Positions 1 to 64,000 of a DNA stretch of 64,000 bases are shown here, in pieces (positions within the stretch are counted from its first letter, which is position 1; the number at the start of each line of letters is the position of its first letter). The stretch is taken from assembly GCA_038087875.1 (NCBI GenBank), contig CM075994.1, forward strand, positions 310,001 through 374,000. Direction: 5' to 3'. The stretch comes from Malacoraja senta (taxonomy: Eukaryota). Made by a program: the position numbers and the translations under genes. The notes beneath the pieces were generated by a model. The model was not told where the DNA came from. It saw nothing but the letters and a program-made list of their open reading frames with translations, and did not search any database.

Positions 1-622
1 CCATGACAATATGTCTTTGTTTTCTTAATGTTGCCAAGGCTGGTTTTAATATCTTGGTAAATAGTCTAGGGGCTGATGTTAACCCATTAGGCAACGCTTT
101 ATACTGCCATAGTTGCCCCATCCAGGTAAATTTCAGGTATCTGCGATGACCCTTATGAATGGGTACTGAATAGTAGGCATCTTTTAAATCAATGCTTGCC
201 ATAAAGTATCCTTTGGAAATCAGTTGTTTGGCAGTTACAAATGTTTCCATTTTGAAATGTGCATACTTAACAAAGGTATTTAGTGAGGTTAAGTCAATGA
301 TGATGCGACATCCACCATCTTTTTTGGTTTTGGTAAATATATTTGAGACAAATTCCAAAGGTTCATGTTTGGATTTCTCAATGACACCCTTTGTAAGAAA
401 CCTCACCAGTTCTGCTTGAGCCTCTAGTTCTTCTTTAACTGAGAGGGTAAAGACCCTTTGGGGTACGTGCTGAACTGGTGGCATGTTTTCTTGAATGAAC
501 TCTATTTTGTATCCCCGAATACTGTTAAGTATATAACTATCATTCGTGAGAGACCTCCATGCTTCAATGAACAGGTGTAATCTCCCCCCTGTTAGTACAG
601 TCCCCCCACTTTTTATATGCTG
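1..622 (-). CDS. DIRS reverse transcriptase, N-terminal part (partial)
   Basis: Manually translated open frame from 622 to the window edge, with RT motifs IDLKDAY and LPNGLTSAP. Confidence 0.85.
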
Positions 623-663
623 TTAGGAACCAGACCCACTTACCTCCATAGTTATGGGAGTGT

Positions 664-1908
664 TCATTGCTTCTGTTTCTTCATCCGCCGTTGTACTGCT
701 GGATGTCCTGTTGGTTGGGGGTGGCGCATTTTCCATGGGGTCCGCTCTGGGCCCTGGCCTAAAAAAGGCTTTCGGGGATGGAATGCGGACCCCGAGCTTT
801 CACCAGTCCTGAATGTTTGTTGTCGACTGGTGGACGCGGTGGGGTACTGCCATCTGGGTTGTGTGGGTCTGCTCGTTCCGGGGCCTGCCCTCATGAGGCC
901 AAATGCTTTGGCCTCTTCCTCCAGGTCTTTTACTTGTTTTGTTAAGTCTTTCCCGAATAACAGGATCTGTGGCTCTGAGGCCGGTGTTTTACACAGTCCT
1001 GCATACCTGGGATTGAGGGCAGGTCTGATTATCTCCTTGCGGAGGTTGTTGATCTCGTATTGGGTGTTGCACAGCAGAGCCAGAGTGTCTTGCTGGTTTG
1101 TGGTCATATCCAACCCATCCACGGAACGAGCATAGGATGTTATCCCTGTTGTCAGGAGCTTGAGGATGCATTGTAATTTTAGCTCCTGGCTCCGGATACT
1201 CTGTCCAACATACGCCCAGATTTGGCTGTTAACGGCCGGTACATTAAGCGAACTGCAGTTCTCCGGAGGCGAGTAGATTTCTAATGCCTCATTAAGTACC
1301 TGATCTTGTAGGGGTTTGAGGAACAGGTGGTTAATGCTGGCCGCCAGTTTTGTCTCCAATGGCCGCCCTGCTCGTGGTATAGCCACGTAGCGATTCACCA
1401 CACCCAGCAGCTCTTCCTGGTCCTGTACCCCAAGCGTACTCCCGATATCTTCAGCCAATCACCCCTGTTCCTGACCAGCCCAGTCCTGGTCGCCAATGCT
1501 GCCCTCGGCTGAGGGGGAAGCAATGGCCAGTGCATTGTAAGGCATTGCTGTGGGAGTGCCTGAACCCCCTTTGCGAGACTGCTCCAGCTCCCGAAGCAAG
1601 TCTCGCTGGAGCAGTTGCTCCATGAGCCTTTCAATTCGGCTCAGGCGGCTACCCCTTCTGCTCTCAGGCGGAGCCTTCTCATCGGAGTCAGACATAACCG
1701 GCCGGTCTGTTTTTTGTCTTGATTTGCCTCCAGCCCGCTGCTGCTCCTCAGGCTGCGCTAGCGGTACTGGGCTCGGCTCGGTCTCGATGAGGGTGGACCG
1801 CAGCATGTGCGGTTCAGGTGCCGCCTCTCGCCCCCCACTGATGGGACCCTCCGGTTCTGTTGAAGTCGAACGGGCGGCGGTTTTCTTTGCTTGCCGTGCT
1901 TTACTCAT
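664..1908 (-). pseudogene. DIRS ORF1 (gag-like) split by one in-frame TGA
   Basis: ORFs 1459..1908 and 664..1458 are contiguous in the same frame, separated only by TGA at 1461-1459. The C-terminal half has the PENC..LNVPAVNSQIW and LLFGKDL motifs typical of DIRS ORF1. Confidence 0.75.
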
Positions 1909-2379
1909 TTTCCCAGTTTTACCTGGAATTACAGAGCAGAGGAAGCTTGCTATTACGACCTCAGAGTAAGTACTTACCTGATGGTCCGCTTTTTAAACTT
2001 GTAGCGGGAGCGCCTTGTACTCCCGTTCGTCGCTGTTGCACTGCGTGAATGCTAATGTCGCGCATGCATGCTGGACGGGCTCTTCACGTAGTCACTCACG
2101 TGACTCCGAAGTAAAATGTACAAGTAAAAGAAGGTCGGATGAATATCTTACTGTTTTTCTTCAACAATAAAGAAACTATTAATCAAAAGACTGTGTTATG
2201 AAGATTTATCTTTCGAGAAGCTTTGAGCTCGAAGGACATGGAGCTTGCATGCGTATCAAAATGACATAATAATAATAATAATAGATTTTATTTATATAGC
2301 GCTTTTCAGGCATCCTCCTCATAAAGCCATGTTTTCTCCCGAGTGGCTAGAGAGATAATGGAGTGATCTCTTGAACGAT

Positions 2380-3065
2380 ATCAAGTCAAGTGAGTTTATT
2401 GTCATGTGTCCCTGGTAGGACAATGAAATTCTTGCTTTGCTTGAGCACAACAGAACATAGTAGGCATTTACTACAAGGCATTCTATAAATATATACACAA
2501 TGGTCAATATACTGATAAAGTGCAAATAACAGTATTGGCTAGTAAAGTTCAGTGTTATGTCCGAGCCAGGTTTAATAGCCTGATGGCTGTGGGGAAGTAG
2601 CTGTTCCTGAACCTGGTCGTTGCAGTCTTCAGGCTCCTGTACCTTCTACCTGAAGGTAGTAGGGAGATGAGTGTGTGGCCAGGATGGTGTGGGTCATTGA
2701 TGATGCTGCCAACCTTTTTGAGGCAGCGACTGTGGTAGATCCCCTCGATGGAAGGGAGGTCAGAGCCGATGATGGACTGGGCAGTGTTTACTACTTTTTG
2801 TAGTCTTTTCCTCTCCAGGGCACTCAAGTTGCCGAACCAAGCCACGATGCAACCGGTCAGCATGCTCTCTACTGTGCACCTGTAGAAGTTAGAGAGAGTC
2901 CTCCTTGACAAACCGACTCTCCGTAATCTTCTCAGGAAGTAGAGGCGCTGATGTGCTTTCTTAATAATGGCATCATTGTTCTCGGACCAGGAAAGATCTT
3001 CAGAGATGTGCACGCCCAGGAATTTGAAGCTCTTGACCCTTGCAACCATCGACCCATTGATATAA
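2380..3065 (-). mobile_element. Rex1/Babar-like LINE, 3' fragment
   Basis: ORF 2555..3076: FKFLGVHI...KKAHQRLYFLRRL...LLPSGRRYRS...RFRNSYFPTAIRLLN, followed by a 3' tail. Confidence 0.85.
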
Positions 3066-3257
3066 TAATCTGCCACTACACTTAGGGTGAAGCTGTTTTC
3101 ACAGTTTAGCTTGCCAGATAGTTCCAGGATCGCAATCCCGCTGTGCTGAAGTTATAGCAAAGGAGACCAACATTGCGACATCGTGAACTGGAGTGGAACG
3201 GAGAGATGGTGATGTTCCAATGTACCTGTTCCTCTTGTCCCAGTGAGTAGAGGGGCT

Positions 3258-3283
3258 TCATTTATTCAAGAAGTCGGTCCAAG
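3258..3283 (-). pseudogene. Putative terminal coding exon of the minus-strand IgSF paralog ((A)WTDFLNK*)
   Basis: Acceptor tattctgattcccacag; the phase-1 junction fits the TM exon at 6427-6481 and gives a short tail ending at TGA 3260-3258. Inferred only. Confidence 0.35.
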
Positions 3284-3344
3284 CTGTGGGAATCAGAATA
3301 TCAGTATTAACTAATGCTCAGGTTTATTGTATATGGCCTCAATA

Positions 3345-3897
3345 AGTCATGGGAGCAGAATTAGGCCATTTGGCCCATTGAGTCTACTCCACCATTCTAT
3401 CATGGCTGATCTATCTTTCCCTCCTAACTCCATTCTCCTGCCTTCTCCCTATAACCCCTGACACCATTATGAATCAAGAATCTGTTAATATCCACCTTAA
3501 AACTACCCAATGACTTGGCCTCCAGTGCCATCTGTGGCAATGAAATCCACAGATTCACCACCCTCTCGCTAAAGAAATTCTTCCTCATTTCCTTTCTAAA
3601 GTTATATATGTCCTTTTATTCTGAGGTTATGCCCTCTGGTTCTAGACTCTTTCACTGGTGGAAACATCCTCTTCACATTCACTCCATCCAGGCCTTTCAC
3701 TATTTGGTAAGTTTCAATGAGGTTTCCCCCTCGTCCTTCTAAACTCCAGCGAGTACAGGCCCAGTGCAGTTAAACGCTTATCGTACGTTAACCCACTCAT
3801 TCCTGGGATCATTCTCGAAAACCTCCTCTGGACCCTCTCCATTGCCATCACATCATTCCTCAGATATGGGACCCAAAACTACTCACAATGCTCCAAG
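3345..3897 (-). mobile_element. CR1 LINE 3' fragment
   Basis: Reverse complement matches the CR1 3' coding region and tail seen elsewhere in the window (e.g. 18310-18900). Confidence 0.8.
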
Positions 3898-3901
3898 TCA
3901 T

Positions 3902-4215
3902 AGGGTGGCCGCTGTGGTGCAGCTGTAGAGTTGCTGCCTTACAGTGCTTGCAGCACCGCAGACCCGGGTTCGATCCCGACTACAGGGGCTGCTGACTGTT
4001 AGGAGTTTAAGTATGTTCTCCCCGTGACCGCGTGCATTTCCTCCGAGACCTTCGCTTTCATCCTACAGACGTACAAAGACGTACAGGTATGTAGGTTAAT
4101 TGGTTGGAGTAGTGTGTATAGGATAGTGTTAATATGCGGGGATCGCTGGTCGGTGCGGACTCGGTGGGTCGAAGGGCCTGTTTCTGCACTGTATTTCTAA
4201 ACTAAAAAAACTAAA
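3902..4215 (+). mobile_element. tRNA-derived SINE (HE1-like)
   Basis: A-box-like GTGGTGCAGCTGTAG, B-box GGTTCGATCCC, a 3' end shared with the CR1 tail (GAAGGGCCTGTTTC) and a (CTAAA)n tail. Confidence 0.85.
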
Positions 4216-4499
4216 AAGTGCGATCTGACCAGCGCCGTATAAAACCTCAGCATTACATCTTTGTTTTTATATTCTCGTCCTCTCGAAATAAATGCTAACA
4301 TTGCGCTTACTACTGATTGAACTTGCAAATTACCCTTTTGGGAACTGCACCCGCACTCCCAAGTCCCTTTGCACCTTCGATTTCTGAATACAATCCCCAT
4401 CTAGAAACAAGTCTGCGCCTTTATTTCCACCCCTGAATTGCATGACTGTACACTTTGCTACACTGTTATCCATCTGTCTTCCAAGATGAGAGGCTCCGA

Positions 4500-5192
4500 A
4501 TTCTGCACTCATTACTTGAAGGTCGAGTCACAGGTAGATAATGTGGTCAAAAAGGCTTTTGGCACTTTGGCCTTCATCAGTCAGAGTATTGAGTATAGAA
4601 GTTGGGAGGTCATGTTGCAGTTGTATAAGACATTGGTGAGACTGCATTTAGAATATTGTGTTCAGTACTGGGTACCATGTTATAGGAAAAATATTGTCAA
4701 ACTTGAAAGGGTTCAGAAAGGATTTAGGAGGATGTTATCAGGACGAGAGGGTGTGAGTTATAGGGAGAGGTGGAGTAGGCTGGGTCTCTATTCCATGGAG
4801 CGCAGGAGGATGAGGGGTGATCTTATGGAGGTGTATAAGATCATGAGAGGAATAGATCAGGTAGATGCACAGAGTCTTTTGCCCAGAGTAGGGAAATCGA
4901 GTACCAGCGGACATAGGTTCAAGGTGAAGGGGAAAAGATTTAATAGGAATCCGAGGGGTAACTTTTTCACACAAAGGATGGCGTGTGTATAGAACTAGCT
5001 GCCGGACGTAGTTGAGGCTGGGACGATCCCATCGTTTAAGAAACAGTTAGACGGATAGGACAGGTTTGGAGGGATATGGACCAAGCGCAGGCAAGTAGGA
5101 CTAGTGTAGCTGGGACAATATTGGCCGGTGTGGGCGAGTTGAGCCGAAGGGCCTATTTCCACACTGTATCACTCTATAACTCTCTATGACTC
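4500..5192 (+). mobile_element. CR1/HER1-like LINE 3' fragment
   Basis: ORF 4438..4992: LYKTLVRLHLEYCVQYW...RRRMRGDLMEVYKIM; (TCTATGAC)-like tail. Confidence 0.85.
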
Positions 5193-5907
5193 CAAGATGC
5201 ACATTTGAGCAGTGGAGTGAGGCAGTCCAAACACAGACAGATAGTAGAGAGTTAACAGTGCATCTCTCTCTAATCTGCAGATATTTCCCTGTGAATGAAC
5301 TATTATGAATGAATACTTTATTGTCACAGTGAAATACTTTCCAAGGTATGGAAATAGTCGCCGGAAAGGGCACTTACAAAGTATCCCACGCCACATCCCC
5401 CTTTGTTGTTCCCCCTCCCCCCACCTACACGGCAGTCCCCCCCATGACGGGTCCTCCTTTGTTCTTCCACAGCCCCCCCCCACCACCACCATGGCAGTCC
5501 CCCCACGCCGGCTCCTCCTTTGTTCCTTTCCTCGGCAACGGCGTCCTCACTTCCACGTGGTCCATCCTCGTCTGTCGGTCAGCGCCATCATCGCCGGCTG
5601 CACAGACCTCTCCACTATTGCTGCTGGGTCCTCTCCGGACGTCTCCATGGCACCGCCCCATGCCCACTAAATGGCTATGACACTAAAGGGCCCTTCTGCC
5701 CCCATTGAAAAAATCTTACAGTGATAGCACAGGAGAACGGATTATACTTTGTTCCTGGGGACATGTGTAATATTTCTCCCTCACCGATATCCAAACACAT
5801 TGTCACACAGACATTTGCAGGATCTGACTGGTCACAATTGTTCATAAGTGATATGAGCAGAATTGTGCAGGAAGGAACTGCAGATGCTGGTTTACACTGG
5901 AGGCAAT

Positions 5908-6070
5908 GCAAAATGCTGGAATAAGTCAGCAGGGCAGGCAGCATCACTGGAGAGAAGGAATGGGTGACGTTTTGGGTCTGAAGAAGGGTCTCGACTCAAA
6001 ACGTGACCATTTCCTTCTCTCCAGAGATGTTACCTGTCCTGCTGAGTTACTCCAGCTTTTTGCTTCTATC
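5908..6070. repeat. Short fold-back (inverted) Penelope-terminus element
   Basis: Arms aaaatgctgga...ctggagagaaggaatgggtgacg and cgtgaccatttccttctctccag...tccagcttttt are reverse complements of each other. Confidence 0.7.
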
Positions 6071-6426
6071 TTCAACACACACACACACGCAGATAGGCTT
6101 CGGTTTCCTTCACGTTTCGGATATGTTTCGGTTCGAGACCCTTCTTCAGAAGAACTCAATGGCCTGCAATGACCAGTATACCGCTGAGTTACTCCAGCAT
6201 TTTGTGTCTATCATAGGAGCAGAATTAGGTAATTCAGCCCAGCAAGCCTACTCTGCCATTCAATCAATCATTCCCGCTTAACGCCATTCTTCTGCCTTCT
6301 ACCACTAACCCCTGACACCCGTACTAATGAAGAATCCATCTCTCTCTGCCTTAGATTCACCACCCTCTGACTGACTCCACACCACCACATACAAGGACAC
6401 GGTTTTACCAGAGAATGAATACTCAC

Positions 6427-6481
6427 CATGTACCAACAGAGCGCTAAGCACGAGAACCGCTGTGATCACGAAGATAATGGT
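6427..6481 (-). pseudogene. Partial transmembrane exon of an IgSF paralog (TIIFVITAVLVLSALLVH, donor gtgagt)
   Basis: Reverse complement matches 61632-61687 and the following intron. The 5' part of the exon is replaced by sequence homologous to 32696 onward. Confidence 0.7.
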
Positions 6482-6806
6482 CCCGTGTGTCCGTGTGGGG
6501 CGCGGCTTCAGCAAACTTCTCGCTTCACTTCCCTTTTGCACAAAACAATCCTAGTCCCAGTCCCTTAAAAAAAAGGTCTTTAATTTATTCTGTGAAGTGA
6601 CGATGTAAACCGAGCGATCCGGACGGACACTAAAATGTCCAGTGTTAGAACCTGCAGCGTTTTGACATTATTGATCTTCTTTCTTCTCCAACATCCCACG
6701 GGTCTGGAACACTGACAATTTGAGGGAATTAATGGAAGCAATTTTAGCTTAAATTGAATCGTCCATGAGGTTAAAATGGAATAGTTGAGAGGTCATGTCG
6801 CAGTTG

Positions 6807-9212
6807 GATAAGAGATAAGATAAGATAAGATATACCTTTAATAATCCTTTGCAGGAAATTACAGTGCCACGACAGCTTCAAGACAGACATAACACCACAC
6901 ATTTCCTCAAATAGCTTCCATACTTAACAAGTTAAAATACAAGTTAAAATACAAGTTAAAATACAATTAATGAAAAAAAAAAGTGCAGTTATTTATGCGC
7001 ATTATATAACCTTATAGCAGCTGGTAAACAGGACTTCCTATGTCTCTCAGTTTTGCACATTGGTGCAATCAGTCTCTGACTGAAGATGCTGCTCTTGATC
7101 ACCTTCAGGGCATGGAGTGGTGAGTGGGGTTGGTCATTATTGAACCCAGTTTGTTCAGAGTTCTGGCCTCTGCCACCTGCTGGACCGTTCGTTGCTCAGC
7201 CCCGACCACTGAGCCGGCCTTCCTGATCAGTTTGTCCAGTCTGTTTTTGTCCGCTATGCGAGCGCCATCTCCCCAACAGGCCACAGCAAAAAACAGAGCA
7301 CTGGCCACCACTGAATGGTAGACACTGCACAGTAGGGGTTGGCAGATGTTAAATGACCTCAGCCTCCTTAAAAAATACAGTCGGCTTTGTCCCTTCCTGT
7401 ACACCGCCTCCATATGACACTTCCAGTCCAGCTCACTGTCAAGCTGCACACCAAGGTACCTGTGGTTAGCGACCACCTCCACCTCAGTGCCCTTAATGGT
7501 GATTGGTGTTGCTTGAGTCCTCCTCCTCCCCCTCCTGAAGTCCACAACTATCTCCTTGGTTTTTGTGGTGTTAAGATGGAGGTTATTGTGTGCACTCCAC
7601 TCCACAAAGTTACTTATTATGTCTCTATACTCCTCCTCATTGCCCCCTTTAATGAGGCCGACAACAGCTGTGTCATCCGAAAATTTCTGCAAAAAGCAGC
7701 TGTTGGTGTTATATTGGAGATCCGCTGTGTAGATGGTAAACAGGAATGGAGCCAGCACAGTTCCTTGTGGAGCCCCTGTGCTGCTCAAGATGGTGCTTGA
7801 GACATTGTTCTGTAGGCGCACGTACTGTGGTCTGAGGGAAAGGTAATCCAAACACCACAGTACCAGTGATGGATCCACTTTCATCTTCTCCATCTTCTCC
7901 CCTAGCAGTCGGGGCTGAATTGTGTTGAAGGCGCTTGAGAAGTCAAAAAATGTAATCCTTACAGATGCATCAGTAGTGTCCAAATGTGTGTACACCCTCT
8001 GCAGCATGTAAATGAGGGCATCATCGACACTGATGTTAGGCTGATATGCAAACTGTAAAGGATCCATTTGATTTGACACACTAGTCCTGATGTAGGAAAG
8101 GACAAGTCTCTCAAATGTCTTCATAATATGTGAAGTGAGCGCTACTGGTCTGTAGTCATTGTGGTGAGTGGGATGGGTCTTCTTTAGGACAGGTACCAGG
8201 CAAGATGTTTTCCACAGCCTTGGAACCTTCTGTAGACGCAAGCTCAGGTTGAACAGGTGTGTTAGAATACCACACAGCTCTGAAGAGCAGGTCTTCAGTA
8301 GCCTTGGGCTGGTGTCATCAGGCCCCACTGCTTTCCCCTGGCTTCAGTCTGTCCAGCATCATCTTGACCTGAGCAGTATGAAGAGTCATAGGTGGGGCTG
8401 CTGGTGGAGTGGGAGGAGGAGGGAGGGGACTCCGTACAGGTGACATCTCAGGAGTGATGGAGATGATGGAGAGAGGGAGGGGAGGTGGAGAGGAAGCAGC
8501 AATGGTCAGCAGACCAGGTGGGGGAGGCTGGGGTGGTGTGGGGCAGTCAAATCTGTTGAAAAATCTGTTCAGATCATCAGCCAGACTCTGTTCACCATCA
8601 GGCAGTGTACCACCTTTCTGCTTCATGCCCGTGATCTTTCGCATTCCAGCCCATACCTGCTTCACACCATCTTGCTGCAGCTGTCGTTCTAATTTGAACC
8701 TATAGGCTTGTTTCCCCTCCTTAATCCTCACCTTCAGTTCCTTTTGAAGTTCTTTGATTTTATTCCTGTCGCCCTCCCTGAAAGCCTTTTTCTTCTCATT
8801 TAGTAAGGCCTTCAGGCTGCTGGTAATCCAAGGTTTGTTATTAGGGTAGCAACGAATTACCCTGGATGGCATGATGTCATCATAACAGAAATTGATGTAA
8901 TGGGTAATGCATTCTGTTAGTCCGTCAATGTCTTCCCCATACTCCCCACAGAACACATCCCAATCTGTTGTCTCAAAACAGTACCTCGGGGCTTCATCTG
9001 CCTCAGGATACCAGTCTCTTGATGTTCTGGTGGTGACAGGCAGCCTCTTGGCAGCTGGGGTGTAGGAGGGAGAGAGATGTAGCATGTCGTGGTCTGATCG
9101 ACCAAGAGGGGGCAGTGCAGTACATTTGTATGCATTTTTCACATTTGCATACAAAAGATCCAGCGTTTTATCACCTCTGGTTGTACAGTCAACAAACTGT
9201 TTAAAAGTGGTG
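6807..9212 (-). mobile_element. Rex1/Babar-clade LINE, 5'-truncated, with an RT frameshift
   Basis: ORFs 8318..9154 and 7105..8328 ([35 protein letters not shown]); (TCTTA)n tail at about 6807-6832; interrupts a CR1 fragment that is uninterrupted at 33030-33060. Confidence 0.9.
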
Positions 9213-9775
9213 GTGTATAAGACGTTGGTGAGGCAACATTTAGAGTATTGGGTTCAGTTCTGGCCACCATGTCACAGGAAAAATGTTGTCAAGCTGGAAA
9301 GGGTACAGATAACATTTATTGTGATGTTGCCAGGACTAGAGGGTCTGAGCTATAGGGAGATGTTGATCAGGCTGGGTCTATTCCTTGGAGAGCAGGAGGA
9401 TGAGGGGTGATCTTATACAGTATAAAATCTAGTATAAAATCTAGAATAAAATCATGAGAGGAATAGACTTTCTTGCCCAGAGTAGGTAACTCGAAGACCA
9501 GAGGATATAGGTTTACAGTTAAGGGGGAACGATTTAATAGTAAACTGAGGGGTAACTTGTGTGGTTGGTGGATAGAACAAGCTGCCAGAGTAGGTAGTTG
9601 CAGCATGGACTATCCCAATGTTTAAGATACAGTTAGACAGGTTCATGGATAGGACAGGTTTGGAGGAATATGGACCAAACGTGGGCAGGTGGGACTAGTG
9701 TTGCTGGGCATATTGGCCTAAGGGTAAGTTGGGCTGAAGGGCCTGTGTCTATGCTGTATCACTCTATGACTGTGA
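9213..9775 (+). mobile_element. CR1/HER1-like 3' fragment (part of a segmental duplication)
   Basis: LVRQHLEYWVQFW motif; shares flanking sequence with 33040-33179 plus 36360-36800. Confidence 0.8.
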
Positions 9776-10051
9776 CAAAGAGAGGTGAAGGAGTATCTAA
9801 TCATGGGAAACAACAAGGTAGCGGGAGGGGAATTGTTTGCCATATCTGTGGAATTCTCTGCCACAGAAGCAGGGCTGCCAACTCTCATGCATTGAGCGTG
9901 AGAATCACGCATTTAACCAAATTCTCACACTCTCACACTGATCACAAATTTCTCACGCTCTGTCGTGAGAAATTCGGCGATCAACGAAAATTTCAAAACT
10001 CATATCAACTGTATGGGCCGCAGGTGTTGGAGACCCGGCGCTGAGGGAGGG

Positions 10052-10322
10052 ATGGAAGCAGAAGCAGCGGCGGGGACAGATGCGGACAGGGAGCCTGGGC
10101 TGGCAAGTGTTTGCCTGGCTGGCGAGTGTTTGCCAGGCTGGCGAGTCGCTCACTACAGCTCTGGCCATGGAGCAGCTTCAGTGCAAGAGTCCCGGGCCGT
10201 CGGAGGCGTCGGAAGCGTTGCGCCACTGCCATGAGAGTCTCTGTGCCGAATTTGCCCAGGTGACTGGCATGGATCAGGCTGCGGCTCGGTGCATCCTGGA
10301 GGACAACCAGTGGCTGCTGGAA
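10052..10322 (+). pseudogene. TDP2: Tyrosyl-DNA phosphodiesterase 2 first exon (UBA-like domain), isolated copy
   Basis: LCAEFAQVTGMDQAAARCILEDNQWLLE followed by a phase-0 gtaagt donor resembles vertebrate TDP2 (LCVEFASVASCDAAVAQCFLAENDWEME, recalled). A 19-nt tandem duplication shifts the ATG at 10052 out of frame. I recognised no downstream TDP2 exons. Confidence 0.75.
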
Positions 10323-11781
10323 GTAAGTACCAAGAACTGGGTAGAAACGGTGGAAGATAGTGGCCTTCAAATGGGGGTGGTTGGAGAAAGCATCCTGCTT
10401 GCCTGCCTGATTTTCATTTACTCTAACTGCAGGAAAAAATGTTCCCAATGTTGGGGGAGTTCAGAACCAGGGGTCACAGTTTAAGAATAAAAGGTAGCCC
10501 AGTTAGGACTGAGATGAGGACACACTTTCTTCACGCAGAGAGTTGTGAATCTTTGGAATTCTCTGCCACAGAAGGCAGTGGAGGCCAATTCACTGGATGT
10601 TTTCAAGAGAGAATTATATTTAGCTCTTGGGGCCAGTGAAATCAAGGGATATGGGGGAAAACAGGAAAGATGTACTGATTTTAGATGAACAGCCATGAAT
10701 GTTGGCTCGAGGGCTGATTGGCCTATTCCTGCACCTATTTTCTATGTTTCTATGCTTGAGAATATGGCAATAAAAGTCAACCACTTGATTTTTAAGTATT
10801 CATGCATGGTTGAAGTATAATCATAGAGTGATACAATGTGAAAACATGCTCTTCAGCGCAATTTGCCCACACCCGCCAACATGTCCCAGCTACACTACCT
10901 GCTTTTGGTCCATATCCAAACATGTCCAATCCATGTATCAGTAACTGTTTCTTAAATGTTGAGATAGTCCCTGCCTCAAGTACGTCCTCTGTCAGCTTGT
11001 TCCATATACCCACCACCCTTTGTGTGAAAAAGGTTACCCCTTAAAAAGTTACCTCTTAAAAATACTTCAAACAAAAAACATTGAAATCATACTTCTACAA
11101 TGCACTAAAACATGATTTTAATACATCAAATTTCAAAAAGTCCCTACTGTGCGAGGGGGGACAACCCCCTTCCACACACTCCCCCCACTTAGTTGCTCCA
11201 CTCCCTCACCGGGTACCCCCAAGGCCAGTGATCAGGGATCGCTCAGCCTTCCCACGTTCAAAAACGCTCCGTGGCCCCTGATTCAGACAGAGAGCACTGC
11301 CAGATGTGAGCGGGGAACTGAGGCCAGTTGTCCGTGATGTCTGGATCCCAATGCTCAGCGCTTCGTGTTTCAGGGTTGGCTAATGTTATTGATTTTTAAT
11401 TAGCCTGAATTGTAATTAGTTAACAAAACCTTAATTTATTAACCCGGAATATCCAGGGGGATGGGATAAGTGTAATATTAAAAATGCAAGGTGCCAGGCT
11501 GCCTGCCACAGCATACAGCCCCGATAACCCATTATTTCCTTCATTTAAATATTGGGAAGGTAGCACTATTGTAAGTTGCCACTCCACTATTATGTTTGTT
11601 TACCTCACTGTCTATTTCTAACCCCCCCCCCCCCCCCACACACACACACACACACATAAAATTCCTTTGACAGGTTGAATAGAAATGTCCCCCAATCTCG
11701 TTGTTTTATTAATTGCACACGTAGATAAACAGCCTCAAGGAGTGTAATCGGAAACTGATTCAGATGCAATGATTGAGAGAC

Positions 11782-12160
11782 AATTGACAATAGACAATAG
11801 GTGCAGGAGTAGGCCATTCGATTCCTCTTGTTATAAAGGCCAACATGCCATTCGCTTTCTTCACTGCCTGCTGTACCTGCATGCTTACTTTCATAGACTG
11901 ATGTACAAGGACCCCCAGATCCCATTGTACTTCCCCTTTTCCCAACTTGACGCCATTTAGATAGTAATCTGCTTTCCCGTTTTTGATACCAAAGTGGATA
12001 ACCTCACATTTATCCGCATTAAACTTCATCTGCCATGCATCTGCCCACTCCGCCAACCTGTCCAAGTAGCCTGCATTCTCATAGCATCCTCCTAACAGTT
12101 CACACTGCCACCCAGCTTTGTGTCATCTGCAAATTTGCGAATGTTACTTTGAATCCCTTG
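11782..12160 (-). mobile_element. CR1 RT fragment plus tail
   Basis: ORF 11760..12065: WADAWQMKFNADKCEVIHFG. Confidence 0.85.
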
Positions 12161-12469
12161 AGAACTTGTTCAAAGATGGGGCATATTTTAAAGGAGTGAC
12201 AGAGATACTTGCAGGGGAATGTGTTGGGAGGTTCTTATTTGTCTTTAGTTTTAGCTTGAACCAGGACATCTGAAGATTCAAAGTTTAATACAGTAATTGT
12301 GCTGATACTGACTCCAACCAACCACGTAATGAACATCATCCATTCCATAGGTTTTATTTTTCTGATGCCATTTAAACTTCACTTGGATTTCAATCACTTC
12401 AATGTAAAAGTAATTGGGAATGGGGAGCATTGTAACAAAAACTTGCCCTCGGTACATATTTACAAGAGT

Positions 12470-13215
12470 CAAGAGTGTTTTATTGTCATATGTCCTGGAC
12501 AGGACAATGAAATTCTTACTTGCTGCAGCACTATGTGAAAAAGGAAACTTTATATGTAATGGGGGAAAAAAAGAAAAAGTTCAATGAATAACAAATATAG
12601 TGCAAATAACAAATAATAATATAGTCTTTTGCAGTTCAGTGCTCAGAGCTTATTCGTTGTGTTTAATAGCCTGATGGCTGTGGGGAAGCAGCTGTTCCTG
12701 AACCTGGATGTTACAGTCTTCAGGCTCCTGTACCTTCTTCCTGATGGCAGAGGAGAGATAAGTGTGTGGCCAGGATGGTGTGGGTCCTTGAATATTTTGG
12801 CTGCCTTTTTGAGGCAGCGACTACGATAGATTCCTTCGACGGTGGGGAGGTCAAAGCCAGTGATGGACTGGGCAGTGGTCACAACTTTTTGAAGTCTTTT
12901 TTGCTCCTGGACGTTCAAGTTGCCGAACCGGGCCGCGATGCAAATAGTCAGAATGCTCTCTACCGTGCACTTGTAGAAGTTTAGGAGAATCCTCTTTGAC
13001 ATGCTGAATCTTCGTAATCTTCTCAGGAAGTAGAGTCACTGATGTGCATTCTTTACAATTGCATCGGCGTGCTGGGTCCAGGAAAGGTCTTCTGTTATAT
13101 GCACGCCACAGGAATTTGAAGTTATTGAACCTCTCCACTATTGTCCCGTTGATATAAACAGGATTGTGGGTCTTCATCCTTCCCCTACCAAAGTCCACAA
13201 TCAGTTCCTTGGTCT
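12470..13215 (-). mobile_element. Rex1-like LINE 3' fragment
   Basis: ORF 12643..13002; same family as 2380-3065. Confidence 0.85.
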
Positions 13216-14779
13216 GTAATATAATAATGTATGCATGTTGGTAGGTGCAATCAAAACAAAGATCTTTTTATCATTGTTGTGTTATGAATACCACATAAAT
13301 TATTATGTACTCTCAAGATCACATTCAATAGAATTAATATTCCTTAAATATATAGTCATTGGACTGCATTTCCGAATAGTCCCAGCTGAGAGGAAGACAG
13401 CAAAATACTGAAAATATTGGGGTGAAAATGACTTCAGGGCAGTTTGTTGGGAAAATGAAGGAAATGGTAACAGAATACATATACAGCTGAGTGAGTATAA
13501 TGTTATGGATGAAAAATTGTGTTCAACCAATTGATGACTTCTTTGACAACGTAACTAGCATGTTAGATAACAAGGAAGCCAATGGAAGCCAATTATACAT
13601 AATTTGGTCTGTGAAGTGCCCCATAAAAGATTACCGCATTAGATAAGCACCTGCAGACTTGAACGTAATACGTTAAGTCCAGGGGGTCAAATTTGAGGCT
13701 TTTTGTGTGCATCAGATATATTGTCAGTGCAGAGGGGCTAGGAGCAAGGCCAATTGTGCATCCAGAGTCAAGGTCTGGAATAGTACTAGGTGTGCAGTCA
13801 AAGCTGGGACAATGCGAGTGTTCAGCACTGGGAACCTGAGCAGGTAAGCAGCTATGATCAGGGTAGAATAGGGGGCCAGGTGTAAGGCTCGATTCAGGGT
13901 CATGAATGAGAGAAGGTATGCAACTGGAGTCAGGGTCAGGAGTGGTACCAGGTGTGCAGTGAGACCCAGGTTGGTCAACATGGGCCAGGTGTTTGATTAT
14001 AATCTGATTTCCATACATGAAGATACTAAGATCATTCATGTGCTGCACCTGTTGATCAGAGCCTGGCTCTAGTGTGGAATGTAATTAGGAATGTAATTTA
14101 GCCTAACCTTATTCATAGCTAATCCAATTTAAAGCATAAATATTGCATTTAAGTGTAAGTTAAAAGACTCGCAACAGTATGCACCAGATTGCACAATTTC
14201 AAACTGAAAAATGCAAAAGCTCCATACCAATGGGAGGGGGGACACCCCTCTCCCACACCCTCTTCCCCCCTCAGTCACTATGCTCCCTCGGGCTTGGTCT
14301 CTCGCAATCTCTCACTCCCAACTCACCCAATGTTCGCAGCCCTGCAGAAGGCAGTGGAAGCCAATTTACTGGAGAGTTGGAGGAGTGGCCAATTCACTGA
14401 AGGAGAGGCCAATTCAAGAGAGAGTTGGATAAAGGTCTTAGGGCTAATGGAATCAAGGGATATGGAGAGAAAGCAGGAACGGGTTACTGATTCTGCATGG
14501 TCATCCATGCTCATAATGAATGGTGGTGCTCGATGGAAGGTATTCCTGCACCTCATTTTTATGATTCTTTGTTTCTATGTTTCTATATCTAGAAATGAAA
14601 AAGTCCCATAAATATTTTTCTATCCAACGGTACACAAACAGCGCCTAAGGCAAGCAGCAGTGGTACACAGGTCTGGGGTAATATACAATTAATGTACAAT
14701 GTGGCCTTACTTGGGCAATGACCTCATATGTAATGGTTTGAAGGTTACCTTGAAGATGATAGAAAATAGCATAAGAAAT

Positions 14780-15510
14780 CAGACACAAAATGCTGGAGTA
14801 ACTCAGGCAGCATCTCTGGAGAGAAAGAATGGGTGACGTTTCGGGTCGAGACCATTCTTAAAACTAGTTAGCAAAAATGGAAATGAGTGGTATAAATGAG
14901 GGTGTTGAGAGAGAGAACAATGAATGAAAGATATGCAAAAAAGTAATGATCATAAAGGGGGACAGGCCATTGTTAGCTGTTGGTTAGGTGAAAACGAGAA
15001 GCTAGTGCGACTTGGGTGGGGGAGGGATGGAGTGAGAGTGAATGCTGGGGTTTATTTGAAGTTAGAGAAATCAACAATTAGGCTGAAAGCCGCCCAAGCG
15101 TAATATCAAGTTCAAGTTTGCGTTTATTCTCACTTAACCAACTAAGGTACAGTAAAATTTGAGTTACCGTTCAGCCACAGTAAGCGAAAGCAATGATACA
15201 AATATCAGTTGCTGTTCCTCCAATTTGCGTTTAGCATTGCTCTAACAATGGAGGAGACCAAGGACAGAAAGGTCTGTGTGGGAATGGGAAGGAGAATTAA
15301 AGTGTTTAGCAACCGGTGGATCAGGTTGGTCCAGGCCGACTGAGCAAAGGTGTTGAGTGAAACGATCGCCCAGTCTACGTTTTGTTTAGCTGATGTACAA
15401 GAGTCCTCATCTTGAACAATGGACACAGTAGATAAGATTGGATGAGGTGTAAGTGAAACTCTGAAAACCTGAAAGGAAGAAAAGGTTTAAACCAGCATCT
15501 GCAGGTCCTT
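14780..15510 (-). mobile_element. Decayed Penelope-like element 3' fragment
   Basis: Homologous to the GIY-YIG tail and terminus of 35850-36344. Confidence 0.7.
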
Positions 15511-15869
15511 CCTACAAAATATTTAGAATAGATCATTGTTACCGAGGAGAACATGACAACATAGCATACAGAGATAAAATTTAATCAGTGGACTGTCAGA
15601 CGGGCCAGCGAACTAGGAAGGGGGAGGGGTGGAGAGAGGGAAAGCAAGGATTACAAAGTTAGAGGTCAATATTCAGTATTCAATATAACAGAGGTGGTGA
15701 CACAGCAGTTTTTTTGGGTGCTGCCATTATCATTCGAGGCAACATCACTCGCCTCCCTCGAACGGTTCCATATTTGTTTTTGTGTGTGGACTTGGCCCCG
15801 TGCCATTTGGACTGTCTATGTCTGTGTGGTATTTTGTTTAATTGTTTTGTTTAATTGTAGTGCCTGATG

Positions 15870-16610
15870 TCATGCAGGGTCAGTGTTCTGGGGGATCGGG
15901 GCCTCCCAGGAGCTATGCAAAGGCGGCTGCTTCAGCTGCTTCGGCTGCTCCTCTTGGGGCCCGGTTCCCCATGAAGAACCTGCCTTTGAGCATTGGATAA
16001 GGTGCTACTTCCCTCTCCAGATGACCCTGGAGGACTGCACGGCTGCCATGGCCGTGGCGGCGGCGACCTAGCCCGCAGGCATCCTGTACGTGGGGAAGAT
16101 GTTCGGGAAGGCCATGTTCTTCCTCGAGTCCGTAGAGGGGGTGAACACGGCCGTGAATAAAGGGGTCACAGTGGGGGAATATTTTTACAGGTTGTGCCCT
16201 TGGAGCCCATCGCACAGTGGGTGGTCCTGTCCAACGTCCCACCCTGCATCACAAATGAGGCCCTCCTTCCCCACCTTCACACCCTGGGGAAGGTCCTCGT
16301 GGACATCACCCCAATTTCCCAGGGGTTCCGCAAGAAGGAGCTGCGGCACATTCTTTCCCCCCGGCGCCAGCTGACGATGCTGCTAGACCGGGTGGAGGAA
16401 GTTGACGGGCGCTCCTGTGTCCAGTAGCATGGGCGTAATTTCACCAGCTACTGGATATCGGAGCACCCAAGGTGCCCTGCCTGTAAGGAAGTGGGGGCAT
16501 ATTCAGAGTAATTGCCCCAAATCCTGGATGGAGGCCTCGGCCTCCGGTGCCGCTAACCCCCCAAATCCCCCTCCCCACTCCCCCCACTTCCACCACCCCT
16601 GTAGTTGAGT
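15870..16610 (+). mobile_element. Tx1-type (L1 group) ORF1 remnant
   Basis: GKMFGKAMFFL...PLEPIAQWVVLSNVPPCITNEALL...LRHILSPRRQL, then the zinc knuckle CPACKEVGHIQSNCP; contains stops and frameshifts. Confidence 0.75.
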
Positions 16611-16621
16611 CAGGGAACCTG

Positions 16622-18310
16622 ACAGGTATGTGAAGAGGAAAAAATTAGTTAAGACCAAAGTTGGACCCTTGAAGACCGAAAAAGGTGAATTTATTATGGG
16701 GAACAAGGAAATGGTAGATGTGTTGAACAGGTACTTTGGATCCGTCTTCACTAAGGAGGACACAAACAATCTTCCTGATATAGTAGTGGCCAGAGGATCT
16801 GGGGTGACGGAGGAACTGAAGGAAATCCACATTAGGCAGGAAATGGTATTGAGTAGACTGATGGGATTGAAGGCTTATAAATCCCCAGGGCCTGATGGTG
16901 TGCATCCCAGGGTACTTAAGGAAGTGGCTCTAGAAATCGTGGATGCATTGGTGATAATTTTCCAATGTTCTATAGACTCAGGATCAGTTCCTGTGGATTG
17001 AAGGGTAACTAATGTTATCCCACTTTTTAAGAAAGGCGGGAGAGAGAAAACAGGGAATTGTAGACCAGTTAACCTGACATCGGTGGGGAAGATGCTGGAG
17101 TCAATTATAAAAGATGAAATAGCCGCACATTTGGATAGCAGGAACAGGATCGGCCCGAGTCACCATGGATTTACGAAGGGGAAATCATGCTTGACTAACC
17201 TTCTGGAAATAATTTTGAGGATGTAACTAGGAAAATGGACAAGGGAGAGCCAGTGGATGTAGTGTACCTGGATTTTTAGAAAGCATTTAATAAGGTCCCA
17301 CATATGAGATTAGTGGGCAAAATTAGGGCACATGGTATTGGGGGTAGAGTGCTGACATGGATAGAGAAGTGGTTGGCAGACAGGAAACAAAGAGTAGGGA
17401 TTAACGGGTCCCTTTCAGAATGGCAGGCAGTGACTAGTGGGGTACCGCAAGGCTCGGTGCTGGGACCGCAGCTATTTACAATATACATGAATGATTTGGA
17501 TGAAGGGATTCAAAGTAACATTAGCAAATTTGCAGATGACACAAAGCTGGGTGGCAGTGTGAACTGTGAGGAGGATGCTATGAGAATGCAGGGTGACTTG
17601 GACAGGTTGGGGGAGTGGGCAGATGCATGGCAGATGAAGTTTAATGTGGATAAATGTGAGGTTATCCACTTTGGTATCAGAAACAGGAAGGCAGATTACT
17701 ATTGAAATGGCGTCAAGTTGGGAAAAGGGGAAGTACAACGGGGTCTGGGGGTCCTTGTTCATCAGTCTATGAAAGTAAGCATGCCGGTACAGCAGGCAGT
17801 GAAGAAAGCGAATGGCATGTTGGCCTTTATAACAAGAGGAGTTGAGTATAGGAGCAAAGAGGTCCTTCTGCAGTTGTACAGGGCCCTAGTGAAACCACAC
17901 CTGGAGTATTGTGTGCAGTTTTGCTCCCCTAATTTGAGGAAAGACATTCTTGCTATTGTAGCGTGCAGCGTAGGTTTAATTCCAGGGATGGCGGGTCTGT
18001 CATATGCTGAGAAAATGGATAAGCTGGGCTTGTACACTCTGGAGTTTAGAAGGATGAGAGGGAATCTCATTGAAACATATAAGATTGTTAAGGGTTTGGA
18101 CACGCTAGGGGCAGGAAACTTGTTCCCGATGTTGGGGAAGTCCAGACCCAGGGGCCACAGTTTAAGAATAAGGACAAAGCCATTTAGAACGGAGACGAGG
18201 AAACACTTTTTCCTCACAGAGAGTGGTGAGTCTGTGGAATTCTCTGCCTCAGAGGGCGGTGGAGGCAGGTTCCCAGGATGCTTTGAAGAGAGAGCTAGAT
18301 AAGGCACTTA
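16622..18310 (+). mobile_element. CR1 LINE ORF2 (RT), 5'-truncated
   Basis: KSPGPDGVHPRVLKE, GVPQGSVLGP, FADDTK; several stops and frameshifts. Confidence 0.92.
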
Positions 18311-20365
18311 AAACATAGAAACATAGAAAATAGGTGCAGGAGGATGCCATTCGGCCCCGAGCCAGCACCGCCATTCATTGTGATCATGGCTGATCGTCCC
18401 CTATCAATAACCCGTGCCTGCCTTCTCCCCATATCCCTTGACTCCACTAGCCCCTAGAGCTCTATCTAACTCTCTCTTAAATCCATCCAGTGATTTGGCC
18501 TCCACTGCCCTCTGTGGCAGGGAATTCCATAAATTCACAACTCTCTGGGTGAAAAAGTGTTTTCTCACCTCAGTCTTAAATGACTTCCCCTTTATTCTAA
18601 GACTGCGGCCCTTGGTTCTGGACTCGCCCAACATTGGGAATTTTTTCCCTGCATCTAGCTTGTCCAGTCCTTTTATAATTTTATATGTTTCTATAAGATC
18701 CCCCTCATCCTTCTAAACTCGTGAATACAAGCCTAGTCTTTTCAATCTTTCCTCACATGACTGTCCCGCCATCCCAGGGATCAATCTCCTGAACCTACGC
18801 TGCACCGCCTCAATCACAAGGATGTCCTTCCTCAAATTCGGAGACCAAAACTGTACACAATACTCCAGATGTTGTCTCACCAGAGCCTTATACAACTGCA
18901 GAAGAACCTCTTTACTCCTATACTGAAATCCTCTTGTTATGAAGGCCAACATTCCATTAGCTTTCTTCACTGCCTGCTGTACCTGCACGCCAACTTTCAG
19001 TGACCAGTGTACAAGGACACCCAGGTCTCGCTGCACCTCCCCCTTACCTAACCCCATTGAGATAATAATCTGCCCCCTTGTTTTTGCCACCAAAGTGGAT
19101 AACCTCACATTTATCTATATTATACTGCATCTGCCACGCATCTGCCCACTCACTCAACCTGTCCAGGTCACCCGGCAACCTCCTAACATCCTCTTCACAG
19201 TTCACACTGCCACCCAGCTTTGTGTCATCTGCAAACTTGCTAGTGTTGCTCCTAATTCCCTCTTCCAAATCATTAATATATATGGTAAACAGTTGCGGCC
19301 CCAACACCGATCCTTGCGGCACTCCACTCACCACTGCCTGCCATTCTGAAAAGGACCCATTCACTCTTACTCTTTGCTTCCGGTCTGCCAACCAATTTTC
19401 TATCCATGTCAACACCCTACCCCCAATACCATGTGCTCTAATTTTAGTCACCAGTCTCCCGTGCGGGACCTTATCAAAGGCTTTCTGAAAGTCTAGATAC
19501 ACTACATCCACTGGCACCCCTTCATCCATTTTACTTGTCACATCCTCAAAAAATTCCTGAAGATTAGTCAAGCATGATTTCCCTTTCATAAATCCATGTT
19601 GACTTGGACTAATCCTTTTACTGCTATCCAAATGCCCCATTATTACCTCTTTAATAATTGACTCCAGCATCTTTCCCACCACCGAAGTCAGGCTAACTGG
19701 TCTGTAATTCCCCGTTTTCTCTCTCGCTCCTTTCTTGAAAAGTGGGATGACATTAGCTATCCTCCAATCCAGAGGAACTGATCCTGAATCTATTGAACAT
19801 TGGAAAATGATCACCAATGCGTCCACTATTTCTAGAGCCACCTCCCTGAGGACCCTGGGATGCAGACCATCAGGCCCAGGGGATTTATCATCCTTCAGTC
19901 CCATTAGCCTACCCAATACTATTTCTCGCCTAATGAAAATTTCTTTCAGTTCCTCTACCCCCTTAGATCCTCTGTCCTCCAGTACTTCTGGGAGATTGTT
20001 TGTGTCTTCCTTAGGAAGACAGATCCGAAGTACCTAATCAACCCTTCTGCCATTTCCTTGTTGCCCATAATAATTTCACCCGTGTCTGCCACAGTTGACT
20101 TTGCTACTCTTTTTCCGTTAACATATCTAAAGAAGCTTTTACTGTCCTTCTTTATATTCCTGGCCAGCTTCCCCTCGTACTTCATCTTTTCAGCCCGTAT
20201 TGCCCGTTTTGTTTCCTTCTGTCGTCCTATGAAAGTTTCCCAATCCTCTGGCTTCCGGCTACTCTTTGGTGTGTTATACATCTTTTCTTTTAGTTATATT
20301 CTGACCCTAACTTCTCTTGTCAGCCACGGTTGCCTCCTACTCCCCTTAGAATCTTTCTTCCTTTT
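18311..20365 (-). mobile_element. CR1 LINE ORF2 (RT), tail-to-tail with the preceding copy
   Basis: ORF 19044..19916 has a complete RT core (YLDFQKAFDKV, GVPQGSVLGP, FADDTK); (TTTCTATG)n tail at about 18311-18330. Confidence 0.92.
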
Positions 20366-21812
20366 TGGAGTGGAGTCAGGGGATATGGGGAGAAGGCAGG
20401 AACGGGGTACTGTTGGGGATGATCAACCATGATCACATTGAATGGCGGTGCTGGCTCGAAGGGTCGAATGGCCTACTCCTGCAACTATTGTCTATATTGT
20501 CTACCTTGTGTACCATTTTTGCCCACCTGATTTCCTTGTTTAGCTTCCTCCTTAGTTCTCGAAACTCCTCCAGTGATACACTTGATCCCAGCTGCTTATA
20601 CCTGGCCCAAGCCTCCTTACTCTTGACCAGAGCCTCAATTTCCCTAGTCAGCCAAACTTCCTTCTGCTCACCTGCCTTGCCCTTAACTCCAACAGGAATG
20701 TGCATGTCCTGGACACCTGTCTGCACACTTATAAAAACATCCCACTTTCCTGACATTCCTTTTCCTTCAAACAACCTACTCCAATCAACTTGAGCGAGTC
20801 CCTCTCTCAGACCCTCAAAGTTGGCCTTACCACAATTTAGCATTTAACTTGTGGGCCCTCTCTGTCCCTATCCATAACTATCTTGAACTTAATCGAACAG
20901 TGGTCACTGATCCCAAAAACTCATCCACGAACACATCATCATCTTGCCCGTCCCAATTTCCCAAGACTACCGATAATACAATCATCATAATCATCACAAT
21001 CATACAATACATCATAACAATCAAATCCAAGATGGCAGCACACCTCCTGTCTCTAACTGTGTCTGTTTGTTTTACAAATATGACTGAGTGACTGAGTGAA
21101 TTTTCTGTAAGTCATCTGCGAGCATTATCATTCGAATTATCATTCCGTCGGGAAACCACGGGACGGATTTCTTATAGGACTCTCCCTGCACTAATGTGTG
21201 GCGTCATTGGTTGAGGCGAAATAGTCTGGCTGCTTTTCTCCTCGATTTACGGGATCTCAAAGTACAATGTCGCTGCTCGTGGCTGCTCTTTTCCTATTAA
21301 TTTGGAGCGGCACCAGGGGAAGCCCCCACGGGACTGAAAACTCCTGTCCAGTCAACTTTACACCGGTTTTACCATGCCGGGGGACGTGCGCTTCTGGCAG
21401 TCCGCTGGGCATTAGTTTGTCACCTATGACTCTTCTGCTCCCCGCATCTATGGACTTGGCCCGTCTGGTCAGCTTGATGGCCTTACAAGACAACTTTATT
21501 ATTCCTTCAAGTTGCCTTCGTGACTTTTTTATATTTTTAAAGATTAAAAAAGATCATTTAAGCAAATCTATAAGGTCTGATTATAGGTGTATAATTGTTT
21601 TGTTGCTGCTGATTTCAGGGAATGTTCAACCTAACCCAGGCCCAGGCTCTGCTGAGTCTGCTGTTAATTTTAACACCCTGCTGAATTTGAATCAAGGTCT
21701 GGACTTGGTTTCATCCATTTGAATGTGCGCAGTATGATTGCTAAAATGGATATGATTCGTATCTGGGCTCATTCAACTGATGCTGATGTTATTGTCATAT
21801 CTGAAACTTGGC

Positions 21813-24800
21813 TAAACAAAGCAGTTTTAAACAAGGATATCAACATTGACGGCTACAATGTGTATAGGACTGACCGACCCAAGAAGGGCGGAGGGGTCGC
21901 AGTCTATGTCAAGTCTAAGTTTCATGTGAAGATCCGTCTCTACATCAGTGAGTAAGCAATTTGAACTTCTGGCTCTTGACATGGAAATCTCAAAAACTCT
22001 CCACATCACTGTCGTCGGATGCTATAGGCCACCTTCAGCTATCAGCTGCACCTCACCATCTTTAATGGAGCTTTTATCCGGGTTAAACTTTAATGAAATT
22101 GTCCTTATTGGTGACCTAAACTGGAACTGGCTGCTACCAGCATCAGATGATTTTAAAGCATTTTGTGATTCGTTTAATTTCTTTCAGATTGTTGACAGTC
22201 CTACTAGACCTAATCTGAAATGTCCGGAAAAATCTTCTTTAATTGAACTTATCTTAACTAATGTTCCTCATAAATATTCTGCTGCTTCAGTTTAGGTCAC
22301 CAATAAGGACAATTTCATTAAAGTTCAACCCGGATAAAAGCTCCATTAAAGATGGTAAGGTGCAGCTGATAGCTGAAGGTGGCCTATAGCAACCGACGAC
22401 AGTGATGTGGTTCCGTGTCATCATAAAGCGGGACATGAAACATTTTGTGGAGCAAGCATTTTTTCATGACCTGTTTCTCTTTGGCTGGGCGAAAATTAAT
22501 GTAATTCCTGAGGTTGAAAATGCCTGGAAATTCTTTTATGATGGTTTTTATTGAAATTGTTAACAAGCACGCTCCTTTTAGGAAGTATAGAATAAGGGGC
22601 AGGGTTAATGCATGGTTTACGTCAGAGTTATCCATTTTACTCCATGAGCGCAATGTGGCATGGTCTAAAGCCAGGAGTACTGGTCTTGGATCAGACTGGT
22701 TGCTCTTTAGGCAGCTGCGAAATGCAAGCACAGTTGCAATTAGAAAAGCCAAAGCTGATCATTTCCTTACTGAAACTTCAAATAACCTAAACAATCCGTT
22801 AAAATTCTGGAAAACCATTAAATCAATAACTGGAAATAAAAATGTTATTGAGCTACCTCCATGCATTTTCAAAGACTACCCAAATTTATGAAAAGGCTGA
22901 CATGCTTGGTTGTTTTAATGAGCATTTCATTGCCTCTGGTTCACTTTTCAACTCTCAAAACACAGCTCAAGGCTCCTCTGCTTGCTCTGATAGTAGTTGT
23001 TTTTTTGAGGGACAAGCTTTTACTTTTGATGCTGTTACACTTTCAGAGGTGCATAAGGCCCTGAGATGTTTAGACACAAAAAAATCGGCACGTCCAGACA
23101 ACCTTGAGCCTTACTTCCTAAAGTTAGCCGCTGATTTTATTGCACTGCCTCTGACTTATCTTTTTAATCTATCCCTGGAGACAAACGAAATTCCCCTTAT
23201 TTGGAAATCTGCCTATGTTCTCCCACTGTTAAAAGGGGGGGACCCCACTGTGCTAAACAACTATAGGCCCATCTCCAAACTGTCTGTTTTAATTAAGGTG
23301 CTGGAATCCATTGTAAACCAACAACTGAAGGACTTTTTATCAACTAACAGTATTTTATCTGAATTTCAATCTGGTTTTAGGAAAAAATATAGTACGTCAA
23401 CAGCTGCTTTAAAAGTAGTAAATGATTTTATTGAATTTTTAGACAATAAGCAACACTGTGCAGCCCTTTTCGTTGACCTATCAAAGGCTTTCGATACTGT
23501 GGATCATGCCTTATTGTTACAAAGACTATGCAGCATCGGTTTGTCTGATCAAGCTGTCTGTTGGTTTAAAAACTATCTATCAGGCAGATCCCAGTGTGTG
23601 CGAGCAGAAGGTATTACTTCTAGCTCTCTTAATGTATCCAAGGGTGTGCCACAGGGATCCGTTCTAGGACCTTTATTATTTACTATTTACATTAATAGTC
23701 TAGATCATAAAGCTCCGAACGCAAATTTTCACTTTTATGCTGACGACACAGTGATATATTGCTCTGCGTCTACCCCAAATCAGGCTCTCTGTCAGCTCCA
23801 AACTGCTTTTAACACTGTGCAACGTAACCTGTGTGATTGAAACTTGTTTTAAACAAAGCAGTTTTAAACAAGGATATCAACATTGACGGCTACAATGTGT
23901 ATAGGACTGACCGACCCAAGAAGGGCGGAGGGGTCGCAGTCTATGTCAAGTCTAAGTTTCATGTGAAGATCCGTCTCTACATCAGTGAGTAAGCAATTTG
24001 AACTTCTGGCTCTTGACATGGAAATCTCAAAAACTCTCCACATCACTGTCGTCGGATGCTATAGGCCACCTTCAGCTATCAGCTGCACCTCACCATCTTT
24101 AATGGAGCTTTTATCCGGGTTAAACTTTAATGAAATTGTCCTTATTGGTGACCTAAACTGGAACTGGCTGATACCAGCATCAGATGATTTTAAAGCATTT
24201 TGTGATTCGTTTAATTTCTTTCAGATGGTTGACAGTCCTACTAGACCTAATCTGAAATGTCCGGAATAATCTTCTTTAATTGATCTTATCTTAACTAATG
24301 TTCCTCATAAATATTCTGCTGCTTCAGTTTAGGTCACCAATAAGGACAATTTCATTAAAGTTCAACCCGGATAAAAGCTCCATTAAAGATGGTAAGGTGC
24401 AGCTGATAGCTGAAGGTGGCCTATAGCAACCGACGACAGTGATGTGGTTCCGTGTCATCATAAAGCGGGACATGAAACATTTTGTGGAGCAAGCATTTTT
24501 TCATGACCTGTTTCTCTTTGGCTGGGCGAAAATTAATGTAATTCCTGAGGTTGAAAATGCCTGGAAATTCTTTTATGATGGTTTTTATTGAAATTGTTAA
24601 CAAGCACGCTCCTTTTAGGAAGTATAGAATAAGGGGCAGGGTTAATGCATGGTTTACGTCAGAGTTATCCATTTTACTCCATGAGCGCAATGTGGCATGG
24701 TCTAAAGCCAGGAGTACTGGTCTTGGATCAGACTGGTTGCTCTTTAGGCAGCTGCGAAATGCAAGCACAGTTGCAATTAGAAAAGCCAAAGCTGATCATT

Positions 24801-26863
24801 TCCTTACTGAAACTTCAAATAACCTAAACAATCCGTTAAAATTCTGGAAAACCATTAAATCAATAACTGGAAATAAAAATGTTATTGAGCTACCTCCATG
24901 CATTTTCAAAGACTACCCAAATTTATGAAAAGGCTGACATGCTTGGTTGTTTTAATGAGCATTTCATTGCCTCTGGTTCACTTTTCAACTCTCAAAACAC
25001 AGCTCAAGGCTCCTCTGCTTGCTCTGATAGTAGTTGTTTTTTTGAGGGACAAGCTTTTACTTTTGATGCTGTTACACTTTCAGAGGTGCATAAGGCCCTG
25101 AGATGTTTAGACACAAAAAAATCGGCACGTCCAGACAACCTTGAGCCTTACTTCCTAAAGTTAGCCGCTGATTTTATTGCACTGCCTCTGACTTATCTTT
25201 TTAATCTATCCCTGGAGACAAACGAAATTCCCCTTATTTGGAAATCTGCCTATGTTCTCCCACTGTTAAAAGGGGGGGACCCCACTGTGCTAAACAACTA
25301 TAGGCCCATCTCCAAACTGTCTGTTTTAATTAAGGTGCTGGAATCCATTGTAAACCAACAACTGAAGGACTTTTTATCAACTAACAGTATTTTATCTGAA
25401 TTTCAATCTGGTTTTAGGAAAAAATATAGTACGTCAACAGCTGCTTTAAAAGTAGTAAATGATTTTATTGAATTTTTAGACAATAAGCAACACTGTGCAG
25501 CCCTTTTCGTTGACCTATCAAAGGCTTTCGATACTGTGGATCATGCCTTATTGTTACAAAGACTATGCAGCATCGGTTTGTCTGATCAAGCTGTCTGTTG
25601 GTTTAAAAACTATCTATCAGGCAGATCCCAGTGTGTGCGAGCAGAAGGTATTACTTCTAGCTCTCTTAATGTATCCAAGGGTGTGCCACAGGGATCCGTT
25701 CTAGGACCTTTATTATTTACTATTTACATTAATAGTCTAGATCATAAAGCTCCGAACGCAAATTTTCACTTTTATGCTGACGACACAGTGATATATTGCT
25801 CTGCGTCTACCCCAAATCAGGCTCTCTGTCAGCTCCAAACTGCTTTTAACACTGTGCAACGTAACCTGTGTGATTGAAACTTGTTTTAAACAAAGCAGTT
25901 TTAAACAAGGATATCAACATTGACGGCTACAATGTGTATAGGACTGACCGACCCAAGAAGGGCGGAGGGGTCGCAGTCTATGTCAAGTCTAAGTTTCATG
26001 TGAAGATCCGCCTCTACATCAGTGAGTAAGCAATTTGAACTTCTGGCTCTTGACATGGAAATCTCAAAAACTCTCCACATCACTGTCGTCGGATGCTATA
26101 GGCCACCTTCAGCTATCAGCTGCACCTCACCATCTTTAATGGAGCTTTTATCCGGGTTAAACTTTAATGAAATTGTCCTTATTGGTGACCTAAACTGGAA
26201 CTGGCTGATACCAGCATCAGATGATTTTAAAGCATTTTGTGATTCGTTTAATTTCTTTCAGATGGTTGACAGTCCTACTAGACCTAATCTGAAATGTCCG
26301 GAATAATCTTCTTTAATTGATCTTATCTTAACTAATGTTCCTCATAAATATTCTGCTGCTTCAGTTTAGGTCACCAATAAGGACAATTTCATTAAAGTTC
26401 AACCCGGATAAAAGCTCCATTAAAGATGGTAAGGTGCAGCTGATAGCTGAAGGTGGCCTATAGCAACCGACGACAGTGATGTGGTTCCGTGTCATCATAA
26501 AGCGGGACATGAAACATTTTGTGGAGCAAGCATTTTTTCATGACCTGTTTCTCTTTGGCTGGGCGAAAATTAATGTAATTCCTGATGTTGAAAATGCCTG
26601 GAAATTCTTTTATGATGGTTTTTATTGAAATTGTTAACAAGCACGCTCCTTTTAGGAAGTATAGAATAAGGGGCAGGGATAATGCATGGTTTACGTCAGA
26701 GTTATCCATTTTACTCCATGAGCGCAATGTGGCATGGTCTAAAGCCAGGAGTACTGGTCTTGGATCAGACTGGTTGCTCTTTAGGCAGCTGCGAAATGCA
26801 AGCACAGTTGCAATTAGAAAAGCCAAAGCTGATCATTTCCTTACTGAAACTTCAAATAACCTA
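21813..26863 (+). repeat. Tandem repeat with 2037-bp period, about 2.5 copies, near-identical
   Basis: Equivalent ORFs start at 21948/23985/26022 and 22842/24879; junctions at about 23850 and 25887. Confidence 0.97.
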
Positions 26864-27621
26864 TTTAACAAGATTTAAAACTAGTTTTAAATGCTGACAA
26901 GACAAAGCTCATGCTGTTCACTAAAGCTAAATCAAAGCCCTCGGACCTCCCTCCTATCACCACTTTGCAGGGCTCTGTGGTTGAATCTGTGTCTCAATAT
27001 AAATATCTGGGAATTTTAATTGACGATTCTCTCTCTTTTAAACCTCATATCCAGCAACTTGTGAAAAAACTAAAGATAAAATTAGGTTTTTACTTTAGAA
27101 ACAAATCTTGTTTTTCTTTTGAAGCCAAAAAAAGACTTGTTGCTGCAACGTTTATATCTGTGTTGGACTATGGTGATGTTTTATATATGAATGCATCTTC
27201 AAAATGCCTACAGTCTTTGGACACGAGCACTGAGATTTGTTACTAATTTTAAAACCCCCACGCACCACTGCTCTTTGTATGCTCAAGCTGGATGGTTTGC
27301 CCTGTCCACCCGCAGACTCCATCATTGGCATATCCTTATTTATAAGACTATCCTCGGTGTTCTTCCTTCATACCTGCAGAAGTATGTAATTCAAAAAAGC
27401 ACAGGAACTTATCAGCTCCGCTCTGAGGACTTGTTCTTACTAACTGTACCTAAAGTCCGTACTGAACTGGGGAAAAGGGCATATAGTTATGCTGCTCCCT
27501 TCACATGGAACCAGCTGCAGAATGAACTGAAACTTAAGGAGCTGGTTTCTATAAACAGATTTAAATCCCTTCTTAATGATGTTGAAGCGGGCTCTTCTGT
27601 CTGTACATGCTTTGTTTGATG

Positions 27622-28662
27622 TAGGTATGTTACAAAACTTACCTTCAGTCGCGCTGTAATTCTGCCACTGGGCGTGTGCGCGATTTTGGCGCCTTTAAGG
27701 GGGGGGCGGGGTTAAAACGCGGTTTCTCCTCCCCTGTCCTGGAAATATTTTGTTGGAGTACAAAACTTCGCTGACAAAATCGTTCCTACCGGCTTTTTGG
27801 GAATTTTTTTTAAAAATTAAATCGTCAATGTCAGCGCTACAGTCATTTTAAAAGCAGCTCCTGAAGCGTCAACGCCAATAACGGGGACGGATTTCACACA
27901 ATGGATAGGTAAACGAAAGTGCTTTCTTTAAATGTATAAAAGTGCTTCTTAAGAAGCCTTTAATTCACATTTTGTCATGCGACACGGTGATTTTATTCCC
28001 CGAATTAACGGCAGTATTTTTCATGCCAATACGGGGTTAAATTCACCGCAAATGAACGTTCCAAAAGATCGCGTTCCAGAAATTCTCACTCGCAAGATGA
28101 TTTAAATGCCCATTAATTTACAGGTATTAAACATTCAATTCCTTCCATTTGGCCTGTAAATTCATGAAAATTAGATTTAAAAATTATGTTATATTGTGAA
28201 TTATTGTGTGAATGTTATTTGGACACTTAGGCTATTTAAAAATGTTAATCTATTCTTAAGAAATTGATAGATGTTTAGATCTAGTAATTGAATTTTGTAA
28301 TTAGCTACAATTAGGTAACTAACTAATTATATGCTTTACTTTCATGTCTTCGAAGTAAGATTGTTTCATATTTGTTTCAGAATGCTTCAATCTATAATAC
28401 CTGAAAATTTCTTTCAGTTACCATAATTTTTAAGAAAGTTATGGGCTTTTAACTGTCCTCGATCACAGCTTTTGTGTTAAGTCAATGGAAAAGCAATAGG
28501 GAACAAGATGCTAATTTCTGAGTATGATAATGGCCATAACTTTTTTAATACTGAAGATATGAAAGTGAATTAAGTGTCAAATTAAACTTCTTTTTATGCT
28601 TTATCTGATGGGATAAATTGCAGACTTTATTTTTTAAATCTCAAAATTTTGTAACATTGCTA
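27622..28662. mobile_element. Non-autonomous TIR DNA transposon (about 1.04 kb)
   Basis: Termini TAGGTATGTTACAAAA and TTTTGTAACATTGCTA; 7-bp TSD TTTGATG (27615-27621, 28663-28669); inserted in the L2 3' UTR. Confidence 0.85.
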
Positions 28663-28845
28663 TTTGATGATATTCTGACTGTGACTCTATTTATATGTTC
28701 TCTGTTGTTTTTAAATTATTGTCTGTAACTGTGGGACTGTGCTGCTGCCTGTCTTGGCCAGGACTCTCTTGTAAAAGAGATTTTTAATCTCAATGAGACT
28801 TCTCCTGGTTAAATAAAGGTTAAATAAAAAATAAAAAATAAAAAT

Positions 28846-29755
28846 ACCGGTGCCCAAGAAGACCAAGGAGACGTGCCTCAATGACTATCGACCAGTGGCA
28901 CTAACGTCTGTGGTGATGAAGTGCTTTGAGAGATTGATTATGGCGCATATCAACTCCTACCTCGACAAGAACCTGGACCCACTGCAGTTCACTTACCACC
29001 ACAACAGGTCAACGGTGGATGCGATCTCACTAGCTCTCCAATCCTCTCTGGACCACTTGGACAACAAAAACTCATATGTCATTGACTACAGTTCGGCATT
29101 TAACACCATCATCCCCTCCAAGCTGGTTACCAAGCTCTCAGATCTCCGTCTCTGCGCATCCCTCTGCAATTGGATCCTCGACTTCCTCATTCACAGACCA
29201 CACTCTGTTCGTATTGGTGGAAATGTGTCAGCCTCGATAACAATCAGCACGGGAGCACCTCAAGGCTGTTTGCTCAGCCCCCTGCTGTACTCACTCTATA
29301 CTCATGACTGTGTAGCCGGGCATAGTGCGAACTCCATCATCAAGTTCGCCGATGACACTACTGTTGTGGGACGAATCACTGATGGGGACGAGTCAGAGTA
29401 TAGAAGTGAGATCGACTGATTGACCAAATAACCTGGCTCTCAACACCAGCAAAACCAAGGAACTGATTGTGGACTTTTGAAGGGGTAGGATAGTAACCCA
29501 CAATCCCGTTTATATCAATGGGTCGATGGGGGAAAGGGTCAAGAACTTCAAATTCCTGGGCGTGCATATTTACGAAGATTTCTCCTGGCCCCAGCACATA
29601 AAGAAAGCACATCAGCACCTCTACTTCCTGAGAAGATTACGGAGAGTTGGTATGTCAAGGAGGACTCTCTCGAACTTCTACAGGTGCACAGTAGAGAGCA
29701 TGCTGACCGGTTGCATTGTGGCTTGTTTCGGCAACTTGAGCGTCCAGGAGTGCAG
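28846..29755 (+). mobile_element. Rex1-like LINE RT fragment
   Basis: [35 protein letters not shown]. Confidence 0.88.
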
Positions 29756-29959
29756 GGGAGAGAAAAGACTTTGCCTTCCATCACAGTGAGGAGGAGATTC
29801 ACTGTGATGGATGTTTTTCTGTAAATTGAATTGTTTGTGTGTCGTGTAGGAATTGTTTTGTTTGTATGGCTGTGGAAACGGAGTTTTGTTTGAGCCTCTC
29901 TGAGGTTCAAATGACAAGTAATAAAATCTAATCTAATCTAAAATCTAATCTAAAAGAAA

Positions 29960-30985
29960 GATTAGCACATTTGCAGATGACACAAAGCTGGGTGGCAGTG
30001 TGAACTGTGAGGAGGATGCTATGAGCATGCAGGGTGACTTGGACAGGTTGGGTGAGTGGGCAGATTCATGGCAGATGCAGTTTAATGTGGATAAATGTGA
30101 GGTTATCCACTTTGGTGGCAAAAACAGGAAGGCAGATTATTATCTGATGCGTCATGTTGGGAAAAGGGGAAGTACATTGAAATCTGGGGCTCCTTGTTCG
30201 TCAGTCAATGAAACCTTTTCACACAGAGGGCTGTGAATCTGTGGAATTCTCTGCCTCAGAAAGCAGTGGAGGCCAATTCTCTGGATCCTTTCAAGAGTGA
30301 GTTAGATAGAGCACTTAAAGATAGCGGAGTCAGGGGATATGGGGAAAGGCAGCAAAGGGGTACCGATTGTGGATGATCAGCCATGATCACATTGAATGGC
30401 GGTGCTGGCTCGAAGGACCGAATGGCCTACTCCTGCACCTATTGTCTATTGTCTAAATAACTCCAGCCCAACTTGCCCTTTACGTGGATGTTACCGGAAC
30501 GTTTAAGATGATGTTGCCAGAACTAGAGGGTATGCGCTATAGGCAGAGTTTCAGTAGGCTGGGACTCTATTCCTTGGAGAGCAGGAGGATGAGGGGTGAT
30601 CTTGTAGAGGTATATAAAATCATGAAAGGAATAGATCGGGTAGATGTGCTGAGTCTCTTGCCCAAAGTGGGTGAAACGAGGACCAGAGCACATAGGTTTA
30701 AGGTGAAGGGGAAAAGATTTAATAGGAATCTGAGGGGTAACTTTTTCAAGCAAAGGGTGGTGGGTGTATGGAACAATCTGCCAGAGGATATAGTTGAGGA
30801 AGGATTTATCCCAATGTTTAAGAAACAGTTAGACAGGTACATGGATCGGACAGGTTTAGAGCGATATGGGCCAAACGCAGGCTGGTGGGACTCGTGTAAC
30901 TGGGACATGCTGGCCAGTGTTGGAAAGTTGGGCAGAAGGGCCTGTTTCCACACTGTATCACTCTATGATTCTATGACTCTATGAC
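29960..30985 (+). mobile_element. Two CR1-family 3' fragments
   Basis: ORFs 30000..30236 and 30484..30984, each ending in its characteristic tail. Confidence 0.85.
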
Positions 30986-31179
30986 CAAGATGTTCCATCT
31001 AATCTAGTCCTACCGGCCTGCATTTCACCCATGTACCTCTGAACCGTTCCTATCCATGTACAAATCCAAATGACTTTTACATGTTGTTATAGTAACTCAG
31101 TTTACAAACAAATGAATATAATATGATGCAGAATGCAGGGTTGTAGAACACACTCTGCTGACTGGGACTACGAACCCTA

Positions 31180-31720
31180 TACCCCCTCCCTCGACTCCGT
31201 CCAAGGCACCTCAACAGTCTGAACATCTCCGCTCAGTCCGCCTAAACCTACCTAATCTCCCGGTTGCGAAACACTTTTACTCCCCCTCCCATTCCCACAT
31301 TGACCTTTCTGTCCTGGGCCTCCTCCATTGTCAGAGTGAGGCCCATCGCAAATTGGCAGAACAGCGTCTCATATTTCACTTGGGCAGCTTACACCCCAGC
31401 GGTATGAACATTGACTTCACTAACTTCAAGTATCCGTTGTATTCCATCTCTCTCCATCCCCTCCCCCTTCCCAGTTCTCAGTCCAGTCTGACATTTTATC
31501 TGTTTGCTTTGTTGTTAGCTGCTCCAAGCTAACAATTATATATTTTACATTTTCTTGTTCTGCATCTCTTTGGATGTCTCGCTTTACCCTTCCATATCTC
31601 TGCGTCTCCCTCTCCCCGACCCTCAGTCTGAAGAAGGGTCTCGACCCGAAACCTCACCCATTCCTTCTCTCCAAAGACGCTGCCTGACCCGCGGAGCGAC
31701 TCCTGCATTTTGTGTCTATC
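31180..31720 (+). mobile_element. Penelope-like 3' fragment with hammerhead-like core
   Basis: GIY-YIG C-terminus homology; CTGAAGAAGGGTCTCGACCCGAAAC at about 31628. Confidence 0.75.
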
Positions 31721-32760
31721 TTCTGAGCAGAGTGGAGACGTTTAACAGCCTAAACTGGTGTTAAGGAAGAAAAGACAAATGAACAAATGATCACGATTAC
31801 TTGAACACGGGAGAATTTTAAATTGGGGATTTTGCTCGGTTGGGACAATCGGTGTTGTTTAAGGGGTAACAGGAAAGAAGGAGAATATGACCACATTTTG
31901 CCAACGCCTTCTTCAACAGAAACACATGAAAACAGCCGGATGGTTAATACAACATTTGTGAAACCACTGTCTGAAGGGCGTTAAACTCACTTTTCCTTAC
32001 CCTCCGAGGGTGAAATGCAATTACGTTTTGCATTTGTTAAACGCTGAATTATTAAAGATAGATGATAAAAGCCGACTACGGGTGCTGTCTGTATGGAGTT
32101 TGTATGTTCTCCCCATGATCTGCGTGTGTTTTCTCCGAGATCTTCGGTTTCCTCCCACACTCCAAAGACCTACAGGTTTGTAGGTCAATGGGCTGGATAA
32201 AAATGTAAAATTGTCCAAGTTGGCGATATGCAGAGTTCTGCCCTGCCGACTACAAAATTCAGAAGGTTCAGAAGGGTTACAGAATTTACACTGCGACTTC
32301 AGATTCCCAAACAACAAAACTCTTCACGATATTTGTTCACCAGATTCGATGCCTCCGGAGTCTTGGTCGCTACTAACCGTTACACCGGGTTGTCCAGCTC
32401 GCTGGCGAGGAAGTCTAGTCCGTGAGATCGAGTTGGACGGGTGTCCTGCCAGTAAAAGCAGATCGCCACTTGAAATATCCAGCCACTCGGCGGCAGGAGA
32501 CGGACGGCTACTCTGATGTGAAGTTTATCCAGATACCAGAACCCAGCGTCTCCGCTCGGCGACACAGCGGTAGAGTTGCTGCCTTGCAGGGCCAGAGACC
32601 CGCGGGTATGGGTGCACTTCTGCACGGCCAGGTTCAATCCTGACTATGGGTGGTCTTCTGGACGGAGCATTTACACTTGGTATGAGTGTAAATTGTCCCG
32701 TGTGTCCGTGTGGGCGCGGAGACGGCTTCAGCAAACTTCTCGCTTCCATTTTGCACAAAG
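31400..32760 (-). repeat. Segmental duplication arm, inverted relative to 36830-37793 plus 41455-41590
   Basis: Non-TE sequence aligns by eye in reverse complement (e.g. 31723-31910 vs 37400-37592; 32290-32540 vs 37005-37240). Confidence 0.85.
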
Positions 32761-33179
32761 CAATTCTAGTCCCACCCCCTTTAAATAAACGGCCTTTAAT
32801 TTCTTCTGTGAAGTGAAGACAATGTAAACGGGGCGATCCGGGCGGACACGTTCAGTCGATACCACTAAAATATCCAGTGTTAGAACCTGCAGCGTTTGAC
32901 ATTTTTGCATTTTCTTTCTTTCCCAACATCCCACGGGTCTGGGACGCTGACAATTTGCGGGAATTAATGGAAGCAATTTTAACTTAAATCGAATCGTCTA
33001 GGAGGTTCAAATGGAACAGTTAGCACGTCATGTCACAGTTGTATAAGACGTTGGTGAGGCCGCATTTAGAGTATTGTGTTCGGTTCTGGGCACCAAGTTA
33101 CAGGAATAATGTTGTCAAGCTGGAAAGGGTACAGAGAACATTTATTGCGATGTTGCCAGGACTAGAGGGTTTGAGCTAT

Positions 33180-34039
33180 AGGGGGGTTGCACGTAAGGTC
33201 ATCGGGTCAAAGGGCGTGACGCACGGAGCAGCTCAATCCGTGTGGAGGACATGGCAGCTTCCGGCATAGAAACATAGAAAATAGGTGCAGGAATAGGCCA
33301 TTCGGCCCTTCGAACCTGCACCGCCATTTGATATGATCATGGCTGATCATCCAACTCAGTATCCCATCCCTGCCTTCTCTCCATACCCCCTGATCCCTTT
33401 AGCCACAAGGGCCACATACTGTTAATACATGAAACGCGACTTTCTTATCCGCTAAAAAACGCCCAAATGGTGTATTTTTGCGCTGTGAATTATTCTGGAA
33501 ATCGGGGTAAGCGTGAAAGACATTTATCCTACTTCAGAATTCCAAAAGTGGGGAGAAATGATGGTGGAGAGAAGGGACAGCTGAAGGGACAAGAACAGCT
33601 AAAGTGCTTGGCGAACACTTTTTGGTATCTAACTTTTTAGATACAAAAGGAATCAAGAAAAAACACAAATAATGCCTTACTGTTGAAGAAATGCAGTGAG
33701 CAAATGAGATAATTGCCAATATTTTCAATCTTGATATCTGCATGGCCAATGTTCGCCAACCACTTTAGCTGTTGTTGTTCCTTCAGCTGCCGCTTCTCTC
33801 TACCATCATTTCTCCTCACCTTTGGGATTCTGAAGTAGGATAAATGTCTCTCACGCTTATCCCGATTACCATAATTATTTACAGCGCAAAAATTGACCAT
33901 TTCAGCGGTTTTTAACAGGCCTGCTACGCTGGAAACAATGGTAAGTGCTTACCTGCAGTTCATCGCGTGTACGCCAGTTGGCGTAGCGTGGCAACAGTAC
34001 GGGTCACGGGTGGTGACCCGACTGCCGTGCAACCTCCCT
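33180..34039. mobile_element. Non-autonomous ISL2EU-like (PIF/Harbinger group) DNA transposon with two inverted THAP-coding segments
   Basis: TIRs AGGGGGGTTGCACG and CGTGCAACCTCCCT; AT target duplication (33178-79, 34040-41); THAP segments at about 33467-33620 (+) and 33900-33675 (-). Confidence 0.75.
33637..33900 (-). pseudogene. THAP zinc-finger domain exon of a transposon
   Basis: MVNFCAVNNYGN...FRIP...KWLANI...ICSLHF; the second Cys is mutated to Tyr; a gtaagg donor-like site follows HFFN. Confidence 0.8.
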
Positions 34040-34045
34040 ATATGG

Positions 34046-36344
34046 TACACAAAAATGCTGGAGAAACTCAGCGGGTGCAGCAGCATCTATGGAGCGAAGG
34101 AAATAGGCAACGTTTCGGGCCGAAACCCTTCTTCAGACTGATAGAGGGTGGGGAGAAGAAAGGAAAAAAGAAAAAAGGCGGAGGAGGAGCCCGAGGGCTG
34201 GGGGAGGGGAGGAGACAACCAGATGGCTGATGAAGGGGCGGGGACAGCAAGGGCTAGCAGAATTGGGAGAATTCAATGTTCAAGCCCCCAGGATGTAGAC
34301 TACCCAAGCGGAATATGAGGTGCATTTCCTCCAATTTACGGTGTTGCTCGCTGTGGCCATGGAGGAGACCCAGGACAGAGAGGTCAGATACGGAATGGGA
34401 GGGGGAGTTGAATTGCTGAGCCACCGGGAGTTCAGGTTGGTTATTGCGGACCGACCGGAGGTGTTCGGCGAAACGATCGCCAAGCCTCCGCTTGGTCTCA
34501 CCGATGTAGATCAGCTGGCATCTAGAGCAGCGAATGCAATAGATGAGGTTGGAGGAGATGCAGGTGAACCTCTGTCGCACCTGGAACGACTGCTTGGGTC
34601 CTTGAATGGAGTGGAGGGGGGAGGTGAAGGGACAAGTGTTGCATCTCTTGTGGTTGCAAGGGAAAGTACCAGGGGAGGGGGTGGTATGGGAGGGAAGGGA
34701 AGAATTGACAATGGAGTTACGGAGGGAGCGGTCTTTGCGGAAGGCAGACATGGGGGGAGATGGGAAGATGTGGCGAGTGGTGGGGTCACGTTGGAGGTGG
34801 CGAAACTGACGGAGGGTCACTTGTTGTATGTGATGGCTGGTGGGGTGAAAGGTGAGGACTAGGGGGACTCTGCCCTTGTTGTGAGTGGGGGGATGGGGAG
34901 AGAGAGCAGTGTTGCGGGGTATGGCAGAGACCCTGGTGCGAGCCTCATCTATGGTGGAGGAGGGGAACCCCCGTTCCCTGAAGAATGAGGACATTTCAGA
35001 TGCCCTGGTGTGGAACGCCTCATCCTGGGAGCAGATGGAGATAGTGAGGTCAAAGAATGGTAGGGAAGTGTCGGAAATGGTCCAGGTGTATTTGAGTGTA
35101 CACCTGGACCAGGTGTATTTGAGTGTACACCTGGACCAGGTGTATTTGAGTGTACACCCACTCAAATACACCTGGACCATTTCCGACACTTCCCTACCAT
35201 TACTTGACCTCACTATCTCCATCGCAGGTGATAGACTCCTTACCGACATCCACTACAAACCTACCGACTCCCATGGCTATCTGGACTACACTTCTTCCCA
35301 CCCTGCTTCCTGTAAGGACTCCATCCCCCACTCCCAATTCCTCCGTCTACGCTGCATCTGCTCCCAGGATGAGGCGTTCCACACCAGGGCATCTGAAATG
35401 TCCTCATTCTTCAGGGAACGGGGGTTCCCCTCCTCCACCATAGATGAGGCTTGCACCAGGGTCTCTGCCATACCCCGCAACACTGCTCTCTCTCCCCATC
35501 CCCCCACTCACAACAAGGGCAGAGTCCCCCTAGTCCTCACCTTTCACCCCACCAGCCGTCACATACAACAAGTGATCCTCCATCAGTTTCGCCACCTCCA
35601 ACGTGACCCCACCACTCGCCACATCTTCCCATCTCCCCCCATGTCTGCCTTCCGCAAAGACCGCTCCCTCCGTAACTCCCTTGTCAATTCTTCCCTTCCC
35701 TCCCATACCACCCACTCCCCTGGTACTTTCCCTTGCAACCGCAAGAGATGCAACACTTGTCCCTTCACCTCCCCCCTCCACTCCATTCAAGGACCCAAGC
35801 AGTCGTTCCAGGTGCGACAGAGGTTCACCTGCATCTCCTCCAACCTCATCTATTGCATTCGCTGCTCTAGATGCCAGCTGATCTACATCGGTGAGACCAA
35901 GCGGAGGCTTGGCGATCGTTTCGCCGAACACCTCCGGTCGGTCCGCAATAACCAACCTGAACTCCCGGTGGCTCAGCACTTCAACTCCCCCTCCCATTCC
36001 GTATCTGACCTCTCTGTCCTGGGTCTCCTCCATGGCCACAGCGAGCAACACCGTAAATTGGAGGAAATGCACCTCATATTCCGCTTGGGCAGTCTACATC
36101 CTGGGGGCTTGAACATTGAATTCTCCCAATTCTGCTAGCCCTTGCTGTCCCCTCCCCTTCATCAGCCATCTGGTTGTCTCCTCCCCTCCCCCAGCCCTCG
36201 GGCTCCTCCTCCGCCTTTTTCCTTTTTTCCTTTCTTCTCCCCACCCCCTATCAGTCTGAAGAAGGGTTTCGGCCCGAAACGTTGCCTATTTCCTTTGCTC
36301 CATAGATGCTGCTGCACCCGCTGAGTTTCTCCAGCATTTTTGTG
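34046..36344. mobile_element. Palindromic (head-to-head inverted) Penelope-like element encoding RT C-terminus plus GIY-YIG endonuclease on both strands
   Basis: ORFs 34254..35249 (-) and 34885..36138 (+) have near-identical C-termini (CNxKRCNTC, NLIYCIRC..C..IYIGETKR, HFN, GLN). 15-bp TSD AACCTCCCTATATGG at 34031-34045 and 36345-36359. Confidence 0.93.
36256..36283 (+). ncRNA. Minimal hammerhead-ribozyme-like core at the Penelope terminus (mirror copy at 34109-34136, minus strand)
   Basis: CUGAAGA, helix II GGGU-UUCG-GCCC, GAAA, palindromic AACGUU; helix I is weak. Minimal hammerheads are an established feature of Penelope-like elements. Confidence 0.6.
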
Positions 36345-36359
36345 AACCTCCCTATATGG

Positions 36360-36770
36360 ATAGGTTGAGTAGGCTGGGACTCTATTCCTTGGAGAGCAGG
36401 AGGATGAGGGGTGATCTTATAGAGGTGTATAAAATCATGAGAGGAATAGAGTCTCTTGCCCAGAGTAGTTGAATCGAAGACCAGAGGATATAGGTTTAAG
36501 GTTAAGGGGGAAAGATTTAATAGTAATCTGAGGGGTAACTTTTTCCACACAAAATGTGGTTGGTGGGTAGAACAAGCTGCCAGAGGAGGTTCCAGCAGGG
36601 ACTATCCCAACGTTTAAGATAGTTGGACAGGTACATGGATAGGACAGGTTTGCAGGAATATGGACCAAACGCAAGCAGGTGGGACTAGTGTTGCTGGGCA
36701 TATTAGCCTGTGGGTGAGTTGGGCTGACGGGCCTGTGTCCATGCTGTATCACTCTAAGACTGTGTGACAA
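36360..36770 (+). mobile_element. CR1/HER1-like 3' fragment (continuation of 33025-33179)
   Basis: The sequence resumes where it was cut by the ISL2EU-like and Penelope insertions. Confidence 0.8.
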
Positions 36771-37814
36771 AGCGAGGAGAAGGATGTTTATCTAATCGTG
36801 GGGATTTATCTAAAATGGAAGCGAAGCGAGAAACAGGGGAAATTTGCTGAAGCCGTCTCTGCGCCAACACGGGACAATTTGCACTCATACCAAGTGTAAA
36901 TGCTCCGTCCAGAAGACCACCCATAGTCAGGATTGAACCCGGCCGTGCAGACTTGCACCCATACCCGCGGGTCTCTGGCCCTGCAATGCAGCAACTCTAC
37001 CGCTGGTTTCCGTTATCTGGATAATGTGCACATACGAGTAGCGGTCCGTCTCCTGTCGCCGAGTGGCTGGATATTTCAAGTAGCTCAAGTAACTCAATCT
37101 CACGAACTAGATTCCTCGCCAGCGAGCTGGACAACCCGGATGTAAAGGTCAGCAGCGACCAAGACTGCAGAGGCATCGAATCTGGTGAACAAATATCGTA
37201 GAGAGTTTTGTTGTTTGGGAGTCTGATGTCGCAGTGTGAATTATGTAAACGGCTTTCATCATCTATCTTTAATAATTCAGCGTTTAACAAATACAAAACG
37301 TAATAGAATTTCACCCACCCCGAGGGTAAGGAAAGTGAGTTTTTCGCCCTTGTTTTCTGGCTGTTTTCATGTGTTTCTGTTTAATTCCTATTTTGGGAGC
37401 AGACGTTGGCAAAATGTCGTCATACTCGCCTTCTTTCCTGTTACCCCTTAAACAACACCGATTGGCCAAACCGAGCAAAACCCCCAATTTAAAATTCTCC
37501 TCTTGTTCACGAAATCGTGGTCTCACCCTTTGTTCATTTGTCGTTCCTTCCTTAACACCAGTTTTGGTTGTTAAACGTCTCCACTGTGCTCAGAAGAGAG
37601 ACACGAAATGGAGGAGTCACGACTCAGCGGGACAGGCAGCGTGTCTGGAGAGAAGGAATGGGTGCGGTTTCGGGTCGAGACCCTTCTTCAGACTGATGGT
37701 CAGGGGAGAGGGAGATACAGATGCAGAAGGGAAACGAGACATGAAAAGAGATGCAGAACAAGAAAATGTAAAATATATAATTGTTATCTTGGATAGGGCC
37801 GGCCTTGGGAGGTG

Positions 37815-39811
37815 CGGGGTGGTTGCACGTTAGGTAACTGGGTGACGGCTTAACGCATGGAGCCGCTCAATCCATCTGGAGGACATCGCAGCTTCCGGCA
37901 CATGTTGTTAATACACGAAACGCGTACATTCCCACCTGTTAAAAACCGCCAAAATGTTGAATTTTTGCGCTGTAAAAAATTGTGGAAATCGGGGTAAGCG
38001 TGAGAGACATGTACCCAACTTCAGATTTCCAAAAGTGAAGCGAAATGAAGGTAGAAACATAGAAAATAGGTGCAGGAGTAGGCCATTCGGCCCTTCGAGT
38101 AAAGGTAAAGAGAAGCGAGAGCTGAAGGGACAACAACAGCTAAAGTGCTTGACGAACATTGGCCGTGCAGATATCGAGATTGAAAATATTGGGAATTATC
38201 GCGTTTGCTCACTGCATTTCATCAACATATAAGGCATTATTTGTGTTTTTCCTTGATTCCTTTGGTATCTAAAAAGTATCAGAAGTGATCAATCTGGCTA
38301 TAAATTTGGCTTCTGTAGCAATGTTACAAAATGTTGAGATTTTAATAATCAGGTCTGCAATTTATCCCATCAGATAAAGCATAAAACGAAGTTTAATTTG
38401 ACACCTAATTCACTTTCATATCTTCAGTATTAAGACAGTTATGGCCATTTTCATACTCGGAAATTAGCATATTGTTCCCTATTGCTTTTCCATTGACAAC
38501 ACAAAAGCTGTGATCAAGGACAGTCAAAAGCCCATAACTTTCTTAAAAATTAAGAGAACTGAAAGAAATTTTCAGTTATTATAGATTGAAGCATTCTGAA
38601 ACAAATATTAAACAATCTTACTTGGATGACCTGAAATTAAAGCATATAATTAGTTAGTTACCCAATTGTAGCTAATTACAAAATGCAATTACTAAATCTA
38701 AACATTTATCCATTTCTTAAGAAAAGATTAACATTTTTAAATAGCCTTAAAGTGTCCAAATAACATTCATACAATAATTCACAATATAACATGATTTTTA
38801 AATCTCATTGTCATGGATTTATAGGCCAAATGGAAGGAATTTAGTATTTAATTCCCGTTAATTAATGGCCATTTTAATCATCTTGCGAGTGGGTTTTTGA
38901 GGAACGCGCTGGTTTGGAACGTTGCAGTTGCGGTGAATTTAAACCCCATATCGGCAGGAAAAATACTGCTGGTTCGTATGGGTCCTAAGTCATCTTTTCG
39001 CAACGTAAAATGTGGATTAAAGGCATCTTAAGAAGCACTTTTATACATAAAATAAATGGTTTTCTTTTACCTGTCCCTGTTGTCGCCGTTGACGGCTTTA
39101 GAAACTGATTTTTAAATTACTCCAGCGCTGAACTTGTAGGGCGATTTATTTTTTAAAATTTTTTTAAAAAAAAATTCACAGAACGGCCGTCGGAACAATT
39201 CTTCTGCAAAAGCTTGCATTCCGAGAAAATATATCCAGGACCAGGTAGAAGAAAAACTGCATTTTAACCCCGCCCCCCCCAAAGGCGCCAAAGTCGCGCA
39301 CACGGCCAGTGGCAGAACTGCAGCGCCACTGAAGGTAAGTTTTGTAACGTACCTATTCAGAGGCGTTGTCTTTTGGTATGTAAAAACCCACTTGAGAACC
39401 ATGGGTGATTTTAAAATTTTACAGCCAGATTTATCACTTCTGAAACATTTTAGATGCCAAAGGTATCAAGAAAAAACACAAATAATGCCTTACTGTTGAG
39501 AAATGTAGTGAGCAAACGGCCAATGTTCGCCAAGCACTTTGGCTGTTGTTGTCCCTTCAGCTCTCGCTTCTATCTACCGTCATTTCTCCTCACTTTTGGA
39601 ATTCTGAAGTAGGCTAAATGTCTCTCACGCTTATCCCGATTTCCATAATTATTTACAGTTGACAAAAATTGACAATTTCGGCGGGTTTTAATGGGCCCGC
39701 TACGCTGGAAAAAAATGGTCAGTGCTTACCTGCAGTTCATCGCGTGTACTCCAGTTAGCGTAGCAACAGTACGGGTCATAGGTCATGACCTGACTGCCGT
39801 GCAACCTCCCA
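37815..39811. mobile_element. Second ISL2EU-like double-THAP element
   Basis: Ends GGGGTGGTTGCACG and CGTGCAACCTCCC; THAP ORF 37954..38232 (+) and a decayed inverted THAP at about 39480-39675 (-). Confidence 0.75.
38316..39355. mobile_element. Second copy (inverted) of the 1.04-kb TAG...CTA TIR element
   Basis: Reverse complement aligns end-to-end with 27622-28662. Confidence 0.85.
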
Positions 39812-40211
39812 ATTGGGAACAATTTTGGTGAGCCCCAGGTTCCCAGCCAAGGTCTGTAGAATCATAGAAATACAAATAAAATCTATTATAGACTTCATAT
39901 TTCTATGGTAGAATGGAAAGTAATCAAAATGTGCGCTTAATAAGTGCCTGCGAGTTAATGGACCAAACAGATCTAAGCTACATTTTAATATAATATATCA
40001 TAGATGTAAGCCTACAAGTAACAAACAAAATGTGTAGATCACCTCTGAAAAGTACATAGTTACAATACCACTTGTTTTAGTGACTGAAATGAAAAGAAAA
40101 TTTAACTAGATCCTGGAAAACCAATAACTATTGGCGAAAAACCAGTCCAGGCATTAAATTTTGGGCTTCAGCCCCATCCTACCCTTTGGGCTTCTACCCC
40201 ATCTAAACTTA

Positions 40212-40472
40212 GTTGTGTGTGTGTGTCTTAGTTGTGTGTGTGTTAGTTGTCTGTGCGTGATGTGTGTGGGAGGCAAGGAGGGAGGGAGAGAAGGGAGTGA
40301 GGGAAGTAGAGAAGGGAAGGAGAGAAAGAAGGGAGGGAAGGAAGGAGAGAAGGAAAAAGAGAGAGAGGAAGGAGAGAAAGAAGGGAGGGAGAGAAGGGAA
40401 AACAGAGAGAGGAAGGAGGGAGGGAAGGAGAGAAGGGAGGGAGGGAAGGGAAGAAGGGAAGGGAGGGAGGGG
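40212..40472. repeat. (TG)n-like plus GA-rich simple repeat
   Basis: Direct inspection. Confidence 0.9.
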
Positions 40473-41803
40473 GCCGGCAGCAGGAGCGGATGCCGGAGTC
40501 CGGGCGGACAGGTGTGAGCTGAGGCCGTGGTTTGTAAACGTTGCTCCAACCCCCGGCCCAGCCCTCCCTGTATTGTTCACCGCGTCTTCCCGGGGAGAGA
40601 GAGGGGTGGAACCGGGGCTGTGTGCGTGAAGCACGGCGACTGGAGGGGCGGGAGCCCTGCCCCTGGACTGTGAGGGAACGACCCACCTCCCCCCTTCTCC
40701 ATCCCCCCTCACACACCCCTCCCCGTCTACCCCTTTCTTCCCCCTCCACCCCTCTACTCTCTCTCCACCCCTCTCTCCCCCTCCACCCGGGGTAGATCTA
40801 CCCGAGCCGGGAGTACATTACTCCAAAGCAAAGCTGGGAGATTAAAGGATAGACACAAAAAGCAGCGGGTCGGGCGGCATTTCTGGACAAAAGGAATAGG
40901 TGACATTTCCGGTCGAGACCCGTCTTCAGACTGATTCAGGGGAAGAAGGAACTCAAACCACCCCCCGCGCCCCCCTTCCCTCTGACATGGACACGGAGCG
41001 ATCGCTGGCCCCCCACCCTTTTCTTTTGGTAACCATCGGGTTTTTTTCCTTCGGAAAAATCCTTCAAGTTTTCAGGAAATCCTTAGTTTTCTTTTTTTAA
41101 TTTCCCCCTTACCATTTCCGTACTTTTTCGATAGCTGCCATGACCCGTTTAATGTCATCCTTCGCCTTGCTCCTCAATGCTGCTCCTGGTCTCGGCCCGC
41201 ACCGATCTGCTGGACATGCTGAGTGTGTGTGTGTGTTTGTTTGGCGGAGTCTGAGGGGAGAAGCGCCGGCACCAAGAGCGAGCGAACGTGCGGACAGACA
41301 GACGAAAGCGACGCCGGTTCAGTTATGCCTCTCACAGCGTTGCGGGGGAACAGTTGCGGAGCTCTAGGATCTTTCGATTACTCTAGCGCGGGGCCCCCTT
41401 AAGTGCGGGGCCCAATTGGGAGCAATCGGTCCAATCGGCTTAAGGCCGGCCCTGAGCTTGGCCCAGAAGCTGACAACAAAGCAAACAGATAAAATGTCAG
41501 TCAGACTGGTCTGAGAACTGGGAAGGGAGAGGGATGGAGGTAGAGGGAATACAACGGTTACTTGAAGATAGAGAAGTTAATGTTCATTCCCAGTGATGGA
41601 AATGGGTTTTAGGAACTAGGGGTACTCTAAGGTCCGTGAGGCTGAGGTTGGGAAGGAAGGTGGTGGTGGGTGGGGGGGGGGGGGTTATGTGCGGTCATAC
41701 CCATGTGAGAGTACAAGGATGCATAACTTGTTTATTGTGTATTCATAATATAGTTTATTGTGTATTATATGTCATAGCTACTTTCTTGCATCTCACTCTC
41801 TCT

Positions 41804-42038
41804 CAGACAGACGAAAGCAATGATCATAGAGTGGAATAGATGCCATTTCGGGTCGAGACCCTTCTTCAGACTGACAGTCAAGGGAAAGGGAAACAGGAGA
41901 TATAGGCATATCTTCCATTCATTTGTCCTTAGTACCGTCTATATCTCTTGTTCCTCTTTCCCCTGACTGAGTCTGAAGAAGGGTCTCGACCCAAAATGTC
42001 AGCTATTCCACTCCATGATCGTTGCTTTCGTCTGTCTG
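41804..42038. repeat. Fold-back mini-element with two inverted hammerhead-like Penelope termini
   Basis: cagacagacgaaagcaa...ttcttcagact and agtctgaagaa...ttgctttcgtctgtctg are reverse complements. Confidence 0.75.
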
Positions 42039-42084
42039 TCTGCTCACCCTTGGATTAAGTAGCGCAGGATAAAGCTGTGAATTC

Positions 42085-42432
42085 ACACCATTCCCCTCCC
42101 ATTCCCAATCTGACCTTTCTGTCCTGGGCCTCCTCCATTGTCAGAGTGAGGCCCAGTGCAAATTGGAGGAACAGCACCTCGTATTTCGCTTGGGTAGCTT
42201 ACACCCCAGCGGTATGAACATTGACTTCTCTAACTTCAAATAGCCCTTGCTTTCCCTCTCTCTCCATCCCCTCCCCCTTCCCAGTTCTCCCACCAGTCTT
42301 ACTGTCTCCGACTGCATTCTATCTCTGTCCCACAAATCCCTGACATCAGTATGAAAAAGGGTCTTGACTCGAAACGTCACCCATTCCTTCTCTCCAGAGA
42401 TGCTGCCTGTTCCGTTGAATTATTCCAGCATT
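42085..42432 (+). mobile_element. Penelope-like 3' fragment
   Basis: Homologous to 35985-36344. Confidence 0.75.
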
Positions 42433-42444
42433 TTACATACTGTA

Positions 42445-43547
42445 GATAGATAGAAAATAGGCGCAGGAGTAGGCCATTTGGCCCTTCGAGCCATTCAATG
42501 TGATCATGGCTGATCATCCGCAATCAGTACCCCATTCCTGCCTTCTCCCCATATCCCTTGATTCCAGAGCTCTATCTAACTCTCTTTTGAATGCATCCAA
42601 TGAGTCGGCCTCCACTGCCTTCTGAGGCAGATAATTCCACAAATTTACAACACTCAGTTCTAAATGGCCTACCCCGTATTCTTAAACTGTGGCCTTGGTT
42701 CTGGAGTCCTCCAACATCGGGAACATGTTTCCTGCATCTAGTGTGTCCAAACCCTTAATAATTTTATGTTACTATAAGATCCCCTCTCACCCTTCTAAAT
42801 TTCAGTGGATACAAGCCCAGTCGTTCCGTTCTTTCATTATATGACATTTCTGCCATCCCGGGAATTAACCTTGTAATCCTACGCTGCACTCCCTCAATAG
42901 CAAGAATGTCCTTCCTCAAATTAGGAGACCAAAACTGCACACAGTACTCCAGGTGTGGTCTCACCAGGGCCTTGTACAACTGCAGAAGGACCTCTTTGCT
43001 CCTATACTCAAATCCTATCATTATGAAGACCAACATGCCATTAGTTTTTGCCAGCATTTTGTGTCTACCTGCCATTCAGACAATAATCTGCCTCTTGTTC
43101 TTGCCACTAAAGTGGATAACCTCACATTTATCCACATTATACTGTATCTGCCATGCATCTTCCCACTCACCCAACCTATCCCAGTCACCCTGCATCCTCA
43201 TAGCATCCTCTTCACTGTTCACACTGCCACCCAGCTTTGTGTCATCTGCAAATGTGCTAATGTTACTTTTAATCCCTTCATCCAAATCATTAATATATAT
43301 TGTATATAGCTGTGGTCCCAGCACCGAGGCTTGGGTGCCTGCCTGCCATTCTAAAAGGGACCCGTTAATCCCTACTCTTGTTTCCTGCCTGCCAACCAAT
43401 TTTCTATCCATGTCAGTACCCTACCCCCCAATACCATGTGCTCTAATTTTGCCCACTAATCTCCTATGTGGGACCTCATCAAATGCTTTCTGAAAGTCCA
43501 GGTACACTACATTCACTGGCTCTCCTTTGTCCATTTTCCTAGTTACA
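42445..43547 (-). mobile_element. CR1 LINE, 3' part (continues at 48897-49385 beyond the L1 insertion)
   Basis: ORFs 42764..43075 and 43076..43411; the CR1 text ccattttcctagttaca|...tcaaaaaattccagaag is split by the L1. Confidence 0.85.
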
Positions 43548-44258
43548 GAATGTACCTGGTTTGAGATACGGCCTGCTTTATCCCGCAAGACTAAGAGTCA
43601 CCTACAAGTCCAAGGAGCAATTTTTTACAGACCACGAAAAAGCACTGGAATATGCCAAAGAAATCGGTAACATGACCGTAGACTGAAGAATTTACATTAC
43701 TCCTTAGGAGTCAAGGACTGACAGGACCGCCAGATCTAAAAGGACCTTTAAAGTTCTTTTAAGAGCTTTAAGGACATTCGAAAACCGAAATGGACGGAGG
43801 ACATTGGAGAAAACCGTGATCTTTGTTTTTTTGTTTTTTTTTAATTAAACTTTTTTTTTTTTACTAATCATTATTATTATCTATATATTCATATCTAACT
43901 ATATATGTAACAACTAATACTTATTAAATATCCATATTACCAGTAAAATTATTAACATTAACATTTCTCATAAAAATTTAATACTGTATATGATTGATAA
44001 CAATGATTAATAATTAATAGTCTTTGATTAACGTAGAAATGAATTACATACTTATATTATATAGGAGGATATGTAAGAGGTAAATTAGCCTACGTCATAA
44101 TAAAGTTTGACGGTTTTTCTCTTTATTTTTCAATTTAAAATTAAATTTATAGATTTAGCGAAGAAATTAGTATGATATGTAGAGAATAATAACGTTGTGA
44201 ATTTTTGCTGTTTTTGAACTTTTCTGCAGGGATACGTGCTTATGTAAGTATGCATATG

Positions 44259-44326
<68 letters not shown>

Positions 44327-47300
44327 GTGTGTGTATGTATGGGTATGTATATAAGTTTGTTACTCCCAAAGAAGTTATTTGAATGTTAGAAATAATCTTT
44401 TTTTTTCTTCGGGCACGGAGCTGGGAATTTTTTTTCTTACAAAGGCTACGGAAGTCTTTAGAATTCTAGCCACGTTAGTGTGGCTATCACTAACTACACT
44501 AATTGTAGATGTAGTTCTTTTTCTTTCACCCTATACTAATCAAGTCTATCACTTTTTTCACTTTAAATATTTTTATAACTTAATGTTTGAATGGGAAAAC
44601 AAGACTAATACAAGGAGATGTGTTCGGAAGAGCGATGTATATGATTTTAAATTCATCTATTTGAAGTTCGGGAGCAGGGTCAGGTTTTATGTGTTGTACC
44701 TTCTGCTCGGTTATAGACCACCTTAGAAACAATATGCAAGATGTTAATATGACAAGAGGGGGTCAGGGAATAACATTTTGTAGTTGGAATGTCAAGGGAA
44801 TCAATGAACCAATTAAGAGAGGTAAAGTTTTGGCACATCTAAATTTAATCAAAACAGATATAATATTTCTCCAAGAAACACACCTTAAAAAGGAATCTCA
44901 ACATAGACTTAAAGCTAAGTGGATCGCTGAATCATATCATTCCTCTTTTTCCCGTAAGTCCAGAGGAGTTGCAATATTAATTCGTAAAGGAATACCTTTT
45001 ACGAACTCTTCAACAATAGTGGATATTGATGGTAGATATATTATATTAGTTGGAGAGTTAAATGGAGAAAAAGTGATTCTTCTTAATGTATATGGGCCTA
45101 ACTTTGATAACCCCATGTTTTTTAATAAAACATTTAATAAAATCCCTGAATTTACACAATATAAATTAATAATTGGAGGAGACTTCAATTGTACATTAGA
45201 TTCATACTTAGATAGATCATCAGGGCAAAAAAAAGTAAAATCTCAATCAAGTGTATTTCTAAATTCATTTATTAATACCACTAATATTAAGGATGTCTGG
45301 AGAATAGAAAACCCAACTGGACGGGAATATTCATTTTACTCACCAGTACATAAAACATACTCAAGAATAGATTATTTTTTAGTTGATTCTACGTTTATCC
45401 CATTTATTTATAATTCAAAATACCATAACATTATAATCTCAGACCACGCACCTGTAACATTCATGATTAAATTAAATGGAATGTCCGAGAAACAAGCATA
45501 TTGGAGATTTAACCCACAAATTTTGAACGAAAGATCATGCCAGGAATATATTATTAAACAGATTCAAATATTTTTTGAGGTAAATGACAACCCTGACACA
45601 CCTACTCTCTTATGTGGGAAACGTTTAAAGCGTTTGTTCGAGGTACATTAATTTCTGCTCAAGCATTTTATAATAAAGAGAACAGGATTAAGCAACAAAC
45701 ATTGGAAAGTGAAATCAAGCAACTAGATATAGAAAATGCGAGAATGCCATCTACTTTAAAACATAATAAAATTGCTGTATTGAAATATAAATTAAATAAA
45801 ATGTATTCAGAACAAGTAATAAAACTTTATCAAAAAACCAAACAATTACATTTTGAATTTGGAGACAAACCACAAAAATTATTAGCACGTCAGTTACGAA
45901 AAATGGAAGGGGAAAAAATAATTCATAAAATTAGAACAGAGACAGGAGAATTATTAAAAATGCCCAAGGACATAAATGATAGATTTCTCCAATACTATCA
46001 TAACCTTTATTCAACTAAAACCGTAGCACAATCAGAAGGAATAGCAGATTTTTTACTAAAATGTAATTTAAAAGGTTTAGATTCAAACGATAGAGAATTA
46101 TTAGAAAGGGAGATTACGATAAAAGATATTGAGGAGTCTATTGGCTCTTTAAAAAATGGTAAAGCAGTAGGACCAGATGGTTTAGGCTCCGAATTTTATT
46201 AAAAAAATTATGATTTGCTCTGCCCACGTTTACAAAGACTGTATGAGTATATCTATACTCAACAGAAACTTCCAGACACTTTAAATGAATCTATAATAAC
46301 ACTTATTCCTAAAGCTGATAAAGATCCGGAAGACCCGGGATCATATAGAGCAATTGCACTTTTAAATACAGATCAGAAAATATTAACTAAAATACTAGCG
46401 CATAGATTAAGTACAGTGATGAATAAATTAATACACCCTGACCAAACAGGCTTTATTCAGAAACGGTACTCATATTATAATCTAAGAAGATTATTTAATA
46501 TTATATATTCCAAGAGAATTATTAATGAAGATCTAGCAATAATCTCACTTGACGCTGAAAAAGCATTTGATCAGGTCGAATGGTCTTATTTATTTTCGGT
46601 GATGGAAAAATTGCAGCTAGGGGAGAAATTCTGTACATGGATAAAACTGTTATATACAAATCCCACGGCTAGAATATTTACAAACCAAAGGTTGTCATCT
46701 AAATTTAGCCTATCTAGAGGTTGTAGACAAGGATGCCCGTTATCTCCATTATTATTTGCGCTTGCTATTGAGCCACTTGCAGAAAGAGTCAGGGGGCATC
46801 CGGAAATACATGGGTATAACACAAAGGACACAGTGAATAAAATTTCTCTATACGCAGATGATGTATTAATTTACATTACAAAACCAGAAATTAGTATCCC
46901 AAACTTATTAAAGCTAATAACCCAATTTGGTTCACTTTCAGGATACAGAATAAATTGGAATAAAAGTGAAATTATGCCAATAAGGGAACATAACAAACAG
47001 ATAATACAACAATTTCCATTTAAAATAGTAAAGGAAAAATTTAAATATCTAGGTATTTATGTAACTAAGAAATATACATAATTATTTAAAGCAAATTTTC
47101 CCCCATTACTGAATAAACTACATAAGAATATTCAATACTGGAAAACACTTCCTATCTCAATGGTTGGCAAAATTAATGCCATAAAAATGATTTTTTTACC
47201 GCAAATATTATACCTTTTTCAGACAATTCCGATATATCTGGCAAAAAACTTTTTAAAAAAACTGGACTCTATTGTTAATGATTTTATCTGGGATTATAAG

Positions 47301-48895
47301 AATCATAGGATAAACAAAAGACATTTGTGTAAATCAAAAATAAATGGAGGCTTGGTTTTACCCAACTTTTTGTTTTATTTCTGGGCAGTTAATATTAAAA
47401 ATATGAATTTCTGGTTGGAAGAAATAGATCATCAACCAGACTGGTTAAAAATGGAAAAGGAAGATTGTTTACCTTTTGATATCGGTTCGATATTATTTGC
47501 TACGTCTAAATTAAACAAAAAAATTTATAGGGAAAACCCTATAATATTTAGTGCTATACGAATTTGGAAACAATTAAAAAAGACATTAAAATTAGATAAT
47601 TTATCACTTTTTCTTCCAATTGTGAATAACCCTTTGTTTAAGCCTTCATGGTTGGACGGGCGTTTTACACAATGGAAGAATTATGGAATTAAAAATATGG
47701 GACAACTTTACAAGGAAGGCACTTTTCTGACATTTCAGGAGTTGCAACAGACTTATGGACTTCGAGGAAATTATGATTTCAGATATCTTCAACTTAGAGA
47801 TTATGTAAAATCAAATACTCAAAATTTTCGAATTAGAAATTCAGAAATTCTTGATGAATGTTGGAACAAACATCCTAATACAGAAAAATTAATATCTTAT
47901 ATATATAATATCCTATTATACAGTGACATTCCATCGACGGACTTACACAGACAAACATGGGAAAAAGAATTAAATCAAATAATAACGAAAGATACTTGGG
48001 AAGAAAGTTTGCAACACATACATCAATGTTCATTAAACGCTAGACATTCTCTAATACAATTTAAAGTAATACATAGGTTACATTATTCAAAAACAAAACT
48101 ACATAAAATCTTTCAACATATCTCACCTATATGTGATAAATGTCAACATTTAGAAGCTACCTTATCTCATATGTTTGCAAACTGTATAAAAATTAAAAAA
48201 TTCTGGGTAAATATTTTCAGTATAATATCTAAAGTAACCAGCACACAATTGGACCCAGATCCAAAATTAATAATACTCGGAATATTAGAATTAAATCAAA
48301 CATTTAGAACAACACAAAGAAACTTTATTGATTATAGTTTAATAACAGGAAAAAAATGAATTCTAAAATTTTGGAAAGGCCCTACGGCCCCCACAATCAA
48401 AATGTGGATTATAGAAATGACGGAGACCTTAAACGTGGAAAGAATCAGATTCTCCCTGTTGGACAAACAGGAAGTATTCGTTGGAACATGGTCTCCTTTT
48501 ATTGATTACTTAAAGGGTCAGAATAGTTCAGCACAGGAACCTGACTAGCACTCGGGCTAAAGAATGGATGAAATGCTATACTTAGAAATGTACGAATATA
48601 TCTCGAATGAAGTTTTTTATTTTAATAAATTTTTCCATTCTTCTTTAACTATCTTTTTCCTTTTTTGTTTTTTTTTTGTTTTGTTTTTTTTTGTTTTTTT
48701 TTTGTTTTGTTTTTCTTCTCTTTCTTTTCTTTCTTTACTTCATCTATCTCTTTAGTTCTATTTAGTTTAAAAAAAAAAAGGCAAAAGGTATTGGAGACAA
48801 TGTAATAATAATTGACAATATTATCAATTTAAAAATGTAAGACTGTAATGATGTAAATAGGTTGTGTACTTATCTCCAATAAAAAATAAAAAATA
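43548..48895 (+). mobile_element. L1-clade LINE: ORF1 tail, long AT-rich spacer, near full-length ORF2
   Basis: ORF2 from ATG 44734 to TAG 48548: APE (SWNVKG, FLQETH, NVYGPN, GGDFN, SRIDY, SDH), RT (SLDAEKAFD, GCRQGCPLSP, YADD) and a C-terminal CxxC-H-C; a few frameshifts and stops; A-rich tail. Confidence 0.93.
44262..44322. repeat. (TA)n microsatellite
   Basis: Direct inspection. Confidence 0.97.
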
Positions 48896-48896
48896 T

Positions 48897-49385
48897 TTTC
48901 AAAAAATTCCAGAAGATTAGTCAAGCAAGATTTCCCCTTCGTAAATCCATGCTGACTCGGACCGATCCAGTTACTGCTATCCAAATGTGCCACTATTTCA
49001 TCTTTTATCATTGACTCCAGCGTCTTCCCCACCACCGATGGCAGGCTAACTGGTCTATAAATCCCTGTTTTTTCACTCCTGCCTTTCTTAAAAAGTGGGA
49101 TAACATTAGCTACTCTCCAATCCACAGGAACTGATGATGAATCTATTGAACATTGGAAAATGATCACCAATGTGTCCACAATTTCTAGAGCCACTTCTTT
49201 AAGTACCCTGGTATGCAAACCATCTGGCCCTGGGGATTTATCAGCCTTCATTCCCATCAGTCTACCCAACACCATTTCCTGCATAATAATTGGATTTCCT
49301 TCAGTTACTCCGTCACCCTAGATCCTCTGGCCACTAGTACATCAGGAAGATTGTTTGTGTCTTCCTTAGTGATGACGGATCCAAG
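48897..49385 (-). mobile_element. CR1 LINE, upstream part
   Basis: ORF 48829..49284: KSPGPDGLH...QHGFTKGKSCLTNLLEFF. Confidence 0.88.
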
Positions 49386-50804
49386 ACGGACATTTCTCAG
49401 CTGTACGACTATAATCCACTGTAGGATCTCTACAGTTAATCCCAAAGCAACCCTGGCCTCTCCCTATAACTGATATTACTTTGTACCATCAATCCCTCAA
49501 CATCTTTAACTATGTTTCTCTTCACACAAACGCAGTCAGATCTACTGAGTATTTCCATCATCTTCTGTTTTTACTTTGCATCTCCTCTCTCCCATTTTTC
49601 TTTTCCCAGTCCGAATGAAGAGTCATTAACTTGAACTGTTAACTGTTTCTCTGCCTGACCCGCTGAGTGTCACCACATTTTTTGTTTTAGTTTACATTTC
49701 CAGCATCTTCAGTTTACTTTTAATTTCATTTTAATATACTTGGCCCCATTGATGGCTTCTTCATATGGCATGAGAAGCCAATTATTTCGCTCATCAGGTG
49801 TAAATGTTAAGATTTGTTTCCTGTAGACTGGCTTCTAAATCTGTATTAAATATTAAAATATTATCTTTTATTTAAATGTCTTAAATCTGAAGAAGGGTCC
49901 TGGCCTGTATATTACCAGTCCATTTCCTCTATTGATGGTGATTGACCTGCTGAGTTACTCCAGCGCTTTCTTTTTTTGTGGAACATTCAAGCATCTGCAG
50001 TTTCTATTGTGTCTCTTTATCTTTTATTTATTTCAGTCATTGCAGTTCAAATTATATTAATATAATGACTTCAGTATCAAAATTGATATTGCCCAGACAA
50101 TTGCCCAGAGGGGAACTGGAACCTTTCCCAATATTGAAAGGGAACATTATAGTGTGAAACGTTTAGACAGGGTGGAATTTGTCAGAATGTTTAGGAGAGT
50201 TTTCTCCGCAATATGTAGAGGGCCCCACATAGGAGAGACTTGATCTAGTCTTGGGAAATTGGAAGGGGCAATTTGATGAAGTGTTCATGGATGAGCTTTT
50301 TGGGATCAGTGACCACTGTTCTATTAGGTTCAAGATGGTTATGGATAGGGACAGAGAGGGCCCACAAGTTAAATGCTAAATTACGATAAGGCCAACATTG
50401 AGGGTCTGAGAGAGGGACCCGCTCAAGTTGATTGGAGTCGGTTGTTTGAAGGAAAAGGAATGTCAGGAAAGTGGGATGTTTTTAAAAGTGTGCTGACAGG
50501 AGTCCAGGACATGCACAATCCTGTTGGAGTTAAGGGCAAGGCAGGATGACTAGGTAAATTGAGGCTCATATCAGCAACATTGCTCTCATCAATAAAACAG
50601 TCCTGCCTAAAACACCATCTCCCCAAGCCCTCCAAAGATGCCCGACCCTCTGAGTTCCTCTCATCTAAATATAAAATATAATGTGGGCTATGTATGAAAT
50701 ATTGCTCCTTTTCCTTCTCTCAGTTCTCAGATGAAGTTACCAGGCTACCTTCGTGACCCTATTCCGTTATCTGAATAAGCTGACAGCACCAGCTCCTCTA
50801 CATA

Positions 50805-50865
50805 ATGATGACCTTCGGCTGTTCTATCCTCTGCCTTCTGCAAATTCTCAACAACAGAATTTCAG
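50805..50865 (+). CDS. IgSF gene signal-peptide exon (MMTFGCSILCLLQILNNRIS)
   Basis: Polypyrimidine acceptor ending at 50723, ATG at 50805, hydrophobic core, phase-1 donor AG|gtaaaa matching the IgV exon. Confidence 0.65.
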
Positions 50866-50994
50866 GTAAAATTACTTCTGAGTCTCTGTGAGCAGGCGGT
50901 GACTGCAATCTGGCTCAAGACTGTTCAAGTTGAGGAAAAAAAGAAAACGCATTCGTAGAAATATAATTCTAAATTGAACAATAGAGCATAGGAA

Positions 50995-51200
50995 CAGTGA
51001 CAAACTAGGGACAATTTACATTTATACCAAGCCAATTAACCCACAAACCTGTAAGTCTTTTGAGTGTAAGGGGAAACGGAAGATTTTGGAGAAAACCCAC
51101 GGGGAATGTACAAGCGCCGTACAGACAGCATCCATAGTCAGGATCGTACCCGTCTAGCGCTGTAAGGTAGCAAATCTACCACTGTGCCACCGTGCTGCCC
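50995..51200 (-). mobile_element. HE1-like SINE
   Basis: Reverse complement of the 3902-4215 family. Confidence 0.75.
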
Positions 51201-52167
51201 TTTACACCCAGGAAGATGAAGTTTCAACCATTTCCACTTCAGCACCATTGATGCTGATTGGGCATGTACTCCACCATGCTTCCTGAAGTCAATAACTAGA
51301 TCTTTTGCCTTGTTAACTCTGAGGGAAAGGGTGTTGTCAAAAACCATGCCCACGCATCTCTTTTAAACTTTGCCCCCTCACCTTAAATCTATGTCCTCTA
51401 GTCTTTGACATTTCCACGTTGGGGGGAAAAAAGGTTCTGACTCTCTACCCTATCAATGCCTCTCACTATTTTAGATAGTTCAATCAGGACTCTCATCGCC
51501 CTGTGACATGCCATATAAAATGACCCAAGTTTGTCCAATATCATCTGATAGCTAATACCCTGTAATCCTGGCACCATTGTGGTAAATCTCTTCTGCACTC
51601 CCTCGAAAACCTCCATAATCTTCCTGTACAAGTTGCGACTAGAACTACATGCAATACTCCAAATGTGGCCTAACAATGGTTTTATAAAGCTGCAAGCTGA
51701 CTTCATGACTCTTACACTCAATGCCCCGACCAATGTGGAAACATACTATACACTTTCTATAGTGGCAGCGTTTTAAAGCATCCCTAAGTTCAACCTTCGT
51801 TAAGCCACTAATATTTCGGAGGCCATTAGTAAAGTAATCTCACGCTCGTCACGACACTCCTGAGATAGCAATGTTGAATCTTCCAGACGTAGTTCGTTGA
51901 TTAATAGCTTCTTTATTGTAGAAATACAGAACAATGAAATAACTCTTAATTTCCATTCTTAATCATCGTCCCAATCATGCTGGTGGGCATGATGATAATG
52001 TGTCATAGACATGGTAGAAAACTGTATCATCTCATGGCTCTGACATCAAAACTGAAACTAATGTATCTGAGTGTCTGCGCTAGACTCTTCTGGCTAACAA
52101 TATTCCCAGACTACTTAAATAACTCCACCCACATTAACACAGGCAGATAACAATTAAAGGTAACAAA

Positions 52168-52720
52168 GGTAGACAAAAGTACTGGAGAAACTTAGCGGGT
52201 GCAGCAGCATCTATGGAGCGAAGAAAATAGGCAACGTTTTGGGCCGAAACCCTTCTTCAGACTGATGGAGGGTGGGGGGGGGGGGGGGGGGAGGGAGAAG
52301 AAAGGAAGAGGAGGAGCCCGAAGGCTGAGGGAGAGCTGAGAAGGGGAGGAGACATCAAGGGCTATCGGAAATTGGAGAATTCAATGGTTATGCCGTTAGG
52401 GTGCAGACGGCCCAAGCGGAATATGAGGTGCTGCTCCTCCAGTTTCCGGTGGTGCTCACTCTGGCCATGGAGGAGGCCCAGGACAGAGAGGTCAGATTCG
52501 GAATGGGAGGGGGAGTTGAAGTGCTGAGTCAGGTTAGTTAATGCGGACCGAGCGGAGGTGTTCGGCGAAACGATCGCCAAGCCTACGCTTGGTCTCACCG
52601 ATGTAGATAAGCTGACATCTAGAGCAGCAGATGCAATAGATGAGGTTGGAGGAGATGCAGGTGAACCTCTGTCGAACCTGGAACGACTGCTTGGGTCCTT
52701 GAATGAAGTCGAGGGGGGAG
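52168..52720 (-). mobile_element. Penelope-like GIY-YIG 3' fragment with terminus
   Basis: NLIYCICCSRCQLIYIGETKRRLGDRFAEH; hammerhead-like core at about 52233-52260. Confidence 0.88.
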
Positions 52721-52754
52721 GTAACAAGACAGGTGGCTATAATAAACTTACATA

Positions 52755-52924
52755 AGGGCTTGTCATTTGTGCGTAATTTACGTGACATCATTTCCACGTC
52801 ACGACGCACGCATGGTGCGCGATGACATAGGCAGTGACGCGCGGCGTCGCAGGATTTTGTGATGTACAAAATCTTCGCGCGCCATCTGCGTGACGCGCAA
52901 ATGACGGCCAAGTGGGACAGGCCT
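52755..52924. mobile_element. CpG-rich Harbinger-type MITE, left end partly deleted
   Basis: Ends AGGGCTTGTC and AAGTGGGACAGGCCT with TAA/TTA flanks; internal palindromy. Confidence 0.5.
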
Positions 52925-53026
52925 TTAAAGCTAAATGGCTCCTACATTTTCTTTACTATTAGTACTGTGTGGTAGCTAAGGTAAACACTGAACATCTACA
53001 TGTATGTGTTCATCTATCTCAGATGT

Positions 53027-53225
53027 GGCACAAAATCTAGGAGTAACCCAATGGGTCAGACTGCATCTCTGGGGAAAAGGAATAGGTGACGTTTCAGGTC
53101 GAGACCCTTCTTCAGACTCTGGAGTCTTCAGGAGTCTGAAGAAGGATCTTGACCCGAAACGTCACCTATTCCTTTTCTCCAGAGATGCTGCCTGACCTGC
53201 TGACTTACTCCAGCCTTTTGTGTCA
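53027..53225. repeat. Fold-back mini-element with two inverted hammerhead-like cores
   Basis: Cores at 53088-53115 (-) and 53136-53163 (+, ...GAAACGTC); about 95-bp complementary arms. Confidence 0.8.
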
Positions 53226-53308
53226 ATCTTTGGTTTAAACCAGCATCTGCAGTTCCTTCCTACATATCTCAGGTGTGATACTGTTTGTATTAATTCATTG
53301 TCTTGCAG

Positions 53309-53608
53309 CTCAGTGGACAAGAGACAGCAAGCTGGCTGCCACAGGTTCCTCTATTCCATTCCCCGGAACTGATAAGAAATTCAACAATTTGAACTGGGAC
53401 TTCTCAGATTCCAGCAGAAATTTCCTCATTACCGAAGTGCATGAAGGAATTATCACCATATTTGAAAAGTACAAGAATCGAATTAAAGTTAACAGTTCAG
53501 ATGGATCCTTTCAATTAAAAGATGTTGGTAAAGCAGACAGTGGCCACTATAAAATGACGGTGGACTTAGACCCACAGAGGACCAGAATTCTAACTCTTGA
53601 AGTCATTG
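53309..53608 (+). CDS. Ig V-set exon without a disulfide (CD2/SLAM/CD58/CEACAM N-type)
   Basis: 300-nt phase 1-1 exon, tcttgcag|...|gtaagt; W in the C strand, YKNRIKV, GSFQLKDV..ADSGHY, LTLEV; no Cys. Confidence 0.88.
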
Positions 53609-53732
53609 GTAAGTAACCAGAGGGTTTGTAATTATTTAAATGAAATGGTGACAGTGTGCTGAGTCGACATTTTCCAAGCATGATTTCTTTTCCTGTATTA
53701 ATTGCCTTGAAGCTCAATTACTGTAAGTTGAG

Positions 53733-54035
53733 TTTAGTTCAGAGATACATCATAGAAACAGACACTTTGGCCCACCGAGTCCACACCGACCAGTGATCCC
53801 ATTAACATTACCCTGCACACACTAGGGACAATTTTACATTCATGCCAAAACAAATCACCTACAAACCTGTCCGTCTCTGGTGTGTGGGAAGAAACCGAAG
53901 ATCTCTGAGAAAACCCACGCAAGTCATGAGGAGAACATGCAGGTTAGGGGGAGAACCAGCACCGGTAGTCAAGATCAAACCCAGGTCTCTGGCGCCGTAA
54001 GGCTGTAGTTCTACCGCTACGCCACCGTACCGCCC
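53733..54035 (-). mobile_element. HE1-like SINE
   Basis: Reverse complement of the SINE family. Confidence 0.75.
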
Positions 54036-54184
54036 TTCCTGATCTGAAGCAATGTTGTACGTGACAACAAAACAAAATGTAATAAATGTTTGTGTTTGAT
54101 CCCAAATATCTGTGGGTATGCCTTGCTTTCCCCCCATCACGCATTCCCACTCTTAATTTTGCCATCTTTCCTCACACCAACTCA

Positions 54185-56105
54185 GCATCCAGTTCAGTTC
54201 AGTTTAGTTTATTGTCACGTGTACTGAGGTACAGTGAAAAGCTTTTGTTGCATGCTAACCAGTCAGTGGAAAGACAAAATATGATTACAATCCAGCCATC
54301 CACAGTGTACAGATACATGATAATGGAATGACGTTTAGTGCAAGGTAAAGACAGAAAAGTCCGATCAGAGATAGTCTGAAGGTCACCAATGAGGTAGATA
54401 GTAGTTCAGGACTGCTCTCTGGTTTGGACACGATAGAGGCAGGAAACATGTTCCCGATGTTGGGGGAGTCCAGAACCAGGGGCCACAGTTTAAGAATAAG
54501 GAGTAAGCCATTTAGAACGGAGACAAGGAAACACCTTTTCTCACAGAGAGTGGTGAGTCTGTGGAATTCTCTGCCTGCGGGTGGAGGCGGGTTCTCTGGA
54601 TGCTTTGAAGAGAGAGCTAGATAGGGCTCTTAAAAATAGCGGAGTCAGGGGATATGGGGAGAAGGCAGGAACGGGGTACTGATTGTAGATGATCAGCCAT
54701 GATCACATTGAATGGCAGTGCTGGCTCGAAGGGCCGAATGGCCTAGTCCTGCACCGATTGTTTATTGTCTGTTGGTTGTGGTGGGATGGTTCAGTTGCCT
54801 GATAACAGCTGGCTAGAAACTGTCCCTGAATCTGGAGGTGTGCGTTTTGACTCTTCTATACCTTTTGCCCGAGGGGAGAAGAGGGAGTGGCTGGGGTGCG
54901 GCTCATCCTTGATTATGCTGCTGGCCTTGCAGAGGCAGCGTGAGGTGTAAATGGAGTCAATGGAAGGGAGGTTGGTTTGTGTGATGGTCTGGGTTGCATC
55001 CAACGTGTGCGGACGGGGCGTCGAAGTACGAGAAGCCGAAGCAAAGAAGTGGAAGCCAAGATACCAAAAGGAAACGACGCCGAAAAGCCAAATAAATGAA
55101 CGGGCGCGATATCGAAAAGCCAAATAACCTAACGGACTCAACGCCGAAAAGCCAAGTCACCTTGCTATGAGAATGCAGGGTGACTTGGACAGGTTGGGGG
55201 AGTGGGCAGATGAATGGCAGATGATGTTTAATGTGGATAAATGTGAGATTATCCACTTTGGTATCAAAAACAGGAAGGCAGATTACTATCTAAATGACGT
55301 CAAGTTGGGAAAAGGGGAAGTACAACGGGATCTGGGGGTCCTTGTTCATCAGTCTGTGAAAGTAAGCATGCATGTACAGCAGGCAGTGAAGAAAGCGAAT
55401 GGCATGTTGGCCTTTATAACAAGAGGAATCGAGTATAGGAGCAAAGAGGTCCTTCTGCAGTTGTACAGAGCCTACACGGTGAATGATAGGGCTCTGGGGA
55501 GTATTGTAGAGCAGAGAGATCTAGGAGAGCAGGTACATAGTTCATTGAAGGTAGAGTCACAGATAGATTAGGTAGTCATAAAAGCTTTTGGCACATTGGA
55601 GATCAGAGTATTGAGTATAGAATTTGGGAGGTCATGTTGCAGTTATGCAGTGAGGCTGCATTTTAGACTATTGGGTTCAGTTCTGGGCACCATGTTACAG
55701 GAAAGATGTTGTCAAGTTGGAATGGGTACAGAGAGGATGTACGAGGATGTTGCCAACACTCGAGGATATGAGCTTTAGGGAGAGGTTGAGCAGGCTGGGA
55801 CTCAATTCCTTGGAGTACAGGAGAAGGGGTGATCTTATGGAGGTGTATAAAATCATGAGATGAGTAAATCACATGGACACACAGAGTCTCTTGCCCAAAG
55901 TGGGGGAATCGACAACCAGAGGACATGGGTTTAATGTGAAGGGGGAAATATTTAATAGGAGTCTGAGGGGTAATTTTTTCACACAAAGGCTAGTAGGGGT
56001 ATGGAATGAGATTCCGGAGGAACTAGTTTAGGCTGGGACTATTGCAACATTTAAGAAACAATTAGACAGGTACATGGATGAGACAGGTTTGGAGGGATAT
56101 GGGGT
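54185..56105. mobile_element. Mosaic of Rex1-like (-) and CR1 (+) fragments
   Basis: ORFs 54424..54624, 54791..55141 and 55167..55571 carry family motifs. Confidence 0.75.
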
Positions 56106-56526
56106 GTCAGCGAGGAGATTACAGTGACTGGGAGGATGGAAGTTAGTGGGTGAAATGGGCATCTACTGGGGTGGGGGGGTGTGTGTCACAGGGAAGGGGG
56201 AGGTAGGTGAAGGGGTCATTACGCGGTAGGGCCCAAATTCAGTCTCGAGCGAGGCCTCCAGCTCAATGATGTTAGGCCGCAGAGCGACCGGAGATACGAC
56301 CCAGAAAACAATCGCATCTCCGTCAAGGTAAGAGTCTGAAAAACAGTTTCCCTCAACCCCCTCCCCCTCCCCCACATAAAACAAACTTTAAAACACACTA
56401 AAAATAACAAAGAAAAGACGAAAAAACTGACAGACTGTTGGCAAGGCTGCCAATCATGCGAAACCCTGGTGGTATTATAAGCCTGATTATATACCCTTGT
56501 GGCATATAAATCAGCCTGATGATGAT

Positions 56527-58516
56527 AGTTCCTTTTCTTAATAACAGACAACACAATGGGTTAGGTAAACCAACTCAAGCTTTACTGATCATCAGCCGGC
56601 AGAAGTGACAGGGATACACCAGTCAAGTAAGCAACTTGTCTCCCGAGTGACCACTTCAATGAACAAAGATTTGCACGGTGTTTTATACTGTGTGTCACTT
56701 AGTCACCTAAGACAAGACTGGGCTTTCTCTCTTATCAATTGGAACTTTTCAACTAGAGAAAGCCTGATTGAGAAGAAATACAAAGTACAACCTAGTCAAG
56801 TATCCCACCATATATCTTGTATATATTTAAAAGCATTTAACCTTTTCATTACCTCTTCTTATCATTTTGATGAAATTAATTATAGTCCTCGCCGAGTACA
56901 TGAAATACCATAAGCATCGCAAAAAAGACAAAAATACACCAGAACCTTAGTTGTGGCAAAAACAGGTACTATTAACTGGCCTGTGCGGATCTCTTACTAT
57001 CTGCAGTCGGGGTATATCTGCTGCGCTGGTCATGTTTAATTTCCAATCTCGTTTAAAGGGAGAGGTGTACCATCCCTTAAAGTTATTGTATCTCGGGCTT
57101 CCATAGGTGATGTTTATTGTTTCATTTTTGTTATTTTTTATCCGTATGATTTTTAGACAGGACGTTTTTTTAGTGGAGTTACAGAAGCATCTCATCGCTA
57201 GTCTCTAGGTAAGGTTTAGTGGAATGGGGACCAAGGGAATTCCTTCCTTACTGCAAGTCAGAACACCGGTGCATACCCAACATTTAGTCCCATGTGCCCT
57301 TACGGCAAACTCATAGCTCTTAGACAGATAGTCCATGCTACTTGGGCCATGGTTAGGACCGTCAGCAGAACAAGCAACATTCATGCCATTCTTACGTCCA
57401 ATCTTCATGCAGTCAAGAAATGTACCCAACGCCGGTGGGTTTCAACCTTCACTCCTGTCAATGTAGTCAGCAGCACCTGGTATGGTTGGTTCCAGCGGGG
57501 GTCGAGCTTCCTACGGTCCCAATTTCTTATAAGTACGTAGTCCCTGGTTGGACTATTTTGCTCTGGTCACCGTCAGGTAGCGGCCTCTGGGACTCCTTTA
57601 CCTGTAGATGTAATGCTGACAGAATACTCTCTTGGTAGCAAAAACATACACAATTAGTCTTACCTTCGGTGTCTGTATTAACGACCTTGGCGGGGAACCA
57701 GATCATCCTCTGATGAAGGACCACAGATGTTCCCAGGAGCTTCTACGGGAGTTCGGTCTCAAAGGGTCCAATTAGAGCTCAGTTTTCCCCCTGTCCGATC
57801 CCGGTCACTCTGCAGCCTCTTATACAGTCATCCATTGATGGTCCCAGCGAGGTCCTGCCGACTTTACGCCAACGAAAAAGTTCCTTTTCTTAATAACAGA
57901 CAACACAATGGGTTAGGTAAACCAACTCAAGCTTTACTGCTCATCAGCCGGCAGAAGTGACGGGGATACACCAGTCAAGTAAGCAACAGGCACTTGACTT
58001 CCCTCCACCGCCTTCAATGAACAAAGATTTGGCACGGTGTTTATACTGTGTGTCACTTAGTCACATTCCAAAGGCAGTTAGTCATGGTCACAAGATGCAG
58101 CCAACATGCATCACTACAGGACAAGTCTAAGCTTGTCTCTTATCAGTTGGGTTGTCTCTCTTATCAATTGGTAAGCACAATTTCAAAGGCAGTCATTTCT
58201 ACTGTATATGCCATGTGGGCACATTCCAACGGCATTTAGTCATGGTCACAAGATGCAGCCAATATACATCACAACAGCACCTTCAGGGCCAGACAGTTCA
58301 AAGGCATCTTATCAGTTGCTACTTCCAAGACAAGACATTTCAAAGGCATTTAGTCACTGTCTCAATATACGTCAACCTCAGACAAGCCTGGGCTTCTCTC
58401 TCTCTCATCAATTGGTACTTTTTCACGAGAGAAAGCCTGCTTGAGGAGAAATACAAGCTACAACCTAGTCAAGTATCCCACCATGTATCTTTTATATATT
58501 TAAAGAGCATTTAACA
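56527..58516 (-). mobile_element. Internally deleted endogenous retrovirus (class I-like pol/env remnants)
   Basis: Direct repeats at about 57879-58516 (starts TGTTAA on minus) and 56527-56841; PBS 57853-57871; integrase tail YVLIRNWDRRKLDPRWNQPYQVLLTTLTGVKVE..RWVH; env piece CWVC...GIPLVPIPLN; purine tract at about 56842-56860. Confidence 0.82.
57853..57871 (-). promoter_or_regulatory. Retroviral primer-binding site, tRNA-Ser-like
   Basis: TGGCGTAAAGTCGGCAGGA matches the complement of the vertebrate tRNA-Ser 3' end (TGGCGTAGTCGGCAGGA, recalled) with two extra A. Confidence 0.75.
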
Positions 58517-59019
58517 TTTTGAATGGCAGATGGTGGCTGAGAAATGTGGAATCATTATATTGTGGGAGATGTTTAAGAAGTGTCAATCGAACCTAGAGGG
58601 CATAGTCCTAAATAGGGTGCGAGAGAGATGGGGGTGAGGACCTCATGATCTGGTATCAAGATAACAACCTTGGAGGTAGTGATTGAGTCAGAAAGGAAGC
58701 GGTTCACATACCCCAGTATGCAAATATGGCGCCGAGGTAGAGATGGTTGAAAATGTTAAGTTCGGAGGAGTAAACATCACCAGTTTCTTGTCCTGGACCA
58801 CCCGTATCGCAGCAATGGCCAAGAAAGCAGGCCAACATCTCTACCTCTTCAGAAGGCAAAGGAGCGTGGCAGGGTGTTGTGCGTCTCTGATGATGCTGGC
58901 TATCTTTTTGAGGCAGCGACTCTTGTAGATCCCTTTAATAAATCTGGAATTACTTTTGTATACTTGAGGTCTAAAAAAGGGAGTTTGTGTCTTGGCTCAT
59001 TGACTCTGTTGTTCTCCAG

Positions 59020-59289
59020 ATCCTCTCTCCACACCATCCATCTCCTGTGGATTACAACCCTGAGAACCACACGGCTGTGCTGAACTGCACGGTGCAGAGA
59101 GGGAGAGCTACTTCTATTCTGTGGAGCAGTGAAGGAGTTGTCCTCCCAGTGAGCCCACGGCAGTCCCTGTCTGATGGGAATGTAACATTTACCATTTGGA
59201 ACGCAGAGAAATCAGACTCTGGCTATTACACGTGCAGCATGGAAAACCAAGTCAGTCAAAACAACAGCACCTACAGCTGGTCATCGAGG
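59020..59289 (+). pseudogene. Ig C2-set exon of the IgSF gene, with two compensating frameshifts
   Basis: 270-nt exon, ctccag|...|gtaagt. The ends DPLSTPSIS and LQLVIE are in one frame; the core AVLNCTV...ILW...DSGYYTCSMEN is in another. The spliced frame stops at TGA 59061. Confidence 0.8.
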
Positions 59290-59351
59290 GTAAGTCTGTC
59301 ATGGTATTGGCAAAGGTCTATTTGACCCACATTGTTTATGCCTACACAAGA

Positions 59352-61390
59352 AGTGGCACAGTGGTGCAGTGGTAGAGTTGCTGCCCACAGCTCGTACGGC
59401 GTCAGAGACCCAGGTTCAATCCTGGCTAGGGCCGTATTAAATAATAGAAGATAGACACAAAAAGCTAGAGTAACTCAGCGGATCAGACAGCATCTCTGGA
59501 GAAAAAGAATAGTTGGCATTTCGGGTCGAGATACTTCTTCAGACTGAGAGTCGGGGGAAAGACGTTCCTTAAACATCTGTATGGAGTTTGTACGTTCTCT
59601 CCGTGACCTGCATGGGTTTCCTCCCACACTCCAAAGATGTGCATGTTTGTCGGTTAATTGGCTTGGTATCAATGTAAAAAAATTATCCCATATGTAGGAT
59701 GGTGTTAATGTGCAGGGATCGGTGGTCGGTGCAAACTTGATGGGCTGAAGGGCCTGTTTCTGCGCTATTTATCTAAACCAAACTAAATAAAACTAAGAAC
59801 TCCTCCCCACTCTTGTTATTTGACTTTATCAGCATAAGATATCACTCTGTTCTCCCTAATGTGTTCAACATCCAGTTTAGGTTATAGTTACAGAGATTCA
59901 ACACGGAAACATGTGCTTCTGTCCATCGAGTCCCGACCAGGGATCCCCGCACACTAACACTATCCTACACACGAGGGACAATTTACAATTATACCAAAGT
60001 CAATTAACCTACAAAGCTCCACGTCTTTGGAGTGTGGGATAAAACCCACGCAGGTCACGGGAGAATGTACAAACTCCGTGCAGACAAGGACCCGTAGTCA
60101 TGACTGAACTCAGGGTCTCTGGCACTGGAAGGCAGCAACTCAACCACTGCACTATCGTGCAACCCAAGTTGTAAAGGTCTATTGCACAGATGCTGGCCAT
60201 TTGTCCCATGTTGATGTTTATGCTACACAAGAGCCCCTCTCCACACTTGTTATCTGTCCTTATCAGCGTATGTCACTCTACACTCCAAGTACTCTCCAGA
60301 CATATAACATCCCCCAAATTCTAATTGAAATGGATGATTATCTTATTCTTAGAGGTCATAGAGTCATACAGTGCGGAAACGGGCCCTTCGCCCCAACGTG
60401 GCCAACTGTCCCAGCTACACTCATCCCACCTGCCTACGTTTGGTCCATAACCCTCCAAACTTGTGCTATCATGTACCTGTCGAACTGTCTCTTAAATGTT
60501 GGGATAGTCCCTGCCTCAACTATCCCCTCTGGCAGCTTGTTCTATGCACCCACCACCCTTTGTGTGAAAAAGTTACCACTCAGAATCCTATTAAATCTTT
60601 TCCCCTTCACCTTAAACCTGTGTCCTCTGGTCCTCGATTCACTTATCTGGGCAGAGACTATTCCTCTCAAGATTTTTTCACCTCTATAAGATCACCCCTC
60701 ATCCTCCTGCTCTCCATGGAATAGAGTCCCAACCTACTCGCCCTCTCCCTGTAGCTCAGACCCTCTACCCCTGTCAACATCCTTGTAAATCTTCTCTGTC
60801 CTTTCCAGCTTGACAACATCTTTCCTATAATTCACATGATCTCTCATTCCGCTTCTCCCCTGTGTGGATAAATATCTCTCCAGACGTGATGTAGGAAATT
60901 TTGAAAATTATAAGGAAGATAAGTAGTTTTTAATCCGTTTAACCCAAGAGAAATGCATCGTGGGAAGCAAGATAGGAACAATTGTCCAACAAGCATCAAG
61001 GCAGCGCAGCGGGAGAGTTGCAGCCTTCCAGCGCTTACAGACTCAGAGACCCTGGTTTTCTGCGAGTCTCGGGTTGTCCACGTTTGGTTTAGTTCAGTTA
61101 GGTTTAGAGATACAGCGTGAAAACAGGCTCTTCAGCCCACCGAGTCCGTAACAATCAGCGATCCCCGCATATTAACACTATCCTACACACACTAGGGACA
61201 ATTTACACTTATACCCAAGCCAATTAGCCTACATACCTGTACGCCTTTGGAGTGTGGGAGGAAAGTGAAGATCTCGGAGAAAATCCACGCAGGTCACGGC
61301 AAGAACGAACAAACTCCATATAGACAGCACCCGTAGTCAGGATCGAATCCGGGTTTCCGGCGCTGCAAGGCAGCAACTCTACCGCTATCG
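59352..61390. mobile_element. Cluster of HE1-like SINEs, a Penelope terminus and a CR1 3' fragment
   Basis: SINEs at about 59352-59795 (+), 59880-60160 (-) and 61080-61390 (-); CR1 at about 60352-60830 (-). Confidence 0.75.
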
Positions 61391-61591
61391 AGGAGAAGTC
61401 TGCTGTGTGATTATGGATTGTACACCAAAATCAAAGAACTTTAATGTACCTAGATACATGACAATAAAATATCACTGAATCATTGAATTGAATCAAAAAC
61501 ATGATAGATGCAAAGGGAAGTCTTCTCTGCATCATGGACATTTAAATTAATATCTACAAGATGTAACCAAAGGTGATTTATTTTGTTGTAG

Positions 61592-61687
61592 ATCATGAAC
61601 TCAATCCCAAGCTCGGGTTGGATTATACCTGACCATTATCTTAGTGATCACAGCAGGTTCTCGTGCTTAGCGCTCTGTTGGTACATG
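61592..61687 (+). pseudogene. Transmembrane exon of the IgSF gene, frameshifted
   Basis: 96-nt exon, ttgtag|...|gtgagt; pieces DHELNPKLGL / LTIILVITA / VLVLSALLVH in alternating frames; the paralog at 6427-6481 lacks the extra base. Confidence 0.72.
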
Positions 61688-63264
61688 GTGAGTATTCATT
61701 CTCTGGTAAAACCATGTCCTTGTATGTGGTGGTGTGGAGTCAGTCTGTGGGATTTCATTGCCACAGATGACTGTGGAGGTCATGTCAATGGATGTTTTCT
61801 AAGGCAGAGATAGATAGATTCCTCATTAGTACACGTGTCAGGGGTTATGGGGAGAAGGCAGGAGAATGGTGTTAAGAGGGAATGATTGATTGAATGGCAG
61901 AGTAGGCTTGCTGGGCTGAATGGCTAAATTCTGCTCTTACGATAGACACAAAATGCTGGAGTAACTCAGCGGTATGCTGGTCATTGCAGGCCATTGAGTT
62001 CTTCTGAACAAGGGTCTCGACCTGAAATGTTAACCGAAACGTGAAGGAATTTCCTGCCTGTCTGTGTGTATATTTCAGATAGAAGCAAAATGCTGGAATA
62101 ACTCAGCAGGACAGGCAACATCTCTGGAGAGAAGGAATGGGTAGACATAAAGGCGTAGACTTTTTTCTAAATGGGGATTGGATTCAGAAATCGGAGGTGC
62201 AAAGGGACTTGGGATTGCTGGTGCAGAATTTCCAAAAGGTTAATTTGCAAGTTCAATCGGTAGTGAGCGCAATGTTAGCATTTATTTCGAGAGGACTAGA
62301 ATATAAAAACAAGGATGTAATGCTCAGGCTTTAAAAGGTGCTGGTATGATCGCACTTGGCGCATTGTGAGCAGTTTTGGGCCCAGGACCGCACAATGTTT
62401 CCTCCTCTACCCTCAAGCTCTGTGCTGAACAACTGGCACCAGCCTACACAGATATTTTCAATCGGTTCCTGCAAACCTGCACTGTCCCTGCCTGCTTCAA
62501 AGTCTCCACTATTGTTCCCCTACCCAAAAAGCCAAGGATTACTGGTCTTAATGACTAGAGGCCTGTCGCACTGACCTCTGTAATCATGAAGACCCTTGAA
62601 AGACGTGCTGGCCAGACCCCCTACAGTTTGCATACCGGGCAAATAGATCAGTGCCCTTGTCCTGAGGCGAGAGGGGCTGAACATTTTCACAGACGCTGCC
62701 TGTGACTACTTTACCCCCTCCCCCCCCACCAACCCGTGACTCAGACTCTGGCGATGACCAGGGAGAGACACAAAGCTGGCAGAATGCTTCCCCTCCTCCG
62801 GCACTGGGTGGAAAATGTGCAGTCTGACCTTACGGACAGAGTGGGGTATGGAGAACAAGGTTAGGAATTGGTGCTTGTCTCGTGAATAAATGGGCGCCGT
62901 GATTTGGGTGAGCTTTCCGTGTGGGAACATGGACGTGGAACGGGAAGGGTAGTGGATAGATTCTTGAGGCTCTACTGAAGTAATGACGTGTACTTGGATG
63001 AGAAGCTACTCCAGGTAGCTCCTGGTTCTGGCAAGCCACGGGCGAGGGGGATGGCAGCTAGCGGGTGAGGGTGGGGCAGCATTGAGGAAGCAAGGTGTGG
63101 TATGAAAGGCTGTGGGAAGGTGAGGCAGGAGAAGGAGGGGGAATTAGACGAATGGATTGTTTATGGGCTGAGTGAAACATTTGCACCCTCTATTGGGAAC
63201 AGTTGGAATGGTTATCATCTACTTATTGGGAGTCAACCAATATTTCATATGAGAAAATATTCCT

Positions 63265-63960
63265 TCAGTCTTTTTTCCAGCACGTTTCCCAACCATTGGA
63301 CCTCCGTTTGACTCCCATGGTAGCATTCTCATTATTTGATACCTTTTGTATTAACTCTGCCCGTTCCTTTTCTTCACCCAGTGTCTGAATTCGCTCCATG
63401 AACCCGGGCCTCGCCTCTCCTTTTTCAAACTGAATCATGAGGTCAATGTAAGCTGGGATGGATAATGGGTTCGGCCTCAGAACTATTTCTTCAAGTCGTC
63501 TAATGCAAAAGTCGCCAGGATCTGAATGTTTTCTGTAATATCTCTTCCAAACATAGAAAGAATCGAATCAAAGACATATTTCTGTGTGTGAGTCAGGCGA
63601 GCCAGGGAGGCTTGAGTAACAAAACACACGTCGTCGATCTGATCAACACCCTGTGCAGAAGTGAAGAACTCGCGGATTTGCTCAGTGATCAGTTTATCCC
63701 GGCTGATGCCCCTTGTGTCTCAGAATCCTGGCGTGCCAATGATCATCAGAGAGTAATCGATGTTAAATCCTACCTGATGGTGGAGGTGGTAGGCAGTGAT
63801 GGAGGATGTCTGACTCTCAGCCTGGGATTTTCCTGTCTCTTCCCGTATTAACTTGTATCTGAAGTAGTCTCCCCATTCTACACCCAAGATGTAGTTGATC
63901 ATCCCCGAAACTAACAGAGTTGTAGTCACTATCGTAAGATTGGTTGAGGCTCCCGTAGAG
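63265..63960 (-). pseudogene. Septin-type/AIG1-like P-loop GTPase pseudogene (fish-type family often fused to FN3 or stonustoxin-like domains)
   Basis: GMINYILGVEWGDYFRYKLI...SQAESQTS...YSLMIIGTPGF*DTRGISRDKLITEQIREFF...QIDDVCFVTQASLARLTHTQKYVFDSILSMFGRDITENIQILATFA, then a jump to RLEEIVLRPNPLSIPAYIDLMI. One stop; Walker A and the middle region are missing. Confidence 0.82.
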
Positions 63961-64000
63961 ACATTAGCATGGGTAACTTAATGCCGCCCCAGTCAGAAAC

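Follow-up and report, generated by a model that had tools for sequence, protein, structure and literature searches.

The window analysed here, a 64,000-nucleotide stretch of the Malacoraja senta assembly (GCA_038087875.1, CM075994.1, positions 310,001 to 374,000), contains a first exon of the DNA-repair gene TDP2 enclosed by transposon ends, which raises the question of how a piece of a host gene came to lie in a mobile element and how far it has travelled. Our analysis makes it highly probable that this is a non-autonomous, two-layer Pack-type transposon, in which an outer terminal inverted repeat (TIR) element encloses an inner one that carries the TDP2 5' end, both likely moved in trans by hAT transposases of the Blackjack/hAT5/hAT6 lineage. 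The nested transposons together have likely scattered the TDP2 piece to about 1,000 places.

The outer element and its insertion site

The outer ends of the window copy, CAGGGCTGCCAAC on the left and GTTCGCAGCCCTG on the right, were complementary at 12 of 13 positions and flanked on both sides by the exact target site duplication (TSD) CAGAAG (Table 1). Rejoining the flanks without the insert gave an ordinary CR1 3' fragment, and 72 of 179 blast matches in the fetched loci crossed the joint with 20 nt or more on each side. The description in an earlier note on this DNA, of 13-bp TIRs, an exact TSD and a CR1 fragment split by the insert, was thus confirmed. Its insert length of 4.5 kb holds for the window copy but not for the family: two private LINE insertions account for part of it, and the form typical of the family measures about 3.3 kb. 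We rejected a 4-bp TSD with the ends moved by one base because the base preceding CAGGG differs among copies.

Table 1. Features of the nested element in the window (positions count from the first nucleotide of the window).
Position	Strand	Feature
9864-9869	+	Left TSD CAGAAG, within CR1 3' fragment
9870-10011	+	Outer left arm: 13-bp TIR (9870-9882) and CTCACGC-type subterminal repeats; common to subfamilies without TDP2
10012-10023	+	Remnant of inner left terminus, TATGGGCCGCAG here, CATGGGCCGCGG in other copies; rest of 75-bp arm and TDP2 promoter-proximal piece deleted in window subfamily
10024-11041	+	Captured TDP2 genomic DNA: 5' UTR, exon 1, about 700 nt of intron 1, including CR1/SINE fragments also in parent intron; 79-82% to parent loci
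10052-10166	+	N-terminal portion of exon 1 with first ATG; not in frame, owing to 19-bp duplication (repeat 10093-10146)
10167-10322	+	52-codon open stretch of TDP2 exon 1, covering N-terminal part of UBA-like domain, phase 0; 24-nt deletion relative to parent
10323-10328	+	Splice donor GTAAGT
11054-11280	+	Inner right arm, terminating CCGTGGCCCCTG
11281-11285	+	Right copy of inner 5-bp TSD: ATTCA in this copy, GTTCA in the majority of nested ones
11286-13993	+	Outer interior: non-coding patchwork without detected transposase remnant
11780-12157	-	Private CR1-like LINE fragment, missing from other aligned family copies
12464-13213	-	Private LINE fragment, missing from other aligned family copies
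13994-14344	+	Outer right arm with TIR (14332-14344), common to all subfamilies
14345-14350	+	Right TSD CAGAAG; CR1 fragment continues after

The TDP2 cargo and its parent genes

The first ATG of the cargo lies 182 nt inside the outer left end, and its frame is broken because of a 19-bp duplication that is typical of the subfamily of the window copy. The open part of the exon matched Pfam UBA_4 above the cut-off (E 6e-6), its sole match in the PDB was the human TDP2 UBA chain 6q00_B, and it matched skate TDP2 at 81% and 72%. Its GC content is 64%, against 44% for the element. A tblastn search of the window with skate TDP2 gave a strong match for residues 1-62 and nothing better than E 0.006 for the rest, this match lying inside a LINE endonuclease ORF; exon 2 was not found in the window by this search. 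The UBA-like domain stops at the boundary of TDP2 exons 1 and 2. The GC-rich TDP2-like first exon with its donor, placed by the earlier note about 180 bp inside the left end and without a companion exon in the window, was therefore borne out.

A search for the parent by PF03372 was swamped by LINE endonucleases and a skate TDP2 query was used in its place. The complete parental gene that the earlier note had suggested seeking elsewhere exists twice, as two tandem, intact TDP2 genes of seven exons each (TDP2a and TDP2b) on a contig separate from that of the window, with no such TIRs at exon 1. Two ways in which that note might have failed, a peptide unrelated to TDP2 or further TDP2 exons downstream in ancestral synteny, did not materialize: the exon peptide matches TDP2, tblastn with skate TDP2 recognized no other TDP2 exon in the window, and the intact genes lie on another contig. 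The cargo holds intron sequence together with its repeats, and therefore the capture took place at the DNA level and not through a retrocopy.

Capture by an inner element

Within the outer element we recognized a second one of about 1.9 kb with the ends CATGGGCCGCGG...CCGCGGCCCCTG and a 5-bp TSD, whose cargo runs from TDP2 promoter-proximal DNA through exon 1 into intron 1. Among 30 unselected loci with an inner terminus, 13 were standalone copies with the exon, 8 were nested and 9 lacked TDP2. The 5-bp TSD, read by eye in 21 two-ended standalone copies, was exact in 10, carried one mismatch in 3, was ambiguous in 1 and was missing in 7. At one locus (L272) the nested insert was flanked exactly by GTTCA, and at another (L310) an outer element retained the empty GTTCA site. 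The empty-site pattern also gave 144 matches, but 14 of the 15 loci examined belonged to another repeat and not to the outer element. In standalone copies the TDP2 DNA reached further upstream than in the window form, and both they and the full nested copies retained the promoter-proximal DNA. The left cargo junction of the inner element showed a short TCA match.

Taken by itself, the window copy, with its outer TIRs and TSD and a cargo that starts some 150 nt in from the left end, would suggest that the outer hAT-like element took up TDP2 exon 1 in a single step, and the varied interiors held by subfamilies with the same outer ends would agree with this. We regard such an origin as very improbable, as the cargo in the window is bounded by the termini of the inner element (10012-10023, 11280) and the cargo-bearing inner element is found alone with its own 5-bp TSDs and a longer upstream piece of TDP2. 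These standalone copies largely refute single-step capture. What stands of the earlier reading of a Pack-type element that captured TDP2 exon 1 is that a cargo-carrying TIR transposon dispersed this exon with its donor; the capture itself belongs to the inner element, which was later nested in the outer one.

For this two-layer composite we propose the following route. The inner element gained a TDP2 segment of about 1.2 kb (promoter-proximal DNA, 5' UTR, exon 1 and the start of intron 1), flanked by its 75-bp left arm on one side and its right arm on the other, an arrangement visible in the copies; the uptake likely went through template switching in gap repair. The resulting Pack element of about 1.9 kb dispersed on its own, as its standalone copies attest. 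One inner copy entered an outer CAGGGCTGCCAAC element at GTTCA, and the composite spread with TSDs of 6-8 bp, both of which the copies show. A deletion, evident in structure and presumably later in order, took away the promoter-proximal piece and the greater part of the inner left arm and gave rise to the window subfamily of about 3.3 kb. The window copy inserted into the CR1 fragment and gained its two LINE insertions afterwards, as its layout indicates.

Copy number and decay

A 25-mer from the exon had 535 exact matches against 0 for the control, and 51 of 98 sampled copies carried it, from which we estimate about 1,000 copies of the TDP2 exon piece in the genome. The distance of the class majority to the parent was 8.3% in standalone, 8.8% in nested and 10.1% in deleted copies, and the undeleted long exon occurred in standalone copies only (5 of 35). 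Divergence of copies from their own class majority was similar in all three classes (4.6-5.0%), and the order of steps proposed above therefore rests on structure and shared characters rather than on age. A tree of 100 cargo sequences was mostly without resolution, with 4 of 97 branches starred, and a few copies were misplaced by the automatic class labels. With CpG sites left out, omega was about 0.94 across 58 copies, with 8 stop changes. Most likely the copies decay neutrally and carry the cargo as a neutral passenger, with any recruitment as a new exon being a rare by-product.

Target site duplications and superfamily

Both outer ends recurred jointly at many loci with distinct TSDs. The several loci with TIRs, TDP2 exon and different TSDs that the earlier note had called for were thus found, and its concern that the two termini might belong to unrelated insertions was removed. 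In 43 loci, an exact outer TSD of at least 5 bp was present in 28, compared with 0.07 per shuffle; lengths were 6 bp in 12 loci, 7 bp in 11, 8 bp in 3, and 5 bp and 9 bp in 1 each, with none in 15. The 8-bp TSD of canonical hAT elements therefore accounts for 3 of the 28 exact outer TSDs, the 6-bp TSD of hAT6 for 12, and 7 bp for 11. The inner TSDs, at 5 bp, agree in length with those of hAT5 (10 exact and 3 one-mismatch among the 21 standalone copies).

PMC12730594 describes hAT groups with 5-, 6- and 7-bp TSDs, of which hAT5 and hAT6 fall in the lineage that contains Blackjack. The 6-bp TSD, regarded as atypical for hAT in the earlier note, accordingly lies inside the known range; it is, moreover, not fixed in this family, which genuinely produces TSDs of 6, 7 and 8 bp. 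With inner TSDs of 5 bp, outer TSDs of 6-7 bp and short TIRs, the skate elements resemble hAT5, hAT6, hAT7 and the Blackjack lineage. They differ in that each of these groups is defined in PMC12730594 by a single TSD length and a transposase, whereas the outer family mixes lengths unlike the fixed ones described for hAT, hAT5, hAT6 and hAT7, and a transposase was not found in 50 hAT-domain stretches.

We searched for an autonomous partner with PF05699, TIR scans of 30 and 20 loci, a de novo TIR/TSD scan and tblastn of ORFs. None of the 50 hAT-domain stretches examined, of 150 scored matches, some overlapping, had a transposase with either set of ends. The single element ORF tested besides the exon had no transposase Pfam match, and tblastn with hAT ORFs gave no transposase remnant in the outer interior among the matches listed. 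A candidate transposase ORF at one locus (L226) was an L1 insertion. The de novo scan did recover one unrelated element, CAGGGCCGG, whose TSD is 8 bp long.

Because these searches found no transposase, membership in hAT (Blackjack/hAT5/hAT6 lineage) is inferred. The sequence CAGGGCTGCCAA is, we assume, similar to Blackjack-type ends. The mixed outer TSDs, together with the lack of a linked transposase in the hAT-domain stretches searched, would also be consistent with movers from another TIR superfamily of loose TSD length. We consider this unlikely, as short subterminal repeats and short TIRs that start CAGGG or CATGG are in keeping with hAT, and hAT groups with 5-, 6- and 7-bp TSDs are known (PMC12730594). 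The mix of 6, 7 and 8 bp speaks for a transposase of unusually loose cut spacing, or for several partners.

Possible use of the exon by host genes

Exon shuffling by TDP2-carrying copies is possible. Some copies might act as an alternative promoter and first exon that splice a UBA-like N-terminus onto downstream host genes: the donor GT was kept in 88 of 98 copies, the frame was open from the second ATG in 54 and from the first in 32, standalone and full nested copies retained promoter-proximal DNA, and a bat Helitron carrying NUBPL exon 1 was found fused to a host transcript (PMC4224331). The NCBI model XP_032892111.1, a granzyme K-like protein of Amblyraja, starts with the Pack-specific exon and uses its donor, and in the Malacoraja senta assembly the same rearranged copy, common to both skates, is found upstream of two granzyme duplicates, in sense and at distances of 7 and 16 kb.

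We nevertheless consider such use doubtful. Omega is near 1. The earlier note had proposed to look for RNA splicing from the donor at 10322, but in one polyA run (107 reads, 6% of the run) depth was level across the donor at about 37 on each side, with reads in both orientations, and no loose end fell at 10322 among the 15 of 26 loose ends listed, which shows read-through instead of splicing. The Amblyraja model is probably a prediction artefact, because it shifts frame within the exon, follows it with an exon made from the reversed TIR and shows no evident signal peptide. Both granzyme-upstream copies in Malacoraja senta have stops in the UBA frame, and no native signal-peptide exon could be assigned confidently to the granzyme genes. 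Among longer proteins, two protein searches turned up XP_032892111.1 as the only chimera and a profile search turned up none; the 4 matches of the latter, among 50% representatives, were one TDP2, one TDP2-like exon from another animal, a read-through ORF of the exon and an unrelated repetitive protein. The fuller scenario of a Russian-doll Pack-hAT, in which a promoter-exon-donor cassette passed from a 5-bp-TSD to a 6-8-bp-TSD transposase specificity, was amplified about thousandfold and in some copies serves as a real alternative first exon (e.g. of granzyme K), we hold to be rather improbable as a whole. If true, it would give vertebrates an exon-shuffling route at the scale of Pack-MULEs.

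Comparison with known gene-carrying transposons

The two-layer family has the features of a multicopy Pack-TIR, namely TIRs at both ends with a TSD, a host-gene fragment with an intact parent elsewhere, retained intron sequence, re-transposition to unlinked loci with distinct TSDs, and non-autonomy. It resembles Pack-hAT-N8_XT (CAPSL 5' UTR; Tan et al. 2021, PMC8277862), where a GC-rich fragment from the 5' part of a gene is likewise carried by a non-autonomous TIR element, lies distant from its parent and was re-transposed with distinct TSDs. The survey of animal Pack-TIRs in that paper describes only four multicopy cases in reference genomes, three in frog and one in alligator, with three copies in the frog example and a median cargo of 224 bp (PMC8277862). 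The skate family differs from these in its roughly 1,000 copies, its cargo of about 1.2 kb with a coding exon and donor, and its arrangement in two nested layers. The main text of PMC8277862 contains none of the words shark, skate and nested. HelibatN3 of Myotis bats is a rolling-circle Helitron with a reported fusion transcript, whereas the skate elements are cut-and-paste TIR elements with TSDs (PMC4224331). In a comparable way, a hAT raised a host gene sequence, histone H3, to hundreds of inactive copies in Pseudocercospora fijiensis, but that case is fungal and RIP-inactivated and its carrier is described as a complete hAT (PMC6710886), whereas in the skate the cargo is a first exon of a vertebrate gene and its carriers are nested and non-autonomous. 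Our literature searches yielded no report of a TDP2-carrying skate transposon family.

The skate family is thus a Pack-TIR at Helitron-like copy number: where a broad animal survey found multicopy cases to be rare and small, a coding first exon has here been amplified by cut-and-paste to such numbers in a vertebrate. The empty inner family, the standalone Pack element, the nested composite and its deletion derivative all persist in the genome, and the capture route and the idea of a hand-over by nesting are therefore testable. The roughly 1,000 CpG-rich cassettes with a donor represent a natural experiment on how often cargo of this kind is exonised. The copies also contaminate gene models, probably including the Amblyraja granzyme K-like one, and the mapping of TDP2 reads.

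A nested transposon family carrying TDP2 exon 1

The insert in the window belongs to a real transposon family, in which an inner element with terminal inverted repeats (TIRs) and TDP2 cargo is nested in an outer TIR element. Re-reading of the sequence recovered every feature listed by the earlier note, including the paired TIRs, the target-site duplication (TSD) CAGAAG at the two sides of the insert, and the split CR1 3' fragment, whose two parts rejoin when the insert is left out (72 of 179 matches cross the joint). The identity of the frame as TDP2 exon 1 was confirmed by a UBA_4 domain above cut-off, by its sole PDB match, the human TDP2 UBA chain, and by skate TDP2 (Leucoraja 81%, Rhinoraja 72%), identities that mark the genome as skate-like; it stops at the exon 1/2 boundary and GTAAGT follows. 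Two LINE inserts are private to this copy, the usual family form being about 3.3 kb.

Features of the window and of related loci
Sequence	Position	Feature
Window	9870-9882 / 14332-14344	Outer TIRs, 12/13 paired
Window	10012-10023	Inner left end, 12 nt remaining
Window	to 11280	Inner right arm, then ATTCA
Window	10167-10322	TDP2 exon 1 frame, 52 codons
Window	10024-11041	79-82% to parental 5' UTR, exon 1 and intron 1 start
Window	21802-26863	Tandem array, unit length about 2,037 bp (99.7%), with reverse-transcriptase fragments
Window	34044-36348	Penelope-like sequence with GIY-YIG, inverted pair, 98.5%
Window	44130-48700	AT-rich LINE ORF2, almost full length and spread over several frames, with endonuclease, RT and zf-RVT; T-rich tract follows
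G000:C19	4603402-4712637	Two tandem TDP2 paralogs, apparently complete
G000:C19	about 4687337-4691208	TDP2-free outer-family element, TDP2a intron 4
L074	1255-1720	Exon copy lacking SEAAGP
L218; L088	2184-5470; 7337-10000	Outer subfamily whose left ends are stacked in twos or threes
L216-L223, L227, L228		Same subfamily
L224, L225, L226 (G000:C1)		Double form: a partial TDP2 exon follows the outer left end and a full exon the second left end, with a GA-rich tract between the halves
L058	4887-5394	Element of about 500 bp adjoining a family copy; related ends (C/T)AGGG(C/T)TGCC...GGCAACCCTA
L199; L205	2769-5388; 2720-5962	Unrelated hAT copies: CAGGGCCGG ends, 8-bp TSDs, transposase remnants

The parent lies on a different contig from the window, as two tandem seven-exon genes (TDP2a and TDP2b, G000:C19, 4.60-4.71 Mb). 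Its similarity to the cargo includes intronic repeats, so capture took DNA. Neither parental gene has such TIRs at exon 1. Another TDP2-free outer-family element lies upstream of TDP2a, at a distance of about 24 kb. The SEAAGP segment missing from L074 is also missing from Leucoraja and Amblyraja TDP2 but retained by the TDP2 genes of the studied genome, owing either to parallel deletion between short repeats or to exchange between copy and gene.

The inner element was first indicated by L074, where the exon lies behind a terminus other than the outer one. Searching with this terminus identified an element of about 1.9 kb, CATGGGCCGCGG...CCGCGGCCCCTG, whose left 15-mer has 171 exact matches. 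Of thirty unselected loci with this terminus, 13 are exon-bearing standalone copies and 8 lie nested in the outer element; the other 9 have no TDP2. The inner element has a 5-bp TSD, scored by eye in 21 standalone copies (10 exact, 3 with one mismatch, 1 ambiguous, 7 none). TDP2 DNA begins about 75 nt from the left end, at a TCA common to the parent, and takes in promoter-proximal sequence; TDP2-free relatives have only the arms in common. Nested copies occupy one site in the outer element, flanked at each side by GTTCA in L272, the left GTTCA being eroded in most nested copies. At L310 this site is empty, and a TDP2-free inner relative lies near the left arm. Of the 15 empty-site loci examined, 14 belong to another repeat sharing that stretch. 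L272 and L295 are front-end/nested chimeras, which suggests template switching between family copies.

Copy number, target sites and classification

All 40 scored matches to window 9870-10440 were near full length, 39 of them being other loci (90-92%); they were drawn from 2,573 candidates, a figure that is not a copy number. The 25-mer at the exon end had 535 exact matches (control, 0) and was intact in 51 of 98 sampled copies, which gives about 1,000 exon copies, an estimate biased downwards by a sample favouring good copies and upwards by any unpurged haplotigs. The outer left 34-mer matched exactly 688 times, partly at internal left ends; the TDP2 exon was present at 8 of its first 30 loci, and the remainder had different interiors, in some cases behind left ends stacked in twos or threes. 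CpG-rich stretches occur within this stacked subfamily; one of them contains TGACGTC and a short ATG...AG/GTGAAT segment, which may be a further first exon acquired by capture.

The expectation of multiple loci with distinct TSDs was borne out at 43 distinct outer loci with both ends, where exact duplications measured 6 bp (12), 7 bp (11), 8 bp (3), 5 bp (1) and 9 bp (1), with none at 15; shuffled flanks yield 0.07 exact duplications per shuffle. With the ends fixed, the lengths fall in different registers, and the 6/7/8-bp mixture is therefore not chance extension; the 6 bp of the earlier note is the length in the window copy and not a fixed length of the family. No transposase linked to outer or inner ends was found in 50 hAT-domain stretches taken from 150 scored hits, or by TIR scans and ORF searches. 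We use the hAT label because of the terminal style of both elements, which we take to be hAT-like, and because of the TSDs of hAT5, hAT6 and hAT7. These are 5, 6 and 7 bp, and the Blackjack-containing lineage includes hAT5 and hAT6 (PMC12730594). The family works like a Pack-TIR and fits that definition, as the earlier note had it; it falls outside canonical 8-bp hATs. One survey gives four multicopy vertebrate Pack-TIR cases (PMC8277862); the precedent for a thousand-copy first exon is a Helitron (PMC4224331), and a precedent for host-sequence amplification by a hAT is fungal (PMC6710886). Our literature search, which did not extend to Repbase and Dfam, found no published report of this family.

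Order of classes and fate of the cargo

We compared 98 copies: 35 standalone, 20 nested, and 43 deleted, i.e. composites minus most of the inner left arm, as in the window. Class majorities differed from TDP2a by 8.3%, 8.8% and 10.1%, respectively. The undeleted exon occurred in 5 of the 35 standalone copies and in no nested or deleted copy, and a 19-bp duplication was almost restricted to the deleted class. The cargo tree agreed with the class order in outline, with weak support. Copies differed from their own class majority by 4.6-5.0% in all classes, and the bursts were therefore near in time.

Over 58 copies, omega was about 0.94 when CpG and shared sites were excluded and 0.79 when they were kept. 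The donor GT was retained in 88/98 copies, and 54/98 had an open frame starting at the second ATG. A polyA raw-read run, 6% of which was read and which is perhaps from another species, yielded 107 reads, which lie in both orientations and keep a constant depth over the donor; none of the 15 loose ends listed, of 26 in all, is at the donor. These reads fit read-through and are weak evidence against splicing at the donor.

The NCBI model XP_032892111.1 of Amblyraja radiata (granzyme K-like) begins with the Pack-specific exon variant. Two granzyme duplicates on contig C1 each have a truncated, rearranged family copy upstream in sense, at 7 and 16 kb. The C1 copy and the model share a starting point, and translation of the copy's reversed left TIR with its flank gives the next segment of the model; the insertion is therefore most likely orthologous to that of Amblyraja and would predate the split from it. 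The chimeric model itself is probably a prediction artefact, given a frameshift, a TIR-derived exon and a signal peptide that is not evident.

Elsewhere in the window, the near-identical tandem units reflect either a recent duplication or an assembly artefact.
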